Below are positions 1-64,000 of a stretch of DNA of 64,000 nucleotides, piece after piece. The position numbers and the translations under genes were made by a program. Below the pieces are notes generated by a model. It was not told the origin of the DNA and made no database searches. It worked only from the letters and a program-made list of their open reading frames with translations. This DNA comes from a virus, in the IMG/VR virus record IMGVR_UViG_3300038443_002312, positions 1-64,000 of that record; one strand, given 5' to 3'. How positions within the stretch are numbered: the first letter of the stretch is position 1; each line of letters opens with the position of its first letter.

Positions 1-496
1 GGGCCGTCCCGCCGGCCTGGCCGATCGCGTTGTTCCCGTTCGCCCCCGTCCCGGCCGACGACCCGCCGCCCCCGCCCTTAACCGACGTGTTGCTGGCCCC
101 GGCCCCGCCGCTGTACCCGGCCGACGGGAGCGACCCGCCGGACCCGCCGCCGGTCCCGCCGGTCCCGCCGGTCCCGCCGTTGGCGGCACTCAGGCCGGGC
201 TGGCCGCCGAACGCCAGGACGTGCCCGTCTTCCCCGGTAAAGATCGTCAGGCCGCCGGCCGTCCCGTCGGACCCCGACCCGCTCCCCCCGGCGGCGCCGA
301 CGGTAACCGTGTACGCGGTTCCGGGGTTGACCCGGATCAGGAGGGTGCCGTACCCGCCCCCGCCGCCGCCCCCGCCCCCGGCCGTCCCGTTCCCGGCCCC
401 GCCGCCGCCGCCCCCGCCCCAAACCTGGACCTGGACCTGGCCCACGAAGTCGGGGCAGGTCCAGGTGCCGGAGGTGGTAAAAGTCTGCGAGGGCAT
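1..496 (-). CDS. Glycine-rich virion/tail-associated protein (partial, runs off window start)
   Basis: Minus-strand frame from ATG at 496: MPSQTFTTSGTWTCPDFVGQVQVQVWGGGGGGGAG..., the typical start of phage glycine-rich domains. The listed + strand Pro-rich ORF is its shadow. Confidence 0.7.
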   Translation of the reverse strand, partial: MPSQTFTTSGTWTCPDFVGQVQVQVWGGGGGGGAGNGTAGGGGGGGGGYGTLLIRVNPGTAYTVTVGAAGGSGSGSDGTAGGLTIFTGEDGHVLAFGGQPGLSAANGGTGGTGGTGGGSGGSLPSAGYSGGAGASNTSVKGGGGGSSAGTGANGNNAIGQAGGTA

Positions 497-514
497 GTGC
501 CAACCCGCTGGCGG

Positions 515-2920
515 TTAGAACCGGACCACGGCCTGGTTCGGGGCCCGGGCCTCGACCCGGGGGCCGAACGCGGCCCGCAGGGTGGGCTCGACCCCCGGGC
601 ACCCGGGGAGCCCGCAGTCGTCCCAGACGATCACCCCGCCCGGGACCATCCGCGGGGCGAAGTAGGCGACGGCCGCCTTCGTCGTCTGCTCGATGTCCCC
701 GTCCACGTGGACGAACGCGTACCGGCCGCCCGGCGGGGCCGTGGCCGGGAAGACCCCGCGGTGGAAGACGGCCGCGGGGTGGGCGACCGTGGCCCGGGCC
801 TCGGCCTCGTCGGCCGCGAAATTCCCCTTGGCGTGCCCGCCCGGGGCGGCGTCGTCCTCGGGCATCCCCTCCCAGGTGTCGAACAGGTGCAGGGGCCGGC
901 CGCCCGCGAACCGGGCGATCAGGCGGGCACTGCCGCCGCGGAAGACCCCCAGTTCGGCGAAGTCCCCCTCCGGGAGCCGGGCCGCCCGCCGGGCCTCGTC
1001 GCGGATGACGGCCAGGCGGTCGGCCCCGATCAGGGACCGGCCGCCGGCCAGCCCGCGGGCCAGGGCGATCTCGTCCACGTGCCGGGCGACGGTCCGCGGC
1101 TCGATCGCCCCGACCGCCGGGCACTGCGGCTTGCACCGCTCGCCGAGCCAGGAGGGGGGTTGCCACCAGCACCCGGTGCAGGAGAACGGGCCGGCCAGCC
1201 AGGACACGTGCGGGCCGTACCCGGCGAAGACGCACTCCCCGGTGGTCGGGCCCATCAGGGCCAGGGTCGGGACGCCCAGGGCGCAGGCGACGTGCGTCAT
1301 CCCGGAGTCGATCCCGACCGCGGCCGCCGCCCGGCGGAGGACGCCGGCCGCCCGCTCGGCCGACGCCCCGGTCACGCACTCGAAGTCGGCCAGGAGCCTC
1401 GCCCGGTCGTCGGCGGCCAGGAAGACGACCCGGTACCCCTTCTCGGCGAGCAGGGGGGCGACCGTCTTCCACCCCTGGACCGGGTACTCGCGGTCCGACC
1501 CGCGGGAGAAGGGGAGGATGCAGATAAAGGGCGGCGAGGTCGCGAAGTCGGCGCTCTGCCGGTCGCACTCGGCCGGGTCGCGGAGGGCCCACACCGGCGG
1601 CGGCGTGGCCCCGATGTTCCGGGCGTACCGGGCCAGGCGGGGCTCGGGCCCCCGCCGCCGCTCCTCGACCCGGTAGTCGGTGTTCAGTTGCCGGTCCGGC
1701 CCCCGCAGGACCCGGCGGGCGTCCTCGTCGTACTCGAACGGGCGGTACTCGTCCGGGCCGGCGAACAGCCGGGCGAACGGGAGGCCCCAGTCGCTCACCC
1801 GGTAGACGACCTTCTTGTCCGGGTGCTCGCGCTTGAGGGCCGCCACGGCCCCGGCCCCCTGGACCGCGTCCCCGACCCCGCCGGCCCCGTGGTTGACGAC
1901 GATCGTGTCGGGCCCGGCGTCCGCGAACGGGTCGGGCCGGAGGGCGTCGGCGAAGTGCTGCCGGGCCCGGTGTTCGAGCGGCAGGCCGAGGGAGACCAAT
2001 TTCGGCTCGGACGTGTGAACGATCACGTCCCGCCCGCGGTACTGGTAGACGTACACGTGCCGGGCGTCGGGGTGCCGCCAGAAGTCGCCGAGGTCGTGGA
2101 AGGCCCGCCCGGTGATCGCCAGCGCGGCCCGCCACGCGTCCTGGTCGCCGAGCATCCGCGGGAAGTAGTACCCGGCCCGCGAGCAGACCCACCGGGCGAT
2201 CAGGAACTCTTTCCAGACGGCGTCCTTGCGGAACGCGAACTGCCCGGACGACAGCGGGCGGGGGACCGGCCGGGCCCCCGGGGCGACGGCGTCCGGCCAG
2301 ACCTCGGCCCAGTTGAGGACGTCGGCCGACGGGTGCGGGTCGGTCCACGCGGCCAGCCCGTGGTCGGCCGCGAGGTCGAGCAGGAAGGACGGGTCGGCGG
2401 CCGGCCAGGCGTCCGAGTCGAGCCACAGGACGTCCCGCCACGGGGCCCGGCGCATCATCTCCAGTTTGGCCGCCCACCCGGCCCACTGGGGCCGGTCCGG
2501 CGGGACCCCCGGGGGCTGGTAGTCGGTCGCGTCCAGGTCGACGCACTCGCACCCCAGGCCGGCCAGGCGGTGCGGGCGGGCGGCCCCGGCGGTGGACCGG
2601 TAGAAGGCGAGGACGGGCAGGGCGCACCCGACCTCGCGGAGGGTCTTGACCAGGACCTCGACGCCCGGCCAGTACGCCCCCTCGCCGGCCGTGACGAGCC
2701 CGCGGCCGGCCAGCCCGGCCGGCGGGTCGAAGGCCGCCTCGGCGTACAGGCGGAGGGCGGCCAGGTGGGCGGCCGACGGGCCGGGCGGCCAGTCGTACCG
2801 CCCGGGGTCGGCCCGGCTCGCCTTCGGCTGGTGCCGGGCCAGGCAGTGGGCGCAGGTCCGGCCGGCGGCGTCCGGCCGCCCGCCCGACGTCCCGCCGCAG
2901 GTGCAGTGCACGACGGCCAT
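515..2920 (-). CDS. Multidomain glycosyltransferase (GT-A/mannosyltransferase-like + GT9 heptosyltransferase-like) fused to TylF/MycF-family O-methyltransferase
   Basis: GWAAKLEMM..DVLWLDSDAWP..DP (DxD GT-A); GGVGDAVQ...GIDSGMTHVACALGVPTLALMGPT (GT9); GDFAELGVFRGGS..LHLFDTWEGMP..FVHVDGD..GGVIVWDD (TylF). Start reassigned to ATG 2920. Confidence 0.8.
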   Translation of the reverse strand: MAVVHCTCGGTSGGRPDAAGRTCAHCLARHQPKASRADPGRYDWPPGPSAAHLAALRLYAEAAFDPPAGLAGRGLVTAGEGAYWPGVEVLVKTLREVGCALPVLAFYRSTAGAARPHRLAGLGCECVDLDATDYQPPGVPPDRPQWAGWAAKLEMMRRAPWRDVLWLDSDAWPAADPSFLLDLAADHGLAAWTDPHPSADVLNWAEVWPDAVAPGARPVPRPLSSGQFAFRKDAVWKEFLIARWVCSRAGYYFPRMLGDQDAWRAALAITGRAFHDLGDFWRHPDARHVYVYQYRGRDVIVHTSEPKLVSLGLPLEHRARQHFADALRPDPFADAGPDTIVVNHGAGGVGDAVQGAGAVAALKREHPDKKVVYRVSDWGLPFARLFAGPDEYRPFEYDEDARRVLRGPDRQLNTDYRVEERRRGPEPRLARYARNIGATPPPVWALRDPAECDRQSADFATSPPFICILPFSRGSDREYPVQGWKTVAPLLAEKGYRVVFLAADDRARLLADFECVTGASAERAAGVLRRAAAAVGIDSGMTHVACALGVPTLALMGPTTGECVFAGYGPHVSWLAGPFSCTGCWWQPPSWLGERCKPQCPAVGAIEPRTVARHVDEIALARGLAGGRSLIGADRLAVIRDEARRAARLPEGDFAELGVFRGGSARLIARFAGGRPLHLFDTWEGMPEDDAAPGGHAKGNFAADEAEARATVAHPAAVFHRGVFPATAPPGGRYAFVHVDGDIEQTTKAAVAYFAPRMVPGGVIVWDDCGLPGCPGVEPTLRAAFGPRVEARAPNQAVVRF

Positions 2921-3336
2921 CAGCGGGCGCCCTCCCGCGGGGGGCTCGTCCAGTCCAGGTCGACCTGGTTCTGCCCGAAGTCGTTCATCCGCCGGGCCAT
3001 CCAGGTCACCTCCAGGACGAGTTCCTGGAGGTCCGGGCGGTCGCCCAGTTCCTGGTACAGGGCCCCCAGGAGCGAGCAGACGAACCGGTGGTGCCCGGGC
3101 TTGTACAGCCACAGGTCGGCGTTCAGGTGCCGGGCCTGTTCGAGCCGGTCGGCCGCGGTGAACGGGGCGAACGGGACGGTGTCCCGGACGGCCAGGAGCC
3201 GGCGGGGCCGCCCGGTCCCCGGGTCCGGGCCGGCGGCGGCCGCCGGGAAGTTGGCCGCCCGGCAGTGGGGGCAGGTGACCTCGGCGGCCGCCCGGCCCCG
3301 GCTCCACCCGCCGCAGACGCACTCGATCCCCGGCAT
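2920..3336 (-). CDS. Hypothetical protein with N-terminal Zn-ribbon (CxC...CxxC)
   Basis: MPGIECVCG...TCPHCRAAN; start/stop overlap with both neighbours. Confidence 0.6.
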   Translation of the reverse strand: MPGIECVCGGWSRGRAAAEVTCPHCRAANFPAAAAGPDPGTGRPRRLLAVRDTVPFAPFTAADRLEQARHLNADLWLYKPGHHRFVCSLLGALYQELGDRPDLQELVLEVTWMARRMNDFGQNQVDLDWTSPPREGAR

Positions 3337-4139
3337 CAGACCCCGGCCGGGTCGACCCCGACCGCCCCCCGGACCGTGGCTTCCCGTGCCGCCATCGCCG
3401 CCGCGAACCGCAGGGCGGCCGGCCGCGGGACGCCCGCCGCCGCGCACGCCCCCAGGCACGCCAGGACCATGTCCCCGCACCCGGTCGGGTCGGCGGCCTC
3501 GGCCGGCGCCGCCGGGACCGTCACCGCCTCCCCGCCGGCCCCGTGGTGGGTGAGCCCCCGGGCCCCGTCGGTCACGACCAGTTCGACCGCGTGGGCCCGC
3601 CACCAGTACGGCGGCCTCCCCCGGGACGCGGCCTCCCACTCGGCCCGGTTGCACTTGACCAGGCTCGCCCCGCGGTAGGCGGACCAGTCGCGGCCGCGGG
3701 CCGGGTCGACGAGGACGGGGACCCCGGCCCCGGCGGCCGCCGCGAACACCCCGCGGAGGAGTTCCGCGGAACACGTCCCGAGCCCGTGGTCGGCCACCAG
3801 CACGGCCCCGACCCGCGCGGCCAGGGCCGCCGCCCGGGCGGCCACGCACACCGGCCGGGCGTCCACGTCCCGCCGCCCGACCATCGCCCCGCCGACCCAG
3901 AACCGCTCCCGGAGGGCGGTCGGGAACCCGGCCAGGCTGACCTGGGCCCCGAGCGCGGCGGCCATGGCCGCGACCGCCCCGGCCCCGCCCGGCCGCTCGA
4001 CCCGCCCGGTCTCCCGGATGACGGGCACGCCCGGGGCCTCCGGGGCCTCGCGCTCGACCACCCCGGTCACGTCCCGGTCCGTCAGGTGGTCGCCGACCAC
4101 CAGGACCCGGGCCCCCGCGAACGTCTCCCGCCAGCCCAT
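3336..4139 (-). CDS. PfkB-family sugar kinase, HldE/RfaE heptose-7-phosphate kinase-like domain
   Basis: VLVVGDHLTDRDVTG..REAPEAPGVPV..RPGGAGAVA resembles the RfaE N-terminus; VLVDP, VKCNRAE and DPTGCGD PfkB signature. Confidence 0.8.
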   Translation of the reverse strand: MGWRETFAGARVLVVGDHLTDRDVTGVVEREAPEAPGVPVIRETGRVERPGGAGAVAAMAAALGAQVSLAGFPTALRERFWVGGAMVGRRDVDARPVCVAARAAALAARVGAVLVADHGLGTCSAELLRGVFAAAAGAGVPVLVDPARGRDWSAYRGASLVKCNRAEWEAASRGRPPYWWRAHAVELVVTDGARGLTHHGAGGEAVTVPAAPAEAADPTGCGDMVLACLGACAAAGVPRPAALRFAAAMAAREATVRGAVGVDPAGV

Positions 4140-4231
4140 GCCCCGCCCCCGGAACAACACCGCCCCGCCCGGACCGGGCGGGGCGGCGGCGTAACGACCG
4201 GTCGCCACCGGTCGGCCCCTCGGAGGCCCGG

Positions 4232-4690
4232 CTACTCCTCGCAGGTCGCGGCGAACATGAGCGTCGGGGTGCCCGGGCTGGTGCACTCCAGTTGGGCCGA
4301 CTGGGCCCCGGGGATCTTGATCTCCTGCCCCGGGTAGAGCATGTCGAGGATCGCCTGCTGGGGCTGCAACTCCCACCACAGCCCGCCGTCGGACGGGCTG
4401 GTCGGCTCGACCGACGCGTTCGCCCCGCAGGTAGTCTGGATCGTCTCCGAGTCCGTCGGGTCGTTCTTCCCCGGGGTGGCCCCGGTGAAGGTGCCGAAGT
4501 TCGCCGTCGACCGCGTCAGCCGGATCTTGACCGGGGTGTCCGTCCCGCCGGCCGGCTGCTTGCCGAACAGGCGGAGGCCCTTGATCAGGACCCGCTGGTT
4601 GGCCGCGGCCTTGATCTGGAGCAAGGACTTCGCGGTGCTCGCGACCAGCGCGGCTTCCCCGCTGTTGACGTGCCAGAGAACGCCGGCCAT
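4232..4690 (-). CDS. Hypothetical structural protein
   Basis: MAGVLWHVNSG..., balanced composition, lies in the morphogenesis module. Confidence 0.6.
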   Translation of the reverse strand: MAGVLWHVNSGEAALVASTAKSLLQIKAAANQRVLIKGLRLFGKQPAGGTDTPVKIRLTRSTANFGTFTGATPGKNDPTDSETIQTTCGANASVEPTSPSDGGLWWELQPQQAILDMLYPGQEIKIPGAQSAQLECTSPGTPTLMFAATCEE

Positions 4691-4764
4691 TGTCAGGTAC
4701 CTCGGTAAACGGGTGGTCGGGTCAGGGGGCGGGCCCGCCAGCGTGTTGGCAGGGCCCGGGCGGG

Positions 4765-5163
4765 TCAGCCGGTGATCGACACGGCCAGGGGCGGGACCAG
4801 GGCCAGGAGTTCGTCCCGGATGGTGTGGAACACGTCGTTCCAGTCCCGGGAGTCGATCGCGAACGTCCCGTCGGCGGCCGGCCTCTTGGCCGCGTACTCC
4901 TCCGCCAGCGCGGCCCGGCGGCGGTCGGTCGCGGTCGACCCGTCGTGCAGGGCGGCGGCCAGCCGGTCGGCCCCGCTGGCCAGGGCGGCCTGGACGCGGG
5001 CGACGTCGTCCCCGTGGAAGACGTGGTCCCGGGCGGTGTGCACGCACACCAGGTCGTGCTTGATGACCGGCTCGCCCTTCTTCCGGGGGGACTCGCCCTC
5101 CTCGTGCAGTTTGAGGTGGGCGGCCTTGGCGGCGGCGACTCGCTCGGCGGCGGACGGGGGCAT
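4765..5163 (-). CDS. Hypothetical protein
   Basis: ORF with GGAG RBS, protein-like composition. Confidence 0.6.
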   Translation of the reverse strand: MPPSAAERVAAAKAAHLKLHEEGESPRKKGEPVIKHDLVCVHTARDHVFHGDDVARVQAALASGADRLAAALHDGSTATDRRRAALAEEYAAKRPAADGTFAIDSRDWNDVFHTIRDELLALVPPLAVSITG

Positions 5164-5172
5164 GGGGGACTC

Positions 5173-5397
5173 CTACGCGGGTGAAACGATCCTTTCGAGG
5201 CCGTCCCGGATCGACTCCAGGAACTCGTCCAACTGGGGGGCGAGCAGGTCCGCCAGGACGTCGCACCCCATCCGGTTCCCGGTCCGCTCGTCGCGGAACA
5301 CGATCTCGGCCCCGGTGTTCTTCTCGACCACGCCCGGGTTCCGCCCGAGCCGGACGGGGGCCCCGGCCGGCAGGGCGGCGATCTCGCGGATGGTCAT
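5173..5397 (-). CDS. Hypothetical protein
   Basis: MTIREIAALPAG...; ATGA overlap with the upstream gene. Confidence 0.55.
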   Translation of the reverse strand: MTIREIAALPAGAPVRLGRNPGVVEKNTGAEIVFRDERTGNRMGCDVLADLLAPQLDEFLESIRDGLERIVSPA

Positions 5398-5900
5398 CCG
5401 ACTCTCCCGGCCGCGGCCGCCCCGACCCGGGCCATGGCCACGAGCGGGGCGGCGTACCGCGGGTCCTTCAGGTGGTGGCACCGCAGGTGCATGAACTCGG
5501 TCGCGTACCCCTGGGTCGGGCCGACCGTGTTGATCTCCTTGACGACCAGGACCAGGTTCAGGGCCTCCGGGGCCCGGGGGACGACGACCTTGCCGGTGAA
5601 CCCGGTGACGACGATGAAGTCGTCCTGGAGGACGTCCCGCCAGTCGCAGTACACCGCGTACCCCAGGACCTCCGCCACCCCGCCGGCCGCCGTCACCTCG
5701 GTCCACCGCGTCCGGTTCGCCCGGCCGAGGAACCCGAGGAGGGGGTCGACCCCTTCCACCCGCATCTGGTCCGCGTCGTTCGGCCCGACGACCGGGACCG
5801 GCCCGGCCGCGACCGTCCCGCCCTTCTTGTCCCGCTCCGGGGTCGGGCGGAACTGCTTGAGCGTATGAATATAGGTGTAGACGCGGGGGTTCTGTTCCAC
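5394..5900 (-). CDS. Hypothetical protein, possible head-closure protein
   Basis: Position after the connector-like gene; beta-rich sequence. Confidence 0.45.
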   Translation of the reverse strand: MEQNPRVYTYIHTLKQFRPTPERDKKGGTVAAGPVPVVGPNDADQMRVEGVDPLLGFLGRANRTRWTEVTAAGGVAEVLGYAVYCDWRDVLQDDFIVVTGFTGKVVVPRAPEALNLVLVVKEINTVGPTQGYATEFMHLRCHHLKDPRYAAPLVAMARVGAAAAGRVG

Positions 5901-5901
5901 G

Positions 5902-6627
5902 TCAGCCCCCGAACGGCATCCCCGGGCAGTTCGGCGGGGCGCTGGTGACCCGCCGGGTGGTCGCCGGCCCGGTCCCGCCGGCCGCCCCCGGGGCGAGCGG
6001 GCCCTGGGTGAAGGACGCGACGTCGGGCGGGCGGGCCGACTGCGGGGCGGCCGGCTCGGAGGACACCGGGACCGTGAGGGCCGGGGCCTCGTGCGACACG
6101 CCGACCGTCGAGGTCGACATGGGCGGCGGGTCCATCGCCTTGGCCCCGGCCCGCATCTCGCCCGCCCCGGCCAGGGCCTTCTCGGCCGCGGCCGGGCTGG
6201 ACCGGCCGAAGACGGTCGCGCCCGGGACGACGACGGCCCCGGCCCCGCCCGCCTCCTCCATCCCGCACCCCTTCAGGCTCATCCCGACGCACTTCCCGTC
6301 GGGCATGGCGTGGTGCTCGAACTTGACCGGGCTGACGCCCTTGACGGCCATCTGCTCGCCGTGCCCGTCGGCCGGGCGGCCGGCCCCGTGCGGCTCCAGC
6401 CCGGCCTCGGGCGTCCCGCCGGTCGCGTGGGCGTCGGGCCCGGCGGTCACCCCGCCCTCCCCGTGGTGGCTCCCGGTCGCGTGGCTGGCGTACGGCTCGG
6501 TCATGGCCTTCTCCCCGGCTTCCCGGTACGCCGCCGCGGCGGCCTGGTCGGCCGGATGGCCCGCCCGGACCATCTCGGCGATGTTGTGCGAAATCACCGC
6601 CCGGCTGCTCCCGCGTTCGAGCGGCAT
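5902..6627 (-). CDS. Hypothetical phage protein
   Basis: N-terminus MPLERGSSRAVISHNIAEMVRAGHPADQAAAAAY is a motif common in phage head-module proteins. Confidence 0.55.
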   Translation of the reverse strand: MPLERGSSRAVISHNIAEMVRAGHPADQAAAAAYREAGEKAMTEPYASHATGSHHGEGGVTAGPDAHATGGTPEAGLEPHGAGRPADGHGEQMAVKGVSPVKFEHHAMPDGKCVGMSLKGCGMEEAGGAGAVVVPGATVFGRSSPAAAEKALAGAGEMRAGAKAMDPPPMSTSTVGVSHEAPALTVPVSSEPAAPQSARPPDVASFTQGPLAPGAAGGTGPATTRRVTSAPPNCPGMPFGG

Positions 6628-6637
6628 CCCGTCGCCC

Positions 6638-7399
6638 TCAAGGAACCACCCCGTGGCACCCGCCCGGGGTCAGGCGCTTGTACTGGCCCAGGAGCCCGCG
6701 GACGTTCGAGAACAGGTACTCGCCGGAGAGCGTGGCCCCGAGGGCCCGGCCGTACGAGTACCCCTCCTCGCTCTCGCTGGTCGTCACCCCGAGGTTCGAC
6801 AGGTGCACGTACCAGATGCACGCCGCCTGGACGACCGCCAGTTGGACCGCCCCCGGGATCGTCTGGACGGCCGGGTCGTCGGACACCGTGTACCCGCCCG
6901 AGTACGTGACCTTGACCGTCCCCGGGGCCTGCTCCTTCGAGTACCTGATCAGGTCCTGCCGCCAGAACCGGGAGAACGGCCAGGTCTGCCCGGTCCGGTA
7001 CAGGAACCCGGTCGCGCTCCAGACCGGCGGCCCCTGGAGTTTGGGGTCGACCGCGTCCAGGGCGAGGTAGTAGTCCGCCCCCGGCTGCATGACCGTGGTC
7101 GACGGGCAGTCCGGGGTGAACGTCCCCGGGGTCTGCCCGAACCCGCCGGTCGGGTCGTACATCACCGACTGGACCGCCTCGACCGGGGTGAGCGACAGGA
7201 CCAGCCGGTCGTCGTCCCGCGGGCTGAACCACTCGGTGTACGCCGCCCGGTAGGTGAACGCCGGGCGGTTCAGCCAGCCGAGCATGGCCTGCTCGATCTG
7301 GGGGACCCAGACGGCCAGCCACGACGCGGGCGGGGTCGGGGTGCCGGTCGACACCCCGGTCAACAGCTGCGCGTCGGTGATCAGGGTCCCGATCGCCAT
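6638..7399 (-). CDS. Head-tail connector/adaptor protein (gp6-like)
   Basis: LVLSLTPVEAVQSV...VKVTYSGGY..IPGAVQLAV...SESEEGYSY..VRGLLGQYKR. Confidence 0.7.
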   Translation of the reverse strand: MAIGTLITDAQLLTGVSTGTPTPPASWLAVWVPQIEQAMLGWLNRPAFTYRAAYTEWFSPRDDDRLVLSLTPVEAVQSVMYDPTGGFGQTPGTFTPDCPSTTVMQPGADYYLALDAVDPKLQGPPVWSATGFLYRTGQTWPFSRFWRQDLIRYSKEQAPGTVKVTYSGGYTVSDDPAVQTIPGAVQLAVVQAACIWYVHLSNLGVTTSESEEGYSYGRALGATLSGEYLFSNVRGLLGQYKRLTPGGCHGVVP

Positions 7400-7400
7400 G

Positions 7401-7643
7401 TCAGCCCGTGTCCCCGGCGACCATGCGCCTGACCCCGATCGTCCCGAAATTCCGCTTGGTCTCGGCGTTGAGCAGGCGGTTGACCGACCGCCGGGCCTTC
7501 CGCTCGTTCGGGGTCGTCGCCCGGCCCCCGCGGGTCGCCCGCTCCAGGGCCCCGGCCGACCCCATCCCGGAGTACCGGGCGGCGTTCCGCCGGGCCGTCT
7601 GGTAGGCCGGTGTCTCCGCCGGTTTCTTCGGCCGCCTGGCCAT
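7401..7643 (-). CDS. Small basic hypothetical protein
   Basis: 80-aa Arg-rich ORF with RBS. Confidence 0.5.
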   Translation of the reverse strand: MARRPKKPAETPAYQTARRNAARYSGMGSAGALERATRGGRATTPNERKARRSVNRLLNAETKRNFGTIGVRRMVAGDTG

Positions 7644-7808
7644 CGCCCGCCCTCCCGGTTAGCCCCCCGCCCGTGGACAACGCCCCGCCGGAGATTCTTG
7701 CCCGACCCTCCCCTCACGGTCCCACGGCCCTCACGGGTCTAGGGGTTGGGGAGACTCGACGCCCGGCGGGGCGTGTGGTCCGCCAGTCCGCTGGCCGCCC
7801 GGCCCGCC

Positions 7809-8342
7809 CTACGGCATGACCGACGGCATCGTGTCCGGCTTGCCGGCCCACAGCCCGGCGTACGCGACCGCCAGGGCGAAGACGTTGACCGTCCCGTTCG
7901 CGCTGGCGGCGATCGTCATGCGGACGTTGTTGAACCCGTTGTTGATGTCCAGCTGCGCGTCGTACACGTCCATGACGTACAGGCAGTTCGCGTTCGTCGC
8001 CGGGGCCGGGAGGCTGAAGGCCACGCCGGGCGAGCCGATCGCGTTGGTCGTGACCGCGTCGGTCGCCCCGGTCTGGGACTGGGCCGCGGTCGACCAGTAG
8101 TAGTCGGTCTCCAGGGTCTTCGCCCCGGTCCCCGACGAGTCCTGGGCCTGCTGGAGGCCGACCGCCGGGGTGTCGGTGGCGGTCGCCCCGGTGTACGTCC
8201 CGAGGACGAACGCCACCCGCTTGTACTCCTTCATCAGGACCCAGAGCGAGTTCTTCGCGGTCTGGTTGGCCGAAACGGGGGGCAGGACGTACGCCAGTTT
8301 CGTCCCGTCGACCAGTCGGCCCAGCATCCACCCGGCGGCCAT
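7809..8342 (-). CDS. Putative capsid accessory/decoration protein
   Basis: Ala/Thr-rich, downstream of capsid; start ATG 8342. Confidence 0.5.
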   Translation of the reverse strand: MAAGWMLGRLVDGTKLAYVLPPVSANQTAKNSLWVLMKEYKRVAFVLGTYTGATATDTPAVGLQQAQDSSGTGAKTLETDYYWSTAAQSQTGATDAVTTNAIGSPGVAFSLPAPATNANCLYVMDVYDAQLDINNGFNNVRMTIAASANGTVNVFALAVAYAGLWAGKPDTMPSVMP

Positions 8343-8420
8343 AGCGGAACCCTCGCGAACAGAGGTTTGAGCGGTCACCCGGGCGGGCCGGGGGTTGTCG
8401 TGCGGCGGAACGGCCGTCCG

Positions 8421-9401
8421 TCAGGACGTCGCCCCCTTCGTAACTGAAAAATTCAGGACCGGCTGCTCGGTCGTCGTCCCGCCGGTCGTGAACGCGGTGA
8501 TGTTGAACGACCCGGCCCCGACGGCGGTCACGAACACCTGGTACTTGTCCGTCCCGCTGGCCTGGACCACGTCGACCGTGTCGGTCGCGGCCACGGTCGA
8601 GTTCGTCACGGTGAACGTGAACGGGGTGGTGCTGCCGGCGGCCGAGACCAGGGTGATCGACCCGGTCGGCTTGTTGATCGTCACCCCGGTCGTCCGGCTG
8701 GTCGCCTGGGTGACCGTCCCGCCGGCCCCGGCCCCGTACCCGAGCCCGCCGGTCCCGGTCACCAGGGCGCTCGTGCCGAACGTCGCCGGCTTGGCGAACG
8801 AGATCCCCGGGGTCGACGAGTTGACCGACAGGTACGTGTTGGTCCCGTCCGAGATGGACGTGGCGACCGCCGCCCCGGACGGGACGGTGACCGTGTTGGC
8901 CGCGCTCGCCCCGGTCAGGTTGACCCCGGACGTGAACGTGGCCTGGCTGGCGGCCGTGTTGTTGACGATCGTCGACAGGGTCTTGGCGTCGGTCGTCGAG
9001 GCGTCGAGCTCGACCGTCAGGTTGCCCTGGGTCAGGCTCGTCACCGCCGCCAGGACGACCTCGGCGTCGAGGTACGTGTTGGGCGGGATGGGCAGGAGGT
9101 ACGTCTTGGTCGCGTTCGCCGCCGGGGCGATGTTCGCCGCCGCCCCGGCGATCAACTGCTGGGTCTGCCCGTCGAACACCGGCTGGGTGACCCACACCCC
9201 GCCCAGGGTCAGGAGCTTCAGGGCGAACGTGCAGTTGTACGTCCCGGACAGCTGGATCGTCAGGAGGTTGTAGTTCCCCTGGAGCGGGCCGTTGTTGGCC
9301 GCCAGGGACACGTCGGCCGCCGGGTTGAGCCCCTGGGACAGGGTCAGCCGGTCGGCGGCGTTCGCGAACTGGGTCGTCGTCTTCGACAGGACGGGGGGCA
9401 T
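8421..9401 (-). CDS. Thr/Ala/Gly-rich virion protein (putative head fibre/decoration)
   Basis: Immediately follows the capsid gene; C-terminal GGTVTQATSRTTGVTINKPTG..FTVTNSTV beta-sandwich-like region. Confidence 0.55.
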   Translation of the reverse strand: MPPVLSKTTTQFANAADRLTLSQGLNPAADVSLAANNGPLQGNYNLLTIQLSGTYNCTFALKLLTLGGVWVTQPVFDGQTQQLIAGAAANIAPAANATKTYLLPIPPNTYLDAEVVLAAVTSLTQGNLTVELDASTTDAKTLSTIVNNTAASQATFTSGVNLTGASAANTVTVPSGAAVATSISDGTNTYLSVNSSTPGISFAKPATFGTSALVTGTGGLGYGAGAGGTVTQATSRTTGVTINKPTGSITLVSAAGSTTPFTFTVTNSTVAATDTVDVVQASGTDKYQVFVTAVGAGSFNITAFTTGGTTTEQPVLNFSVTKGATS

Positions 9402-9489
9402 CTCGGGTCCTCGCCAGCGGGTTGGCAGGTCGGGTCACCCGGCGGGCCCGCCACGCGGCGGGCCCGGGCCGGGCCGGGCTGGCCGGCTC

Positions 9490-10842
9490 TTACTGGAAGT
9501 CCCCGCCGGTCCCGCGGGTCTGGAGGGTGACCGCCCACGACTGGGTCGGGCCGCCGGAGTGCGGGGTCAGGGCCTTGGTCCACCACGGCTTCCCGTCCAT
9601 GCGGATGATGAACCGGAACGCGTACTCGTTCGTGTCGAAGTACAGGTGCATCGACACCGCGGTCGCGATCCCGCCGCGGGTGGCGCACAGGTACTGGGAC
9701 AGGTCGGCGCAGATCAGGTCCCCCTCGGTCCCGAGCGGCTGGCCGAACTCCATCGGGATCATCGGCTTGCCGAACAGGGTCGCGTACTGGGCCCCCGACA
9801 CCCCGCCCGCGGGCAGGAAGGCCGGCCAGAACGACGACCCGCCGACCGTCATGTTGTACAGGGCGGGCTCGATCGACTGGTCGTACAGCCAGACGGCGTT
9901 CGGCCGGCACGACAGGTGGACCCGGGACCACATGTTCATCACGTCGGTCGACGAGATCGTGGCCGTGGTCTCGGCCGCGACCTTCGGGCACGCGATCTTC
10001 GAGGCCGCGTTCATGATCCCGAGCGGGGTCCCGTTCCCCTTCCCGTTGATGATCGCGTTCCCGAGCTGGAACTGGATTTCGGAGGCCGCGATGGTCGTCA
10101 GGAAGACCTCCAGGGCCCCGCCCGAGTCGGCCAGGAGTTCGTCCGTGACCCGCATGAACACCATCAGGCTGTTCAGGGTCAGGTCGACGGTCATCAGCCC
10201 GGGCTTCGTCGACTGGACGCTCTGGGCCTCGCTCCGCCAGTACGAGTTCACCCCGCCGTACCGGGACCCGTCGGCCCGGCTCGTCTCGTTGATCGCCGGG
10301 ATCTTGATCATGTTCCCGCCGAGCGGGAAGATCGTGGTCCGGCTCATGATGTCGTTGTTGTACATGCGCATCAGGATCTGCGCGACGAACTCGGGCGGGA
10401 TCAGGACGCCGCCGTCCGCGGCCGAGAACGACTCGCTCATCCCGAGCGGGGCGTTCGCCTTGACCCGCTGGTCGACCTCCTTGTTCCAGCGGTGCAGGCA
10501 CGTCTTGTAGTGCTCGGTCTCGTCCGGCCCGTACCCCTGGTTCGGCTGGGACGAGAACCGGACGGCCTTCAGGAACTCGCCGAACCCGCGGCGGAACGGC
10601 CCGCGGTCGCCCGCGTGCATCTTCTTGAGCTCGGCCATCGGGGCGCCGAACACGCTCCCGGGCAGGCCGGACGACCCCCACGTCCAGCCGTTCGCGTCCG
10701 GCTGGCCGATCACGGTCCCGGGCAGGTCCTTGACCCGGGCCGCCTCGGCCAGGGCGGTGTCCATCGCGTGGGACTCGCGGGCCGCGCCGGCCAGGGCCCC
10801 GCTCATCTGCGCGATCCGGTTCAGGGTGTTCAGGCTCGACAT
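9490..10842 (-). CDS. Major capsid protein, HK97 family
   Basis: ADGGVLIPPEF..I, VTDELLADS, IINGKGNGTPLGI, TLFGKPM, GDLICADLSQY, AFRFIIRMDG. Confidence 0.92.
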   Translation of the reverse strand: MSSLNTLNRIAQMSGALAGAARESHAMDTALAEAARVKDLPGTVIGQPDANGWTWGSSGLPGSVFGAPMAELKKMHAGDRGPFRRGFGEFLKAVRFSSQPNQGYGPDETEHYKTCLHRWNKEVDQRVKANAPLGMSESFSAADGGVLIPPEFVAQILMRMYNNDIMSRTTIFPLGGNMIKIPAINETSRADGSRYGGVNSYWRSEAQSVQSTKPGLMTVDLTLNSLMVFMRVTDELLADSGGALEVFLTTIAASEIQFQLGNAIINGKGNGTPLGIMNAASKIACPKVAAETTATISSTDVMNMWSRVHLSCRPNAVWLYDQSIEPALYNMTVGGSSFWPAFLPAGGVSGAQYATLFGKPMIPMEFGQPLGTEGDLICADLSQYLCATRGGIATAVSMHLYFDTNEYAFRFIIRMDGKPWWTKALTPHSGGPTQSWAVTLQTRGTGGDFQ

Positions 10843-10905
10843 CGCGGGGTCCTAGTGGCCGGCCCGGGGGCGCGGCGGGGTGGGTGGGGCGGGGGCGGGT
10901 CCGGC

Positions 10906-12480
10906 TCAGCGGAGCGGGAACCCCTGGGTGAGCTTGGAGATCTTCTTCCGCAGGGCGACATTGTCCGCGGTGATCTTCTCGATCGCGGCGGCCTGGTCCT
11001 TCAGGGCCTTCTCGACGTCGTCGTCCTCGACCGGGTGCAGGGAGATCCCGCCGTCCCCGATCATCTCGTTGAGCCGCTTGACCTGTTCCAGGGCGCTCGC
11101 CCGCAGCCCGTCCGGGATCGGGGCCGCGGCCGGGAGCTCGGCCAGGGTCTTGAGGACGGCCGACGCCCCGTGCACCCGCTTGTGGTGGGCCCGGGTCCAG
11201 CCGGTCGTCTTGACCGCCCACATGAGCGCCTTCCCGAGCAGGGTCTTGTACTGCTGTTCTTCCGTGAACCGGCTCTCGTACACGTCGGCCGGGGTGACCG
11301 CGGCCCACGGGGCCGGCTCCCCGTACAGCCGCTGGTACTCGTCGGCCGCCTTGACGCACATCTCGCACTGGGCCTTGACGTACTGGCTGGCGAACTGCTC
11401 GGCCCCGCCCTCGACCGAGGTCATCGACTCGGTGACGGACAGGACGTTGAACAGGGCGACGTCGTGGATCGCCTCCAGCATCTTCTGGCTGGGCTTGCCC
11501 TCGTAGTCGCCCAGCCGCAGCCCGAGCCCCTTGCCGACCGCCTCGTTCCACCACTTCCCGTCCTCGGCCAGGGCCAGGACGTCGGCCGGGATGGCCGCCG
11601 GGGTCGGGGTCGGGGTCGCCGCCGGGGTCGGGGTCGGGGCCGGCGGGGTGGTGTTGGGGGTGGTCACGCCTTTGTCCTGTTCGGTGGTGGCGGCGGGGGT
11701 CGGGGTCGGGTCCGGCGCGGCCGGCAGGGTCGCCCCGGGGGCCCAGGCGGCGCCCGGGTCGGCGTACGGGGCGAGCAGGCTCTTGAGCACCGGCAGGAGC
11801 GGGACCGGGGCCGTCCCGCCGCCGCCCGAGAGCCCCTTGCGGACGACCTCGGTGATCAGGCTGCGGTCGTTCTCCGGGATGAAGACCAGGCTGGCCTCGA
11901 ACGCCTTCGACTTGCGGATGAACGTGGTCGCCGGCCCGTACGGCTCGGCCGGGTCGTCCGGCCGCCGGTCGTAGTCCTTCCAGGCGGCGACGAACCCGAT
12001 CGAGATCCCGTTCAGGACCTTGGACTCGCACAACTGGAACGCCTGGACGGCGAACGGGGCCATCGGCCCGGTCTGGACGAAGTAGCCCGTCCCGAGCAGG
12101 GTCTTGCCGGCCCGGCGGACGGTGAAGGACTTGGTGTTCGGGTCCTGCCACAATCCGAGGGGGACGTCCCGGTGGTGCTGGAAGCACATCATCGGGTTGC
12201 GGCCCCAGCCCGAAGTATCGAGCCCGTCGAGGACGAGGACTTCCTTGGCCCGGTCGGGCTCGCGCTCGTCCGAGATGACCCCGGTCACGCTCATGGTCTT
12301 GCCGTCGACCGTGAACGCGTTCTCGCCCTCCCGGGCCGCCTTCGTGGCGATGGCCAGGGCGACCTCGTCGGCCGCCCGCCCGGCCCCGGGCAGGGGGCGG
12401 AACACCTCGAACGCCGGGTCGGCCAGCGCCCGGGCGGCGACGTCCTGGTACTTGATGATTTCGAGTGCGGCGAGATCCAT
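10906..12480 (-). CDS. HK97-type prohead protease with long C-terminal extension (possible scaffold)
   Basis: DRAKEV..G, NPMMCFQH..PLG (His), LNGISIGF (Ser), FEASLVFIPEN; Pro/Thr linker then a helical/coiled-coil tail. Confidence 0.8.
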   Translation of the reverse strand: MDLAALEIIKYQDVAARALADPAFEVFRPLPGAGRAADEVALAIATKAAREGENAFTVDGKTMSVTGVISDEREPDRAKEVLVLDGLDTSGWGRNPMMCFQHHRDVPLGLWQDPNTKSFTVRRAGKTLLGTGYFVQTGPMAPFAVQAFQLCESKVLNGISIGFVAAWKDYDRRPDDPAEPYGPATTFIRKSKAFEASLVFIPENDRSLITEVVRKGLSGGGGTAPVPLLPVLKSLLAPYADPGAAWAPGATLPAAPDPTPTPAATTEQDKGVTTPNTTPPAPTPTPAATPTPTPAAIPADVLALAEDGKWWNEAVGKGLGLRLGDYEGKPSQKMLEAIHDVALFNVLSVTESMTSVEGGAEQFASQYVKAQCEMCVKAADEYQRLYGEPAPWAAVTPADVYESRFTEEQQYKTLLGKALMWAVKTTGWTRAHHKRVHGASAVLKTLAELPAAAPIPDGLRASALEQVKRLNEMIGDGGISLHPVEDDDVEKALKDQAAAIEKITADNVALRKKISKLTQGFPLR

Positions 12481-12524
12481 TCGGCGGCCCCGGGCTGGCG
12501 GCCGCCAATCGGTTGGCGGCGGCG

Positions 12525-14336
12525 TCAGTGAGCGCCGTTGGCACCGGCCCCGAGTCGCCCGATCCCGCGGTACAGGTCGCGGACGAGGGTCAGATTGGGG
12601 ACGGCGTCCCCGGGGAGGAGTAGGTCGGTCGGGCGGACCGACGGCGGGCCGGCGAGTTGCTTCCGCGGGGCCCGGGACGTGGTCCGGGACCCGGCGGGCC
12701 CGACCCGGCCGGCGGGGCCGGTCCGCGAGGCGGGGCCGGTCCGCTGGGGCTGGTCGGGGCCGGGCGTACCGCCCGGCTGGCGACTGCCGGCCGGGCTCGA
12801 CCCCGGCGGCGGCTTCCCTCCCGGCCCGGAACTGCCAGAGGTGGAAGAAGGATTCGCAGTAGTATCGGGGACCCCCTCGCCGAGGTCAATACCAAGTTTC
12901 TTGGCGAGCACCCCGGCGACGTCGGTCCCGATCAGGAGGTCGCCGATGTCGGCCGGGAGCGGCGGGAGTTTCCGCCGCTTGCGGGCCTCGTTGAACGTCA
13001 CGTACCCGTACCGGCAGTCGAGGTCGTGCTCCCGCTCGGCCTGCTCCTTGTCGTGGATCGGCGGGGTCGGGACGTGGACCTCGATGTCCCCGCCGAACGC
13101 CGGGGCCAGGTCGTGTTCGAGGGCGTCGGCCAGGAGTTGCAGGATCGGGGCGACGGCCTGGTCCATGAAGCTGATCATGGCCGCGTAGTACGCGGCGTAC
13201 GCCCCGGGCTCCTGGAACCCGCACGCGATCGGGGTGACCCCGAAGAGGCCGAGGATGTTGTGCCCGATCGCCGTCCGCCCGTTGGCGTAGTCGAGTTCGC
13301 GGACCGACCGGTCGGCGTCCGCGATCTCGACCCCCTTCGGCAGGCGCATGTGCCGGCCGACGTTGTCCGGGCCGCCGAGCCGGCTGCGGATGATCGCGTC
13401 GAACCGGTCGGACTCCTCCCGGGTGGGCTCCTCGGCCGCGTTCTGCATCTGGAAGATGTACCCCGGGCGGAGGGTGTTCTTGAACCCGGCCCAGGTCGCC
13501 CGGTCCAGCTGGTTGCCGACGTCGATCCACAACTGGCCGGCGTCCATCGGGGAGAGGGCGTCGGTCAGGAAGCACACGTGCGGCCACCGGATCGGCATGA
13601 CCTCCCGGCCGTCCACGACCCCGCCACTGATCATCAGGTTCATCCACGACACGTCGCCGAACGGGTCGGCGTCCGGCCGCATCCCGCCGAACGTCCCGAC
13701 CGGCATGACCCGGTACGCCCCGTTCGGGTACTCGCGGGCGTCCGGCGGGACCGGGAAGGTGATCCCGGTCGGGATGATGTACAACTGCCGCGGCGTCCCC
13801 CGCCGGTCGAACCGGCGGACCCCGTCCCGCCGGACCCACATGAGCGTGGTCCCGGTCGCGCACGACTGCTGCGCGTGCTGGAACAAGAACTGCCCGCGGG
13901 TCATCCACGGGTTCGGCCGGCGGAGCAGGCGGTTGAGGGGGAAGTCCGGCGGGAGCGGGACCGAGTCCCCGCCGTCGTGGTTGGACGCCTGGACCGTCGC
14001 CTTGAAGTGGTCGTAGACCTCGGTCGGGACGAGCCCCTTCCGGTGCGCCTTGTGGGCCCGGTGCAGGATGTCGGCGGCCCGGGCCCCGGTCGCGAAACAG
14101 ATCGGCTGGGCCTTCGCGCACACCCGGGCCACCGCCCGGACGGCCGCGAACGTCCACCCGGTCACCAGGCGGGATTCTACGAAGTGGTTGGACGCCCAGC
14201 CGCCCGGCCCGCCGCCCGCCACGTACAGCGGGAACTGGCTCGGGACGGCCGTGTTGAAGCCCTTTTCGGCGGCCGAAACGGGGGCGGACGGCCCCTCGGG
14301 GCCGTCCCGCGATTGCAACCAGCCTGCGACGTTCAT
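12525..14336 (-). CDS. Phage portal protein
   Basis: LNRLLRRPNPWMT..F, ALSPM, ILGLFGVTP, VTFNEARKRRKLPPLP; sits upstream of protease and capsid. Confidence 0.85.
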   Translation of the reverse strand: MNVAGWLQSRDGPEGPSAPVSAAEKGFNTAVPSQFPLYVAGGGPGGWASNHFVESRLVTGWTFAAVRAVARVCAKAQPICFATGARAADILHRAHKAHRKGLVPTEVYDHFKATVQASNHDGGDSVPLPPDFPLNRLLRRPNPWMTRGQFLFQHAQQSCATGTTLMWVRRDGVRRFDRRGTPRQLYIIPTGITFPVPPDAREYPNGAYRVMPVGTFGGMRPDADPFGDVSWMNLMISGGVVDGREVMPIRWPHVCFLTDALSPMDAGQLWIDVGNQLDRATWAGFKNTLRPGYIFQMQNAAEEPTREESDRFDAIIRSRLGGPDNVGRHMRLPKGVEIADADRSVRELDYANGRTAIGHNILGLFGVTPIACGFQEPGAYAAYYAAMISFMDQAVAPILQLLADALEHDLAPAFGGDIEVHVPTPPIHDKEQAEREHDLDCRYGYVTFNEARKRRKLPPLPADIGDLLIGTDVAGVLAKKLGIDLGEGVPDTTANPSSTSGSSGPGGKPPPGSSPAGSRQPGGTPGPDQPQRTGPASRTGPAGRVGPAGSRTTSRAPRKQLAGPPSVRPTDLLLPGDAVPNLTLVRDLYRGIGRLGAGANGAH

Positions 14337-14344
14337 AGCCGGGG

Positions 14345-14373
14345 ATTATCCCCGCCGCGGGCCGTTTGGTCAA
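14345..14373 (-). promoter_or_regulatory. Sigma70-like promoter for the portal operon (probably leaderless mRNA)
   Basis: TTGACC-N17-GATAAT, 8 nt before the portal ATG. Confidence 0.6.
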
Positions 14374-14417
14374 CCGGACTGGTGTTCCGCGGAACGCCAA
14401 CGGGTTGGCGGGGAACG

Positions 14418-14443
14418 AAAAAACCGGGGCCGGGCCCCGGTTT
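14418..14443 (-). terminator. Rho-independent terminator ending the guide-array transcript
   Basis: Minus strand AAACCGGGGC-CCG-GCCCCGG-TTTTTT. Confidence 0.8.
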
Positions 14444-14457
14444 CTGCTGCATACCCC

Positions 14458-14621
14458 CTCGCCCTCACCCGCACCTCATCCCGTCACCCGCGTACCCTCA
14501 CCCCATACCCCTCACCCGCGAACCGCTGAACCAGTCCCACCTCACCCGCGAACCCGGACGCAGTTCCCCTCACCCGATCGGTGCGCCACCCTCGCCCGCG
14601 TGGCGGTGGACCCCTCACCCG
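14458..14621 (-). CRISPR. Mini-repeat array C (~8 units, repeat ~(CG)CGGGTGAGGG)
   Basis: Plus-strand CCCTCACCCG(CG) variants separated by unique spacers, degenerating toward the terminator; non-canonical CRISPR-like. Confidence 0.6.
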
Positions 14622-14729
14622 GTCGCGAGACGTCGTCGAAAAATCGCGGGCCGGCCTACCCGGGTCGCCCCGGATAATCAGCCGGTTACGGGGCCGACTG
14701 GGACCCCGTGCTGGCCTGAGAGTGGGCCA
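14612..14729 (-). ncRNA. Structured guide-RNA scaffold (tracr/omega-like), copy 1
   Basis: Homologous to 16734-16847 with compensatory base changes in two helices and a GNRA loop; ends in the first repeat of array C. Confidence 0.75.
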
Positions 14730-14761
14730 TTGTGTCTCGCGGAACACCCGTCATCGTCAAC

Positions 14762-15066
14762 GCCTCACCCGCGGGATCATGAGCCCTCGCCCGGCTTCCA
14801 CCCGTCTCACCCGACCGACTTTGCGCCTCTCGCCCGCGGGTCCGGTTATGATCCCCTCGCCCGACCGAACCTCTCACCCCTCACCCGCGGGTCTGAGCCT
14901 GTGACCCCTCGCCCGCGACAGTTCCCGGTTCTTCTGCCCCTCACCCGTCGAACCTCGCCCTCACCCGCGGCCCTTCGCGAACTCCTTCCCCTCGCCCGGA
15001 TGTCCTGGGTCTGGTTCTCCCTCATCCGCGACCCCACCCGCCAGCCCATCCCCGCTCTCACCCGCG
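14762..15066 (-). CRISPR. Mini-repeat array B (~12 units, repeat ~(CG)CGGGYGAGGG)
   Basis: Repeat starts near 14762, 14784, 14804, 14827, 14854, 14878, 14906, 14938, 14958, 14989, 15019, 15055; unique spacers of about 10-24 nt. Confidence 0.65.
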
Positions 15067-15068
15067 AC

Positions 15069-16367
15069 TCACTCCTCCTCGTCGGCGAAGACGACCACAC
15101 ACCCCATCTCCTCCAGCTTGTACCGGAGGCTCTGCCGGAACTGGGTCCAATTCCACGGGTGCCCGGCCAGGCACCCGACCGGCGGCCCGCCGTTGAAACT
15201 GCGGGTCGGCAGGGCGGCCACGCGGACGATCCCGCACCGCCACTGCCGCGCCCGGTCGGCGATCCGCCGGGTCCAGGCGTGGTTCCGGGCCTTCTGCCCC
15301 TCCTCGCGCTGGGCCGTGGCCCGGGCCAGGGTGGCCTGGTTGACCGCCCACCCCTTGCCGAACCCCCACGGCCGCCGCGGGCTCCCGCAGTCGCCGCGCC
15401 GCCGCTCCAGGGCCGCCCGGCGGTTGGCCGCGTAGGCCAGGAAGGCCCGGACGTCGGCCGCCCCGAGCGTGTCGGCCGTCTCCGCCCCGTCCGGCCCGGC
15501 CAGCCCGAAGAGGGGCAGGTCGGCCGACGGGTCGCGCCGGCCCTCCGGGACCAGGTCGGTCGCCCCGTCCCGCGGGGTGACCACGAGGGTCCGGGCCGGG
15601 TCCAGGTCCGCGGCCGACCGCGGTCGCTCGTGCGACACGGTGGCGAACAGCTTGCCGTCGACCTCGGACAGGAAGACCGTGCCGAGCTTCCACCCGTCGG
15701 CCCCGTCCCGCAGGGCCTGCCACACCCGCCACCGCCCGCCGTCGAGGTTCTGGGTCAGTTGGAAGGCGACCTCGCCGATGTCCCGGTCCCAGCGCAGGAC
15801 CAGGGCCCGCTTGTCGAGCCGGGGCTTGGCCGTGGCGACCGGGAGGCCGATCCCGCGGCGGTTGAACTGGGCCAGCCCGCGGGCCCCCTGGAGGACCAGC
15901 CAGCCGCGGGTCGCCTGCGGGAACTCCGGGTCCCGGGCCTGCCACGCGGTCTGGAGGTCCCGGCGGGCGCTGTCGTTGACGAACGCGAGCATGGTCGGCA
16001 ACTGGCGGGCGACCTCGGCCCGCAGTTCGTACACCGGGCCCCGCGGGATCTTGACCTGGTAGACCTCGCCGTCGCCGCGCTTGCGCTCCTCGGGGACCAC
16101 GACCTCCGCCGTCGCCTGCCCGTGGGCCAGGGCGGCCAAGACTTTGGCGTTGTTGTTGCTCGGGGTCACCCGGCACTCGTCCCCGGTCCAGGTGATCTCG
16201 GCCCCGGCCGCCCGGGACTCGGCCATCAGCCCGTAGCAGTGCCGCAGGCACGCCCGGTAGGCCCGGACCGACGCCACCACCCGCTTGCGGTCCTCGGCCC
16301 GGTCGGCCGGCATCGCCAGATCGACCCGGAGCGACCGCTGGACGCCTTTCGCCTCTGCTGCCGCCAT
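15069..16367 (-). CDS. Nuclease-dead, C-terminally truncated TnpB/Cas12f-like RNA-guided DNA-binding protein (432 aa)
   Basis: DGKLFATVSHERP..DLDPARTLVVT (RuvC-I position, no Asp); RNHAWTRRIADRARQWRCGIVRVAALP (RuvC-II, Glu replaced by Ala); WNWTQFRQSLRYKLEEMGCVVVFAD; no Zn finger or RuvC-III. GGAG RBS before ATG 16367. Confidence 0.7.
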   Translation of the reverse strand: MAAAEAKGVQRSLRVDLAMPADRAEDRKRVVASVRAYRACLRHCYGLMAESRAAGAEITWTGDECRVTPSNNNAKVLAALAHGQATAEVVVPEERKRGDGEVYQVKIPRGPVYELRAEVARQLPTMLAFVNDSARRDLQTAWQARDPEFPQATRGWLVLQGARGLAQFNRRGIGLPVATAKPRLDKRALVLRWDRDIGEVAFQLTQNLDGGRWRVWQALRDGADGWKLGTVFLSEVDGKLFATVSHERPRSAADLDPARTLVVTPRDGATDLVPEGRRDPSADLPLFGLAGPDGAETADTLGAADVRAFLAYAANRRAALERRRGDCGSPRRPWGFGKGWAVNQATLARATAQREEGQKARNHAWTRRIADRARQWRCGIVRVAALPTRSFNGGPPVGCLAGHPWNWTQFRQSLRYKLEEMGCVVVFADEEE

Positions 16368-16395
16368 GCCGGAACTCCGTGTGCCCCATGACAAG

Positions 16396-16743
16396 CCGTC
16401 ACCCGCGACCGGTTGCCACCCGCATCCCCTCACCCCGCATCCGCCGCCGGAATAGCCCTTCACCCGCGACCTGCCACAGGTCGGTTCCCGTCACCCGCGG
16501 CATCTCCCGCCGATGTTCCCGTCACCCGCAGTTCAGATTGAGCCATCACCCGCTGGCCCGACTGTTCGTCCCCCGATGCTCACCCGTCACCCGCTGGCGA
16601 CCGCTGGGCACACCCCGTCACCCACTGTTCCGAACCTTGCCGTCACCCGCGGCCGGCCATTCCGGGTTACCATCACCCGAGACACCCGAGAGCCAACCGT
16701 CACCCGCGGGCCGGGCACGCCACCCGGATGGGACCCTCGCCCG
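16396..16743 (-). CRISPR. Mini-repeat array A (~12 units, repeat ~(C)GCGGGTGACGG)
   Basis: Repeat starts near 16396, 16427, 16457, 16488, 16519, 16543, 16584, 16615, 16640, 16670, 16697, 16734; period mostly 24-31 nt; unique spacers. Confidence 0.7.
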
Positions 16744-16847
16744 GTCGCGGTGTCAAAGAAAAGTCGCGGGCCGACCTGCCGGGTTGCCCCGGTAATCAGT
16801 CGGTTAGCCGGCCGACTCGGGCCGGCTGTTGGCCTGAAGGTGGGCCA
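16734..16847 (-). ncRNA. Structured guide-RNA scaffold (tracr/omega-like), copy 2
   Basis: Hairpins GGCC-CACCTTCA-GGCC, AGCCGGCC/GGCCGGCT, CCGAC..CCGGG-GCAA-CCCGG..GTCGG, then anti-repeat CCCGCG; begins at the predicted TSS. Confidence 0.75.
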
Positions 16848-16854
16848 CGAACTA

Positions 16855-16883
16855 AATCTATACACACCGACAGGAGTGGTCAA
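16855..16883 (-). promoter_or_regulatory. Sigma70-like promoter driving scaffold/array/dTnpB unit
   Basis: TTGACC-N17-TAGATT about 7 nt upstream of scaffold copy 2. Confidence 0.7.
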
Positions 16884-17272
16884 GGGGCCGGGGACGATTC
16901 TGCCAGAGTGTTGTCAGGGGTGGCGAGCCAGGCGGCCAGGGTGGCGGCCGACAGGCCGACCGGGTAGACGTCCTCGGGCCGCGCGGCCGGGGCGCGGGAG
17001 ACCTGGAGGGCGTGCCGAACCCCGCGGTCGGACACTTTGGCGTCGGGAACGGAGCGGCCGTTCCCGCCGACGACCCGGGCCGCCCGCTCGCAGAACAGGG
17101 GGTCGAGCCCGGGCTCCGGGCCCGGCCGGTTGTGCGGGGCCTTGCGGGCCCACCGCCGCCAGGCGGCGGCCCGGCGGACGGCCCGCCAGTAGCGGGCACT
17201 GAGTTTCCGGAGCAGGCAGAACGTCGCGTAGTCGACGGGGTGGTAGCCCCAGCGGGACTGGTAGGTGGTCAC
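16880..17272 (-). CDS. Hypothetical protein
   Basis: VTTYQSRWGYHPVDYATFCLLRKL...; GGAG RBS. Confidence 0.55.
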   Translation of the reverse strand: MTTYQSRWGYHPVDYATFCLLRKLSARYWRAVRRAAAWRRWARKAPHNRPGPEPGLDPLFCERAARVVGGNGRSVPDAKVSDRGVRHALQVSRAPAARPEDVYPVGLSAATLAAWLATPDNTLAESSPAP

Positions 17273-17304
17273 TTTTGAGCACTCCCGAGTAGCGGAAACG
17301 AACG

Positions 17305-17343
17305 AAAAAAGCCGCGGGCCCGCCCGGCGACGGGGCCCGCGGC
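17305..17343 (-). terminator. Rho-independent terminator
   Basis: 11-bp stem GCCGCGGGCCC/GGGCCCGCGGC followed by T6 on the minus strand. Confidence 0.8.
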
Positions 17344-17649
17344 CACGGCGGTCAGTTCCCCGCCCCGGTCCTCCTCGCGGAACTCCTCCACGGGCAGGCC
17401 GGCGGCGGTCAGGCGGGCCCGGGCGGCGGCCAGGGCGGCCTCGTCGGGGACGGCGAGCAGGACGAGATGGGGGTGGGGGAGGAAGGCGAGGGGCCGGGAA
17501 CGAACCGCCTCGATGGCGGCGTGGCACGCCTGAACGGCAGGCTGGGCCCCGGGCAGATCGGCGCGGACGAGGACGTACAGGTAGGACGGCCGGCGGGGCT
17601 CAGACGGGCCGGCGCATTCACGTAAACCCGGACATGGGAACCTCCTCAG

Positions 17650-17722
17650 ACCACCCGGTCGGGATCGAACCGACGTGTCACCGATTTGAAGTTCGGTTGC
17701 CGTTCCACTTGGCTACGGGTGG
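17650..17722 (-). tRNA. tRNA-like gene with 8-nt anticodon loop ACUUCAAA (contains UCA)
   Basis: Acceptor CCACCCG/CGGGTGG, D-arm GCC-AAGTGGAAC-GGC, anticodon stem ACCGA/TCGGT, T-arm GTCGG-TTCGATC-CCGAC. Confidence 0.75.
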
Positions 17723-17733
17723 AAGATTAAGGT

Positions 17734-17910
17734 AACCGGGGGCAGGGGTCGAACCTGCGACCACGGCTTACAAGGCCGCCGCTCTTGCCGGTCGGGCGGG
17801 CGGTTTACACGGGGCCGCGCTAGCTCGGCCGTCCCCCGCCTGCCCCGTCGGCCCCGGGACCGTCCGCTTGTACCTGCGGCGCAGTTACCGGCCTTCTGAG
17901 CTACCCCGGC
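17734..17910 (-). tRNA. tRNA-Thr(UGU) with ~100-nt insertion in the D-loop
   Basis: GCCGGGG-TA-GCTC-[113-nt D-loop]-GAGC-G-GCGGC-CTTGTAA-GCCGT-GGTC-GCAGG-TTCGACC-CCTGC-CCCCGGT. Confidence 0.7.
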
Positions 17911-17913
17911 ACG

Positions 17914-17940
17914 AAAAAAGGGCGGCCCGAGCCCGCCCCG
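17914..17940 (-). terminator. Terminator-like hairpin plus U-tract directly 5' of the interrupted tRNA-Thr
   Basis: GGGCGG-GCTCGGG-CCGCCC-TTTTTT on the minus strand. Confidence 0.6.
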
Positions 17941-18097
17941 CACACTCTGTCACCGAACCGCACATGGAGGGAGTCGTTCGGATGGAGGAAGTCACTTGCG
18001 ATCCGGGGTGTCCGCCGACGGTTCCCGGCTTGGTCTGCCGGTCGCCTGAAGCGGACGTCACGCCACCTTGGGTTGTACGGTTGCCAGTGAGATCGAA

Positions 18098-18264
18098 TAC
18101 CCGGCGGGGGAGTCGAACCGCCCATCTCCGGCTTAGCCGCCGGTGTCCTCCCAGGGATTGACGGGTGCAGGCGGTACTCGGTCGGGCGTCGTTGGGTGAC
18201 CTGCCACTTACCGACACCGACCGCACCTGCCGTCTCGCCCCTGCCTCCGCTGAACGAGCCGGGC
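18098..18264 (-). tRNA. tRNA-like gene with large D-loop insertion and aberrant 6-nt anticodon loop (GGCUAA)
   Basis: Acceptor GCCCGGC/GCCGGGT, D-stem GTTC/GGAC enclosing ~100 nt, CCGGC/GCCGG stem, GGTTCGACT T-loop. Confidence 0.55.
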
Positions 18265-18330
18265 TTGTTTAGGTCCGGGGCGACGAAAGAGGTGTCGCCC
18301 ATTCACCCGGAGATCCCCGCCCCGGACCAG

Positions 18331-18400
18331 ACGCCCCACCGGGACTCGAACCCGGACCTGCCCCTTTGATAGGGCCGTGCTGCCATCGCACCCTGGGACG
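18331..18400 (-). tRNA. tRNA-like gene with non-canonical anticodon arm
   Basis: Acceptor CGTCCCA/TGGGGCG, D-arm GTGC/GCAC, T-arm CCGGG-TTCGAGT-CCCGG; anticodon arm GCCCT-ATCAAA-GGGGC is 1 nt short. Confidence 0.6.
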
Positions 18401-18485
18401 AAAACCCCGGCATCCTCTTCCGGGGCGCCGGGCCGCGGGGAAGCCCCGACCTCTCAAGGAAGGGCCCGCGGCGACCGACTCCCTA

Positions 18486-18516
18486 AATCTATACGCACAG
18501 GCACGGAACGTGTCAA
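18486..18516 (-). promoter_or_regulatory. Sigma70-like promoter for the tRNA-like cluster
   Basis: TTGACA-N17-TATAGA(TTTAG); shares GTATAGATTTAG with the 16855 promoter. Confidence 0.65.
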
Positions 18517-18722
18517 GCCCGGGCAACGGCATTCTCGCGCGGCCGGCGGACCGGGCCCGGCTTCCGCGGCGGGACCGGCGGCCCGGCCGGCGGGGCCAGC
18601 ACCCCGCGGGCGGCGGCCCGCAGGACGGCGTCCCGCTCCTCCCACACCAGGTCCGCGATCACCTCCGACTCGGTCGCGAACGGGTCCGCCAGCAAACGCT
18701 CGGTCACCAGGATCGGGTCCAT
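18513..18722 (-). CDS. Hypothetical protein
   Basis: MDPILVTERLLADPF...; GGAGG RBS. Confidence 0.5.
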   Translation of the reverse strand: MDPILVTERLLADPFATESEVIADLVWEERDAVLRAAARGVLAPPAGPPVPPRKPGPVRRPRENAVARA

Positions 18723-18868
18723 TGTCGCACCTCCGGAACGATAGGCGACGGGTGGTCGCCCCCGGCGGTGCAAATCGCGTTCCGGAGATGAGGCAAACCG
18801 TCGCCGTACCATTATAGACGGCGGCGGTCGGGAGGTGGTTCGGGCGGTGCCAAGCGGTTGGCGGGCGG

Positions 18869-19225
18869 TCAGGTGAGGACGCGAACTCCTGTCGCACTGG
18901 TCCCCGTCTTGTACACGTACAGGGCGACCAGCGGGTAGACCTGGCCGACGTCCGCGGCGGCGAAGGTCCAGGTGTCGACCGACCCGTCGAAGGCCACGAA
19001 CTTGACCGTCCCGGCCCCCTCGACCCGGACGTACCGCCCGTAGGCGCCGCTCGTGGGGCCGGCCTGGGCGTTCGTCGGGTCGGCCGGGGTGGTCCCGGCC
19101 GGGCAGGTGAGGTCGACGTCCTTCGTCGCCAGGAGGTCGTCGAGCGGGTAGCTCCCCTTCGGCGGGGCGGCCGAGACGGCCACGCCCTGGTTGGGGAAGT
19201 CGGTGACGTTGGTCGGGGCGCTCAT
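18869..19225 (-). CDS. Hypothetical protein (possible small virion protein)
   Basis: Beta-rich ORF ending VYKTGTSATGVRVL; preceded by TTGACA-N17-GACAAT 8 nt upstream. Confidence 0.55.
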   Translation of the reverse strand: MSAPTNVTDFPNQGVAVSAAPPKGSYPLDDLLATKDVDLTCPAGTTPADPTNAQAGPTSGAYGRYVRVEGAGTVKFVAFDGSVDTWTFAAADVGQVYPLVALYVYKTGTSATGVRVLT

Positions 19226-19258
19226 GGGAGGGAATTGTCCCCGCCCGGGGCCGGCCTG

Positions 19259-20272
19259 TCAACGCCGGACCGGCGGGAGGCCGGCCCACTCGCGGCCGAG
19301 CGCGACCAGGGCGGCCGACAGGGCGAGTTCCGCGGCCGCCCGGGACGGGTAGTCGCGGGTGGTCGGCCCCCGGCCGCCGCGGCGGCCGGCGACGTGGCCG
19401 CCCTCCAGGCGGGCGAAGACGGCCGGGGGCAGTTCCCACGGCAGGGAGTCGGCGGCGTCCGACTCCCGCCAGAAGTAGTGGTGCCCGTCGCGCACGATGC
19501 CGCCGGGGATCAGGTCGCCCGGGTCGGCCGGGCGGGCGTGCTGCGGCTCGACGGACTCGACCGGGCAGACGCGGAACACCGCCGCGAGCCCGGCCCCGGT
19601 CGACCCGCGGCCCTTGCAGGCGTAGCACGGCGGGTCCGGGTCCGGCCGGCCCGAGAATAACCGCCCGGTCCCGGCGCACAGCCCGCACACCCAGCCCCAG
19701 AGGTCACTGCCGGGCAGCGACAGGCGGCCGACGAACCCGCGGACGAACGTCGCCCCGGCCCGGGCCCGCTGGCTCACCCGGGCGGCCGGGATGCGGGCGC
19801 TCAGTTCGGCCCGCAGCCACCGGGCCTGGTACCGGGCCAGGATGGTGCTCACCCGGCCCTCCAGTTCGTCCTGCCGGCGGTCGTTCGCCTCGCTCGCCGG
19901 GTACCTCCCCCGCCGCTGGTCGGCGATCTCGACCTGGACGCGGATGAACTCGGCCCGGGCGCGGAATTCGGCGGCGTGCGTCCCCTCCCCGCCGCAGTCC
20001 GGGCAGACCATCGTCGCCGGGCCGGCGAACGACCCCCGCCCGCGGCAGGCCGGGCAGGCCCGCGACGACATCGGGGTCAGGGCGACCCGCCGGCTCCCGC
20101 GGCACCTCTCGCAGGTCCAATTCGTCCGCCCGCCGGCAACGCGGCCGTGGCCGGCGCACGCCTGGCAGGTCGCCCCGGCGGCGTGATCGTCCAGCCAGTC
20201 GGCCGCCTGGAGGCGGGGCAGGTCGTCGGCCGGGTCGGCCAGGATCGCGGCCAGCGCTTCGGGCGGGATCAC
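19259..20272 (-). CDS. TIGR02996-domain protein with DnaJ-like CxxCxGxG zinc-binding repeats
   Basis: LAAILADPADDLPRLQAADWLDDH...RAEFIRVQ; six CxxCxGxG-type motifs. Confidence 0.75.
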   Translation of the reverse strand: MIPPEALAAILADPADDLPRLQAADWLDDHAAGATCQACAGHGRVAGGRTNWTCERCRGSRRVALTPMSSRACPACRGRGSFAGPATMVCPDCGGEGTHAAEFRARAEFIRVQVEIADQRRGRYPASEANDRRQDELEGRVSTILARYQARWLRAELSARIPAARVSQRARAGATFVRGFVGRLSLPGSDLWGWVCGLCAGTGRLFSGRPDPDPPCYACKGRGSTGAGLAAVFRVCPVESVEPQHARPADPGDLIPGGIVRDGHHYFWRESDAADSLPWELPPAVFARLEGGHVAGRRGGRGPTTRDYPSRAAAELALSAALVALGREWAGLPPVRR

Positions 20273-20493
20273 GGGCGGGCCTCCAGTCGCTTCCGGGTGT
20301 CGGCCGTGTGCAGCCCGTACTCGTTTGCACACCGCAGGCACGCCTTGACCACCCACCACATCCCGGACCGGTTGACGTCGTGCCACGGCGGGCAGGCCGC
20401 GTACAGGTACCGGTCGCCCGGGCGGATGGCGTGGTAGGACTGCTCGGTGCACCGGTGCTCTTTGCGGGCCGTCCGGATCGTCGGGGCGCTCAC
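20269..20493 (-). CDS. Small Cys-containing hypothetical protein
   Basis: RTARKEHRC..IRPGDRY..CLRC, a common phage small-protein pattern. Confidence 0.55.
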   Translation of the reverse strand: MSAPTIRTARKEHRCTEQSYHAIRPGDRYLYAACPPWHDVNRSGMWWVVKACLRCANEYGLHTADTRKRLEARP

Positions 20494-21266
20494 GGCCGGG
20501 CCTCCCCGGCGGCAACCGCGTGGGCCTTCTGCATACACCGGACCAGCTCCCGGACCCGGGTGGCCCACAGGATGACGACGTCGGCCGGCGGGTGGGCGGA
20601 CTCGCGGAGGGCCCAGATCGCCTCGGCGTCGGCCAGCCACCCGAGGCGGAAATCGCCCAGCCCGATCTCCTCCAGCGCGGCCCGCAACTGGGCCCGGTCG
20701 GCGTCCAGCCGGTCGAGCAGCCAGGCGGCGTTCTCGGCCGTCGTCCGGTTGTCCCACTCGTGCCCGGGGCAGTCGACGACGGCGCCTCCCCACCGGGCGA
20801 CGGCCTCGCCGTACGTTTGCGGGACGGCCGCGGTGAACCGGGCGAGGTCGGCGGCCAGTTTGTCCCGCTCGATCTGAAGATAGACGTTCCCCGTGGCCAC
20901 CCGCATGGTGACGGCGTCGTCGGCCTTGGCCTTCTCGCTCACGTCGTGGATCGACCACTTGCCCGAGGTCTCCATGACGGCGAACCCGGCGTCCCGGATC
21001 GCCCGCCGCAGGTGGTCCCGCTCGGCCTCCAGGTCCGCGTAGGTCGGCCAGTGCCCGCCCTCGCACCGCCGGTCGATGAACCGCTCGCAGTTCCGGAGCA
21101 TGGCGAGCTTGTCCCCGACCCGCCGGTCGCACTTGATGCCGTCGCCCAGGGCGGCGTACAGCCGGTCGTCGTCAAGGTGGCAGCGATCATCCGCCCGCTG
21201 CGACCGGTGTTCTCGTATGGCTGCTTCAAGTACCGCCACCCGGGCGGTGAGTTGGTCGCTATCCAC
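20490..21266 (-). CDS. Hypothetical protein
   Basis: AAIREHRSQRADDRCHLDDDRLY...MLRNCERFI. Confidence 0.6.
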   Translation of the reverse strand: MDSDQLTARVAVLEAAIREHRSQRADDRCHLDDDRLYAALGDGIKCDRRVGDKLAMLRNCERFIDRRCEGGHWPTYADLEAERDHLRRAIRDAGFAVMETSGKWSIHDVSEKAKADDAVTMRVATGNVYLQIERDKLAADLARFTAAVPQTYGEAVARWGGAVVDCPGHEWDNRTTAENAAWLLDRLDADRAQLRAALEEIGLGDFRLGWLADAEAIWALRESAHPPADVVILWATRVRELVRCMQKAHAVAAGEARP

Positions 21267-21276
21267 CCCTGCCCCC

Positions 21277-21828
21277 TCAGTGAGAGACCACCCAAGTCCA
21301 AGCTTTGCCATCGCGAATTCGGGCAATAATTGCCCCGTCAACGCCGTGCTCTCTTGCCAGTTTGGCGATCAATCCTCGCGACGGTTCAGAGGCGAGTGCT
21401 GCCTTAATCCTGCCAACCTTCTCCGGGGTCAATTTTGCCACAGGGTGCCTGTCGCCGAGTAGCTTCCGGCCGTGCCTTGCTTTGTCATCCTCGTTGTCCT
21501 TGTAGGTGCCGTACTTGAGGTTCTTGGGCCGATTGTCTCCGGGATTGCCGTTATCGTGGCAAACGAGCAGGCCCACTGGCCGCGGGCCAATAAACGCCAT
21601 CGCGACGATCCAACAGACGAGCATCCGGAACGTCTTGCCGCCCCGCCTAAGGGACACGACCGGCCGACCCGCCTTATCAGGATCTGCCTTCAACCGCTTC
21701 CACTCCCCAATCCGCCCGTAGCCGTAGCCGGGTTTGCGGCAACTCCACACAGAGCCATCATCTCCCACGCGGTACCCCGGGAACCCCGAAACGTCCCTGT
21801 AAGTGACCGCAGGCTGACATTCAGACAT
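21277..21828 (-). CDS. NUMOD4/HNH homing-type endonuclease
   Basis: YRDVSGFPGYRVGDDGSVWS (NUMOD4); VAMAFIGPRP..VCHDNGNPGDNRPKNLKYGT (HNH); visibly lower GC than flanks. Confidence 0.85.
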   Translation of the reverse strand: MSECQPAVTYRDVSGFPGYRVGDDGSVWSCRKPGYGYGRIGEWKRLKADPDKAGRPVVSLRRGGKTFRMLVCWIVAMAFIGPRPVGLLVCHDNGNPGDNRPKNLKYGTYKDNEDDKARHGRKLLGDRHPVAKLTPEKVGRIKAALASEPSRGLIAKLAREHGVDGAIIARIRDGKAWTWVVSH

Positions 21829-22013
21829 GATTCGCCTCCCGGTCGTCCGCCTTCTGGGCCCGGTGCTCCCGGATGGCCGCTTCGAGGGCCGCGACCCGGG
21901 CCCGGGCGGCGTCCCGCTCGGCGATCAGGAACTCGGCCACGGCGGCGCCGGGGTCGGGCAGGGGATCGGGACTCACGACGGATCTCCGGGTGGGGTGCCA
22001 AGGGGTTGGCGGG

Positions 22014-23381
22014 CTACAGGGTGTTGACCACGTTGATGACCAGGGCGGCCGCCCGGACGTCCTCCTTGTCCCGGGCCTTGCGGACCATCGCGGCCATCAC
22101 GTCGGCCACGTCGTCCGGGGTAACCTTGGCCAGGATGGCGGCCCTCAGGGCGGCGGCCCGGTCGGCGGCCTCGGCGGGGGCGGGGCAGGCCCCGCGGACG
22201 GCGGCGACGGACCGGCGGCCGGGGCCGTCGCCAGCCGGGACAAGAGCGCCACGGTCGGCAGGTAGTGGTCGGGGGCCCGGGCCCCCGACGGCTTGTTCCG
22301 CCTCAGCCGGGCGATCAGCCCCCGGGCCTCCAGTTCCGTCACGTAGTTCCGCCGCCCGCCGCCCGTCCGGGCCGCCCCGATCGAGGTCGACAGGCCGCAC
22401 GCCGAGAGCCACTCCGCCCGGGTCAGGGCCCGGCCGGCGGTCGCCAGGGCGACCGCCAGGTGGACCTCCTTCGGCCGCAGGTCCGCCGGCAGGTTGTACG
22501 CCCGGGCCAGGGCCTCCGCCCGGGCCCGCTCGGCCAGCAGTTTCCCCCAGCTCCCCCGGCTCGCCAGGGCCGCCATCTTCGCCACCGCCGCCGAGCGGGC
22601 CGGAGGGCCCGGGTCGTTCGAATCCGTCACGGGCAAATCCCTCCCTGACCGCCGTGGCCACCGCTTCGAGGGCGGCCGCCTTGTCCCGGTCGACCACCCG
22701 CCCGTCCGGGGCCAGGACGGCCCGCAGGTCGAACCGGGCCCGGGCCTCGCGCTGGGCGACCCGCTGGCGGCTCATGCCCAATTGCTCCCCGATCTGCCGC
22801 ATGGTCAGCCCGTCGAACGCCCGGAGCCGGAGGATTTGCAGGTCGAGCGGGCGGAGGACCCGGGCGGCCAGGTCCCACAGGTCGGTCACCTCGGCCCCGG
22901 GCTCGACCCCGCGGTCCGGGACCAGGTCCCGGCCGGCGATCTTGCCGTCGTCGCCGCCCGGCCCGCCGCCCATGTCGTCGAGGCTCGGCCCCCACCCCCA
23001 GTAGAACGCCGCCTTGGCCTCGCCGCAGTTGACGTGCACCCCGCGGTTACTCTCGGCCAGGACGTGCTTGCGGATGGCCGAGTGGATCGAGTGCCCGGCG
23101 GCCGTCTGGAAGCTGGCCCCGCGGGTCGGGTTGAACCGCCGGGCCCCGATCACCAGCCCGAATTCGGCCGCCCCGCAGATGTCGTCGAAGTCGAGGGCCG
23201 GGTGGTTCGCCGCCCACTGTTTGGCGTACCGCCGGGCCAGGGGCCGCCACTGGCGGATGTGGGCGTCCTGGCACGCGGCGCACAACCGGGGCGGGCCGGC
23301 CATCGGCAGCGGGCGGCGGGCGTACCGCCGCGGGGTGGCCGTCGGGTTGAGGCGTTTGGGCGGGGCGGTCGGCGCGGGCAA
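22014..23381 (-). CDS. Sigma-70 family RNA polymerase sigma factor (regions 2 and 4); C-terminal extension doubtful
   Basis: DFDDICGAAEFGLVIGARRFNPTRGASFQTAAGHSI (region 2); ILRLRAFDGLTMRQIGEQLGMSRQRVAQRE (region 4 HTH). Confidence 0.75.
   Translation of the reverse strand: MPAPTAPPKRLNPTATPRRYARRPLPMAGPPRLCAACQDAHIRQWRPLARRYAKQWAANHPALDFDDICGAAEFGLVIGARRFNPTRGASFQTAAGHSIHSAIRKHVLAESNRGVHVNCGEAKAAFYWGWGPSLDDMGGGPGGDDGKIAGRDLVPDRGVEPGAEVTDLWDLAARVLRPLDLQILRLRAFDGLTMRQIGEQLGMSRQRVAQREARARFDLRAVLAPDGRVVDRDKAAALEAVATAVREGFARDGFERPGPSGPLGGGGEDGGPGEPGELGETAGRAGPGGGPGPGVQPAGGPAAEGGPPGGRPGDRRPGPDPGGVALGVRPVDLDRGGPDGRRAAELRDGTGGPGADRPAEAEQAVGGPGPRPLPADRGALVPAGDGPGRRSVAAVRGACPAPAEAADRAAALRAAILAKVTPDDVADVMAAMVRKARDKEDVRAAALVINVVNTL
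22145..22630 (-). CDS. Putative winged-helix DNA-binding protein (overlaps the sigma ORF tail)
   Basis: LRPKEVHLAVALA..ALTRAEW..NYVTELEARGLIARL; GGAGG RBS. Confidence 0.45.
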   Translation of the reverse strand: MTDSNDPGPPARSAAVAKMAALASRGSWGKLLAERARAEALARAYNLPADLRPKEVHLAVALATAGRALTRAEWLSACGLSTSIGAARTGGGRRNYVTELEARGLIARLRRNKPSGARAPDHYLPTVALLSRLATAPAAGPSPPSAGPAPPPPRPPTGPPP

Positions 23382-23396
23382 GGGGCTCCCTCCACT

Positions 23397-24176
23397 TCAG
23401 GACCCGGTGAACGATTCGAGCGGCGGCGGGGCCAGTCGGCCGGCCGGCGGGGGCGGGGTCTCGCCGTCCGCTTCCGGCGACAGGGCCCAAGCGATCAGGG
23501 CGGCCGACAGGGCGCCGACCGCCTCGGTCTCGGTGTGGAACGTGACCCACCCGTACGGGACGATGTGCCCGCCGGCCAGGGCCTTCATGTGCCGGCAGAC
23601 GCCCTCCGGGAACGCCCCGGGCACGGCAATTTCCGGGTAGTACCAGCCGACGTCGGCGTTGCGCGGGGTCAGCCCGGCCAGGCCGACCCGGGTCACCGGG
23701 TTCCGCCGGCACACGTGGGCCGCCACCCCGGGCAGGAAGAACAGGGCCGGCACCATCTCGACCCGGTCCAGGAACCCGCGGGCGTACTCCTCGCGGGTCG
23801 CGTTGAAGGCGGTCAACCTCGGGCTGACTCGCCCCGCGGTGTCGCACCCCCACCGCCGGCCGTGGCGGATCATCGTCTGCTCGCACGTCGCCTCGTGGGC
23901 CAGCCACTCCCCGAGGGCGATCTTGTACGCACCCAGTCGCCGCGTCGTCCGGCTCGGCCACAGCCCGGCCCCGAGCATGACCTGGACCAGTCCGGGCCGC
24001 CGCGGCTTGGGGTTCCGGGCGAGCCACACGGCCGACCGGATGTACACGCCCCGGTCCGGGTCGCCGGCCTCGGCGCACCAGTCGGCCGCGACGAGCCGGG
24101 GCGTGTCGTTCCCCGGGGCCGCCCGGATGCCGGCGACGAGCGCCAGCCACTCGGAACTCCCGTACGGGTCGGTCAT
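23397..24176 (-). CDS. TIGR02996-domain protein
   Basis: LVAGIRAAPGNDTPRLVAADWCAEAGDPDRGVYIR...RGFLDRV. Confidence 0.75.
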   Translation of the reverse strand: MTDPYGSSEWLALVAGIRAAPGNDTPRLVAADWCAEAGDPDRGVYIRSAVWLARNPKPRRPGLVQVMLGAGLWPSRTTRRLGAYKIALGEWLAHEATCEQTMIRHGRRWGCDTAGRVSPRLTAFNATREEYARGFLDRVEMVPALFFLPGVAAHVCRRNPVTRVGLAGLTPRNADVGWYYPEIAVPGAFPEGVCRHMKALAGGHIVPYGWVTFHTETEAVGALSAALIAWALSPEADGETPPPPAGRLAPPPLESFTGS

Positions 24177-24739
24177 CCGGCCTCCGGGCGGGCGGGCCGG
24201 CGGGACGTGTCGACCAGGACGGCCAGGGGCTGGTCCGCGGCCACGGCGGCGGCCAGGGCGGCGAAAGCGTGGGGCGAGTGCACGGTCACCTCGGTACAGA
24301 ACCCGCGGGAGAACCGCCAGGCGGTCGAGTACGACCGGAACGACGGCCGGGGCGTCTTCAACCGGACCAGCCACCGGATCGTCCCGCCGCCCCGCCACGA
24401 CCGCCCGCGGACCGAGGCCAGGTGGGCGGCCTCCCCGACCAGGACCGCGCCGCCGTCGACCACGCCCAACTCGGCGTTCCACGAGAACGGCGGGGTGTCG
24501 GCCGCGACGGCCGCCGGGACGAGCCGGGGCCAGTTCCCGCCGAGCCAGGCGTACGCGGCCTTCGGCATGTACACCCGCCCGCCGGCCCGGGCCGGGCACG
24601 CGACCCGGATGAACTCGACCGTCGCCGCGTCCCGGTCGCCCGCCCCGAACTCCTCCAGCCAGTCGGCGTAGCCCAGCCGGAGGACGTCGTCCTCGGGCCG
24701 GGCCCGGATCGCCGCGAGCAGCCGGTCCCGGTCGGTCAC
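24173..24739 (-). CDS. TIGR02996-domain protein
   Basis: LLAAIRARPEDDVLRLGYADWLEE..EFIRV. Confidence 0.75.
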   Translation of the reverse strand: MTDRDRLLAAIRARPEDDVLRLGYADWLEEFGAGDRDAATVEFIRVACPARAGGRVYMPKAAYAWLGGNWPRLVPAAVAADTPPFSWNAELGVVDGGAVLVGEAAHLASVRGRSWRGGGTIRWLVRLKTPRPSFRSYSTAWRFSRGFCTEVTVHSPHAFAALAAAVAADQPLAVLVDTSRRPARPEAG

Positions 24740-25107
24740 CACTCGCCCCTTCCCGTCTCCGTGTCGACCAGGGCGGCCGCGCGGGCCCGCAGCCGCCGCC
24801 TGCCGTGCCGCCCCGACCCCTTCTCGTGCCCGGTCTTCCGCTTGGTCGACACCGCCCGCGCGGCGTGCGCCGACCACACCGACACCACCCGGACGGCCTC
24901 CGGGGCGAGGAACTGGACCAGGAAGACGGCCTCCCCGTGGACGAGGTACGTCTGGTGTGGCTTGGTCGGGGCGGCCCTGCGGACCCAGGCCGGGGCCGGG
25001 GCGGAGTGCCGGACCTGGTCGACGATCAACTCGTCCGTCGCCGCCGCGTTGAACCGCTCGCGGAATCGCTCCCGGGCGTGCCTCGTCAGATATACGGCCT
25101 GGATCAC
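24736..25107 (-). CDS. Hypothetical protein (T.HA.ERF.ER motif)
   Basis: YLTRHARERFRERF; overlapping start/stop. Confidence 0.5.
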   Translation of the reverse strand: MIQAVYLTRHARERFRERFNAAATDELIVDQVRHSAPAPAWVRRAAPTKPHQTYLVHGEAVFLVQFLAPEAVRVVSVWSAHAARAVSTKRKTGHEKGSGRHGRRRLRARAAALVDTETGRGEW

Positions 25108-25583
25108 GTCGGACTCCCTCCGGCGGCGGGGCCGAGCAGGTCGTCCCCGGGGCCCGCCCCGCCGCCGGGCCCCGGGTCGTCGTCGCCCCCGTCCACCGGG
25201 CCGCGGAGCTCGCGGGCGACCGCGGCGGCCACCCGGGCGAACTCGGCCCGGGACAGGTGGCAGAGCGCGGCCACCAGGACCTCGCACTGCCGCTCGTACG
25301 TCGCGCGCCCCGGGGTCAGGACCGATTCGACCAACTCGGCGCAGGCCAGTTTCGGGTCCGCGACCTCCCGGGCCAGCTGTTCGACCTCCGCGGCGACCGC
25401 CTCCCGGAGCGGGTACGGGCTCCCGGGGTCGCCGAACCCCTCCCGGGCGGCCTTTCTCCGGCCCCGGGCGGGCCCCCGGGGGTCCCCCGGGGCGAGGCCC
25501 GGGCCCGGGTCGGCCAACCCGCTGGCGGCTTCCTCGGCGGGGTCGGGCCCCAGGCCGTCGAACAGGGACCGCTGGGTCTTCAC
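25104..25583 (-). CDS. Hypothetical protein
   Basis: VKTQRSLFDG...; GTGA overlap. Confidence 0.5.
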   Translation of the reverse strand: MKTQRSLFDGLGPDPAEEAASGLADPGPGLAPGDPRGPARGRRKAAREGFGDPGSPYPLREAVAAEVEQLAREVADPKLACAELVESVLTPGRATYERQCEVLVAALCHLSRAEFARVAAAVARELRGPVDGGDDDPGPGGGAGPGDDLLGPAAGGSPT

Positions 25584-25671
25584 GGGGACCCCCGCCAGTG
25601 GGCCCAGGCGGCGGCGACCACCGCCCCGGCCAGGAGGCTCACGACCGGGACCAGGCACCCGCGGAACCCGC

Positions 25672-25887
25672 TCACGGCTTGGCCCTCATCACGCCCCGGG
25701 CCACGTACGCGCTGATGACGACCTCGTCCGGGTCCCGGGCGACCGCCTCCGCTTCGGCCCGCGGGACGACGACGCACCCGGCCGGCCGCCCGTCGGCGTC
25801 CCGGGTCAGGACCCGCAGGGCGACCAGTTCGTACAATTTGTCCCCGGCCCGGACGGTCACGGGCAGATCGGCCAGGTTCATGTTCAC
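25672..25887 (-). CDS. Hypothetical protein
   Basis: Coupled small ORF. Confidence 0.5.
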   Translation of the reverse strand: MNMNLADLPVTVRAGDKLYELVALRVLTRDADGRPAGCVVVPRAEAEAVARDPDEVVISAYVARGVMRAKP

Positions 25888-26267
25888 TCCCGGATCACGC
25901 CGTCGACGACCTCGCCGTACACGTCCCCCCACCAGTCGCAGGTGAGCCGGACCCTGGCCCCGACCTTCAGGTCCCGGCAGTCGGCGTCGTCGCGGAGGTA
26001 CAGGCGGGCGATCTGGATCGCCCGGCCCGCGTCGTCGACGACCCGGACCGTGGTCCGGGACGTGTTGTAACTGAACGGGGACGCGCTGATCCGCATCCCG
26101 TTGTCGGTTACTTTGACCGCCCCGTACCCGGCCAGTCGGTCGCGCCGCTCGGCGGCGCGCTCGGCCTGGGCGCTGTACCCGAGGGGCACGCACGCCACGA
26201 GCGTGCCCACCAGGCCCGCACCGACGAGGGCCCCGACCAGCTTCTTCAGGTCGACCGTCAGTTTCAC
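25884..26267 (-). CDS. Hypothetical membrane-anchored protein
   Basis: N-terminal hydrophobic helix LVGALVGAGLVGTLVAC. Confidence 0.55.
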   Translation of the reverse strand: MKLTVDLKKLVGALVGAGLVGTLVACVPLGYSAQAERAAERRDRLAGYGAVKVTDNGMRISASPFSYNTSRTTVRVVDDAGRAIQIARLYLRDDADCRDLKVGARVRLTCDWWGDVYGEVVDGVIRE

Positions 26268-27247
26268 GACCCACCTCCGGGACCGCCCGCGGCGCGGGCG
26301 TGGAACTCGCACCCCAGTTCGGCCGGGGGCGGGAAGTCGGCCGGACTCCGGGTCCGGCCCGCGTCCCGGTACGCCTGCGGGGTGCACTCGCGGACGGGTT
26401 CCGGGACGGCCTTCAGGGCGAGAAGCGACCGTTCGACGGTCGCCAGCTCGTCGGCCGTCATCTCGTACAAGACCCCGGCCCCGTCCGCGCGGCAGTCGCG
26501 CAGGCACGAGTCGATGCTCCCGTCGTCGAAGTTGTGGTCGCCCCAGACGACGTGGGCCGGCCCGTGGTCGAGCAGGTCCCCGCCGTGCGCGGCGTAGACA
26601 TCCCGGATCACCCGCGGCCAGCCCCAGTAGCACAGCCAGCACGACCCGGCGGACGGGGGCGGGTCGGCCGCCCTGGCCGGTGTCGCCACCCCGGCCAGGG
26701 CGGCGGGCGGCGGGAGGACCAGACTCGGGGCGAACCCGTCGAACAGGCTCCGGCCGTACGCCTCCAGGGACGCGGCCGACGCGGCGTAGTTCGCCCCGAT
26801 CGTCGTCATCGTGTCGGCCAGCAGGCGGGCCGGGACGGCCAGGGCGGCCACCACCTCGGTCACACTCGGGGCCACCTGGCGGATGAGTTCGGCCAGGGCG
26901 GCCCCCGGGGCCTGCGGGTCGACCCAGGCGAACCCGGGCTTGCGCAGTTGCCGCAGGAGCCAGTCGAACCCCTCCCCGGTCGCGTCGTGGTCGGGCAAAT
27001 CCTCCAGGGCGTCGGCCAGGATCGGCAGGAGGTCGGCCCGGTGCCCCTTGCGAACCTGGTCGAACAGGATCGCGGCCGTCGCCCCGTAATCGCCCGGCTC
27101 CCAGTACCGGTCGGCCGACTCCTTCCACCCGCCGGCCAGGTACCGGGTGGCGGCGACGAAGTGGCGCAGCTCGCGGTCCCGGTACGCCTCGACCCGGACC
27201 TCGACCCGGCACCCCTTGGCATCAGCAGGGATAGCAAAGAGGGTCAC
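26264..27247 (-). CDS. Hypothetical protein
   Basis: Contains LLPILADALED (Gemmata-type motif) and CWLCYWGW...GPAHVVWGDHNFDD. Confidence 0.55.
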   Translation of the reverse strand: MTLFAIPADAKGCRVEVRVEAYRDRELRHFVAATRYLAGGWKESADRYWEPGDYGATAAILFDQVRKGHRADLLPILADALEDLPDHDATGEGFDWLLRQLRKPGFAWVDPQAPGAALAELIRQVAPSVTEVVAALAVPARLLADTMTTIGANYAASAASLEAYGRSLFDGFAPSLVLPPPAALAGVATPARAADPPPSAGSCWLCYWGWPRVIRDVYAAHGGDLLDHGPAHVVWGDHNFDDGSIDSCLRDCRADGAGVLYEMTADELATVERSLLALKAVPEPVRECTPQAYRDAGRTRSPADFPPPAELGCEFHARAAGGPGGGS

Positions 27248-27720
27248 AGGTCGGCCTCCGGCGCAAACGCCCCCACGTCGATCCCGGCCGCCACGTACAC
27301 CTTGACCAGGGCGCCACGGGTCGCCGCCCCGACCGCGGGCAGGAGGTCGAGCGGGTCCCGGCCGTAGGCGACCCCGACGAGGGCGACCAGCTCCCGGCAC
27401 TCGGCCGCGGATATCGTGGCGGTCCGCTTCTCGGCCTCCCGGGCGGACTCCCAGGCGTCGAACGCGGCCCGCTCGGCCCGGACCCGGACCGGGCACGTCT
27501 CGGCGTGGTCGTGCGGGGCCAGGTACCCGTTCGGCCGCGGGCACCCCGGGCAGTCGAACGGGACGTAGAAGACCCCGCCGAACGAGGACCGCTGGGGCTG
27601 CACCGGGAGGCCGGCGCGGAGGCAGACCGCGCACTCGCCGGCCGGCTCGACCGGCTCGCGGCAGAGGTCCCCGAACCGCCCCCGGTTCTTGCCCAGGCAC
27701 TCGCGGCACACCTTCGGCAT
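27244..27720 (-). CDS. Cys-rich (zinc-binding) hypothetical protein
   Basis: Several CxxC pairs; upstream TGGACG-N17-TAAGAT promoter-like element at 27741-27769. Confidence 0.55.
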   Translation of the reverse strand: MPKVCRECLGKNRGRFGDLCREPVEPAGECAVCLRAGLPVQPQRSSFGGVFYVPFDCPGCPRPNGYLAPHDHAETCPVRVRAERAAFDAWESAREAEKRTATISAAECRELVALVGVAYGRDPLDLLPAVGAATRGALVKVYVAAGIDVGAFAPEADL

Positions 27721-27792
27721 CGTCCGCCCCTCCCGCGAGCATCTTATACTAAATCTGCATCTCCGTCCAGTGCCCCGCCAGCGAATTGGCGG

Positions 27793-28560
27793 TCACCCGT
27801 AGCGGAAGTGCGTCTCGCCGAGCTCGGGGCTGTAGGTGACGGCCCCCGGGCCGAATTTGGCGGCGCACTCGGCGCGCACGAAGGCGACCAGGGCCCCCCA
27901 GTCCTTGCCGGTGGCCAGGGGCGGGCGGACGACCAGATCGACCGGCCGCCCGCCCCGGCGGTGGACCGTGTACCGGCAGTGCAGGCGGGGGTCGGCCGGG
28001 TTGTCCGGGGTCGGGGTGAAGTGGAGGGCGGACGCCCCCTTCCAGATGAGCTGCCCCGGCCCGAACTGGGCGGCGCACGCCTGGTAGGCGGCGGCGAAGA
28101 CGACGGACTCCTGGTCGGCCCCGGGGAAGACGGCGGTCCGGACGTGCAGGGTCTGGTCGAAGTCCCGGTCCGGGCAGGCGACCCGGACGTCGGCCGCGAC
28201 TTGCTCGCGGACCGCGTCGGGCCACCACTCGCGGAACTCCAACTGGGTCCCGAGGACGGGGGCCGGGAGGGCCCGGCACGTCCCGCGGGAGACGCCGAAC
28301 CGGAACCGGCAGGCGGCGGTGATCAGGTCGTCCCGCCACACCCCGCCCGGGGCCGGCGGGCGGACCCCCGGGTCGACGAACCAGACGGCGTGGGCCCGGG
28401 CCCGGTACAGGACCCTCGCGCACACCCGGTCGCCCGGCAGGTCCCGGGCCAGGCCCTGCGGGCGGGTGGCGACGTTCTTCCCGTCTTCGAGCGTCCTGAC
28501 GACCTCGGCGACCCGGTCGTCGGAGGTAATCAGGGGCGCGGGAAACTGGTCGTCAGACAT
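27793..28560 (-). CDS. Hypothetical protein
   Basis: 255-aa ORF, GGAG RBS. Confidence 0.6.
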   Translation of the reverse strand: MSDDQFPAPLITSDDRVAEVVRTLEDGKNVATRPQGLARDLPGDRVCARVLYRARAHAVWFVDPGVRPPAPGGVWRDDLITAACRFRFGVSRGTCRALPAPVLGTQLEFREWWPDAVREQVAADVRVACPDRDFDQTLHVRTAVFPGADQESVVFAAAYQACAAQFGPGQLIWKGASALHFTPTPDNPADPRLHCRYTVHRRGGRPVDLVVRPPLATGKDWGALVAFVRAECAAKFGPGAVTYSPELGETHFRYG

Positions 28561-28562
28561 GG

Positions 28563-29111
28563 TTACTCCTGGAACTCCGATAAGGGCGACCGGTTCGCGT
28601 TCGGCCGGTCGCCCGGACGGGGCAGGGATTCCCCGGCGGTCCCGGTCGCCTCGGGCCCGCCGGCCGACCCGTCGACCCCGGAGCGGCGGGCCCGGGCCTC
28701 GTTCGCCGTCTGGAACCCGGCTTGGAGCAGGTCGCCGACGACGTCGCCGCGGCAGGTCGCCTTGTACGGGTAGTGGAACGGGCTCTGTCGCGGGTCCGGG
28801 CCGAGCGGCGGGACTTCGTGCCGGACGGTCACGTGCACCTCGACCGGCCCGACCAACCGGACCGCCCGGGGCTCGTCGTCCTCGTCGTCCTCGTCGTCGT
28901 CATCCGCCTCGTCGTCCCTGGCGGCCGGCGGGGCAACCCCGGCGGCGGCCATGGCCCGCTCGTGGGCCCACTCGGCCCGCTCGTGGGCCTTGTCGGCCGC
29001 GTCCGTCACCACCCACCAGACCGCCCAGATCAGGACGCCGGCCACGACGGCGGCGCCGGAAGTGGCCCAGTTCACGACTTCCGGGTTGGCCAAGACGCGG
29101 TTCCAGTCCAC
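28563..29111 (-). CDS. Hypothetical membrane protein with acidic tract
   Basis: TM helix then DDEADDDDEDDEDDE. Confidence 0.55.
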   Translation of the reverse strand: MDWNRVLANPEVVNWATSGAAVVAGVLIWAVWWVVTDAADKAHERAEWAHERAMAAAGVAPPAARDDEADDDDEDDEDDEPRAVRLVGPVEVHVTVRHEVPPLGPDPRQSPFHYPYKATCRGDVVGDLLQAGFQTANEARARRSGVDGSAGGPEATGTAGESLPRPGDRPNANRSPLSEFQE

Positions 29112-29128
29112 GGGGAAACTCCGGGGTG

Positions 29129-29353
29129 CTAAGGGGTGACGAGCACGTGCTGGGGCAGGAACAGGTGGCCGAACAGGACGCCGGCCAGGAAGGCCAGGAC
29201 GATGGCGAACCCGCGGTAGCGGACGCTCGTCCGCCACAGCCGGACGCTGATCGTCGCGTCGTTCCCCCGGATCGCGTACGCCAGCACGTCGTACATGAGC
29301 CAGGCGAGCAGCCCGCCCACGATCACCAGGGCGGTCACGGTCGCGTCGGTCAT
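29129..29353 (-). CDS. Small two-TM membrane protein
   Basis: MTDATVTALVIVGGLLAW...TIS..GFAIVLAFLAGVLFGHLF. Confidence 0.6.
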   Translation of the reverse strand: MTDATVTALVIVGGLLAWLMYDVLAYAIRGNDATISVRLWRTSVRYRGFAIVLAFLAGVLFGHLFLPQHVLVTP

Positions 29354-29393
29354 GCGGCCTCCGGGTCCGTCCGGGGCCGCCAAATCCTTGGCG

Positions 29394-30593
29394 TCAGCCC
29401 GCGGGTTCGAGGTTCTTGGGGTCGACGCACTGCTCGCCCCACTCGGCGAACCGCACGGCCAGGCCGGGCGGGTGCGTGCCGGCCGCGCACAGCTTGCACG
29501 CGCACGGCCCCAGGACCTCGCCGACCTCGCCCGTGTGGGACAGGCCAGTGTACCGGACCATCGCCCCGGCGGCAAACGCGGCCGCCCCGGCCACCGGAAC
29601 CGTAATCAGGGGTACGAATTCCGGCGGGACGACGATGCCGCCGCCCGGGGCGGGCGGTTCGACCAGCCGGGTTTCCATCCCCTCGGGCAGGGTGACCGGG
29701 GGTCCGGTGGCCGCCCGGACGGCGGCGGCCGTGGCCGGGTCGACGACCGCGGCAACCGAGACGGGGATGGTCATCCGCCGCGTGGCCAGGGTGATGCCCG
29801 GGCCCAGGGGCTCGGGCGGGTGGGCCAGGGCCAGGCCGGCGGCCAGGCACACGACCTCGCCGACGGCGAACCGGGCCCCCGGGGCCCGGGCCCCCGACTC
29901 GTCCGGGGTCAGCCACTCGGCCAGGAACGACCAGTGGATGCCCGCGAGGTGCACGACGGGGCGGCCCGTCTCGACCTTCTCGACGGTCGCCGCCCTCCCG
30001 CCCAGGGCGTTCATCTGCTCGACCCAGAAGACGCCCACGTCCCGGCCGGACACCCGACTGCCGGCCGCGGGCGGGGTGTCGGTCACCCGCACCCGGTCGC
30101 CGACCGCGTACCGGACCCGGGCGACCACCCGCAGGTCCTTCTCGGAACAGTGGACGACCCCCCGGCCGGTCTTGACCTCGACCGTCGTCCCGGTCGCGAA
30201 CGTGGCCCAGCCGGTCACCTCGCCGACGCACCGCCCGCCCGGCCCCTCGGCCCAGACGACCGTGTCCTGGATGCGGACCCGACCCAGGACATCCGGGCGT
30301 GCCGGCCCGGCCGCGACCGGCATCCCGCCCTCGGCCCGGGCGGCCGCCACGAACCGGCTCACCGGGGTCGGCGGCGCGGCGAACGCCGGGAACACCGGCT
30401 CCGGGGCCTCCGCCGTCCCGCCCAGGTTCGCGTGCTCGTACAGGAACTCGACCGCCGCGAGGTCGGCGCTCCGCCGGGTCGCGATCAGGGCGGCCCCCGC
30501 CGGCAGGCCGCCGGTGACGGCGAAGGCCGGCGCCCCGTGGGTGAACCACTCCGCCAGCACGTCGGCGGTCACCCGCACCATCCCGAATCCCAT
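29394..30593 (-). CDS. Hypothetical protein with repeated SH3/KOW-like modules
   Basis: RYAVGDRVRV, RFAVGEVV and FAAGAMVRY repeats. Confidence 0.55.
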   Translation of the reverse strand: MGFGMVRVTADVLAEWFTHGAPAFAVTGGLPAGAALIATRRSADLAAVEFLYEHANLGGTAEAPEPVFPAFAAPPTPVSRFVAAARAEGGMPVAAGPARPDVLGRVRIQDTVVWAEGPGGRCVGEVTGWATFATGTTVEVKTGRGVVHCSEKDLRVVARVRYAVGDRVRVTDTPPAAGSRVSGRDVGVFWVEQMNALGGRAATVEKVETGRPVVHLAGIHWSFLAEWLTPDESGARAPGARFAVGEVVCLAAGLALAHPPEPLGPGITLATRRMTIPVSVAAVVDPATAAAVRAATGPPVTLPEGMETRLVEPPAPGGGIVVPPEFVPLITVPVAGAAAFAAGAMVRYTGLSHTGEVGEVLGPCACKLCAAGTHPPGLAVRFAEWGEQCVDPKNLEPAG

Positions 30594-30636
30594 GTCGTCC
30601 CTCCGTTCGGGTTCCGAACTAGCCCGGGGCCCGCCA

Positions 30637-30978
30637 CTAGGCCCCCGCGGTCGCCTTCTTCCGCCCGGGCTTGCCGGGCGCCTTGGCCGCCGGCCGGGCC
30701 GCCTTCGCCCGCGCCCGGTACTCCTCCCACGGCATCTCGTACACCCCGTACTCGGCCGCCTCCCGGCCGAGGTCGGTCAGCGTGTACGTGGCGGCCAGCG
30801 GGTCGGGCCCCGCCTCGGCCACGGCCAGCAGGCCGATCGCGACCAGGTCGGCCAGGAAGCCCCCGCCCTTGGTCCGCCGGCTCATGTCCATCCGGAGCGT
30901 GTGCCCCGGGGACGGCTTCCGGGTCCGGGCGACCTGGCGGAGGGCCCGCCATTCGAGGTGGCGGATGTGGAACTGCAC
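30637..30978 (-). CDS. Hypothetical winged-helix-like protein
   Basis: FLADLVAIGLL...YTLTDLGREAA; GGAG RBS. Confidence 0.55.
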   Translation of the reverse strand: MQFHIRHLEWRALRQVARTRKPSPGHTLRMDMSRRTKGGGFLADLVAIGLLAVAEAGPDPLAATYTLTDLGREAAEYGVYEMPWEEYRARAKAARPAAKAPGKPGRKKATAGA

Positions 30979-31054
30979 GGCGGGGGTCTCCTGTTTATCT
31001 GGTCGGGAAATTCGGAGTTCAACATCTCTCCGGATATGCCGACTGTTCAAATCT

Positions 31055-31083
31055 AATCTATACCAGACACATGGCGGGGTCAA
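31055..31083 (-). promoter_or_regulatory. Sigma70-like promoter
   Basis: TTGACC-N17-TAGATT, same architecture as the 16855 promoter. Confidence 0.65.
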
Positions 31084-31720
31084 GCGGCGGGAGGCCGGCG
31101 GCCTGGCGGCCGAGTCCGACCAGGGCGGCGGACACCGCCCGCAGGGCCGCCGCCCGGTCGGCGAAGATTAGACTGCGGGCGTCGGACAGGGCGCACAGCC
31201 GGGCGGACGGGACGGCCCGCCACAGGTGGTCGAACAGGTCGTCGGGCAGGCGGTACGTCGGGGCCGGCGGGTACCCGATCCAGGCCCCGCCCGGGAGCCA
31301 GTGGCACGGGCGCAGGGGGCCGTGCGGCTGGCGGGGCTCCCACATGAAGACCTCGACGCGATCGACCGGGTGGCGGCGGAACCAGTCCGGGAAGTAGGCG
31401 TACCAGGTGGAGGCGGCGACGTACAGGTCGGCCACGAACCCGCGGCGGAACGCGACGTGCTGGGGGGCCAGGGGACTCGCCCACCGCCGGCCGTGCCCGA
31501 CAATCAGGGCCGCGGCCCGGCCGAGGCGGCGGCTCGTGGCCCCGGGGTCGGCCGGGTCGTCGGCCGCGCACTGGAGGCGGATGAGTTCCGCCCGGGCCGG
31601 GTCGCCGTGCTCGTCCAGCCAGTCGGCGAAGACGAGTCGGTGCGCGTCCTCGGCCGGGTCGGCCAGGACCCGGGCCAGGAACTTGCCGGCGTCGGGGTGG
31701 TCGTACGGGGCGTCGGTCAT
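31058..31720 (-). CDS. TIGR02996-domain protein
   Basis: FLARVLADPAEDAHRLVFADWLDEHGDPARAELIRLQC...FRRGFV. Confidence 0.85.
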   Translation of the reverse strand: MTDAPYDHPDAGKFLARVLADPAEDAHRLVFADWLDEHGDPARAELIRLQCAADDPADPGATSRRLGRAAALIVGHGRRWASPLAPQHVAFRRGFVADLYVAASTWYAYFPDWFRRHPVDRVEVFMWEPRQPHGPLRPCHWLPGGAWIGYPPAPTYRLPDDLFDHLWRAVPSARLCALSDARSLIFADRAAALRAVSAALVGLGRQAAGLPPLDPAMCLV

Positions 31721-31743
31721 GGGTGGTGCCAACCCCTTGGCGG

Positions 31744-32517
31744 TCACTCGGGCTCGTCGGCGTCGGCGGGCGGCGGGAGCAGGCCGTTGAGCAGCATGAG
31801 GCGGATCACCCGGTCCCGGAGGCCCGGCGGCCGCCCGGGCGGGGGCTCGGGCCGCCGCGCCTCGGCCAGGCGGTCCAGGGCGGCCCGGATGGCGGCGTGG
31901 TTCTCTTCCAGCGGGCGGGGGTGGCCTTGGGCGGAGGCGATGGCGGCCTCGACCTGGTCGTCGGCCGCCTCCATCGTCAGGGGCGGCAGGCCGTTGCGGC
32001 GGCGGATCTCGGCCACCTGCCCGCGGATCTCCTCCAGTTCGGCCCGCAGGCGGCGGACCTCCTCTTCCCGGTACCGGGCCAGGTCGCGTTCCAGGTCCGC
32101 CCGCGGGACGAAGACCGCCCCGGCCTCCCGGGCGGCGGCCTCGGCCTCCCCCTCGTCGCGGATCTTCTCGGTCAGCAGCCAGTCGGGGCACTCGCCCGTG
32201 AGCAATTGCACGGCCAGGGCCGCGGCGTCGGCCGACGGGCGGTGCCCGTCGGGCAGGGCGGACGCGGTGTTCCCGAACGCGGTCACCTCCAGGAGCCCGA
32301 GGCGGTGCCGGCCGTGCTCGCGGAGGAAGCGGACGGCGCTCGGGACCGGCCAGATCATGGGGTCGTTGCCGGCGACGGCGAACAGGTAGTCCCACGCGGC
32401 CGACACGAGCGGCCAGGCCCGGTACAGGGCGGCGGGCAGGTCGGGGTTCGGCCCGACGCTCGCGGACGTGCGGCCCGCGCAGTCGTGGCACTGGTAGGCG
32501 TAGTACCCGCTCGACAT
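31744..32517 (-). CDS. Hypothetical protein (coiled coil)
   Basis: 257-aa ORF, GGAG RBS. Confidence 0.55.
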   Translation of the reverse strand: MSSGYYAYQCHDCAGRTSASVGPNPDLPAALYRAWPLVSAAWDYLFAVAGNDPMIWPVPSAVRFLREHGRHRLGLLEVTAFGNTASALPDGHRPSADAAALAVQLLTGECPDWLLTEKIRDEGEAEAAAREAGAVFVPRADLERDLARYREEEVRRLRAELEEIRGQVAEIRRRNGLPPLTMEAADDQVEAAIASAQGHPRPLEENHAAIRAALDRLAEARRPEPPPGRPPGLRDRVIRLMLLNGLLPPPADADEPE

Positions 32518-32536
32518 CCGCGGAACTCCTCCGAAG

Positions 32537-32833
32537 TCAGGTCTCGCCCGCGGCCAGCCGGCCGGCCAGGTCGTCGGCCAGTTGGCACACGGGGATCAGA
32601 TCGTCCGGGTTGGCCAGCACGGCCAGGGCGAGCCGGGCGGCGTCGGCCTGAAGCGGGGTAAGTTGCGGTCGCCACTCCCCGCACCAGTCGCCCGCGTACA
32701 CCGTCGGCCGCCGGAGGCCGTCCGCGACCAAGGGCGGGTGCCGGGCACACCTCCCGACGACGCCCACCGGGACCGGCTCCGCCGGCGGGTAGCCCATCAG
32801 GAACCGGCAGTTCGTGCATACCCGGTCGGTCAT
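32537..32833 (-). CDS. Cys-rich hypothetical protein
   Basis: CTNCRF...GRCARHPP..DWCGEW. Confidence 0.6.
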   Translation of the reverse strand: MTDRVCTNCRFLMGYPPAEPVPVGVVGRCARHPPLVADGLRRPTVYAGDWCGEWRPQLTPLQADAARLALAVLANPDDLIPVCQLADDLAGRLAAGET

Positions 32834-32855
32834 CGTGGCCCCTGGGGAACGGGGA

Positions 32856-33233
32856 TCACCAATACCGCACCTCACCCGCGGCCGGCAAGCCGGCCTGACG
32901 ATCCTGGTCGAGCGAGAACCGCCGGGCGTAGCCGACCACCTTCATGTCATCCCACCCGGCCTTCAGCGTCCGAATGTCGAACGGCCCGCTGGGCCGGAAC
33001 CGCCACGGGGCCTTCCCGTCGGCCTCCACGTCCCCGACGCCGAAGATGAGGGCGTAGTGTTCCATGACCGAGACGATCGCCCCCAGGCAGAACGCCCCGG
33101 GGTCCCGCGTGGGCTTGATCGGGTCGGCCGGCTCCCACCCGCACCCGTCGACGGCCTCCCACTCCCACCCTTCGGTGTTACTGAACACCGCCGTCCCGTC
33201 GCCGATGATAACGTCGAAAACACGGGTCAACAC
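32856..33233 (-). CDS. Hypothetical protein (paralog of 33742-34101)
   Basis: EGWEWEA..DG.CGWEP..DPGAFCLGAIV..GWDDMKVVG shared with the 33742 ORF. Confidence 0.55.
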   Translation of the reverse strand: MLTRVFDVIIGDGTAVFSNTEGWEWEAVDGCGWEPADPIKPTRDPGAFCLGAIVSVMEHYALIFGVGDVEADGKAPWRFRPSGPFDIRTLKAGWDDMKVVGYARRFSLDQDRQAGLPAAGEVRYW

Positions 33234-33745
33234 GGCCGGCCTCCAACCGCGGGTTCCGTAACCACCGTCCCGTCCGACAGGAACTCGCCCGGCTGCGGGG
33301 CCAGGGGGTCGGTGAACTGGGTGACCGACCCGTCCCCGCGGAAGACGACGCTCACCTTGTTCTGCCGCGCGTCCAGGCACCCGTCCCCGCCGACATCCCA
33401 CTGCCGGCACGCGTCCGGCCGCCACGCGTACTGGGCGCACCGGCCCGTCCCCCGGTCGAGCCACAGGCACGGGGACCCGGAGGGGTCGGCGGCCAAGTCC
33501 CGTAAGACCGCCGCGTGGGCCGCCCGGACCGCCTCCGGCATGGCCAGGAACAGGTTTTGTTCGAGCAACACCGACCGGAACCGCGGCGGGAGCAGTTCCG
33601 GGGTGTCGGCGAACTCGGCCAGGGTCGCCAGCCGCGGGTCACCCCCGAGGTCCGGGTTGCGGCACTCGAACGGCGGCAGGCCAATGGATTGGCAGCACTT
33701 GCCACCGCACGCCGCACACGGCTCGATCTGGGGGAGCGGGATCAA
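33227..33745 (-). CDS. YkgJ-family cysteine-cluster protein
   Basis: CAACGGKCC...PCLWLD..GRCAQYAWRPDACR. Confidence 0.75.
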   Translation of the reverse strand: MIPLPQIEPCAACGGKCCQSIGLPPFECRNPDLGGDPRLATLAEFADTPELLPPRFRSVLLEQNLFLAMPEAVRAAHAAVLRDLAADPSGSPCLWLDRGTGRCAQYAWRPDACRQWDVGGDGCLDARQNKVSVVFRGDGSVTQFTDPLAPQPGEFLSDGTVVTEPAVGGRPC

Positions 33746-34101
33746 GACGCCTCCGTGACCGGGGCGGCCGGGAACTTGCACCGCCTCGCCTGCCCGACCA
33801 CCTCCATGTCCGCCCAGCCGCCCGCTAAGGCCGCGGTCATGTCCGTCACGCCGGGCGGGGCGGTGAACGACATCCGCCACACCGGCCGGCCGTCCGCCGC
33901 CGGCTCCGGCCCCTCGACCAGGCCGTAAGCGGCCCCGACGCGGACGATGGCCCCGGGGCACAGGCACCCCGGGTTGTCCGCCACCCGGACCGGGCCGGTC
34001 TTGACCGCCGGCTCGTACCCGCAGGACCGGCCGTCCCGCTCGGCCGCCTCGAACTCCCACCCCTCGCCCGTCGCGGGGAAGTCGTGAATCATAAGGTGCA
34101 T
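33742..34101 (-). CDS. Hypothetical protein (paralog of 32856-33233)
   Basis: EGWEFEA..DG.SCGYEP..NPGCLCPGAIV..GWADMEVVG. Confidence 0.55.
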   Translation of the reverse strand: MHLMIHDFPATGEGWEFEAAERDGRSCGYEPAVKTGPVRVADNPGCLCPGAIVRVGAAYGLVEGPEPAADGRPVWRMSFTAPPGVTDMTAALAGGWADMEVVGQARRCKFPAAPVTEAS

Positions 34102-35018
34102 GTCGCCTCCAGTCCGCTCAGTTTCAGGTACACCGCCAGACACGCCTCCGCGTCCCGCCCGGCGTGGTGGTGGGACGCGAGCCGGATACCCAGTCTTTGA
34201 CAGACCTCCGGCAGCTTATTCCCGGCCTTCCTGCCCCATTTTCGCTGGGACAGGGCCAGGGTACAGGCCCAATTCAGGGGCGGGCACGGGGCCACCGCGT
34301 CGGACAGGCAGGCCAGGAGGACCCGGCGGTCGAACGAGACGTTGTGGGCCACGACGACGTCGGCCCGCCCGACCAGAATCCCCAGCCAGTCCCGCCAGTG
34401 GTCGCCGAACACCGGCTCGGTCTCGACCCGGGCCGCCGAGATCCCGTGGATCTGGACGAACCGGGGCAGGAAGGCGCCGCGGGCCGGGCGGACGAGCCGG
34501 GCGTGCCGCTCGGTCAGTCGCCCCGCCTCCCAGGCCGCCACCCCGACCGCGCACGCGCTGCCCGGGTTCTCGTTCGCCGTCTCGAAGTCGATGGCGACGA
34601 CCCGGGCCGGGGCGGGCGGACGGGCGGGCCCGTCAGGTACGCCCACGCCGCCCGCCCCCAGTCCCGGCACGCCGCCCGGAAGTCCCGGGCGAACGCCCGG
34701 TCCGCGGCCGGGTCGTTGCTCGGGATCAGGACGAGCGGGACCGCCGCCAGGAGGGCCGCCCCCTGGAGGACCCACCGGCAGAACCCCCGGGGACTGTCCA
34801 CGGTGGCCGACCTCCCGCTCGACGTGCTCCAGGATCTTGGCCCGGGCGGCCGCCACTGCCTCGGCTGCCCCCACCTTCCTCGACGCCGCCGCGTGCTCGG
34901 CCTCGGCCCACGCGACCCGCAGGTCGAACGGGACGAGCCGCCAGTGGGCCGGGCAGAGCAGTTGCCCGGCCGCCACGTGGCACCGGCAGGCCGGCAACTG
35001 GCAGACGGGGCGGTCCAC
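34089..35018 (-). CDS. DEDDh 3'-5' exonuclease (DnaQ-like); N-terminal part may be a separate gene
   Basis: VAIDFETAN (ExoI), VVAHNVSFD (ExoII), HHHAGRDA (ExoIII). Confidence 0.8.
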   Translation of the reverse strand: MDRPVCQLPACRCHVAAGQLLCPAHWRLVPFDLRVAWAEAEHAAASRKVGAAEAVAAARAKILEHVEREVGHRGQSPGVLPVGPPGGGPPGGGPARPDPEQRPGRGPGVRPGLPGGVPGLGAGGVGVPDGPARPPAPARVVAIDFETANENPGSACAVGVAAWEAGRLTERHARLVRPARGAFLPRFVQIHGISAARVETEPVFGDHWRDWLGILVGRADVVVAHNVSFDRRVLLACLSDAVAPCPPLNWACTLALSQRKWGRKAGNKLPEVCQRLGIRLASHHHAGRDAEACLAVYLKLSGLEATCTL

Positions 35019-35522
35019 GGTCGGCCTCCTACCACGTCCACCGGCCGATCTGGACGGCGACCGCGGCGAGGCTCGCCCCGACCGCCGCCCCGAGCCAGAC
35101 CCCGACCCACAACCCGCCCCGGTACCCGCGGTCGAACGCCCGGCCGACGACCAGCCCGATCAGGGGTGCCGGCAACTCGCCGGACGTCCCGCCCCGGGCG
35201 CGATCGATCAGCACGTCCAGGGCCGCGTCATCGACGATCTTCACCAGCGGTTTCATCGGACCTCCCGGTTAGCGGTTGCCCGCCGCCGCGGCGTGGGCGG
35301 CGGCCAGTTCGGCCCGCAGCCGCAGGACCTCCTCGGCCAGGGCCGCCGCGTCGGCGTCCAGGGCGAACGTGTCGACCCCGCCCCGCCCGGCCCCTTCGGC
35401 TTTCAACCGGGACCGGGTCCACGCCACCCGCTCCCCGCACCGCTCGCGGCGGAACCGGTACGGGCCGAGGTCGACCTCGACCACCTCGTCGGGCTTGTTC
35501 GCCTGCGCCATCGCCCGCCTCC

Positions 35523-36071
35523 TCAGCACGAACAGCTCAGGAACGCCTGGGCCGGGTCGGCCGGCGGGTCCCGGCCGGTCACGAGCGCCCAGGCCGCCCA
35601 GAACTTCCCGTACGACCACTCGTCCTTGTACATCGTGTCCCGCCAGTGCTCCCCGCCGTGCTCGACCAGGTAGTCGTCGAACGTGACCGAATCGTCGGCC
35701 GCGCCCAGGAGCCGGTCGTACGACATCCGCCCGTCGTGCTCGTGGACGCCGGAATGCACCCGCCCGTCCCGGTCCGTCCACTCCCACGCCTCCGCCGTCG
35801 GGGGCCCCTGGTCCAGCTCCGCGACCAGGGCGTCGATCCACGCGACCGCGTCGGCGGACTCCCGGGAGAAGGCGAGCGCGACGAACCGCTCCCGGGCCCA
35901 CCGCGGCAGGTCGTCCCGGCGCATCTCGGCCAGGGCCGCCTGGTCGGCGTACCCGGCCTCTTCGAGCAGGTCGGCGAGGACCGGGAGGGCCGAGTAGTCC
36001 CGGGCCTCGCGCAGCGCGGCACACATCGCCCGGACCGCCTCGGTCCGCCACCGCGGGTCGGCGTCAGCCAC
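35523..36071 (-). CDS. Hypothetical protein with Gemmata-type 'P.WRT..V...LPVLADLLEEAG' motif
   Basis: DPRWRTEAVRAMC..DYSALPVLADLLEEAGY. Confidence 0.6.
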   Translation of the reverse strand: MADADPRWRTEAVRAMCAALREARDYSALPVLADLLEEAGYADQAALAEMRRDDLPRWARERFVALAFSRESADAVAWIDALVAELDQGPPTAEAWEWTDRDGRVHSGVHEHDGRMSYDRLLGAADDSVTFDDYLVEHGGEHWRDTMYKDEWSYGKFWAAWALVTGRDPPADPAQAFLSCSC

Positions 36072-36411
36072 GGCCGGCGCCCTCCGCCGGGGCCGCCGCG
36101 GGCAGGACCGCCTCGGCCGGGACGTGCGGGTGGGTCCAGGCGTGCCGCAGGCTGGTGACCGTGCCGGGGATGAGGAACAGGTAAAAGGTCTCGCCCGGCT
36201 TGACCGCGGCGTCGAGGAACGGGTCGACCACGCCGAGGACCCGGGCCGGGTACTTGCCGGCCGACCCGTCGGCGTACAGCCCGCACTTCCGGCCGGGGTC
36301 CATCGCCTCGGCGGCGACCACCGGCAGGACCGCCACGTGGATCGCGTCCCGCGTCGCCCCCGGCCCGGCCAACTGCCCGACCGGGACCTTCTCCTGCTGC
36401 GGCCTGCTCAT
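36064..36411 (-). CDS. Hypothetical phage protein
   Basis: RDAIHVAVLPV...GVVDPFL...PGTVTSLRHAWTHP. Confidence 0.6.
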   Translation of the reverse strand: MSRPQQEKVPVGQLAGPGATRDAIHVAVLPVVAAEAMDPGRKCGLYADGSAGKYPARVLGVVDPFLDAAVKPGETFYLFLIPGTVTSLRHAWTHPHVPAEAVLPAAAPAEGAGRG

Positions 36412-37097
36412 GATGCCCTCGCGCAGTTGCGGAACCGCCGGCCCGTCTTCAGGGCCAGTACCTTGGGGGCCCGGGCGAACCGGGACCGCGGGAACGGCGG
36501 GACGACCGGTTCGGCCGGGCCCTTCGCCCGCCACCACCCGCCCTTACTCCGGGTGCCCATTACTTCGCCATCTCCTCGCGGGCCCCGTTGAGCAGCCCGC
36601 GGCCGAACTGGACGCCCCGCCGGCCGATCCCCTCGCCGACCTCCTCGGTCGTCGGCAGGGTCGGGCCCGGTTGGGCCGGCTCGACCTGGGGCGGGGGCGG
36701 GGACGGTTTGGGCTCGTGGGTCGCCACCTGGTACGCCGCGCACGACCCGACGACGAGCAGGAGCAGCCCGCCGACGACCAGCGCGAGCAGGTCGCCCGCC
36801 GTCACCTCGGTCGGCCGGACCCGGACCCAGTTGCGCATCTCGCCCCCCTCAGTCGGTGATGGTGACCGTCGCCTCGACCGCGTAACACAGCCCGTCGGGC
36901 GTGACCCCGTGCTGCTCGGCCCCGTGCCGGAGGTCGGCGAAGAACTTCCGCCCGTCCAGGCCCACGACGACCAGGCCCAGGACGCCGGACTCCTTCAGTT
37001 GGACCACCGTCCCCGGGTCCACGTCGGCGATCGGCCCGGGAACCCGCTTCAACCGCTCGTCCTTGAACTTCACCGCGCACCCCCGCCAAGATGTTGG

Positions 37098-37760
37098 CTA
37101 CCCCGGCCGCCGGTACGGGGTCCACTCGCCCAGGATTTCCAGGAGCGACGGGGTCCGCTTCGGCGGCAGGACCCCGTCCCGCCGGTACCCCACCCCGGCC
37201 CAGTACGCCCGGGCCTTCTTCACGCGGTCGATTTCCGCCGGCTTCGCCGCCGCGATCGCCCGGGCGTCCTTCGCGGCCTGCCGGAGGGCCGCCGCCGGGA
37301 TATTGTCGGCCCCCGCGGCGACCGTGAACCGGTCGGCCATCGCCTCCAGGGCGGCCGCCTCCTTTTCGAGGTTCCGGACCTGGTCGGCCAGTTCGCGCTC
37401 CCGCAGGGCCAGGAGCCGGGACACCTCCGCCGCCAGGTCGGCCGCCCCGGGCGGGGCCCCGGCCTTGACCGCGTCCCCGGCGGCCTTCATCAGGGCCGGG
37501 CGGATCGTGTCGACCAGGTCCACCACCCCCGGGTCCGTCGGCGGGCCCGGGTCGGCCCCGGACCGGTCGTACGCGTCCTTCCGGGAGGGGTCCCGGAGGA
37601 CTTCGTAGGCGGCCTGGACCTCCTTGTACCGCGCCTCCGCCGCCGGGTTGCCCGGGTTGCGGTCCGGGTGCAGGTGCCGGGACAGCTTGCGGTAGGCCGC
37701 GAGGATCTGTTGCTGGGTCGCGGCCCGGGACAGCCCGAGCACGGCGTACGGGTCGGTCAT
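37098..37760 (-). CDS. DnaJ (J-domain) protein
   Basis: DPYAVLGL..AYRKLSRHLHPDRNPG..AYEVLRDP.RK.YD with intact HPD. Confidence 0.9.
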   Translation of the reverse strand: MTDPYAVLGLSRAATQQQILAAYRKLSRHLHPDRNPGNPAAEARYKEVQAAYEVLRDPSRKDAYDRSGADPGPPTDPGVVDLVDTIRPALMKAAGDAVKAGAPPGAADLAAEVSRLLALRERELADQVRNLEKEAAALEAMADRFTVAAGADNIPAAALRQAAKDARAIAAAKPAEIDRVKKARAYWAGVGYRRDGVLPPKRTPSLLEILGEWTPYRRPG

Positions 37761-38486
37761 AGCCCCTCGCGGTCGGCCGGGTTGGTCAGGAAGCGGCGGG
37801 CGAAGACCCGGCCGGTCCCGCAGAAGAGGGCGATCGGGAGGAGGACCGGCGAGACGGCCCAGCAGAAGAACCTGTGCCCGGGGTCCCAGCCATCGTGGTA
37901 CCGCTCACCGAACGCGAAGTCCACGTGCCGGGCCTTGTTCCGGACGAACCAGGCGGCGAAGGCGTACCACAGTTTGGCGACCAGGAGGGCCCATGCCCAG
38001 GTCGGCAGGGCCGACAGATCGGGGACGGGGATAGCGAGCGTCACGGTCTCCATGTACGGCCCCTGCAAGTTGGGAATGCGGACGATCACCGCGGAACTCC
38101 TCGAACGGTCAGAACGGGCGGGCGGCCAGGCACCAGACGAGCACGTGGGTGGCCCCGCCGAGGGCGAGGACGCCCAGGGCGGCCAGGCCCGCCCGGGCCA
38201 TGACCTCGACGTCGGCGTCGGTCGGCCCGGGGGCGTCCCCGGCCAATCGCGCGGCGAACATCGCCAGGCAGAAGACCGGCAGGCCGACCTGGCGGATCTT
38301 CCTCCGGGCCCGGGCCTTCTTGCGGCGGCGGTTCACGCCGGCCCCTCCCCGGCTTCGAGGCCGGCGAGCACGTCCCGCAGCCGGGCGACCGCCTCGGCCC
38401 CGACCACGACCACGGCCACGTACCCGTTGCACTCGACCACGCCCACGTACCCCGGCGGCTTCGCCTCGGCCGCCTCCGGGACGCCC

Positions 38487-39872
38487 TCAACCGGACCTGC
38501 CTTCGCCATCGGCCACCTCCACGCCCGGGACCTCGTCGGGACCGACCTCGTACACGTCCACGGACCACCCCGGGCCGGGCAGAACTATGACCTCGCCCCG
38601 GCCGCTCCGCACCCACGCCTCGACCGCCCGCGAGGCGTGCTCCTGCTGGCTCACGCCGATCTCCCGGGGCGGGTGGACGACCACCTTCATCCGGGCCCGG
38701 TCGCCGACCACCCGGACCGGGACCCGGTAACTGCCGTACCCGAACTCCTGCATGGCCAGGTCGATCAGCGGGCCCAGGATCGCCTCGCCCCGGTCGCCCC
38801 CGGCCAGGACCTGGATCGCCAGGTCCTCGGCCGCCGTCAACCGCCCGGCCGCCTTCCGCTCGGCCAGGTCCGCCAACCGGGCCGCCGGGATGTCCCGCAG
38901 GACCTGCGACTCGGTCCGCGGCCGGGCCACCCCGCCCGCGGCCGCCACCCGGTCCGTCCAGGTCGATGATAACCCGGCCCGCCGGTCGCCGGAGATGACC
39001 ACCTCCCGCCCGGCCTCGAAGTGCGTGACGTCGAGGTCGGCGATCCCCCCGCCCGGCCGCCAGGCCCGCGGGTTTCCGGCGGCGGCCAGGTGCTCCCGGA
39101 CGCTCCGCCACACGGCCGGCGGGACCGCGTGCGCGAACCCGCCCGCCGGCCACGCGTAGGCGTTCACCCGGACGACGGGGCCCAGTTCGACCTCGGCCAC
39201 GACCGGGAAGGACGGGTGCGCCAGGCGGACGGCGACCTCGTTGGTCGAAAACCACAGGCCGTCGGAAACCCCGACGGCCGCGGCGTCTTCCGGGATCTCG
39301 CGGTCGGCCCACAGGGCCGGCTCGGTCGCCCCGCCCGCGGCCACGAACGCGTCGAACACCTCCCCGGTCAACCGCAGGACGACGGACCCCCGGGCGGCCC
39401 CGCCGGCCCCGGCGGGGCCGCGGAGGACGTCGTCGATCACCCCGATCGCCCGCTCGACCTCCCCGCCCGGCAAGACGACCTCGTCCCGCATCATCCGGTC
39501 GATCGCCCCGGCGACCGCCGGGGACACGTCCCGCAACCGCTCGGCCACGCTCACGGTCGCCGGCCAGTCCCGGTCGGCGGCCTGGGCGGCGGCGCGGAAA
39601 TCGAACCCGTGCCGGGACAGGTCGTACAGGTACGCGGCATTCCGCTCGCCCTCCTCGACCCAGTGGACCGGCGGGGCCTCGCCGGACTGGACCACCATCG
39701 GCCCCTCGCCGACCCGGACCATCAGGCCCTCGCCCCGGCTCCACCAGTACGCCGCCCGCCCGCGGGCCCGGCGGTGCAAAAAGACGATCCGCCAGCCGAT
39801 CCCGTGGGCGCACACCCGCTCGGCATCGACCCGGGGAAACCCGACCGCGACCAGGGCGTCCACGGCGTCCAT
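38487..39872 (-). CDS. Hypothetical multidomain protein
   Basis: Long ORF with protein-like composition. Confidence 0.55.
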   Translation of the reverse strand: MDAVDALVAVGFPRVDAERVCAHGIGWRIVFLHRRARGRAAYWWSRGEGLMVRVGEGPMVVQSGEAPPVHWVEEGERNAAYLYDLSRHGFDFRAAAQAADRDWPATVSVAERLRDVSPAVAGAIDRMMRDEVVLPGGEVERAIGVIDDVLRGPAGAGGAARGSVVLRLTGEVFDAFVAAGGATEPALWADREIPEDAAAVGVSDGLWFSTNEVAVRLAHPSFPVVAEVELGPVVRVNAYAWPAGGFAHAVPPAVWRSVREHLAAAGNPRAWRPGGGIADLDVTHFEAGREVVISGDRRAGLSSTWTDRVAAAGGVARPRTESQVLRDIPAARLADLAERKAAGRLTAAEDLAIQVLAGGDRGEAILGPLIDLAMQEFGYGSYRVPVRVVGDRARMKVVVHPPREIGVSQQEHASRAVEAWVRSGRGEVIVLPGPGWSVDVYEVGPDEVPGVEVADGEGRSG

Positions 39873-40930
39873 CAGTCCACCACCAAAAGGGTGCGCGTCT
39901 CGACCCGGACCCAGCCCGGCTCCGGGTCGGGGGCGAACCAGCACAGGGTTCCCGCCCCCCCCCGCCGCCACATCTTACCGACGTACGCCCCGGACGGGTT
40001 CGACCGGTCATAGTCGCACAACTTCGCGAACGTCGTCCGGGTCACGACCGCGTGCGTCTCGTCGACCAGGACGTCCGCCCGGGCGGGCTGGTCCCAGTAC
40101 CGGCCGAGCGGAGCGGTGACCTCGGGGATCGGGTGGGCGTCGGTCACGGGCACGGGAACCCCTCCCAGGCCCCGGGCAGGGGGCCGCACCAGCGGTGCAG
40201 GGCGCACTCCAGCCGCCACACCCGGCTGGCGACGACGTACCGGGCCCGCCGCTTCAGACCCGGTCGCGGGCCGGACGGCGACCACCCCAGGGGCGGACGG
40301 AGGGCGCCCACCGGCCCGTACCGGGCGAGCAGGTACCGCCGGGCCAGGTGACGCACTCCCGCCCAGCCGAGCAGCCAGACGGTCAGGGCCAGGTCGAGCG
40401 GCCAGACGAGCCGGACGGCCGCGGTCAGGGCCGGCCCGAGCAGGGCCCAGTCGTTCCCCCCGGACAGGTCGTACCCGACCGGGTCGACCCGCCGCAGGGC
40501 GCCCCGGGCGAGCGGCACGACGACCAGGCCGGCGGCCAGGTAGGCGATCAGGTAGAGCGGCCAGGCGGCGGGCACGGGCGTCTCCTCTGCCAGTTCGTTG
40601 GCTACGCGGCCCGCAGCGGGGCCCCGCCGCCGGCCAGGAGGGCGGCGACGACCCGCCCCCTCTCGGTCACCTCGCACGGGCCCGCGACCAGCCCGCGGGC
40701 GGCCAGGACCCGGGCGGCGTGGACGGCCCCGCGGACGACCAGGGCCTTCGGGTCCCCGCCCGCGGCCAGGGCCCCCAGGAGCCGGGCGGCCGGCCCGGTC
40801 AGCCGGCAGGCGGCGGCCCGGGCGACGGCGAGCGGCCAGCGGAGGTCGGGCCCGCCGCACGCGCGGCACACGTCGCCCCCGGCATATTCTCCGCCGGCCA
40901 GGGCGGCGTACTCGGCCCGGTGGAGGGCGG

Positions 40931-41443
40931 TCACCCCGCACGCGGGGCAGAACGGGTCGTCTCCGGCGGCGGGGGCGGCAGACTCGGGGCGGGGGCCGGG
41001 GCGGACGCGGGGCACGGCGAAACCTCCATGAGGGCCCGGGCGGCCCGGTGCAGGTCGGCCGCCGTGGTCCCGAGGACCGCGGCGACCCGGGGCAGGTGGA
41101 CGAAGGCGGCCCGCGGGGCGGACCCGTGCTCGTACCGGTGGATGGTCCCGGCCCCGCGCCCGACGGCCCGGCCGACCTCGGCCAGGGTCTTCCCGGCGGC
41201 CAGCCGGACCAGGCACAGGACGGCCCCCAGGGCCTCGGCCGCCGACCCGCCCGGCGGGTAGGACGGGGCCGACTTCCGCCCCCGCCCGCGGCCGATCCCG
41301 GCCCGGATGACCCACGACCGGGCCGTCGCCCGGGTCACCCCGGCGGCCGCGGCGGCCTCGATCAGGGTGCCCCCGGCCCGGTACCGGGTGAGGACGGCGG
41401 CCCGCTCGGCCGCGGTGTACCTGCGACGGGACGTGGCGGCCAT
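40931..41443 (-). CDS. Double HTH (XRE-like) transcriptional regulator
   Basis: YTAAERAAVL..TLIEAAAAAGVTRATARSW; RLAAGKTLAEVGRAVG..TIHRYEHG. Confidence 0.75.
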   Translation of the reverse strand: MAATSRRRYTAAERAAVLTRYRAGGTLIEAAAAAGVTRATARSWVIRAGIGRGRGRKSAPSYPPGGSAAEALGAVLCLVRLAAGKTLAEVGRAVGRGAGTIHRYEHGSAPRAAFVHLPRVAAVLGTTAADLHRAARALMEVSPCPASAPAPAPSLPPPPPETTRSAPRAG

Positions 41444-41491
41444 CTTGGCCTCCGGCGGGGGAGAGTGAACCGGCGAGTAGTTGACACCGGA

Positions 41492-41548
41492 ATCCTACTC
41501 CCGCCCTGTCGGTCTGTCCAGTCGGATTTTTGCAAGATTTATACAGTC
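41492..41548 (-). promoter_or_regulatory. Promoter module TGGACA-N17-TAGGAT with upstream GACTGTATAAATCTT box
   Basis: Closely similar module at 61851-61905; both precede HTH regulator genes. Confidence 0.65.
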
Positions 41549-42432
41549 GGCCCGCGCCCCGTCAGGTCCCGGTCCAGACGGTCGGCCATGCGCCGGCCTA
41601 ACTCGGCGGCCAGGGCCGCCGGGAGGTCGGCCGGGTCGGGCCCGGCGGCGACGACGTGCAGGTCGAACAGGACCCCGGGCCAGCGGAGCTGGCAGACGGC
41701 CCAGGCGAGGGCCTGGGCGGGCGGGTCGTCGGGCAGGTGCCACCGGCCCCGGGGGGCGGCCCGGTCCCGGGCCCGGACCCGGCCCATCTCGCGAGCGACC
41801 GCGTCGTCGGTGAACCACCGGCCGGGGGCGGGCGGGTCGGCGGTCAGTTTGACGCACGGGGCGCCGGGGCGGACGCGGGCGGCCAGGCCGACGTCCGGGA
41901 GGGTGGACAGGGTGACGGTCCGGACGGGTTCCGCGGCGTACACGGCGTCCCCGGCCGCGTGCCAGGCGTCCCAGGCGGCGTCCCGGACATCGCCGACGAA
42001 CCCGCGGTCGAGGAACGGGCGGCCGGGCAGGGGGCCGAACCAGGCGGCGGCGTGCCCGGACCGGAGGGCCGCCAACAGCTTGGCGAGTTCGTCCCGGCGG
42101 TGGCCGGCGACCGGGTCGGCGGCGTCCTGGCGGCGCCACTTGCGGAGGCGGTGTGACCCGCACACCTTGCACGCCCGGATGCTGACCCAGGGCCAGGGGT
42201 CGTGCCGGGTGAGGCAGTCCTCGCACGTGTAGGCGTTGCCGACCTGCGGGCTGTCCCGGTCGACCGGGCCGAGCCGGGCGGCCTCGACCGACAGGCGGAC
42301 GAACGCCGCCCGGGCGTCCTGGCCGGCCTCGTCGAGCAGGTCGGCGGCCTTGAGCCGGTTCAGGTCGTCGGCCGGCTCCGCCCGGATCGCGGCCAGGGCG
42401 AGGCGCCAGGTGTCGGTCGCGTACAGGTCCAC
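41539..42432 (-). CDS. TIGR02996-domain protein
   Basis: LAAIRAEPADDLNRLKAADLLDEAGQDARAAFVRL...RGFV. Confidence 0.75.
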   Translation of the reverse strand: MDLYATDTWRLALAAIRAEPADDLNRLKAADLLDEAGQDARAAFVRLSVEAARLGPVDRDSPQVGNAYTCEDCLTRHDPWPWVSIRACKVCGSHRLRKWRRQDAADPVAGHRRDELAKLLAALRSGHAAAWFGPLPGRPFLDRGFVGDVRDAAWDAWHAAGDAVYAAEPVRTVTLSTLPDVGLAARVRPGAPCVKLTADPPAPGRWFTDDAVAREMGRVRARDRAAPRGRWHLPDDPPAQALAWAVCQLRWPGVLFDLHVVAAGPDPADLPAALAAELGRRMADRLDRDLTGRGPTV

Positions 42433-43523
42433 TCCGGAACTCCGTCACGGGGTCGGGTCACTCGCCGCCGTCGTCCTTCCAGGCCCGGATAATGCCGTAA
42501 GCCAGCAGGGCCTGGGACCCATCTCGGCCTCCCGGGTCAGTTTCACACCTTTTTCACTCGGCCGTCCGCCTTTTGGCCGCCCCCGGGGCACGTCTCGGAC
42601 CGGTAGAACGTCCCGGCGAAGACGTGCCGGGTGTGGCGGCGGATCGTGCCGCCGCGGAGGGGCACGAACCCCCGCCCGCACACCGGGCACTGGGCCGAGT
42701 GCCGGGCCTCCCACGCGTCCCAGATCCGCTGGGCCTCACTCTTCTCGGCCACCGCCGGCCTCCGGCTGGACCGACCCGAACGGGCACGGGCGGGCCGCGG
42801 TCACGGGCACGAAATCGACCGGGTAGCCGCGGAACGCCGCCGGCACTTCCGGCGGCCGGTCGCCGTCGCCGTACACGACCAGGAACGACCCCCGGCCGCG
42901 GGCCCAGTTCGCGACCATCCGGTGGTACCACGGGTACGGCCGCATGAGGGCGGCCAGATCGCGGGCCGCCGCGTCGATCGTCCCGTCATCCACGCCCGCT
43001 CTCCCGCAGGACCCGGGCGGCCTCCGCGTCGGCCGCCGCGGCACTCGCCCGGGACACGTGGGCCAGCTCGCCGTACCCGCCGACCGAGTACCCGATGAGC
43101 TGGAAGAACTCGTCCACGTCGGCCTGCGGGACCGCCCCGGCCGCCGCCAGGTCCTCCAGCCGGCCCAGGAAGACCCGGCGGGTGTGCCCGTCGGCGTCCA
43201 ACAGCAGCCGGACCAGGGCGTTCGCCTTGAACCGCGGCCGCCCGTCCGCGTCGATCTCGACCGGTCGCATGTTACTACCCCTCGCCAAGCGGTTGGCACT
43301 CACTCTCGCTCCGACGCCACGAACATGGCCAGGGACAGGTCCTCGACCCCGGCGAATTTCCGCCCGACCAGTTGGCACAGCGAGTACCGCACGTCCGCGT
43401 GCGTCAGCCCGCCCTGAAGGACCTCGCGGACGTCCTCCGGGGTGACGTAGTCGCGGCCGTGCCGCCTGGCACAGGCGGCCAGCGGGTTCGCGTCCCGCTC
43501 GGCGATCCACTCGGGCCTCGGCA

Positions 43524-44159
43524 TCAGGATACCCTCTCGGTCTTGCCCGTGGCGGCGTCGGTCATCACCCACTCGGTCGCGGCGATCCCGGCGGCGACCA
43601 GGGAGCCGACCCGGGCGGACGTGTTCCACCGCCGCCGGTCGCCGACCCGGACCACGTGGACGCCCGGGCCCGCCCCCAGCCGGCCGGCGACCGGGTCCAG
43701 GTACAGCCGGTCGCCCCCGGGGTATCCCCACTGCTCGAACCAGTGGTCGGCCTCGGCCCGGGTCCCGCCCATGACGCACAGTCGCCCGGGACCCGGGTAC
43801 GACTCGGCGGCGGCCCGGTAGGCGGCCCCGGGCGACGGGAAGTCCCACCACCGGTTGATGACCTGAGAATTCACGCGCGCCCCGAACCCGGACGGGACCC
43901 CCAGCCGCCACCGCCACGGCAGGCACGACCGGTCGCCGGCCGGCGGGTCGTCCCACGAGAACCAGCCCGTGGTGCGGCCGGCCATCGGGGCCAGGTCGGC
44001 CTTCAGGATCGCCCGGTACCCGGCCTCGAAGGCGGGGTTGACCGGGGCCGCGTCGGTCCCCCAGTAGTCGGCCAGCAGGGCCAGCGGGGTCCGGTCGTCC
44101 GGGTTCACGTCCAGAGATTTGACGAGCGCGTCGGGCGTGCTCACGATCGCGACGGTCAC
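43524..44159 (-). CDS. Degenerate TIGR02996-like protein
   Basis: LVKSLDVNPDDRTPLALLADYW; WDFPSPGAAYRAAA C-terminal motif. Confidence 0.5.
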   Translation of the reverse strand: MTVAIVSTPDALVKSLDVNPDDRTPLALLADYWGTDAAPVNPAFEAGYRAILKADLAPMAGRTTGWFSWDDPPAGDRSCLPWRWRLGVPSGFGARVNSQVINRWWDFPSPGAAYRAAAESYPGPGRLCVMGGTRAEADHWFEQWGYPGGDRLYLDPVAGRLGAGPGVHVVRVGDRRRWNTSARVGSLVAAGIAATEWVMTDAATGKTERVS

Positions 44160-45223
44160 GGTCCCTCCGATCGGGCCAGGTCGACCACGGCGGCCGCGAA
44201 GGCGGCCATCGCGGCGTCGTACGTCGGGTAGTCCCGCCACCGCTCGGGCCCGTCGGCGACCGCGCGACCGCCCGCGAGGCGGGCGAACAGGGCCGCCGGC
44301 AGGGCGTCCGGGCCGCCCCGGGGCCCGCCCGTGTACCAGCCCCACCCGGAGATCCCGCCGCCGGGCGGGCCGGCCGCGCACGGTTGCCGGCCGCACGCGA
44401 CGGCCTCGATCGGGTGGCGGCGGAGGAGGTCGCGCAGCCCGCGGGTCCGGCCGGTGGCGGCACACGCCCGGCACGGGCCCGGCCCCGGCTCCCAGCCGAC
44501 GTGCCGCGGGCCGATCGTCCTCCAACACCCCGCGCACCACTTCGCCCCGCGGCCGGCCGGGGTGTCGTCCCGGCTCACCAGGGCCCCGCCACACGCCCCG
44601 CAGGCCGTTTCCCGGACCGACTCGTACGTCGCGACCATCTCCCGCCCGCCGCCGTCGCAGTCCTGGCACGGGGCCCCCAGGACGGCGGCCAGGTCCACCG
44701 CCTCGACGGCCCCGACGAACCCGCGGCGGAAACGGATCTTCAGACCGGGACCGAACGCGAGGGCCCCGTCCCGCTCGACGTCCGCCGACAGGCCGCCGGG
44801 CCCGGCCCCGCCCAGCCAGTCCCGGCCGAACAGGTGGACCAGGGTGGCCTCCCGGGCCGCCATCTGGCACCCGGTGCAGTCGCACTCCAGGCGGGCGTGC
44901 GCCGCCCGGGCGGTCTCGCCGGTCCGGGCCATCCCCGGCCACGTGCGCCAGCCGAACCGGGCGAGGTCGCACTGGAGGCGGATGAACTCGGCCCGCGCCG
45001 CCCGGGCGGGCGGGCTGTCGACCTTGCCGCGGCACTCCCGGCACACGACGAACCTGACCCCGGGGATGGCAGCAGCCGTTTCGAGCCACAGCCCGCGGCC
45101 GTCGCACCGCGGGCAGGCGGGCTCGCCCGCCCGCTCGTCCAGCCAGTCGGCGTACACGAGCCGGTGCGTGTCGTCGGCGGGCTCGGCCAGGACCCGGGCC
45201 AGGAACTTGTCCTCGTCGGTCAT
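44156..45223 (-). CDS. TIGR02996-domain protein with CxxC zinc motifs
   Basis: FLARVLAEPADDTHRLVYADWLDE...RAEFIRLQC...FRRGFV. Confidence 0.8.
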   Translation of the reverse strand: MTDEDKFLARVLAEPADDTHRLVYADWLDERAGEPACPRCDGRGLWLETAAAIPGVRFVVCRECRGKVDSPPARAARAEFIRLQCDLARFGWRTWPGMARTGETARAAHARLECDCTGCQMAAREATLVHLFGRDWLGGAGPGGLSADVERDGALAFGPGLKIRFRRGFVGAVEAVDLAAVLGAPCQDCDGGGREMVATYESVRETACGACGGALVSRDDTPAGRGAKWCAGCWRTIGPRHVGWEPGPGPCRACAATGRTRGLRDLLRRHPIEAVACGRQPCAAGPPGGGISGWGWYTGGPRGGPDALPAALFARLAGGRAVADGPERWRDYPTYDAAMAAFAAAVVDLARSEGP

Positions 45224-45752
45224 CGGCGCGGCCCTCCCGCCAGCCCGTTGGCCGGCTGGTACCGGTCCCGGAGCCGGGTCACGCCCTTCCAGCCGCGGAA
45301 CAGGTCCAGTTCCTGGCCCAACCCGTGGTCCATGAGCCAGTCCTCGATGACGGAGTCGGGCGTCACCCCCGGGGCCAGGTCGGTGGCCAGGGCGACGATC
45401 GCGGCCCGCACCGCCCGGCTGCGGACGACCGCAACATTTTGGCGGAGGGCCGGCAAAGAGGCGACCACGACCGCCTGCCCCGCGGGGGCGACCACGGCCC
45501 GCCACGGAGCGTCGACGAACACCTCGTACCCGGCGAACAGGAGCGGTTGCAGCCAACCGAGGGAGTGCGTGCTGTACCGGTAGACCCCGGCCCACAATTC
45601 GGCCGGCAGTTGCCAGTCCGGCGGCCCTTCCAGCCGCCGGGGCAGTTCGGGGTGGCCCACGGTCATGGCGCTCCAGGCGTGCGCGACCGCCCCGTCCCGG
45701 GCGATCTTGACCTGGTGCCTCTGGTAGCCGAACGGCTCGACGGTGATCACGC

Positions 45753-46421
45753 CTACCCCCGGGCCAGGGCCACGCACGCGCGGCACACGAGCAGGTACCG
45801 CCCCGGGTTCCGCATCTTACCCGCCAACACGTCCGGGTTCGGGACCCGGTTGATTTCGTCCGCCCACACCCGGGCGATGCAGGCGTGGCAGGTCAGGAGC
45901 AGTCGCACGTGGGGCGGTCTCAGGTGGTCCGGGATCGCCGCCGTCCCCATCTCGCGGACGGCGGCCAGGACCTCCGGGTCGGGCCCCAGTTTCTTGGCGA
46001 CCATGACCAGCGGGTCGCTGCCGTGTTGCGCGTACTCCCGGGCGTGCTCGCGGACGGCGAACTCCAGCTCCGCCCGGAGCGGGTCGACCGCCGGCCCGCC
46101 GACGCGGCCGACGACCTCGTCGGCCAGGGCGGCCGCCGGGGCCAGGTCGTCCGGGTCGCGGAGGACGGCCAGGGCGAGGGCCACCACGGCCGACCGCGGG
46201 CCGGTCAACACCTCGTCCGAAACCCCCGCGAGGAGGTTGACACACCCGGCGATCCGGGCGGCCGCGACCACGTCCCGCTCGCCGGTCGTGTAGTCGGCAC
46301 CCACCAGCGTCACCCGGTTCCCGGCGGCATCGTCCAGCCGCGGATAAGACCCGGGCCAACCGATCTGGTTGTGGATCTGGTTGTGAAGACTGACCCGCCA
46401 CGGCTCGCCGTAGGTGCTCAC
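45753..46421 (-). CDS. Paralog family member 1 (YGEPW...CVNLLAGV)
   Basis: Motifs shared with the adjacent ORFs. Confidence 0.6.
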   Translation of the reverse strand: MSTYGEPWRVSLHNQIHNQIGWPGSYPRLDDAAGNRVTLVGADYTTGERDVVAAARIAGCVNLLAGVSDEVLTGPRSAVVALALAVLRDPDDLAPAAALADEVVGRVGGPAVDPLRAELEFAVREHAREYAQHGSDPLVMVAKKLGPDPEVLAAVREMGTAAIPDHLRPPHVRLLLTCHACIARVWADEINRVPNPDVLAGKMRNPGRYLLVCRACVALARG

Positions 46422-47038
46422 GCCCTCGCCCCCGGCCGCGCCGCCGCGACGCACTTGCGGCACACGCGGAACGTCCCGTGGGTCGGGACGAGCACGTACA
46501 GCCCGTCCCGGTGCCCGCCCATCTCGTCCCAGCAGCACTCGCACCGGGTGCCGGCGTCATCCGGCCAGTACGTCCAGTCGTCGGCGGCGATCTCGGCCGG
46601 GACCGCGGCCAGGACCGCCGGGTCGGGCCCGAGCCCCCGGACCAGGTCGACCACCCCGGCCCGGGACAGCGCGTCCCGCACGTGAGCGGGCACGAGCGAC
46701 AGCTGGCGGGCGACGGCCCGGAGCGCGGCGAGCAGATCCGCCCGCGGCGGGGACGCCCCGGCCTCCTGCCCGGTCGCCCGGGCCATGACCTCGTCCGCGG
46801 CCATCGCGGCCGGCGTCAGGTCGTCCGGGTGCCGCAGGATGGCCAGGGCCAGGTCCGTCAGGTCCCCGCCCCGCCCGGTCAGGGCCGCGTCCGGGACGCC
46901 CGCCAGGAAGTTGACGCACGCGATGGCCCGGTGCTCGCGCTGCCACGTGCCGTACCCGCGGGCGACCATCTCGTCGTCCCGGTCGACGATCGCCCCGCCG
47001 ATGCCGGTGTGGGCCCAGGGCTCGCCGTAGTCGGTCAT
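46418..47038 (-). CDS. Paralog family member 2
   Basis: YGEPW..ACVNFLAGVPD..LALAILRHPDDLTPAAMAADEV..VCRKCVA. Confidence 0.6.
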   Translation of the reverse strand: MTDYGEPWAHTGIGGAIVDRDDEMVARGYGTWQREHRAIACVNFLAGVPDAALTGRGGDLTDLALAILRHPDDLTPAAMAADEVMARATGQEAGASPPRADLLAALRAVARQLSLVPAHVRDALSRAGVVDLVRGLGPDPAVLAAVPAEIAADDWTYWPDDAGTRCECCWDEMGGHRDGLYVLVPTHGTFRVCRKCVAAARPGARA

Positions 47039-47715
47039 ACCCCACCCCCGGTGACCTCGGCCACGCACGCCCGGCACACCGGGACGGCCCCGGCGGCGGC
47101 CGACCGGGCCACCCCGGCGAACCCGTCGTAGTTCTGGAGCAAGTAGCACCCGCCGCACCGGAACGGCATCCGGACGGCCTCCCCGCCGTACCCGACGTGC
47201 TCGCGGATCGCCGCCGCCACGTCCGGGTCGATCCCGAGGGCCCGGGCGGTCGCCAGGGCCTCGCCGCCGACCCAGCCCATCTCGTCGACCCGGGGGTGCC
47301 GGGCCACGTGCCGCAGGATCTTCTCCAGATCCGCCCGCGGGACGAACGGCCGGCCGTCCGCGTGCGCCACCGCCCGGGCCTGGACCTCGTCGGCCGCCAT
47401 CGCCGCCGGGGTCAGGTCCCCGGGGTTCCGCAGGATCGCGAGCGCCAGCCCGGTCAGTTCGTCCCGCGGGGCGGCGCCCAGGAGGGCGTCCGGGACCCCG
47501 GCCAGGAGGTTGACGCACCCGACCGCGCGGAGGGCCATGAGACTATCGAACGTCGACGGCCTCCCGTTGCAGCTGAACCGGCCGACCCGCGTGTCGTCGG
47601 TGCCGGACTCGTCGACCTCCTCGGCCGTCCGGACCCGGGTGGCGTGGACGTCCGACCCCCAGCCCGAGACCCCGAGGCCGAGGCTCCACGGCTCGTGATA
47701 GTTCGGCCCGCTCAC
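47035..47715 (-). CDS. Paralog family member 3
   Basis: YHEPW..GCVNLLAGVPD..LALAILRNPGDLTPAAMAADEV..VCRACVA. Confidence 0.6.
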   Translation of the reverse strand: MSGPNYHEPWSLGLGVSGWGSDVHATRVRTAEEVDESGTDDTRVGRFSCNGRPSTFDSLMALRAVGCVNLLAGVPDALLGAAPRDELTGLALAILRNPGDLTPAAMAADEVQARAVAHADGRPFVPRADLEKILRHVARHPRVDEMGWVGGEALATARALGIDPDVAAAIREHVGYGGEAVRMPFRCGGCYLLQNYDGFAGVARSAAAGAVPVCRACVAEVTGGGV

Positions 47716-48032
47716 GCCCGCTCCAGTTCGATGTCGTAGGTCTGCCGCCCGTCGACCAGGCGCTTCGTCTTGCCCGACCAGTCGGCCCCGGGCGGGTTCC
47801 ACATGACCGTCCCGGCCTGCCACCACACGCGGTCGCCGACCCCGACGGCGACGGCCTCGCCCGTGTCCCGGCGGACCTCGCGGACAACGACCGCCCGCTC
47901 CCGCCCGGCGTCGGGGCCCTGGCCGTCTACGACCAGGACCGCCGTCCCGTCCCGCTTCCGGACCACCCCGGCCACGACCCCGCCGATCATCGCGAACCTC
48001 CTGCCAGCCCGTTGGCGTCCCGCGGAACTCCG

Positions 48033-48743
48033 TCACGCCCCCGGGCCAGCCGGGCCCGCGCACGTCCGGCACACGAGCACGTGCTCCCGCCCCGCCGGAA
48101 TAATGACGTCCCCCGCCGTCGTCCGCTCGGGCGTCCGGGTGACCCACACCCCGCCGGCCAGGTCCTCTTGCCACCGGGATCGGCCGCAGCCCGCGCACGT
48201 GAACCAGCCGGGGAGGCGGCCGGGCGTCGTAAACTCGCCGCCGGCCGCCCGGATCGCGTCGAGGACCGCCGGGTCAGGGCCGATCGCCTCGACCACGCGG
48301 TCGACCTGGTGCCGGGCGAGGCCCTTCAGATCCTCCGGGTGGACCGGCGAGGCGTCGCGGCCCGCGAGCAGGCGGACCACGTGCTCCAGTTCCGCCCGCG
48401 GGACGAACGCCCGGCCCTGGGCCCCGGCGGTCCGCTCGGCCACCCGCTCCTCGACGAGCTTGTCCAGGAGCCCGTCGTCCGGGGCCCGCCCGGCGAGCAC
48501 GGCCAGGGCGAGGGCCTGGGTGTCGGTCAGCCGCCCGGCGTCGTCCTGGGCCAGGATCAGGTCGGCGGCCGCGATCGACTCGCCGGACCACACCCCGGCC
48601 CAGCCGACCGCCTTGACCCACCGCCACGCCGGCCCGTCGTTCACGGCGGCCCCGACCCCGACGGCCGCGAGGTGACACCCGCCGTCGTGCAGCCGGAAGC
48701 GGTAGACGCCGGGCGTCAGGGCGTTCAACTCCTCCCGGGTCAC
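48033..48743 (-). CDS. Paralog family member 4 (shared C-terminal half)
   Basis: FVPRAELE..GPDPAVLDAIR..CAGC..VCRTCA. Confidence 0.55.
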   Translation of the reverse strand: MTREELNALTPGVYRFRLHDGGCHLAAVGVGAAVNDGPAWRWVKAVGWAGVWSGESIAAADLILAQDDAGRLTDTQALALAVLAGRAPDDGLLDKLVEERVAERTAGAQGRAFVPRAELEHVVRLLAGRDASPVHPEDLKGLARHQVDRVVEAIGPDPAVLDAIRAAGGEFTTPGRLPGWFTCAGCGRSRWQEDLAGGVWVTRTPERTTAGDVIIPAGREHVLVCRTCAGPAGPGA

Positions 48744-49941
48744 TTCTCGCCCCCGTCGACCAGGTCGGTGTCGGCCAGCCGGTCGGCCAGGTCCGCGGCC
48801 CACTTCGTCCGGATCTCCCGCAACGTCTCCTCGACGAGTTCGGCCACCGTCGGGGCGAACGTCTTCTCCCAGACGATGAACCCGCCGACCCCGGCCAGCC
48901 AGGCGGCCGCCCCGGTCCAGGTCAACGCCGGCACCCCCAGGGCCACGCCGACCAGTTCGGCCACCACCCCGGCGACCGCGAACGCCAGAAACCCGAGATG
49001 AATCCCCTGCCGGGTCCGGGCCCGCAACCGCCGCACACGCGCGAACATGACTCCTCCTCGGTTAGCGGGCCCCCAGCGCCTCGCCGAGCGTCGGCCCGCG
49101 GCGGAGGTCGGCCGGCATCCGCCCGGTGTCGGTCGGGTCCAGGCACTGCCGCAGGGTGCCGGCCGCGTGCCACGGGTCACCGGCCAGCGGCGGGTGGTAC
49201 TGGCCGCCGCCGGAGAACACCCCGGCCCGCCCGGTCATCGTCCGGACGAGTAGCTTCGACCCCTCCCACTGCACCCGCCGGTCGGCGTCGAGCGTGAGGG
49301 CGACCATCTTCCGCTCGCCCCACGGCACGTACCGGATGCCGTCGACCGCGATCAGCGCCTCGCTCACCTTGTCGGCCCCCGCCGGGACCTGGAGGTGCCT
49401 CACCTCCCAGTCGAGTTGATTCCCCGCGAACCAGAACGGCGGGCTCTCGACCTTCGCCGCCTCCGCGACCAGGAAGGCGACCAGGGCCGCGACCGCCACC
49501 AGACAGCACGCCGGACCGCGCATGAGGGACCTCCTATCAGGCCAGCCACTCCCGCTCCGCCGCCTCGGCCAGGTAGGCCCACAGGAGGTCGGCGTCGCCC
49601 CGCCCCGCGACCGGGACGAGACCCAGGCTCAGGACCCACCCGCCCGCGTAGGCCCGGGTGATGACGTCGAACGGACTACCCGGGCTCACGTTCATCGGCG
49701 TCCTCCACTCGGGCCGCGGACGCCGCCCCCTGGTCCCAGCCGTGCTGGTGCCCGGTCACCGCCCCGCACAGGAACCCGACCGGGGCGAAGACCCAGGCCG
49801 TGGCCAGGACGGCGATGACCGCCCCGCCCAGATCCGGGCAGGCGGCGGCGGCCACGAGCCCGGCCGCCGACCACAGGAAGAGGCACCAGGACAGGACCCG
49901 GGTTGCGATCGTGGCCGGCCGGGTTTCGACCGTCGACTTGT

Positions 49942-50433
49942 TCACGCCCCCTCCCCGCAGCCCAGGGCCCCGACGTCCAGGCGGTCGAAGAACGACCGCC
50001 ACGGGACCGCCCGCCCGGTCAGCCGGCCGGCCGCGTCCAGGCAGTAGAAGAACCAACTGCGGCACTTCGGGCCGCGGAACACCAGCGTCCAGCAGTCCCG
50101 CCCGGGCGGCAGTTCGACCCGGTGCCGCCACGCCGCCGGCCGGCGGAGCACCCGCCCCGGCCCGTACCACCGCCGCCCCGCAGCCCCGTCCGCCCGCGGC
50201 GCGTGCTCGTAATAGCCCCCGGAGAGGATGATCGAGGTGTAGGGCCACGGATGACAGTGCAAAGCGTCGTCCGAGTCCCCCCGCAGGAAGTGGTGCAGGA
50301 AGACGGCCGGGCCGGTCCCGGTCGTCCGCCGCCCGCGGAGCGTCCACCGCCGCAGGTACACGTCGTCCCCGCGGCCGATGTCGGACCGGGGTTCGACGGC
50401 CAGGCGGTCGGCCAGGCGGTCCGGCCACGTCAC
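49942..50433 (-). CDS. Cupin-like phage protein
   Basis: YLRRW..LHHFLRGDSDDALHCHPW..ILSGGYYE..HRVEL..WTLV. Confidence 0.65.
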   Translation of the reverse strand: MTWPDRLADRLAVEPRSDIGRGDDVYLRRWTLRGRRTTGTGPAVFLHHFLRGDSDDALHCHPWPYTSIILSGGYYEHAPRADGAAGRRWYGPGRVLRRPAAWRHRVELPPGRDCWTLVFRGPKCRSWFFYCLDAAGRLTGRAVPWRSFFDRLDVGALGCGEGA

Positions 50434-51797
50434 GACAGCCCCTCCTCGGCCCGCCACACCTCATCGGCCAGACCCAGGGCCTCGTCCGCCTTCCGCCGGG
50501 CGTCGGCCACCTGGGCCCGGAAGTAGGCCAGGGCCTCGCGGACGGTCGACCGCCAGCCGTCGTCCTGGCCCGCGGCCGGGAACAGGACGCCCCAGTCCTG
50601 CCAGCACCCGCGCATGGTGTTCCCCCCGCCCAGGCGGCGGACGATTCCCACCGCGAACTCCCGGACGGCCAGGACGGGCCCCGTGTCGATCTCGACCACC
50701 CGGGCCTGGGTGACGACGTAATTACTCGGGCTGCGGACGTTCCCGACGTCGCGCATCGACACCCGGTACACGATGTCCCCGGGCCGCCGGTCGGCCCAGA
50801 ACGGCAGCAGCCCCGCGGTGGTCTTCTCACTGCCCACGGTCCGCCTCCCCTGCCAGTTGGTTGGCCGAAATGTCCCGGGACCGGACGGCCCGCGGCCCGT
50901 CCGGCGGGTCGGCCGCCGGGTCCGGGTTCGTCCGCGCGACCGCCTCGACCCACTCCCGCGTCCCGGCCGTCGCGACCTCGGCGGACACCGGGCCCCAGGT
51001 CGCCCGCGGGCCGGCCCCGCCGACGAGCCCGCAGAACCCGTTCAGGAGGCCGAGGACGGACACCGCCGGCACGCCGGCCCCGGTCTCCGCCCCGCCCCAG
51101 CACTGCACGGTCGGGTGATCGGCCAGGGCCTCGGAGCACTCGGCCCGGTGCAGGAGCAGGGCCGACACGGCCCCCCGGTCGAGGGCCAGGGCCTCGTTCA
51201 GGTACGCGACCAGCGCGTCCGTCCACGGGGCCGGGCCCCAGGCCGGCCCCCACTTCGGCAGTTGGGAGAGCGGGAGGTTGATACTCGGGGCCCGGGCGAC
51301 CCGGGCGAGCACGCCCGTCAGTTCCGCGCGGGTCAGCCGCTCCAGCGCGGCCACCACCTCGGCCTCGACCGCCTCCACCACCCCCGCCCGGTCGTCACTC
51401 GCCTGGCCCACGGTCGCCCTCCCCCGGTCCGAGTAGTCCCTTGGCCGCCAGTTTCGCGCGGATCGCCCGCAGGAGCGGGTCGGCGTCGACCGCCCGCAGG
51501 GCCGCCTCCAGGTCCGCCGCCCGCTTCTCCAGGGCCTTGGCCCGGGCCTCCAGCCCCTCGATCGCCAGGCCGAGGATGCTGGCCCCGGCGACCATCGCGA
51601 GGGCCAGGAACGGGCAGACGACGCCCATGGTGCGGAATCCGGCGACCGCCGCCGGGCCCGTCGTGTCGCCGAACGCCCCGGCCACGTACAGGAGCCACAG
51701 GACGGCCAGGGTCAGGGCGGTGAGCCCGAAGGTCAGCCACTGATGCTCCCGCGCCGTCAGTTTCCGCCGCTCGTCCGCCATGTGCCCTCCCGGCCCG

Positions 51798-52520
51798 TCA
51801 GGCCGCCCCCGTGTCCATGAACCCGGTGAAGTCCATCCGCCCGGCCAGCCGGGCGAGGATCTTGACCTCCAGCTGCCGGACCCGCTCGCGGGTGATCCCG
51901 AAGGTCGCCCCGACCGCGTCCAGGGTCAGCCCCTCGACGAACCGCAGGCGGACGACCTCGGCCTGCCGCGGGTCGAGCCAGCGGTTGACCTCCCGCCAGA
52001 ACGCCGCCCGGTCCAGGCTGGCGCCGCCCTCCTCGGTCGGGTCCCGCTCGGTGTCGTCCGCGAGCAGGGGCCCGCGCGGCGACCGGGTGAGGTCCCCCTT
52101 CGTCGCCCCGATCGGCTGGTCGAGCGAGACCGGGCGGTGGACGTAGCGCATCTCGGTCTCGTTCGGGACCCGGGCCCCGGCGTTCGACTCGCGGGCCCGG
52201 AACCGGCGGAGGCGCATCTCGACCCAGTAGGTGGCGTAGGTCAGGTACGACGTCCCGCGGGTCGGGTCGTACCGCCGGGCCGCGAGGACCAGGCCCACGA
52301 CCGCCTCCTGCCGCATGTCGTCGAGGGCCACCGCCGCCCGGTTCATCTGCCACCACCGGTACGCCAGCCCGAAGGCCAGCGGGCGGAACCGGACGACGAC
52401 CGCCTCGCGCTCCGGGGCGGTCAGGTAGGGCAGGTCGGCCGCGGGGCCGCCGTCGTCCGCGAGGCGGCCGAGGGCCGCCTCGTCCGCCCCGTCCCACTCG
52501 ACCGGGGTGGCCCGCCTCAG
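51798..52520 (-). CDS. Sigma-70 family RNA polymerase sigma factor (start uncertain)
   Basis: LDDMRQEAVVGLVLAARRYDPTRGTSYLTYATYWV; VSLDQPI; VVRLRFVEGLTLDAVGATFGITRERVRQLE. Confidence 0.85.
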   Translation of the reverse strand: MRRATPVEWDGADEAALGRLADDGGPAADLPYLTAPEREAVVVRFRPLAFGLAYRWWQMNRAAVALDDMRQEAVVGLVLAARRYDPTRGTSYLTYATYWVEMRLRRFRARESNAGARVPNETEMRYVHRPVSLDQPIGATKGDLTRSPRGPLLADDTERDPTEEGGASLDRAAFWREVNRWLDPRQAEVVRLRFVEGLTLDAVGATFGITRERVRQLEVKILARLAGRMDFTGFMDTGAA

Positions 52521-53125
52521 CGGGGGCGGGTCAGTTCCTCCAGCCGCCGCTCCCCCGCCGGGGTCAGCCGCCACTTCGCCCCGGTCGACCACCCGGTCAG
52601 CTGGAACAGGTGGCGGTGGACCGCCATCGCGTTCCGGGTCGACTGGGCCGACCGGCCGACCGCCCGGGCCAGCACGGTCACCTTGGTCGGCCCGCCCGCG
52701 AGCAGGCGGATCAGGCGGTCCACGACGTCGCCCCCGGCTGGGACCGGGTCCGGGGCGACGGCTTTTCCCGGTGGGGCCGCCGGGCGGTCCGGCCGCGGCG
52801 GGGGCGGGGCGAAGCAGGGGGCCGGGGGCGGTGGCCCCGGGTCCGGCTGGTCGGGGTCCGGCGCCCGGGCCGGCAGCGCGTCGACCAGTCGCGGCGGCGC
52901 GTCCCGGGCGACGACGACCAGGGCGGCGATGGGTCCGGCCTCGGCGACCACCCGGACGGCCTCCCGGCCCAGCAGGCGGGCCAGGGCGTTCCGCTGGGCC
53001 ACGAATTCGGCCAGCCGCGCGTCGGCCGCCGCCAGCGTGTCCGCCGACACCCGCGGCAGGACCGCGAGGAAGGCGGCCCACGGGTCGCCTTCCGCCGCCG
53101 TCAGTTCTGCGGGCGACTCTCCCAC
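52517..53125 (-). CDS. Hypothetical protein with C-terminal HTH
   Basis: LIRLLAGGPTKVTVLARAVGRS. Confidence 0.5.
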   Translation of the reverse strand: MGESPAELTAAEGDPWAAFLAVLPRVSADTLAAADARLAEFVAQRNALARLLGREAVRVVAEAGPIAALVVVARDAPPRLVDALPARAPDPDQPDPGPPPPAPCFAPPPPRPDRPAAPPGKAVAPDPVPAGGDVVDRLIRLLAGGPTKVTVLARAVGRSAQSTRNAMAVHRHLFQLTGWSTGAKWRLTPAGERRLEELTRPR

Positions 53126-54504
53126 GGCCGATCTCCCCGTCAGTTGCTCTCGGTGGCCACCACGGCGTCCGGCCCGACCGGATCGCCCGCGTCGCGGAAC
53201 TCCTTCAAAACCGCGAGCATGTCGTGCACCTCGCCCCGCCCGACCACGAGCAGGTAGTCGAACCCGGCCGCCTGGGCCGTCGGGATGCCGCCGCCGTCGA
53301 CCGTGACGGTCAGTACGGGTTCCGCGGCCAGCCTCTCCAACCGGGCGACCACGTCCGCGAGCGTTTTCATCACCCCTCCGCCGGCCGGGCCGGCACGTTC
53401 ACCAGTTCGAGCCGACCCCGGTCAGTTCCCGCCGACTCCCGGCCCCGCCCCGCCGAGCCCGCGGACGACCACGTGCCGCTCGTGCATGTCGCGGAGCACG
53501 GCCGCGTCGGCGTCGGACAGGCCCGGGATCTTCGCCGCGTCCACCACCACCCGGACGACGCCCGGCCAAAACGCTTCCCGCCGCCGGCACAGGGCGACCA
53601 CGAACGCCAGGTCGGACAGGATCGCGGCCGCCGGGTCGCCCGGCTCGATGTCCTCCAGCCGCCGGGCCAGGTCGCACGGGTCGACCTCGACCGGGATCGC
53701 CTTCAGGGCGTCCGCGAGCCGGCTGTCTCGTACCGGGCGCGCCGGTCGCCCTCACCCCCGACCCCGCCGTCCAGGGCGTACTCCACGACGACCCGCAGTT
53801 TGACCCGCCCCTCCATCGCACCCCTCCCGGCCAACCCGTTGGCCACTAGCCCCGACCGTCCCCGGCCGGCGCGTTCGCCACCCGGACGTCGGGGGTGTTC
53901 TCGGCCATCTCCCGGAGGGCGCCCAGGTACCGGGCCCGCTCCTCGGCGTCCGCCGCCCGCCCCGCGACCACCCCGGCGTCGACCACCAGGACCGCCGGGG
54001 ATGTCACCCCCGTCGTCCCGCCCCCGGCCAACCGCTGGACCACCGCCGCCGCCGTCAGGACGTCGTCAGCCGCCTCCCCGGCCGCCTCCATGAGCCCGAG
54101 CACCAGGTCCTCGGGCAAGACCTCCTCGCTCGCCAGGGTCGCCACCAGGGCGACCCCGATCGCCCGGCCGATCGCCTCCCCGGCCGGCCCGTTCACCCCG
54201 GCCTGCTCGGTCGTCTCGAACCGCCGGGCCCGCGACCCGTCGTCGAACTCCAGGACGAGCCGGAACTTCACCGTGTCGCCCATGTCGCCCTCCCTCGCCG
54301 CCACTAGGACCACTTACCGCCGGGCCCCGAAGTACCACCGCACGAACTGCACGTAGGCCACCCCGAACCCGGACCCCCAGACCGCGAACACGAACACCAC
54401 CCCGTGCAGGGCCGGCGGCAGGGTCGCGGCCGCGGCACACGCCGCCACCCCCAGGCACCCGAACCCGAAGGCCAAGGGCTTCAGCCAGTCCCCCGCGTCG
54501 TCCA

Positions 54505-56136
54505 TCACGCCGCCTCCAGGTCCGCCCACCCGAGTTTCACCCGCATGTCCGCCGCCGCGATCGCGATCCCCCACGCCACCGCCAAATCGTCCAGCAGCGG
54601 GGCCGGGGCCGCGAGCGTGTCCGCCTCGATCGTGATGATCTGGTCGTACAGGTCCCGGGAGTGCACCACGCACCGGTTCGCCGTGATCCGGCTCGCCGCC
54701 CGGTGGTACATGAGTTCCTTACTCCGCCCGTCCGTCGCCCACCCCTTGCCCCCGTCCGGCCCGTTCCCCAGGCTCGCGTCGTAGTCCCCCCGGTCCCGGA
54801 CCGTGTGCCACCACGTGATGAACGCGTGCCCGTGGTTGTTCCGCTCCGGCATCACCCGGCACTTCGCCCCGGCCGGCTTCCGGTACCAGTCGCACAGGGC
54901 CGCCGAGTAACTGGCCAGGACCTCCGGCGTGTACTTCCCCCGGACGATCGCCACCTCCTCGCCCGACTCGTCGTCCACCACCACGAGCGCCGAGTCGCAC
55001 GACGTCCGCAGGCCCTGGGCCGGGTCCCCGCCGATCGTGTACGCCCGCCCCATCTCCGGCACCCGGTACACCCGGCACCCCTGCTGGTGCTGGTACCCCG
55101 GCAGGGACGCCGGGCACCGGGCCTCGCCCTTCCCGTAGGTGGGGTGGTCCCACGCCGCCTTGGCCCGCGCCAAGGGCACCGGGTCCAGCGGCACGAAGAC
55201 GTGCGAGCACCGGTCCTCCGGGAACCGCTTGTCCAACTGCGAGGCCGCCAGGGCCTCCTCGGGCGTGGCCGGGTACGACTCGTGGACCGCGTCCAGACTG
55301 AACGTCGTCGCCTTGCTGTGGGCCACCTGAGCCCGGTACCACGCCCGGGTCCGCTCCGGCCGCGCCCACCACGGCAGGAAGCACGCCGCCGCCCCCGGCA
55401 GGTTCCCCGCCCGGGCCTCCCGCCACAGGTTCTTGAACACGCTCCCCGGGGCCTTCTTGTCCACCCGGGAGATCAGGAACAGTTTCCCCCCGTTGTCCAC
55501 CGTCGGCTTGACCCGGGACAGGAGCACCTCCAGCTTCGGGATCAGGTCGCACTCGTCGATGACGGCGACCGAGGCCGTGTACGAGTCCCCGGCACTGGTC
55601 GGGAAGGCCCGGGCCGTCGCCCCGTTCGCCAGGAACCACTGGTGCCCGCTCTCCCCCTGGAGCTTCCCGCCCCGGGTGAACGACCCCGCCGGGTGCAGCC
55701 ACGGCGGCAGGCGGACGAACATCCCCTTCAGCCGCCGCATCATCTCCAGGGCCTCGGTGTCCCGGAGGGAGAACAGCAGGGCCGACGTCTGCGGGACGAA
55801 GAGGAGCATCCACAGCACGAACGCGAGGGCCAGCCAGGTCAGCCCGATCTGCCGGGGCTTGAGCACGTACACCTGGGAAAATCGCCTAAACTTCTGGAGC
55901 GGGTCGATCTGGGCCGGCCACAACTCGAACCGCACCCAGTCCCCGCCCACCGACTCCCCGAGCGACGTCGTCCTCGCCGCCACCTCGATACTGCAATACG
56001 TGCTGACGAAGTACCACGGGCTCGTCGCGCACTTCGCCGCCTCGGCCGCGACCACCTCCGCGGCCGGCTCGTCGTCCCACGCCGCCCAACTGGGGCGGAC
56101 GTACCCCGCCACGGCCTCCTTACCCCGGGTCGCCAT
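54505..56136 (-). CDS. terL: Terminase large subunit
   Basis: LKPRQIGLTW (Walker A variant), AVIDECD (Walker B), ESYPATPEEAL, IGGDPAQG..DS, PERNNHG, DDLAVAWG nuclease motifs. Confidence 0.9.
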   Translation of the reverse strand: MATRGKEAVAGYVRPSWAAWDDEPAAEVVAAEAAKCATSPWYFVSTYCSIEVAARTTSLGESVGGDWVRFELWPAQIDPLQKFRRFSQVYVLKPRQIGLTWLALAFVLWMLLFVPQTSALLFSLRDTEALEMMRRLKGMFVRLPPWLHPAGSFTRGGKLQGESGHQWFLANGATARAFPTSAGDSYTASVAVIDECDLIPKLEVLLSRVKPTVDNGGKLFLISRVDKKAPGSVFKNLWREARAGNLPGAAACFLPWWARPERTRAWYRAQVAHSKATTFSLDAVHESYPATPEEALAASQLDKRFPEDRCSHVFVPLDPVPLARAKAAWDHPTYGKGEARCPASLPGYQHQQGCRVYRVPEMGRAYTIGGDPAQGLRTSCDSALVVVDDESGEEVAIVRGKYTPEVLASYSAALCDWYRKPAGAKCRVMPERNNHGHAFITWWHTVRDRGDYDASLGNGPDGGKGWATDGRSKELMYHRAASRITANRCVVHSRDLYDQIITIEADTLAAPAPLLDDLAVAWGIAIAAADMRVKLGWADLEAA

Positions 56137-56453
56137 TCAACCCATCTCCCGCAGGGCCGCCTCGTACACCTTCACCAGCCCGTCCCGGTCGGTCGGCTCG
56201 TCCCCCCGACAAATGGCCAGGACCGCCTGCCGGGCTTCGAGCAGGGGCCAGTCCGTTGGCAGAACCCGGTCCCCGAACGGGTCGGCGAAAAAGGCCGCGT
56301 CCGCCGTCGCCTCGTCGTCGGCCATCCCCTTGGCGGCCGCGAGGCAGCACCGCAGGCAGTACGAGCCCGCCCCGGCCGGGCACGTCTCCGGGTGCGGGTC
56401 GCCCCCGTCCCGGGCGACCGCGAGGGCCAGTTCCACCACCCGCCGGGCCGTGG

Positions 56454-58133
56454 TCATTCCGGGACCACCTCGACCCAGTCGGTCCGGGTCGTGTACGCGT
56501 CGAGCCCGCCGGACTCCTCCGCCCGCAACCGGGTCATCCGCCCCGGTTCCGGCGACTCGGCCACCCGGTACACCGGCCCGCCCCGGCTCGTCCGTACCCG
56601 GGTCCCGACCGGCACGTCTTCGAGGGCGAAGAGTCGCGTGGTCTCCGCCCCGGCCGTGACGTCCTTCGGCACCGGGTAGACCATCGCGCCTTCCCCGATG
56701 CAGGCCCTGACGTTGTGCCGGAGGTTGACCAGTTCCAGGACCCCCGGGCCCCGGTCACTGGCGGGACCGATCACCCGGAACACCGTCTCTTTCTCCGGCG
56801 ACTCGCGGAACCAGTCCCCCGGCTTCAGGTCGCCCGCCCGGACCGCCCGCGGGCCCGCGGTCGGCTCACCGGAACCCGACTTCGTCTCACCGGCCGGTCC
56901 GCCCGCGGGTTCCGGGTAGACGACCGCGTCCGCCCCGACCCGCGTCTGCCGGTTCTCGGCGAGGTTCTTCACCGCCACGACGGCCGGGAGGTCGAGCGGG
57001 CCGACCACCTCGAAGACCGTCTCGGCCCCCGGGGAGCAGCGGAACCAGGCGCCCGGCTCCAGGTCGCGGGCCCGGACCGCCCCGGCCGGCAGGGGACTCG
57101 GCTCGGCCGGCCACGCCCCCGCCCCGATCACCTCGACCCGCGTCTCGGGGTCCATCCACAGCGTCCCGCGGTCGGGCACGTGGACCTCGACCCCCCTCAG
57201 GGAGTCGTACCCGCGGACCTTGTACACACCCCCGCCCGGCCGGGTGCGGACGACCGCCCCGGCGTCCAGGTCGCCGATCCGCACCAGCCCGGCGGCGTCG
57301 GGCCCGACCGCCGTCTTGTCCCGGGCCGGGGCGGCCTCCCTCGTCGCCTCGTGGACGACCTCGACCACCGTGTCGGTCGACTCCCAGGAGACGCCGCCGT
57401 CCGGGGCGGTCAGTTTGACCCCCTTCAGGGAGTCGTACCCGCCGACCGTGCTGGCCGGGTCGCCCGGATTGCCCCGGACCGCCGACCCCAGGGGCAGGTC
57501 GCCGAGCCGGGCCCGCCGCCCGGTGGGGAAGGGGACCTCCGCCTCGGCCCGGGCTCGCCGCCTGCCAAGCGGGATTTCCGCCTGGACCCGACCGAGCAGG
57601 TCCGCGGCCAGTTTCACGCCGTCCCGGGACGCCTGCTCGACCCGCTCCTTCGCGGCCTCGACCGCCGCCAGAGCGGCGGGCACGTCCGCCTTAGCCGCCC
57701 CGACCACCTCGACGAACCGGCCGGCCGAGGCGTGCATCAGCGGTTCCCCGCCGGGCGTCTCCATCTGGACGTAGTTGGGCATCCCCTGGACCGCCGCCAC
57801 CCGCTCGACCTCGCCGCCCGCGAGCGTCCGGACCAGCGTCCCCGGCGGGAGCTTGCCGAGGACCGCGAACAGGGGGGCGGCGGGCGCGGGGGCCGCCGCC
57901 TCCGGGACGACCCGCAGGGCCGCCGCCGGGAGGGTCGCGAGCCGCACGCCCCCGTCCGGCCCCATCCAGGCGACCGCCACGTCCCCGGCCGCGAGCCGCA
58001 CCGGTTCGACCCCGCCCTTGCGGTGGTTGTACAGGGTGTCCCCCGCCACCGCCGAGACGACCATCCGGACCCCGCCGTCCTCGGGTTCCGAGGCCAGCCG
58101 GACCACCACCCCCTTCGCCACCCCGTCGCTCAT
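56454..58133 (-). CDS. Hypothetical protein built of tandem SH3-like repeats
   Basis: Repeated L.DL..G..VR...G..Y.V modules (about 6 copies). Confidence 0.6.
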   Translation of the reverse strand: MSDGVAKGVVVRLASEPEDGGVRMVVSAVAGDTLYNHRKGGVEPVRLAAGDVAVAWMGPDGGVRLATLPAAALRVVPEAAAPAPAAPLFAVLGKLPPGTLVRTLAGGEVERVAAVQGMPNYVQMETPGGEPLMHASAGRFVEVVGAAKADVPAALAAVEAAKERVEQASRDGVKLAADLLGRVQAEIPLGRRRARAEAEVPFPTGRRARLGDLPLGSAVRGNPGDPASTVGGYDSLKGVKLTAPDGGVSWESTDTVVEVVHEATREAAPARDKTAVGPDAAGLVRIGDLDAGAVVRTRPGGGVYKVRGYDSLRGVEVHVPDRGTLWMDPETRVEVIGAGAWPAEPSPLPAGAVRARDLEPGAWFRCSPGAETVFEVVGPLDLPAVVAVKNLAENRQTRVGADAVVYPEPAGGPAGETKSGSGEPTAGPRAVRAGDLKPGDWFRESPEKETVFRVIGPASDRGPGVLELVNLRHNVRACIGEGAMVYPVPKDVTAGAETTRLFALEDVPVGTRVRTSRGGPVYRVAESPEPGRMTRLRAEESGGLDAYTTRTDWVEVVPE

Positions 58134-58245
58134 GGTGCCCTCACGCCGTGGATTCCGAGATTGTAACGGAGTGCCGTAGGCCACCCTCATCAACCGCAGC
58201 CCGCCAAAGGCTGATCGGTTAAGTTGCCATCAAGCAGGCAGCAGA

Positions 58246-59094
58246 CTACGCCGTGGAAGATCCCGTTTCCCAACTCCGCCCGCAGGCGTCACACCGGACC
58301 TCCTGCGCGTCCCCGCCCTGCGGGCCGGTGTCGGACCGGGCGTACACCTTCCCCGCCGCCCGGCAGAACCGGCACGGTTCGTCCTCCAGCCACGCCCAGT
58401 CCCCGAACCCGGCGGCCGCGGTCTCGGCCGCCGGGCGGAGGGGGGTCGCCCCCGCCGGCACGAACCGCCCGTCGCGGAACTCCGTCAGGGGCCGGACCCA
58501 CGTCCCCGACGCCCCGCAGTAGACCACCACCGGGGTCATATCCTTCTCCAGGACCCCGCACGTGAGGACCTTGTACTCGCCCCCGGACTTCACGTGCCGC
58601 CACAACGACTCCGGCGGCGGCCCGTCCCGGGCGATCACCGCGTGCACCGCCGGCAGCGGGTCGCCGGCCAGCGGATTGGCAGGTGTGGCCGGGGGCGCGG
58701 CCCCCAGCACCCCCCGGACGGCCCGGGCGGCGGCCAGGTCGGCCGCCTCGACCGTCGGGTACTCCCGCCACCCCGGTCCCCGCTCGGTCCCGCCCCGGAG
58801 GGCCCGGAAGACGGCGGCCGGCAGGCACGGGTACGCGTCCCCCGGGTAGATCGTGGGGTCGTACCAGGCCGAAACGGTCGTGTACGGGCTCCGGGCCCGG
58901 ACCGCCCGGGCGAACGCCTCGGGCGGGTCGAGCCGGTCGACCTGGTCCGCCCGCTCCCGGTCCGCCCGCAGCCGGGTCACCTCGCCGAGCAATTTCAAGA
59001 CCAGCCGGGACTTGCGGCACCCGACCGCCGACAGTTCCACGCTCCCGGCCCGGAGTTCTTCTTCCTCGCCGGCCGTGATGTTCTCGTCGCTCAT
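58246..59094 (-). CDS. Multidomain protein with DUF1653-like domain and C-terminal Zn ribbon
   Basis: WRHVKSGGEYKVL..VVVY..WVRPLTEF; CRFC..CDAC. Confidence 0.65.
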   Translation of the reverse strand: MSDENITAGEEEELRAGSVELSAVGCRKSRLVLKLLGEVTRLRADRERADQVDRLDPPEAFARAVRARSPYTTVSAWYDPTIYPGDAYPCLPAAVFRALRGGTERGPGWREYPTVEAADLAAARAVRGVLGAAPPATPANPLAGDPLPAVHAVIARDGPPPESLWRHVKSGGEYKVLTCGVLEKDMTPVVVYCGASGTWVRPLTEFRDGRFVPAGATPLRPAAETAAAGFGDWAWLEDEPCRFCRAAGKVYARSDTGPQGGDAQEVRCDACGRSWETGSSTA

Positions 59095-60507
59095 CGCCTT
59101 GCCCGTCAAGAGGTTAGTCCGGCAGGTCGCCCGCCGAATCGTAGGTGAACGCGCCCTCGCGGGCACCTTCCAAGCACCCGGCGTACCAGAGGAAGACGCC
59201 GAGCAAAAGCCCCGCCTGGCGGACCGAGTCGACGTTGTGCGGCAGGAGCACTTTCCCGCCGCGCGGGGCCCCGATCCCGTCGGCGAGGTCGAGCCCGCAG
59301 GCGTTGCCGGGCACGGTGATGTGCTCCGGCCCCCACTCCCCGCCCGCCACCCGGACCGCCAACGGGTCGTCCGTCTCGAACCCGAACGCCTTGAGCCACA
59401 CCGGGGCCAGTCGCCGGGCCGCCGCCCGGATCAGGTCGGGGGTGAGCCGCGCCCGCGCGACCTCGGCCCGCCACGCCGGGTAGAGGCGGACGGCGGGGCC
59501 GCAGACCCCGCGGGCCGCGTCCGGGTGCCAGTCGATCCCGTAAAGTTGTTCGGGCACGGCCACTCCGCCTTGTACACCGCCCACGCCGCACGGGTGGTAC
59601 GTGACCACCCGGGCTACCGGTTCGCGTCCCGCCACTCGTCCACCCCACTGTTCGGGGCCACCGGGTCGGGCCGGGCGGCGGCGAGCAGGTCGCGGAGGTC
59701 CGCGTTCTCCCGCCGCAGGGCGGCGACCTCGTTCTCCAGCCCCAGCAGGTACGCCCACAGGTCGGCCATCACCGCCCGGGTTCGCTTGACCAGGTCCGCC
59801 CCGTTCACCGCCCCGTCCAGCCGGACCCGCTTCTTCTCGGCGGTCTCGGCCTGGGCGAGGCGGTGGACCGCGTCGTTCAGCCGCCCCAACTCGCTCGCCT
59901 TCGCCGCCAGGGCCGCCGTCAGCCGCCGCCGCAGCGGGGTGTCCGCCTTGGCGAGCCCGGCGACCCGGACCTGGATCTGGCGGTACTCCTCGCTCGCCCG
60001 GAGCCGGCGGGACTTGGCCTCGTCCTGGGTCGCGGGCTCTTTCCAGTCGCAGGGGTCGCCGACGTCGGGCGTCTTCGGGGTCTCGGTCACAACTCGTCTC
60101 GCTCGCAGGTCCAGCCGAACAGCACGCGCAGCACCAGGCGGCGGAGCCAGTTCGGCCGGGGCAGGAGTTCGCTCCCGGGCAGGACGACCGGCCGGCCGGC
60201 CGTGTCCCGGCCGGTCACGACCACCCACCCGGTCGGCCGCGGGGGCCGGTCCAACCGGCCCCCGGCGTGGGTCATCGGGCCGGCCGGGTCCAGCCCGACC
60301 GTCGCCCCGGCCGGGTCGGCCAGCCCGGCCGACGCCAGCCGCCCCCGGGCGAAGTCCTCGACCAGCCCGACCGTCTTGTCCCCGCACGCGGGGCACGGGT
60401 CGGCGGGCGTCGATGCGCGGCAGGTGACGCACCACCGCGGCGAAACCGGCCGCGGCGGGACGGGGACTTCGGGGCTCACGGGGACTCCGGGGCGACCGGT
60501 TGGCGAA

Positions 60508-61506
60508 TCACTGGCGGCCGGACTGGGCCCGCTTGAGGCCGGCCTCGAACTGCTTGACCGCGTCGATCGCGAACGAGATGGCCGGGCCGGCCCAGTCCGT
60601 CACGTTCGCCGAGTAACCGGCCCGGACCCCGGCCTGGGTCACGTGGGCGAGCAGGGCCCCGGGCTGGCACAGCCTCTGGCCGGCCAGCTTGGAATCGTAG
60701 TCCCGCAGCCGGGCGTGCAGTTCCTGGCCGGTCGACGGGGCCGCCCCGGGCAGGCCGGGCCTGGGGAACTTCCGCCCGAACTGGGCGAACAGGTCCAGGA
60801 CCGCCTTGTCGACCGCGGTCGACACCAGCCCGCGGGCCTTCTCGCCCTCGAACGCGTGCCACAGGGCCTCGAACCCGGGCCGGTCCCGGAGGGCGGCGAA
60901 CTGGTCCTGGTAGGCGCTGATGGCCAGGCGGTCGTCGTCGCTCATCCCGCCCGCGGGCGCGCCCGCCGTCGCCCCCTGGGCGGCCGGGTTCGCCCCCTGC
61001 CCCTGCCGCGGCGGGCCGGCCGAGTCGACCGCCCCCCTCCGCTGCTTGCCCGGGTCGGCCCAGTCGGGGAGCTGCGGGATCTGGGTGATCTGCTTCTTCT
61101 GGGGGTCGTAATCGACCCACACGGGCGGCAGGCGGTACAGGTACCGGCCGATGCCGAACTTGACCGCGGCCCGCTTGAGGGCGTCACTGAAACTCGCCTT
61201 GAGCCGGTCGCCGCCGTCGGGCTGCTCGCTCGGGGAACCGACGTCCTCCTTGGTCACCCACTCGCCGTCGACCCGGACGGACAGTTGGCAGACGACGCAC
61301 CCGTCGTTCAGGACCTCGTAGTGGTCCTTCCAGTTCTCCGCCCCGAGCACGTCATCCAGCCGCTCCTCGACCAGCCGGGCGTCCACGTACGGGACGGCCA
61401 TGGCCCGGTTGTTCTTCGCCGCCTGCGGCTTCCACTTGAGTTGCCGGGCGTCAAAGAACGCGGCCAGGGCCCTCATCTTCTCGGCGGTCGTCGTCCCCTC
61501 GCTCAT
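60508..61506 (-). CDS. Rad52/Rad22-family single-strand annealing protein (Sak-like)
   Basis: YVDARLVEERLDDVLGAENW..KEDVG..KASFSDALKRAAVKFGIGRYLY. Confidence 0.88.
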   Translation of the reverse strand: MSEGTTTAEKMRALAAFFDARQLKWKPQAAKNNRAMAVPYVDARLVEERLDDVLGAENWKDHYEVLNDGCVVCQLSVRVDGEWVTKEDVGSPSEQPDGGDRLKASFSDALKRAAVKFGIGRYLYRLPPVWVDYDPQKKQITQIPQLPDWADPGKQRRGAVDSAGPPRQGQGANPAAQGATAGAPAGGMSDDDRLAISAYQDQFAALRDRPGFEALWHAFEGEKARGLVSTAVDKAVLDLFAQFGRKFPRPGLPGAAPSTGQELHARLRDYDSKLAGQRLCQPGALLAHVTQAGVRAGYSANVTDWAGPAISFAIDAVKQFEAGLKRAQSGRQ

Positions 61507-61826
61507 GGCAGACTCCCCTGGGCGGCCCGACGCAGCAGGTCGTCGAAATGCGTCCCGATCGCGGGGCCGACCGCCTCGGCCAGGCCCGGGATCTGGAGCC
61601 CCCGCGTCCGCACCGGGCCCTTCGCGTGCCGGAAGACCACGAGCCCGGCCCGGTCCAGGGCGAGCAGGTGCGTCACCACCGCGTTCGGGCTCCGGTACTC
61701 CAGGGCCGATTGCAGTTCCCGGACCGTCGGCGACTGCCCGCCGGTCCGGACCATGTAGTCCCGGACCGCCAGGAAGACCCGCAGCCGCGGGCCGGTCAGC
61801 CGGTGCTCGTCACCCACTCCCGACAC
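61503..61826 (-). CDS. LexA-like N-terminal DNA-binding domain protein (no peptidase domain)
   Basis: LTGPRLRVFLAVRDY...SPTVRELQSALEYRSPNAVVTHLLALDRAGL. Confidence 0.8.
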   Translation of the reverse strand: MSGVGDEHRLTGPRLRVFLAVRDYMVRTGGQSPTVRELQSALEYRSPNAVVTHLLALDRAGLVVFRHAKGPVRTRGLQIPGLAEAVGPAIGTHFDDLLRRAAQGSLP

Positions 61827-61850
61827 GTCGACCCCTCCGCGGACACCAGA

Positions 61851-61905
61851 ATCCTACGGCGGGCCTGTCGCTTTGTCCAGATCGGGAGGAAAGATTTATG
61901 CAGTC
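61851..61905 (-). promoter_or_regulatory. Promoter module TGGACA-N17-TAGGAT with upstream GACTGCATAAATCTT box
   Basis: Paralogous to the 41492-41548 module. Confidence 0.65.
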
Positions 61906-62702
61906 GGGGGCGCGGGGCCGGGGGACGGCCCGGGGGGCGGCGGCGGGTCGGGCGGCTGGCCGTCGGGCGGCTGGTCGTCGGGCGGGGGCGGGAGGTCGGG
62001 GACCTTGGGCTCGGCGGCCAGGGCCTCGCGGGCGGCGTCCCGGGCGATCTGGTGCAGTTCGTCCTTCGACGCCCCGCCGCCCCGGGCCGTGCTCTCGGCC
62101 AGGGCCCGGTCCGACGCGTCCGGGTTGTCCAGCCCGTGAATCCGCCGCTCCAGGTCGGTCACCCGGACGAGGGTCGACACGAAGTCCATGACCGTCATCT
62201 GGTCGATCTTCATGGCCAGGCTGTTCGGGGCCTTGTCGTCGAGCACCCGCTGGGCGAACTTGGCGGCCATCGCCTGCCCGAGTTCGGCCATCCGGGCCTG
62301 CCGCTGGACGACGGCCCGGGTCTGGCGGACCTGCTCGGCCGTGGCCTCGGCCGCCATGAACGCGTCGTACGCCCGGGCCCGCTTGACCCACTCGTAGTCG
62401 CCGGCCGTCCGGTACATGGTCGAGTGCACGTACGCCGCGACCCGGGCGTCCTGGTCGACCGCGGCCAGGGACCCGAACCCGGCCTCGGTCTGCTCCAGGT
62501 ACGCCCGGGCGGCCTTCGGGATCGTCCGGACGAGCGGGTCGATCCCGAGGTACAGGCGGAACTGGGCGAACGCCGTGGACGGCTCGTTCGGCTGGATCTG
62601 CCACGGGTCCAGGGCCGGGTCGTACGCGAACTTCTGGTTCCGCCGCTTCCGCGGGCCCGGCCGCGGGCGGTTACTGGGCAGTCCCTTGGGCACGGCTGTC
62701 AC
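61896..62702 (-). CDS. Hypothetical HTH protein, possible terminase small subunit
   Basis: PWQIQPNEPSTAFAQFRLY...WVKRARAYD pattern seen in phage proteins near packaging genes. Confidence 0.45.
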   Translation of the reverse strand: MTAVPKGLPSNRPRPGPRKRRNQKFAYDPALDPWQIQPNEPSTAFAQFRLYLGIDPLVRTIPKAARAYLEQTEAGFGSLAAVDQDARVAAYVHSTMYRTAGDYEWVKRARAYDAFMAAEATAEQVRQTRAVVQRQARMAELGQAMAAKFAQRVLDDKAPNSLAMKIDQMTVMDFVSTLVRVTDLERRIHGLDNPDASDRALAESTARGGGASKDELHQIARDAAREALAAEPKVPDLPPPPDDQPPDGQPPDPPPPPGPSPGPAPPTA

Positions 62703-62733
62703 TCGCTGGGGTCAGTGCCAACGGGTTGGCGGG

Positions 62734-63675
62734 CTAGAAGTGGGCCTCGCCGCCGCCCGCCGGGGCCCGCGGCCGTTCGGCCTCGCGGGCCAGGACGGTG
62801 GCCTCGCCCGGCTCCGGGGGCGGTTCCGAAACCCCGTCCTGGCCCGGGTCGGGGGGCGGGGCCCAGCCGATATCTATGGCGATGCCCCGCCGCATCAGGT
62901 CGGCGACCAGGGCCCGGCCCTGGACCCACTTGGAGTTCGGGGACAGGTTGAAGAACGCGCAGAACTTCTCCTTCTCGTCGGGCGTCTTGAACACGAGCCC
63001 GACGTAGAACCCGTCCTTGGCCGCCTCGCCCGAGACGTCCTTGTACTCCTCCTTGGCGGCCTTCATGGCCCGGACGGCGTCGGCGTCGGCGGCCGCCGGG
63101 TCGTCCTTCTTCGGGAAGATGTGGGCCAGGTCGATCCCGCCCAGGTCGGACACCTGCGAGTCGAGGATGGACTTGAGCCGGGCGGTGTCGAACCCGAGCA
63201 GGTCGACGTCGATCTGCGGGTCGACCAGGACGTCCTTGGCGAGCTTGTTCCAGTCGAAGAACCCCTGGGCCTCCGGGTTGTTCAGGACGACGTTGAGCTC
63301 CTTCTCCTTCGTCTCGTCCAGGTCGACCACCTTGACCTCGACCCCGTACCCCTCCTCCCGGCCGGCCTGCTGGTCGAGGATCGTCAGCCGCTGGTGCCCG
63401 CCGACCAGGTTCCCCGTCCGCTGGTTCCAGATCAGGTTCTCGACCATGCCGAACTCGCGCATGGACTTCTTGAGCCGGGACTGGCCGGACGTGTCGATCT
63501 GGCGGGGGTTGTACGGGGCCTTGTTGATCCGCTCGCGCGGGATCACGGTGGTCTGCCAGCGGGCGAACAGCGGGTGCAAGGGGGGCGGTTCCGGCCGGGC
63601 GGCGGCCCGGGCCGGCTCGGCGGGCTCGGGCGGGGCGGCGGCCTCGCGGGCGGTGGGCGGCTTGGTCTTGGCCAT
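62734..63675 (-). CDS. ParB/Srx-like N-terminal domain protein
   Basis: APYNPRQI..LKKSMREFGMVENLIWNQRTGNLVGGHQRL. Confidence 0.85.
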   Translation of the reverse strand: MAKTKPPTAREAAAPPEPAEPARAAARPEPPPLHPLFARWQTTVIPRERINKAPYNPRQIDTSGQSRLKKSMREFGMVENLIWNQRTGNLVGGHQRLTILDQQAGREEGYGVEVKVVDLDETKEKELNVVLNNPEAQGFFDWNKLAKDVLVDPQIDVDLLGFDTARLKSILDSQVSDLGGIDLAHIFPKKDDPAAADADAVRAMKAAKEEYKDVSGEAAKDGFYVGLVFKTPDEKEKFCAFFNLSPNSKWVQGRALVADLMRRGIAIDIGWAPPPDPGQDGVSEPPPEPGEATVLAREAERPRAPAGGGEAHF

Positions 63676-63706
63676 CGGTGCGGGTCGGGGGCTAGGGGTG
63701 AAGGGG

Positions 63707-64000
63707 TCAGCGCTTGACCTGGTTCTTGGCCCGCGGGCGGCCGGTCAGGCCGAGCTCGTGGCGGAGCAGTTCGGCCTCCGCGAACGGGAAGCGGGCGAGC
63801 ACCTTCTGGTAGTCGGCCGGGTAGTGGTCTCGCAGGAAGACCAGGTCCCCGCCCTCCAGCCCGCCGCCGTACGAGTGCCCGATGTGGGCGTACTCGGGGG
63901 AGAGCGGGATGTCGTGCAGCTTCAGGTAGGTGACGACGTCCGCGTTACTCCACTCCGAGAGCGGGTAGCCGCGGCACGACACGAGCATGATCCCGTTGGA
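63707..64000 (-). CDS. PAPS-reductase-family protein, C-terminal part (extends beyond window)
   Basis: YPLSEWSNADVVTYLKLHDIPL..Y...HYPADYQKVLARFP. Confidence 0.65.
   Translation of the reverse strand, partial: SNGIMLVSCRGYPLSEWSNADVVTYLKLHDIPLSPEYAHIGHSYGGGLEGGDLVFLRDHYPADYQKVLARFPFAEAELLRHELGLTGRPRAKNQVKR

What the first reader, a model, noticed from the sequence alone, without database searches (positions are those of the whole stretch)
17734..18264. Two tRNA genes carrying ~100-nt structured insertions in the D-loop
tRNA-Thr(UGU) (17734-17910) has canonical acceptor, anticodon and T arms, but its D-stem encloses 113 nt closed by a GCCGGT/ACCGGC helix. The tRNA-like gene at 18098-18264 has a similar-sized, sequence-unrelated insertion at the same position, closed by CAGGG/CCCTG. 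Known bacterial tRNA introns are self-splicing group I/II introns, typically longer and mostly in the anticodon loop. These could be unusual introns, tRNA-scaffolded small RNAs or tRNA mimics.
Basis: partly seen in the sequence, partly recalled or inferred. Interest (0 to 1): 0.7.

Follow-up and report, generated by a model that had tools for sequence, protein, structure and literature searches.

The report
Phage tRNA genes with giant D-loop arms
Two tRNA-derived genes of an uncultured high-GC phage each carry a folded insert of about 100 bases at the same exposed spot of the D-loop; this is the largest case I found of extra-armed phage tRNAs, a recurrent type I could not find in the papers searched, and it sits in a gene cluster that looks built for unusual stop-codon reading.

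Summary
On the minus strand, tRNA-Thr(UGU) (17910-17734) and a second tRNA-like gene, B (18264-18098), have intact cloverleaf stems. Their D-loops hold 113 and 103 nt. The inserts (104 and about 92 nt) sit right after G18G19 and are closed by 5-6-bp helices. A strict cloverleaf scan finds only these two genes in the 115.7-kb record and none in 40 shuffles.

The record is a 75%-GC phage contig, probably of Planctomycetota (Gemmatales). No relative close enough to test conservation could be reached.

The inserts match no Rfam family and have no bulge-helix-bulge motif. No splicing endonuclease, RtcB or RNA ligase was found in the phage record, and no splicing endonuclease in 61 Gemmataceae genomes.

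IMG/VR holds at least 25 other phage tRNA-like genes with 30-60-nt D-loop hairpins, several with capped, non-decoding anticodon arms. This scan had already noted such five-armed tRNAs on other DNA.

Best reading (0.45): the inserts are built-in structural arms, not introns. Thr may still decode; B is a mimic or a decaying copy. Rivals are RNase III trimming, decay, and true splicing.

The neighbouring tRNA with an 8-nt UCA loop, and a PTH2 gene that needs a +1 reading at UGA-A, suggest the cluster is functional.

The parts
17734..17910 (-). tRNA-Thr(UGU) gene with a 113-nt D-loop
   Evidence: All four stems and a canonical CUUGUAA loop are present. ARAGORN calls Thr(tgt) once the insert is removed. 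Rfam tRNA partial match, 27.9 bits.
17788..17891 (-). 104-nt insert (arm) of the Thr gene, between G19 and C20. Closing helix CCGGU/ACCGG; predicted three-way junction.
   Evidence: Fold: MFE -53.9 kcal/mol, z -0.41, so no more stable than shuffles. Unique in the record. No Rfam match.
18098..18264 (-). tRNA-like gene B with a 103-nt D-loop, hexaloop GGCUAA and one T-stem mismatch
   Evidence: Scanner hit. ARAGORN calls tRNA-??? after deletion of the insert.
18152..18243 (-). About 92-nt insert (arm) of gene B. A long imperfect hairpin closed by CAGGG(G)/(C)CCCUG and flanked by the 5-nt direct repeat GGAGG.
   Evidence: Fold: MFE -45.8 kcal/mol, z -3.22, 1 of 200 shuffles as stable. Unique in the record. 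The repeat is read from the sequence.
18330..18400 (-). tRNA-like gene A with a 6-nt anticodon loop AUCAAA (8-nt if the closing U-G pair is open)
   Evidence: ARAGORN tRNA-???.
17649..17722 (-). tRNA-like gene D with an 8-nt anticodon loop A-CU-UCA-AA
   Evidence: Rfam tRNA 45.9 bits, with one inserted base 5' of the loop. ARAGORN.
17618..17635 (-). Leader minigene: GGAGG, 5 nt, then ATG TCC GGG TTT ACG TGA
   Evidence: Sequence. The only such leader in the record that is followed by a long coding frame with no start codon of its own.
17269..17616 (-). PTH2-like peptidyl-tRNA hydrolase frame, +1 relative to the leader, with no canonical start for 75 codons
   Evidence: Pfam PF01981 at 23.7 bits. 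Homologues. Frame relation.
17912..17939 (-). Terminator-like hairpin plus U6, ending 3 nt before the Thr gene
18401..18425 (-). Hairpin CCCCGG-N9-CCGGGG plus U4, directly 5' of gene A
   Evidence: Read from the sequence. Below the threshold of the terminator scan.

Best explanation
The two inserts are built-in structured arms, comparable to expansion segments, on phage tRNA-derived RNAs. They are not introns.

Inferred life of the RNAs:
- Each gene is transcribed with its neighbours from the late-operon side. This lies downstream of a Q-like gene and passes through leaky hairpin-U signals.
- Host RNase P and 3' processing enzymes cut the RNAs out, and the host adds CCA, because none is encoded.
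- Each RNA folds into the usual L shape, with the extra arm leaving the D-loop at the solvent-exposed variable pocket just after G18G19.

Reading of the two genes:
- The Thr RNA keeps everything needed for charging and decoding, so it probably still works as a tRNA reading ACG/ACA.
- Gene B has a hexaloop instead of an anticodon loop and a weakened core. It is a non-decoding tRNA mimic or a decaying copy.

The arm most likely acts as a handle or shield. It could bind a phage or host factor, or keep host tRNA-directed nucleases from treating these RNAs as ordinary tRNAs.

Shown: the anatomy, that it is not chance, the absence of known intron signatures, and the existence of a wider class. Inferred: transcription, retention of the arm, and its role.
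For: 1. In the Thr gene the insert sits exactly between G19 and C20. U8, A14, G15-C48, G18G19, A21, the T-loop UUCGA, U33 and A37 and all stems are intact. In gene B the insert also follows a GG and leaves three loop bases ending in A before the D stem.
2. Two unrelated inserts occupy the same site in one four-gene cluster. The scanner gives 2 hits in the real record and 0 in 40 shuffles.
3. Arm B is far more stable than shuffled sequence, z -3.22.
4. There are no intron or ribozyme matches. No RtcB, splicing endonuclease, RNase III or RNA ligase was found in the record. No splicing endonuclease was found in 61 Gemmataceae genomes.
5. In IMG/VR, 52 of 110 pattern matches with 30-60 extra D-loop bases have 6-7 of 7 acceptor pairs, a bimodal distribution. 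After partial duplications are removed, at least 25 distinct genes carry a D-loop hairpin. Some have ordinary anticodon loops (GUU, UUC, UUU, GCG) and some have UNCG or GNRA caps. Hairpins of 7-12 bp are too short for RNase III, so in those genes the arm must stay.
6. The cluster looks functional. Gene D's 8-nt UCA loop matches a leader that ends in UGA-A, followed by a PTH2 frame that is +1. In other phages and in 17 Gemmatales genomes the same leader carries an in-frame stop that matches the neighbouring suppressor tRNA.
7. T4 rnaC, a stable late RNA of unknown function in the T4 tRNA cluster, has the same general build: an acceptor stem, a T arm and a large internal arm (PMC9697503).
Against: - No homologue of either gene could be reached, so neither arm has any covariation or conservation support.
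- The Thr arm folds no better than shuffled sequence, z -0.41.
- At 92-104 nt the arms are about twice the largest other case I found, which was 56 nt.
- Gene B has a T-stem C-C mismatch, a G15-G48 clash, two G-U pairs in the D stem and a 5-nt direct repeat flanking the insert. All of these fit decay after an insertion.
- ACA codons are almost unused by the phage, 5 of 14,218 sampled codons. Codon supply therefore does not explain a Thr(UGU) gene.
- A 100-nt arm at the elbow could clash with RNase P or with the ribosome.
- The record is only about 71% complete, so a phage-encoded processing enzyme could have been missed.
Confidence: 0.45

Rival explanations
1. The inserts are intervening sequences of the rRNA type. 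Host RNase III cuts inside the long arm helices and nothing re-joins the ends. The mature molecule is a two-piece tRNA held together by the acceptor stem, the D stem and the stub of the arm.
For: Arm B is an imperfect duplex of roughly 35 bp with z -3.22. The Thr arm has a 9-10-bp GC core extended by bulged helices. Bacterial 23S rRNA intervening sequences are removed this way (established knowledge). The phage record encodes no ligase.
Against: There is no direct evidence. The Thr arm is a three-way junction rather than one long duplex. The smaller arms of the wider class are too short for RNase III. No natural nicked-D-loop tRNA is known to me.
Confidence: 0.2
2. Both are dead or dying tRNA genes whose D-loops were hit by unrelated insertions. 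The helices at the insert ends are inverted repeats of small mobile or slippage-derived DNA, and nothing functional is made.
For: Gene B has several defects: a hexaloop, a T-stem mismatch and G15-G48. A GGAGG direct repeat flanks its insert, like a target-site duplication. The Thr arm has no excess stability. ACA is almost unused. No homologues are known.
Against: The Thr gene has no defect outside the insert. Two unrelated inserts at the same loop position in a four-gene cluster are unlikely by accident. Neither insert has another copy in the record. The phage is otherwise densely coding. The neighbouring gene D appears matched to a recoding site.
Confidence: 0.15
3. The tRNA body is only a scaffold. 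It supplies RNase P and 3' processing sites, stability and CCA. The arms are the working parts, acting as small regulatory or protein-binding RNAs.
For: The two arms are unrelated in sequence, as expected for different cargoes. The gene B body looks unable to decode. Engineered tRNA scaffolds stabilise inserted RNAs (my own knowledge of Ponchon and Dardel's work).
Against: No complementarity of 11 nt or more links either arm to the local transcript, and no significant match to the rest of the record was found. The Thr body is fully decoding-competent, which a mere scaffold would not need.
Confidence: 0.1
4. The inserts are true introns of an unknown small type. They are removed precisely and the ends re-ligated, either by self-splicing or by host enzymes such as an unknown nuclease plus RtcB. 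The products are ordinary 73-75-nt tRNAs.
For: Removing the insert restores a textbook tRNA-Thr. The closing helix brings the two junctions together. D-loop introns exist in Archaea and in some eukaryotic nucleomorphs (PMC3241643, PMC3978253).
Against: No group I or II intron or ribozyme match, and 92-104 nt is below the usual group I size. There is no bulge-helix-bulge motif. No splicing endonuclease in the phage record or in 61 Gemmataceae genomes. No RtcB or ligase in the record.
Confidence: 0.08

Closest known systems
Five-armed (D-loop-arm) tRNAs and tRNA mimics of phages and soil actinobacteria. I found no paper describing them. They were seen here in IMG/VR and in earlier notes of this scan.
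   Same: A hairpin is inserted in a variable pocket of the D-loop while A14, G18G19, A21, the D stem, the T arm and the acceptor stem are kept. The class mixes decoding-type members with members whose anticodon loop is capped. The hexaloop GACUAA of L081 resembles the GGCUAA of gene B.
   Different: The arms in that class are 18-60 nt, while these are 92-104 nt, with a three-way junction in the Thr gene. There is no sequence similarity to any of them. Conservation is shown for some of those families (for example L129 and L145) but not here.
Phage T4 rnaC (species 1 RNA) and rnaD
   Same: They are stable RNAs encoded inside a phage tRNA cluster. rnaC has a tRNA-type T arm (CCGGG-UUCGAAU-CCCGG), an acceptor-like stem and a large internal arm where the D arm would be. 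Their function is unknown, and they are late RNAs confirmed by Northern blot (PMC9697503).
   Different: There is no sequence similarity. rnaC has lost the D stem and has mismatches in the acceptor stem. The window's Thr gene is a complete tRNA plus an arm.
Class II tRNAs (Leu, Ser, bacterial Tyr), tRNA-Sec and allo-tRNAs
   Same: They are natural tRNAs with an additional helical arm that is tolerated by the translation machinery.
   Different: Their extra arm is in the variable region between the anticodon arm and the T arm, and is at most about 25 nt. It is not in the D-loop.
Intervening sequences of bacterial 23S rRNA (helices 25 and 45)
   Same: An extended stem-loop replaces a short loop of a conserved structured RNA. 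Its sequence varies between lineages.
   Different: They occur in rRNA, are removed by RNase III without re-ligation, and nothing comparable is documented for tRNA.
Archaeal and nucleomorph non-canonical tRNA introns in the D-arm
   Same: The D-loop or D-arm of a tRNA gene is interrupted, and removal restores a standard tRNA.
   Different: Those introns depend on a bulge-helix-bulge motif and a splicing endonuclease. Neither was found here.

Membership tests
Canonical elongator tRNA (Rfam RF00005) | 7-bp acceptor stem, 4-bp D stem, 5-bp anticodon stem and 5-bp T stem with a GTTCRA loop | tested here: met
   Both genes pass the strict stem scanner. Gene B has one T-stem mismatch.
Canonical elongator tRNA (Rfam RF00005) | D-loop of 7-11 nt | tested here: not met
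   113 nt in the Thr gene and 103 nt in gene B.
Canonical elongator tRNA (Rfam RF00005) | 7-nt anticodon loop with U33 and a purine at 37 | tested here: inconclusive
   Thr: CUUGUAA, met. Gene B: the 6-nt loop GGCUAA, not met.
Canonical elongator tRNA (Rfam RF00005) | Score at or above Rfam's gathering threshold (29 bits) | tested here: not met
   Thr scores 27.9 bits over model positions 10-63 only. Gene B has no match.
Group I / group II self-splicing introns and small self-cleaving ribozymes | Match to the family's covariance model | tested here: not met
   Nothing in 17734-18264 other than the tRNA model at E up to 10, apart from chance-level hits.
Bulge-helix-bulge (archaeal/eukaryal) tRNA introns | Two 3-nt bulges separated by a 4-bp helix at the junctions | tested here: not met
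   By inspection, the closing helices run 5-6 bp without bulges and abut single-stranded D-loop bases.
Bulge-helix-bulge (archaeal/eukaryal) tRNA introns | A splicing endonuclease (PF01974) available in the virus or the host | tested here: not met
   0 hits in the record. 0 of 61 Gemmataceae genomes. The controls were positive in 4 archaea.
RNase III-excised intervening sequence | Extended double-stranded stem of about two helical turns | tested here: inconclusive
   Arm B: yes, a long hairpin with z -3.22. Thr arm: a branched structure with shorter helices.
RNase III-excised intervening sequence | Cleavage in vivo, giving a fragmented mature RNA | not testable with these tools
Five-armed D-loop-arm tRNAs and mimics (undescribed class) | Helix-closed insert in a variable pocket of the D-loop, with A14, G18G19 and A21 kept | tested here: met
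   The class itself is documented.
Five-armed D-loop-arm tRNAs and mimics (undescribed class) | Arm conserved among related genomes | not testable with these tools
Miniature inverted-repeat or other mobile insertion | Several copies in the genome and a target-site duplication | tested here: not met
   No second copy of either insert. Gene B is flanked by the GGAGG direct repeat, but the Thr insert has no such repeat.

The most novel reading that the evidence does not exclude
Both armed RNAs are mature, uncut parts of a phage recoding kit. The armed tRNA-Thr reads the ACG codon that sits in the ribosomal P site just before UGA-A in the PTH2 leader. Its arm hinders release factor 2, so the neighbouring tRNA with an 8-nt UCA loop can read four bases and open the PTH2 frame. 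This would be a natural two-tRNA device for quadruplet decoding. It would also show that a tRNA with a 100-nt extra arm works on the ribosome.
Probability: 0.05. Interest if true: 0.95.

Novelty: new variant of a known kind. Interest (0 to 1): 0.66.

Why it matters
The four-armed cloverleaf with a 7-11-nt D-loop is one of the most constant shapes in biology, and gene finders assume it. These genes, and the dozens of smaller cases found alongside them, suggest that phages routinely build extra arms into that loop. Standard annotation misses them: ARAGORN found neither gene, and Rfam's gathering threshold found neither.

If the arms are retained, they set a new upper limit for what RNase P, the CCA-adding enzyme, synthetases and perhaps the ribosome can tolerate. 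They would also point to an unknown layer of phage-host conflict or regulation centred on tRNA shape.

The setting adds a directly testable case of natural stop-codon and four-base decoding. It comprises a tRNA with an 8-nt UCA loop and a PTH2 gene behind a leader that ends in UGA-A.

Tried and rejected
- **Close relatives.** Portal-based searches of GenBank phages, IMG/VR, JGI metagenomes and GTDB genomes with the single protein found nothing close. A portal alignment then found a Gemmataceae MAG contig and distant viral contigs, none covering a tRNA cluster. The Q-like neighbour has almost no relatives.
- **Thr-specific pattern scan.** A scan for Thr(UGU) with a 95-125-nt D-loop in IMG/VR gave 30 hits, all tandem tRNA pairs.
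- **General 60-90-nt scan.** Large arms elsewhere are therefore not excluded.
- **Coding reading of gene B.** The 133-codon frame 18302-17901 has third-position GC of 0.74, against 0.85-0.96 in real genes. Rejected.
- **Genome-wide stop-codon reassignment.** All three stops end confident genes (TGA 79, TAA 20, TAG 17), and no other gene needs a shift. Rejected.
- **Antisense targets of the arms.** Matches were at chance level only.
- **Spacer between B and Thr as a structured RNA.** z +0.59.
- **ARAGORN intron mode.** It also reports three 'tRNA-Arg with intron' calls elsewhere in the record. My scanner does not support them.
- **D-loop arms in the probable host order.** The pattern scan of 267 Gemmatales genomes gave two hits, both 5'-fragment duplications.

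Full report
**What is there.** The window is the first 64 kb of a single 115,673-bp IMG/VR virus record. The record is linear and about 71% complete by CheckV. It has about 75% G+C and encodes a phage portal protein, a sigma-70-type factor and a weak Q-like antiterminator match.

All tRNA-like genes lie on the minus strand in one cluster, in this order:
- gene A (18400-18330);
- gene B (18264-18098);
- a 187-nt spacer ending in a hairpin plus U6 (17939-17912);
- tRNA-Thr(UGU) (17910-17734);
- gene D (17722-17649).

After the cluster comes a Shine-Dalgarno sequence with a six-codon minigene, then a PTH2-like reading frame.

**Check of the observation.**
- The Thr gene has acceptor GCCGGGG/CCCCGGU, D stem GCUC/GAGC, anticodon arm GCGGC-CUUGUAA-GCCGU and T arm GCAGG-UUCGACC-CCUGC. 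Its D-loop reads AGAAGG, then 104 nt, then CAA.
- Gene B has acceptor GCCCGGC/GCCGGGU and D stem GUUC/GGAC. Its D-loop reads AGCGGAGG, then about 92 nt, then GGA.
- ARAGORN finds neither gene as it stands. With the insert deleted it calls tRNA-Thr(tgt), and it calls B a tRNA with a six-base loop.
- I wrote a scanner that demands a perfect 7-bp acceptor stem, a 4-bp D stem, a 5-bp anticodon stem and a T arm, with 20-300 nt in the D-loop. It finds exactly these two genes on both strands of the record, and none in 40 shuffled copies.
- The inserts are unrelated to each other and occur nowhere else in the record.
- Arm B is a long hairpin much more stable than shuffles (z -3.22). The Thr arm is a predicted three-way junction with ordinary stability (z -0.41).

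**Where the inserts sit.** In the Thr gene the insert lies between G19 and C20. U8, A14, G15 with C48, G18G19, A21 and the T-loop all remain, and so do U33 and A37. In gene B the insert also follows a GG and leaves three bases ending in A before the D stem. This is the variable pocket of the D-loop, where natural tRNAs differ in length and the bases point to solvent (established tRNA structure knowledge). Gene B is weaker overall. It has a hexaloop GGCUAA, a C-C mismatch in the T stem, G15 opposite G48, and a GGAGG direct repeat on both sides of the insert.

**Not a known intron.** A permissive Rfam search of the region finds only the tRNA model and chance-level hits. The closing helices have no bulge-helix-bulge geometry. 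The record has no RtcB, tRNA splicing endonuclease, RNase III, CCA-adding enzyme, RNA ligase or class IIa synthetase domain. That absence is qualified by the incomplete genome.

**Host.** Portal relatives at 46-58% identity exist. One is annotated from a Gemmataceae genome bin and was recovered as L292, and another lies in a Schlesneria bin. The 3' part of the Thr gene is 85% identical to a Gemmataceae tRNA(CAU) that shares the unusual G1-U72 pair. The PTH2-like protein finds its best matches, E 1e-34 to 1e-46, in 17 of 267 Gemmatales genomes. The host is therefore probably a planctomycete of that order. None of 61 Gemmataceae genomes searched has a tRNA splicing endonuclease.

**A wider class.** An IMG/VR scan asked for tRNA genes with 30-60 extra bases between A14-G15 and A21, and returned 110 matches. 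Their acceptor pairing is bimodal: 32 have 7 of 7 pairs and 20 have 6 of 7, while the rest have 0-5. Some matches are 5'-fragment duplications. After these are removed, at least 25 distinct phage genes carry a hairpin in the D-loop.
- The hairpin can lie before G18G19 (L060, L062, L074) or after it (L073, L075, L077, L164).
- Some genes keep ordinary anticodon loops: GUU, UUC, UUU, GCG.
- Others have the loop replaced by a UNCG or GNRA cap (L074, L075, L105).
- One (L081) has a hexaloop GACUAA much like that of gene B.
- Arms of L129 and L145 are homologous, and several arms share a UGAUCAG loop.
- The largest D-loop in 2.7 Mb of such loci was 56 nt, so the window's arms are outliers in size.
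- The design of the pattern fixes A14-G15 and A21, so the restriction of inserts to this loop is partly built in.

Earlier notes of this scan describe the same kind of five-armed tRNAs and non-decoding phage mimics on other DNA. One claim there is that such a tRNA is the only GAA reader in some soil actinobacteria. I did not test that claim. My literature searches found no description of D-loop arms.

The nearest published objects are T4 rnaC and rnaD. These are late stable RNAs of unknown function in the T4 tRNA cluster (PMC9697503). rnaC has a tRNA T arm, an acceptor-like stem and a large internal arm.

**Is the cluster alive?** The PTH2-like frame (Pfam PF01981) has no ATG, GTG or TTG for 75 codons. 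Just upstream, a strong ribosome-binding site leads into ATG TCC GGG TTT ACG TGA. The PTH2 frame continues if four bases, UGA-A, are read as one step.

In 11 IMG/VR loci and in 17 Gemmatales genomes the homologous gene begins the same way. There is a start codon, then one to six codons, often ending Phe-Thr, then a stop codon in frame. That stop matches the anticodon of a suppressor tRNA lying within about 1 kb. It is TAG with tRNA-CUA almost everywhere, and TGA with tRNA-UCA in L012. One Gemmatales leader reads M-G-F-T-TAG, against M-S-G-F-T-TGA here.

Here the neighbouring gene D has an eight-base loop that contains UCA, with the extra base on the 5' side. That is the build of classical +1 frameshift suppressors (my own knowledge). 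The match between an odd tRNA and an odd leader argues that the cluster is under selection. It belongs to a sibling finding on the anticodon loops, and I only note it here.

**Reading.** I favour built-in arms that stay on the RNA (0.45). The reasons are the exposed and repeated insertion site, the untouched Thr core, the wider class whose short arms cannot be RNase III substrates, the missing intron signatures, and the live-looking context.

The main weaknesses are the complete lack of comparative data for these two arms, the ordinary stability of the Thr arm, and the several defects of gene B.

The rivals are:
- trimming of the long arms by RNase III to give a two-piece tRNA (0.20);
- decay after insertion (0.15);
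- a tRNA scaffold carrying functional small RNAs (0.10);
- precise splicing by an unknown route (0.08).

The phage hardly uses ACA, 5 of 14,218 sampled codons. The Thr gene is therefore not there for codon supply. It may read ACG, which is the codon just before UGA-A in the leader, but that link is speculation.

**Verdict.** This is a real, non-random and unannotated feature. It is an extreme member of a recurrent class of extra-armed phage tRNAs, which I did not find in the papers searched and which this scan has met before on other DNA. Its mechanism is unresolved, and it sits in an unusually interesting recoding context.

Noticed in passing
window 17649-17722 (-), 17618-17635 (-), 17269-17616 (-): Gene D has an 8-nt anticodon loop, A-CU-UCA-AA. 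Directly downstream, a strong ribosome-binding site leads into ATG TCC GGG TTT ACG TGA. The PTH2-like frame, which has no start codon of its own for 75 codons, continues only if UGA-A is read as four bases. This is a candidate natural quadruplet or +1 suppressor tRNA together with its target.
   Followed up: partly
L001, L003, L004, L006, L008-L012, L014, L018, L019; L314-L330: A conserved module is found in many phages and in 17 of 267 Gemmatales genomes. A PTH2-like gene starts with a leader of 2-7 codons, often ending Phe-Thr or Phe-Ala. The leader ends in an in-frame stop (TAG, once TGA) that matches a suppressor tRNA (CUA, once UCA) lying within about 1 kb. PTH2 synthesis seems to depend on the suppressor.
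   Followed up: yes
window 18330-18400 (-): Gene A is a well-formed tRNA body with a six-base anticodon loop, AUCAAA, that contains UCA. Its function is unknown.
   Followed up: no
L060-L170 (IMG/VR), e.g. L073:2152-2259, L077:1173-1272, L075 (- strand) 4723-4830: At least 25 distinct phage tRNA-like genes carry 30-60-nt hairpins in the D-loop, and ARAGORN misses them. Several have UNCG or GNRA caps in place of the anticodon loop. The arms of L064, L109, L130 and L164 share the palindromic loop motif UGAUCAG. The arms of L129 and L145 are homologous.
   Followed up: partly
L074:6442-6769 and 7382-7696: A 416-kb phage contig has three paralogous tRNA mimics with the same acceptor stem and tetraloop-capped anticodon arms. 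One of them has a D-loop arm. They lie about 600 nt upstream of a PTH2-like gene that has an ordinary start codon.
   Followed up: partly
window 17912-17939 (-) and 18401-18425 (-); 19259-20515 (-): Genes A and Thr are each preceded, within 0-3 nt, by a GC hairpin plus a U run. A gene with a DnaJ-type zinc finger and a weak Q-like antiterminator match lies upstream. The layout recalls lambdoid late operons, where tRNA genes lie behind the Q-dependent terminator.
   Followed up: no
L304 (G025:C91:16232-19283), position 1481-1553: A Gemmataceae tRNA(CAU) with a G1-U72 pair is 85% identical to the anticodon-to-T-arm part of the phage Thr gene. The phage gene may derive from it by two anticodon changes, so its charging identity is uncertain.
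   Followed up: partly
It has no Pfam or PHROGs match at E 0.01.
   Followed up: no
whole record: The phage almost never uses ACA, ACT, TTA or AGA codons (5, 10, 4 and 3 of 14,218 sampled). All three stop codons end confident genes (TGA 79, TAA 20, TAG 17).
   Followed up: yes
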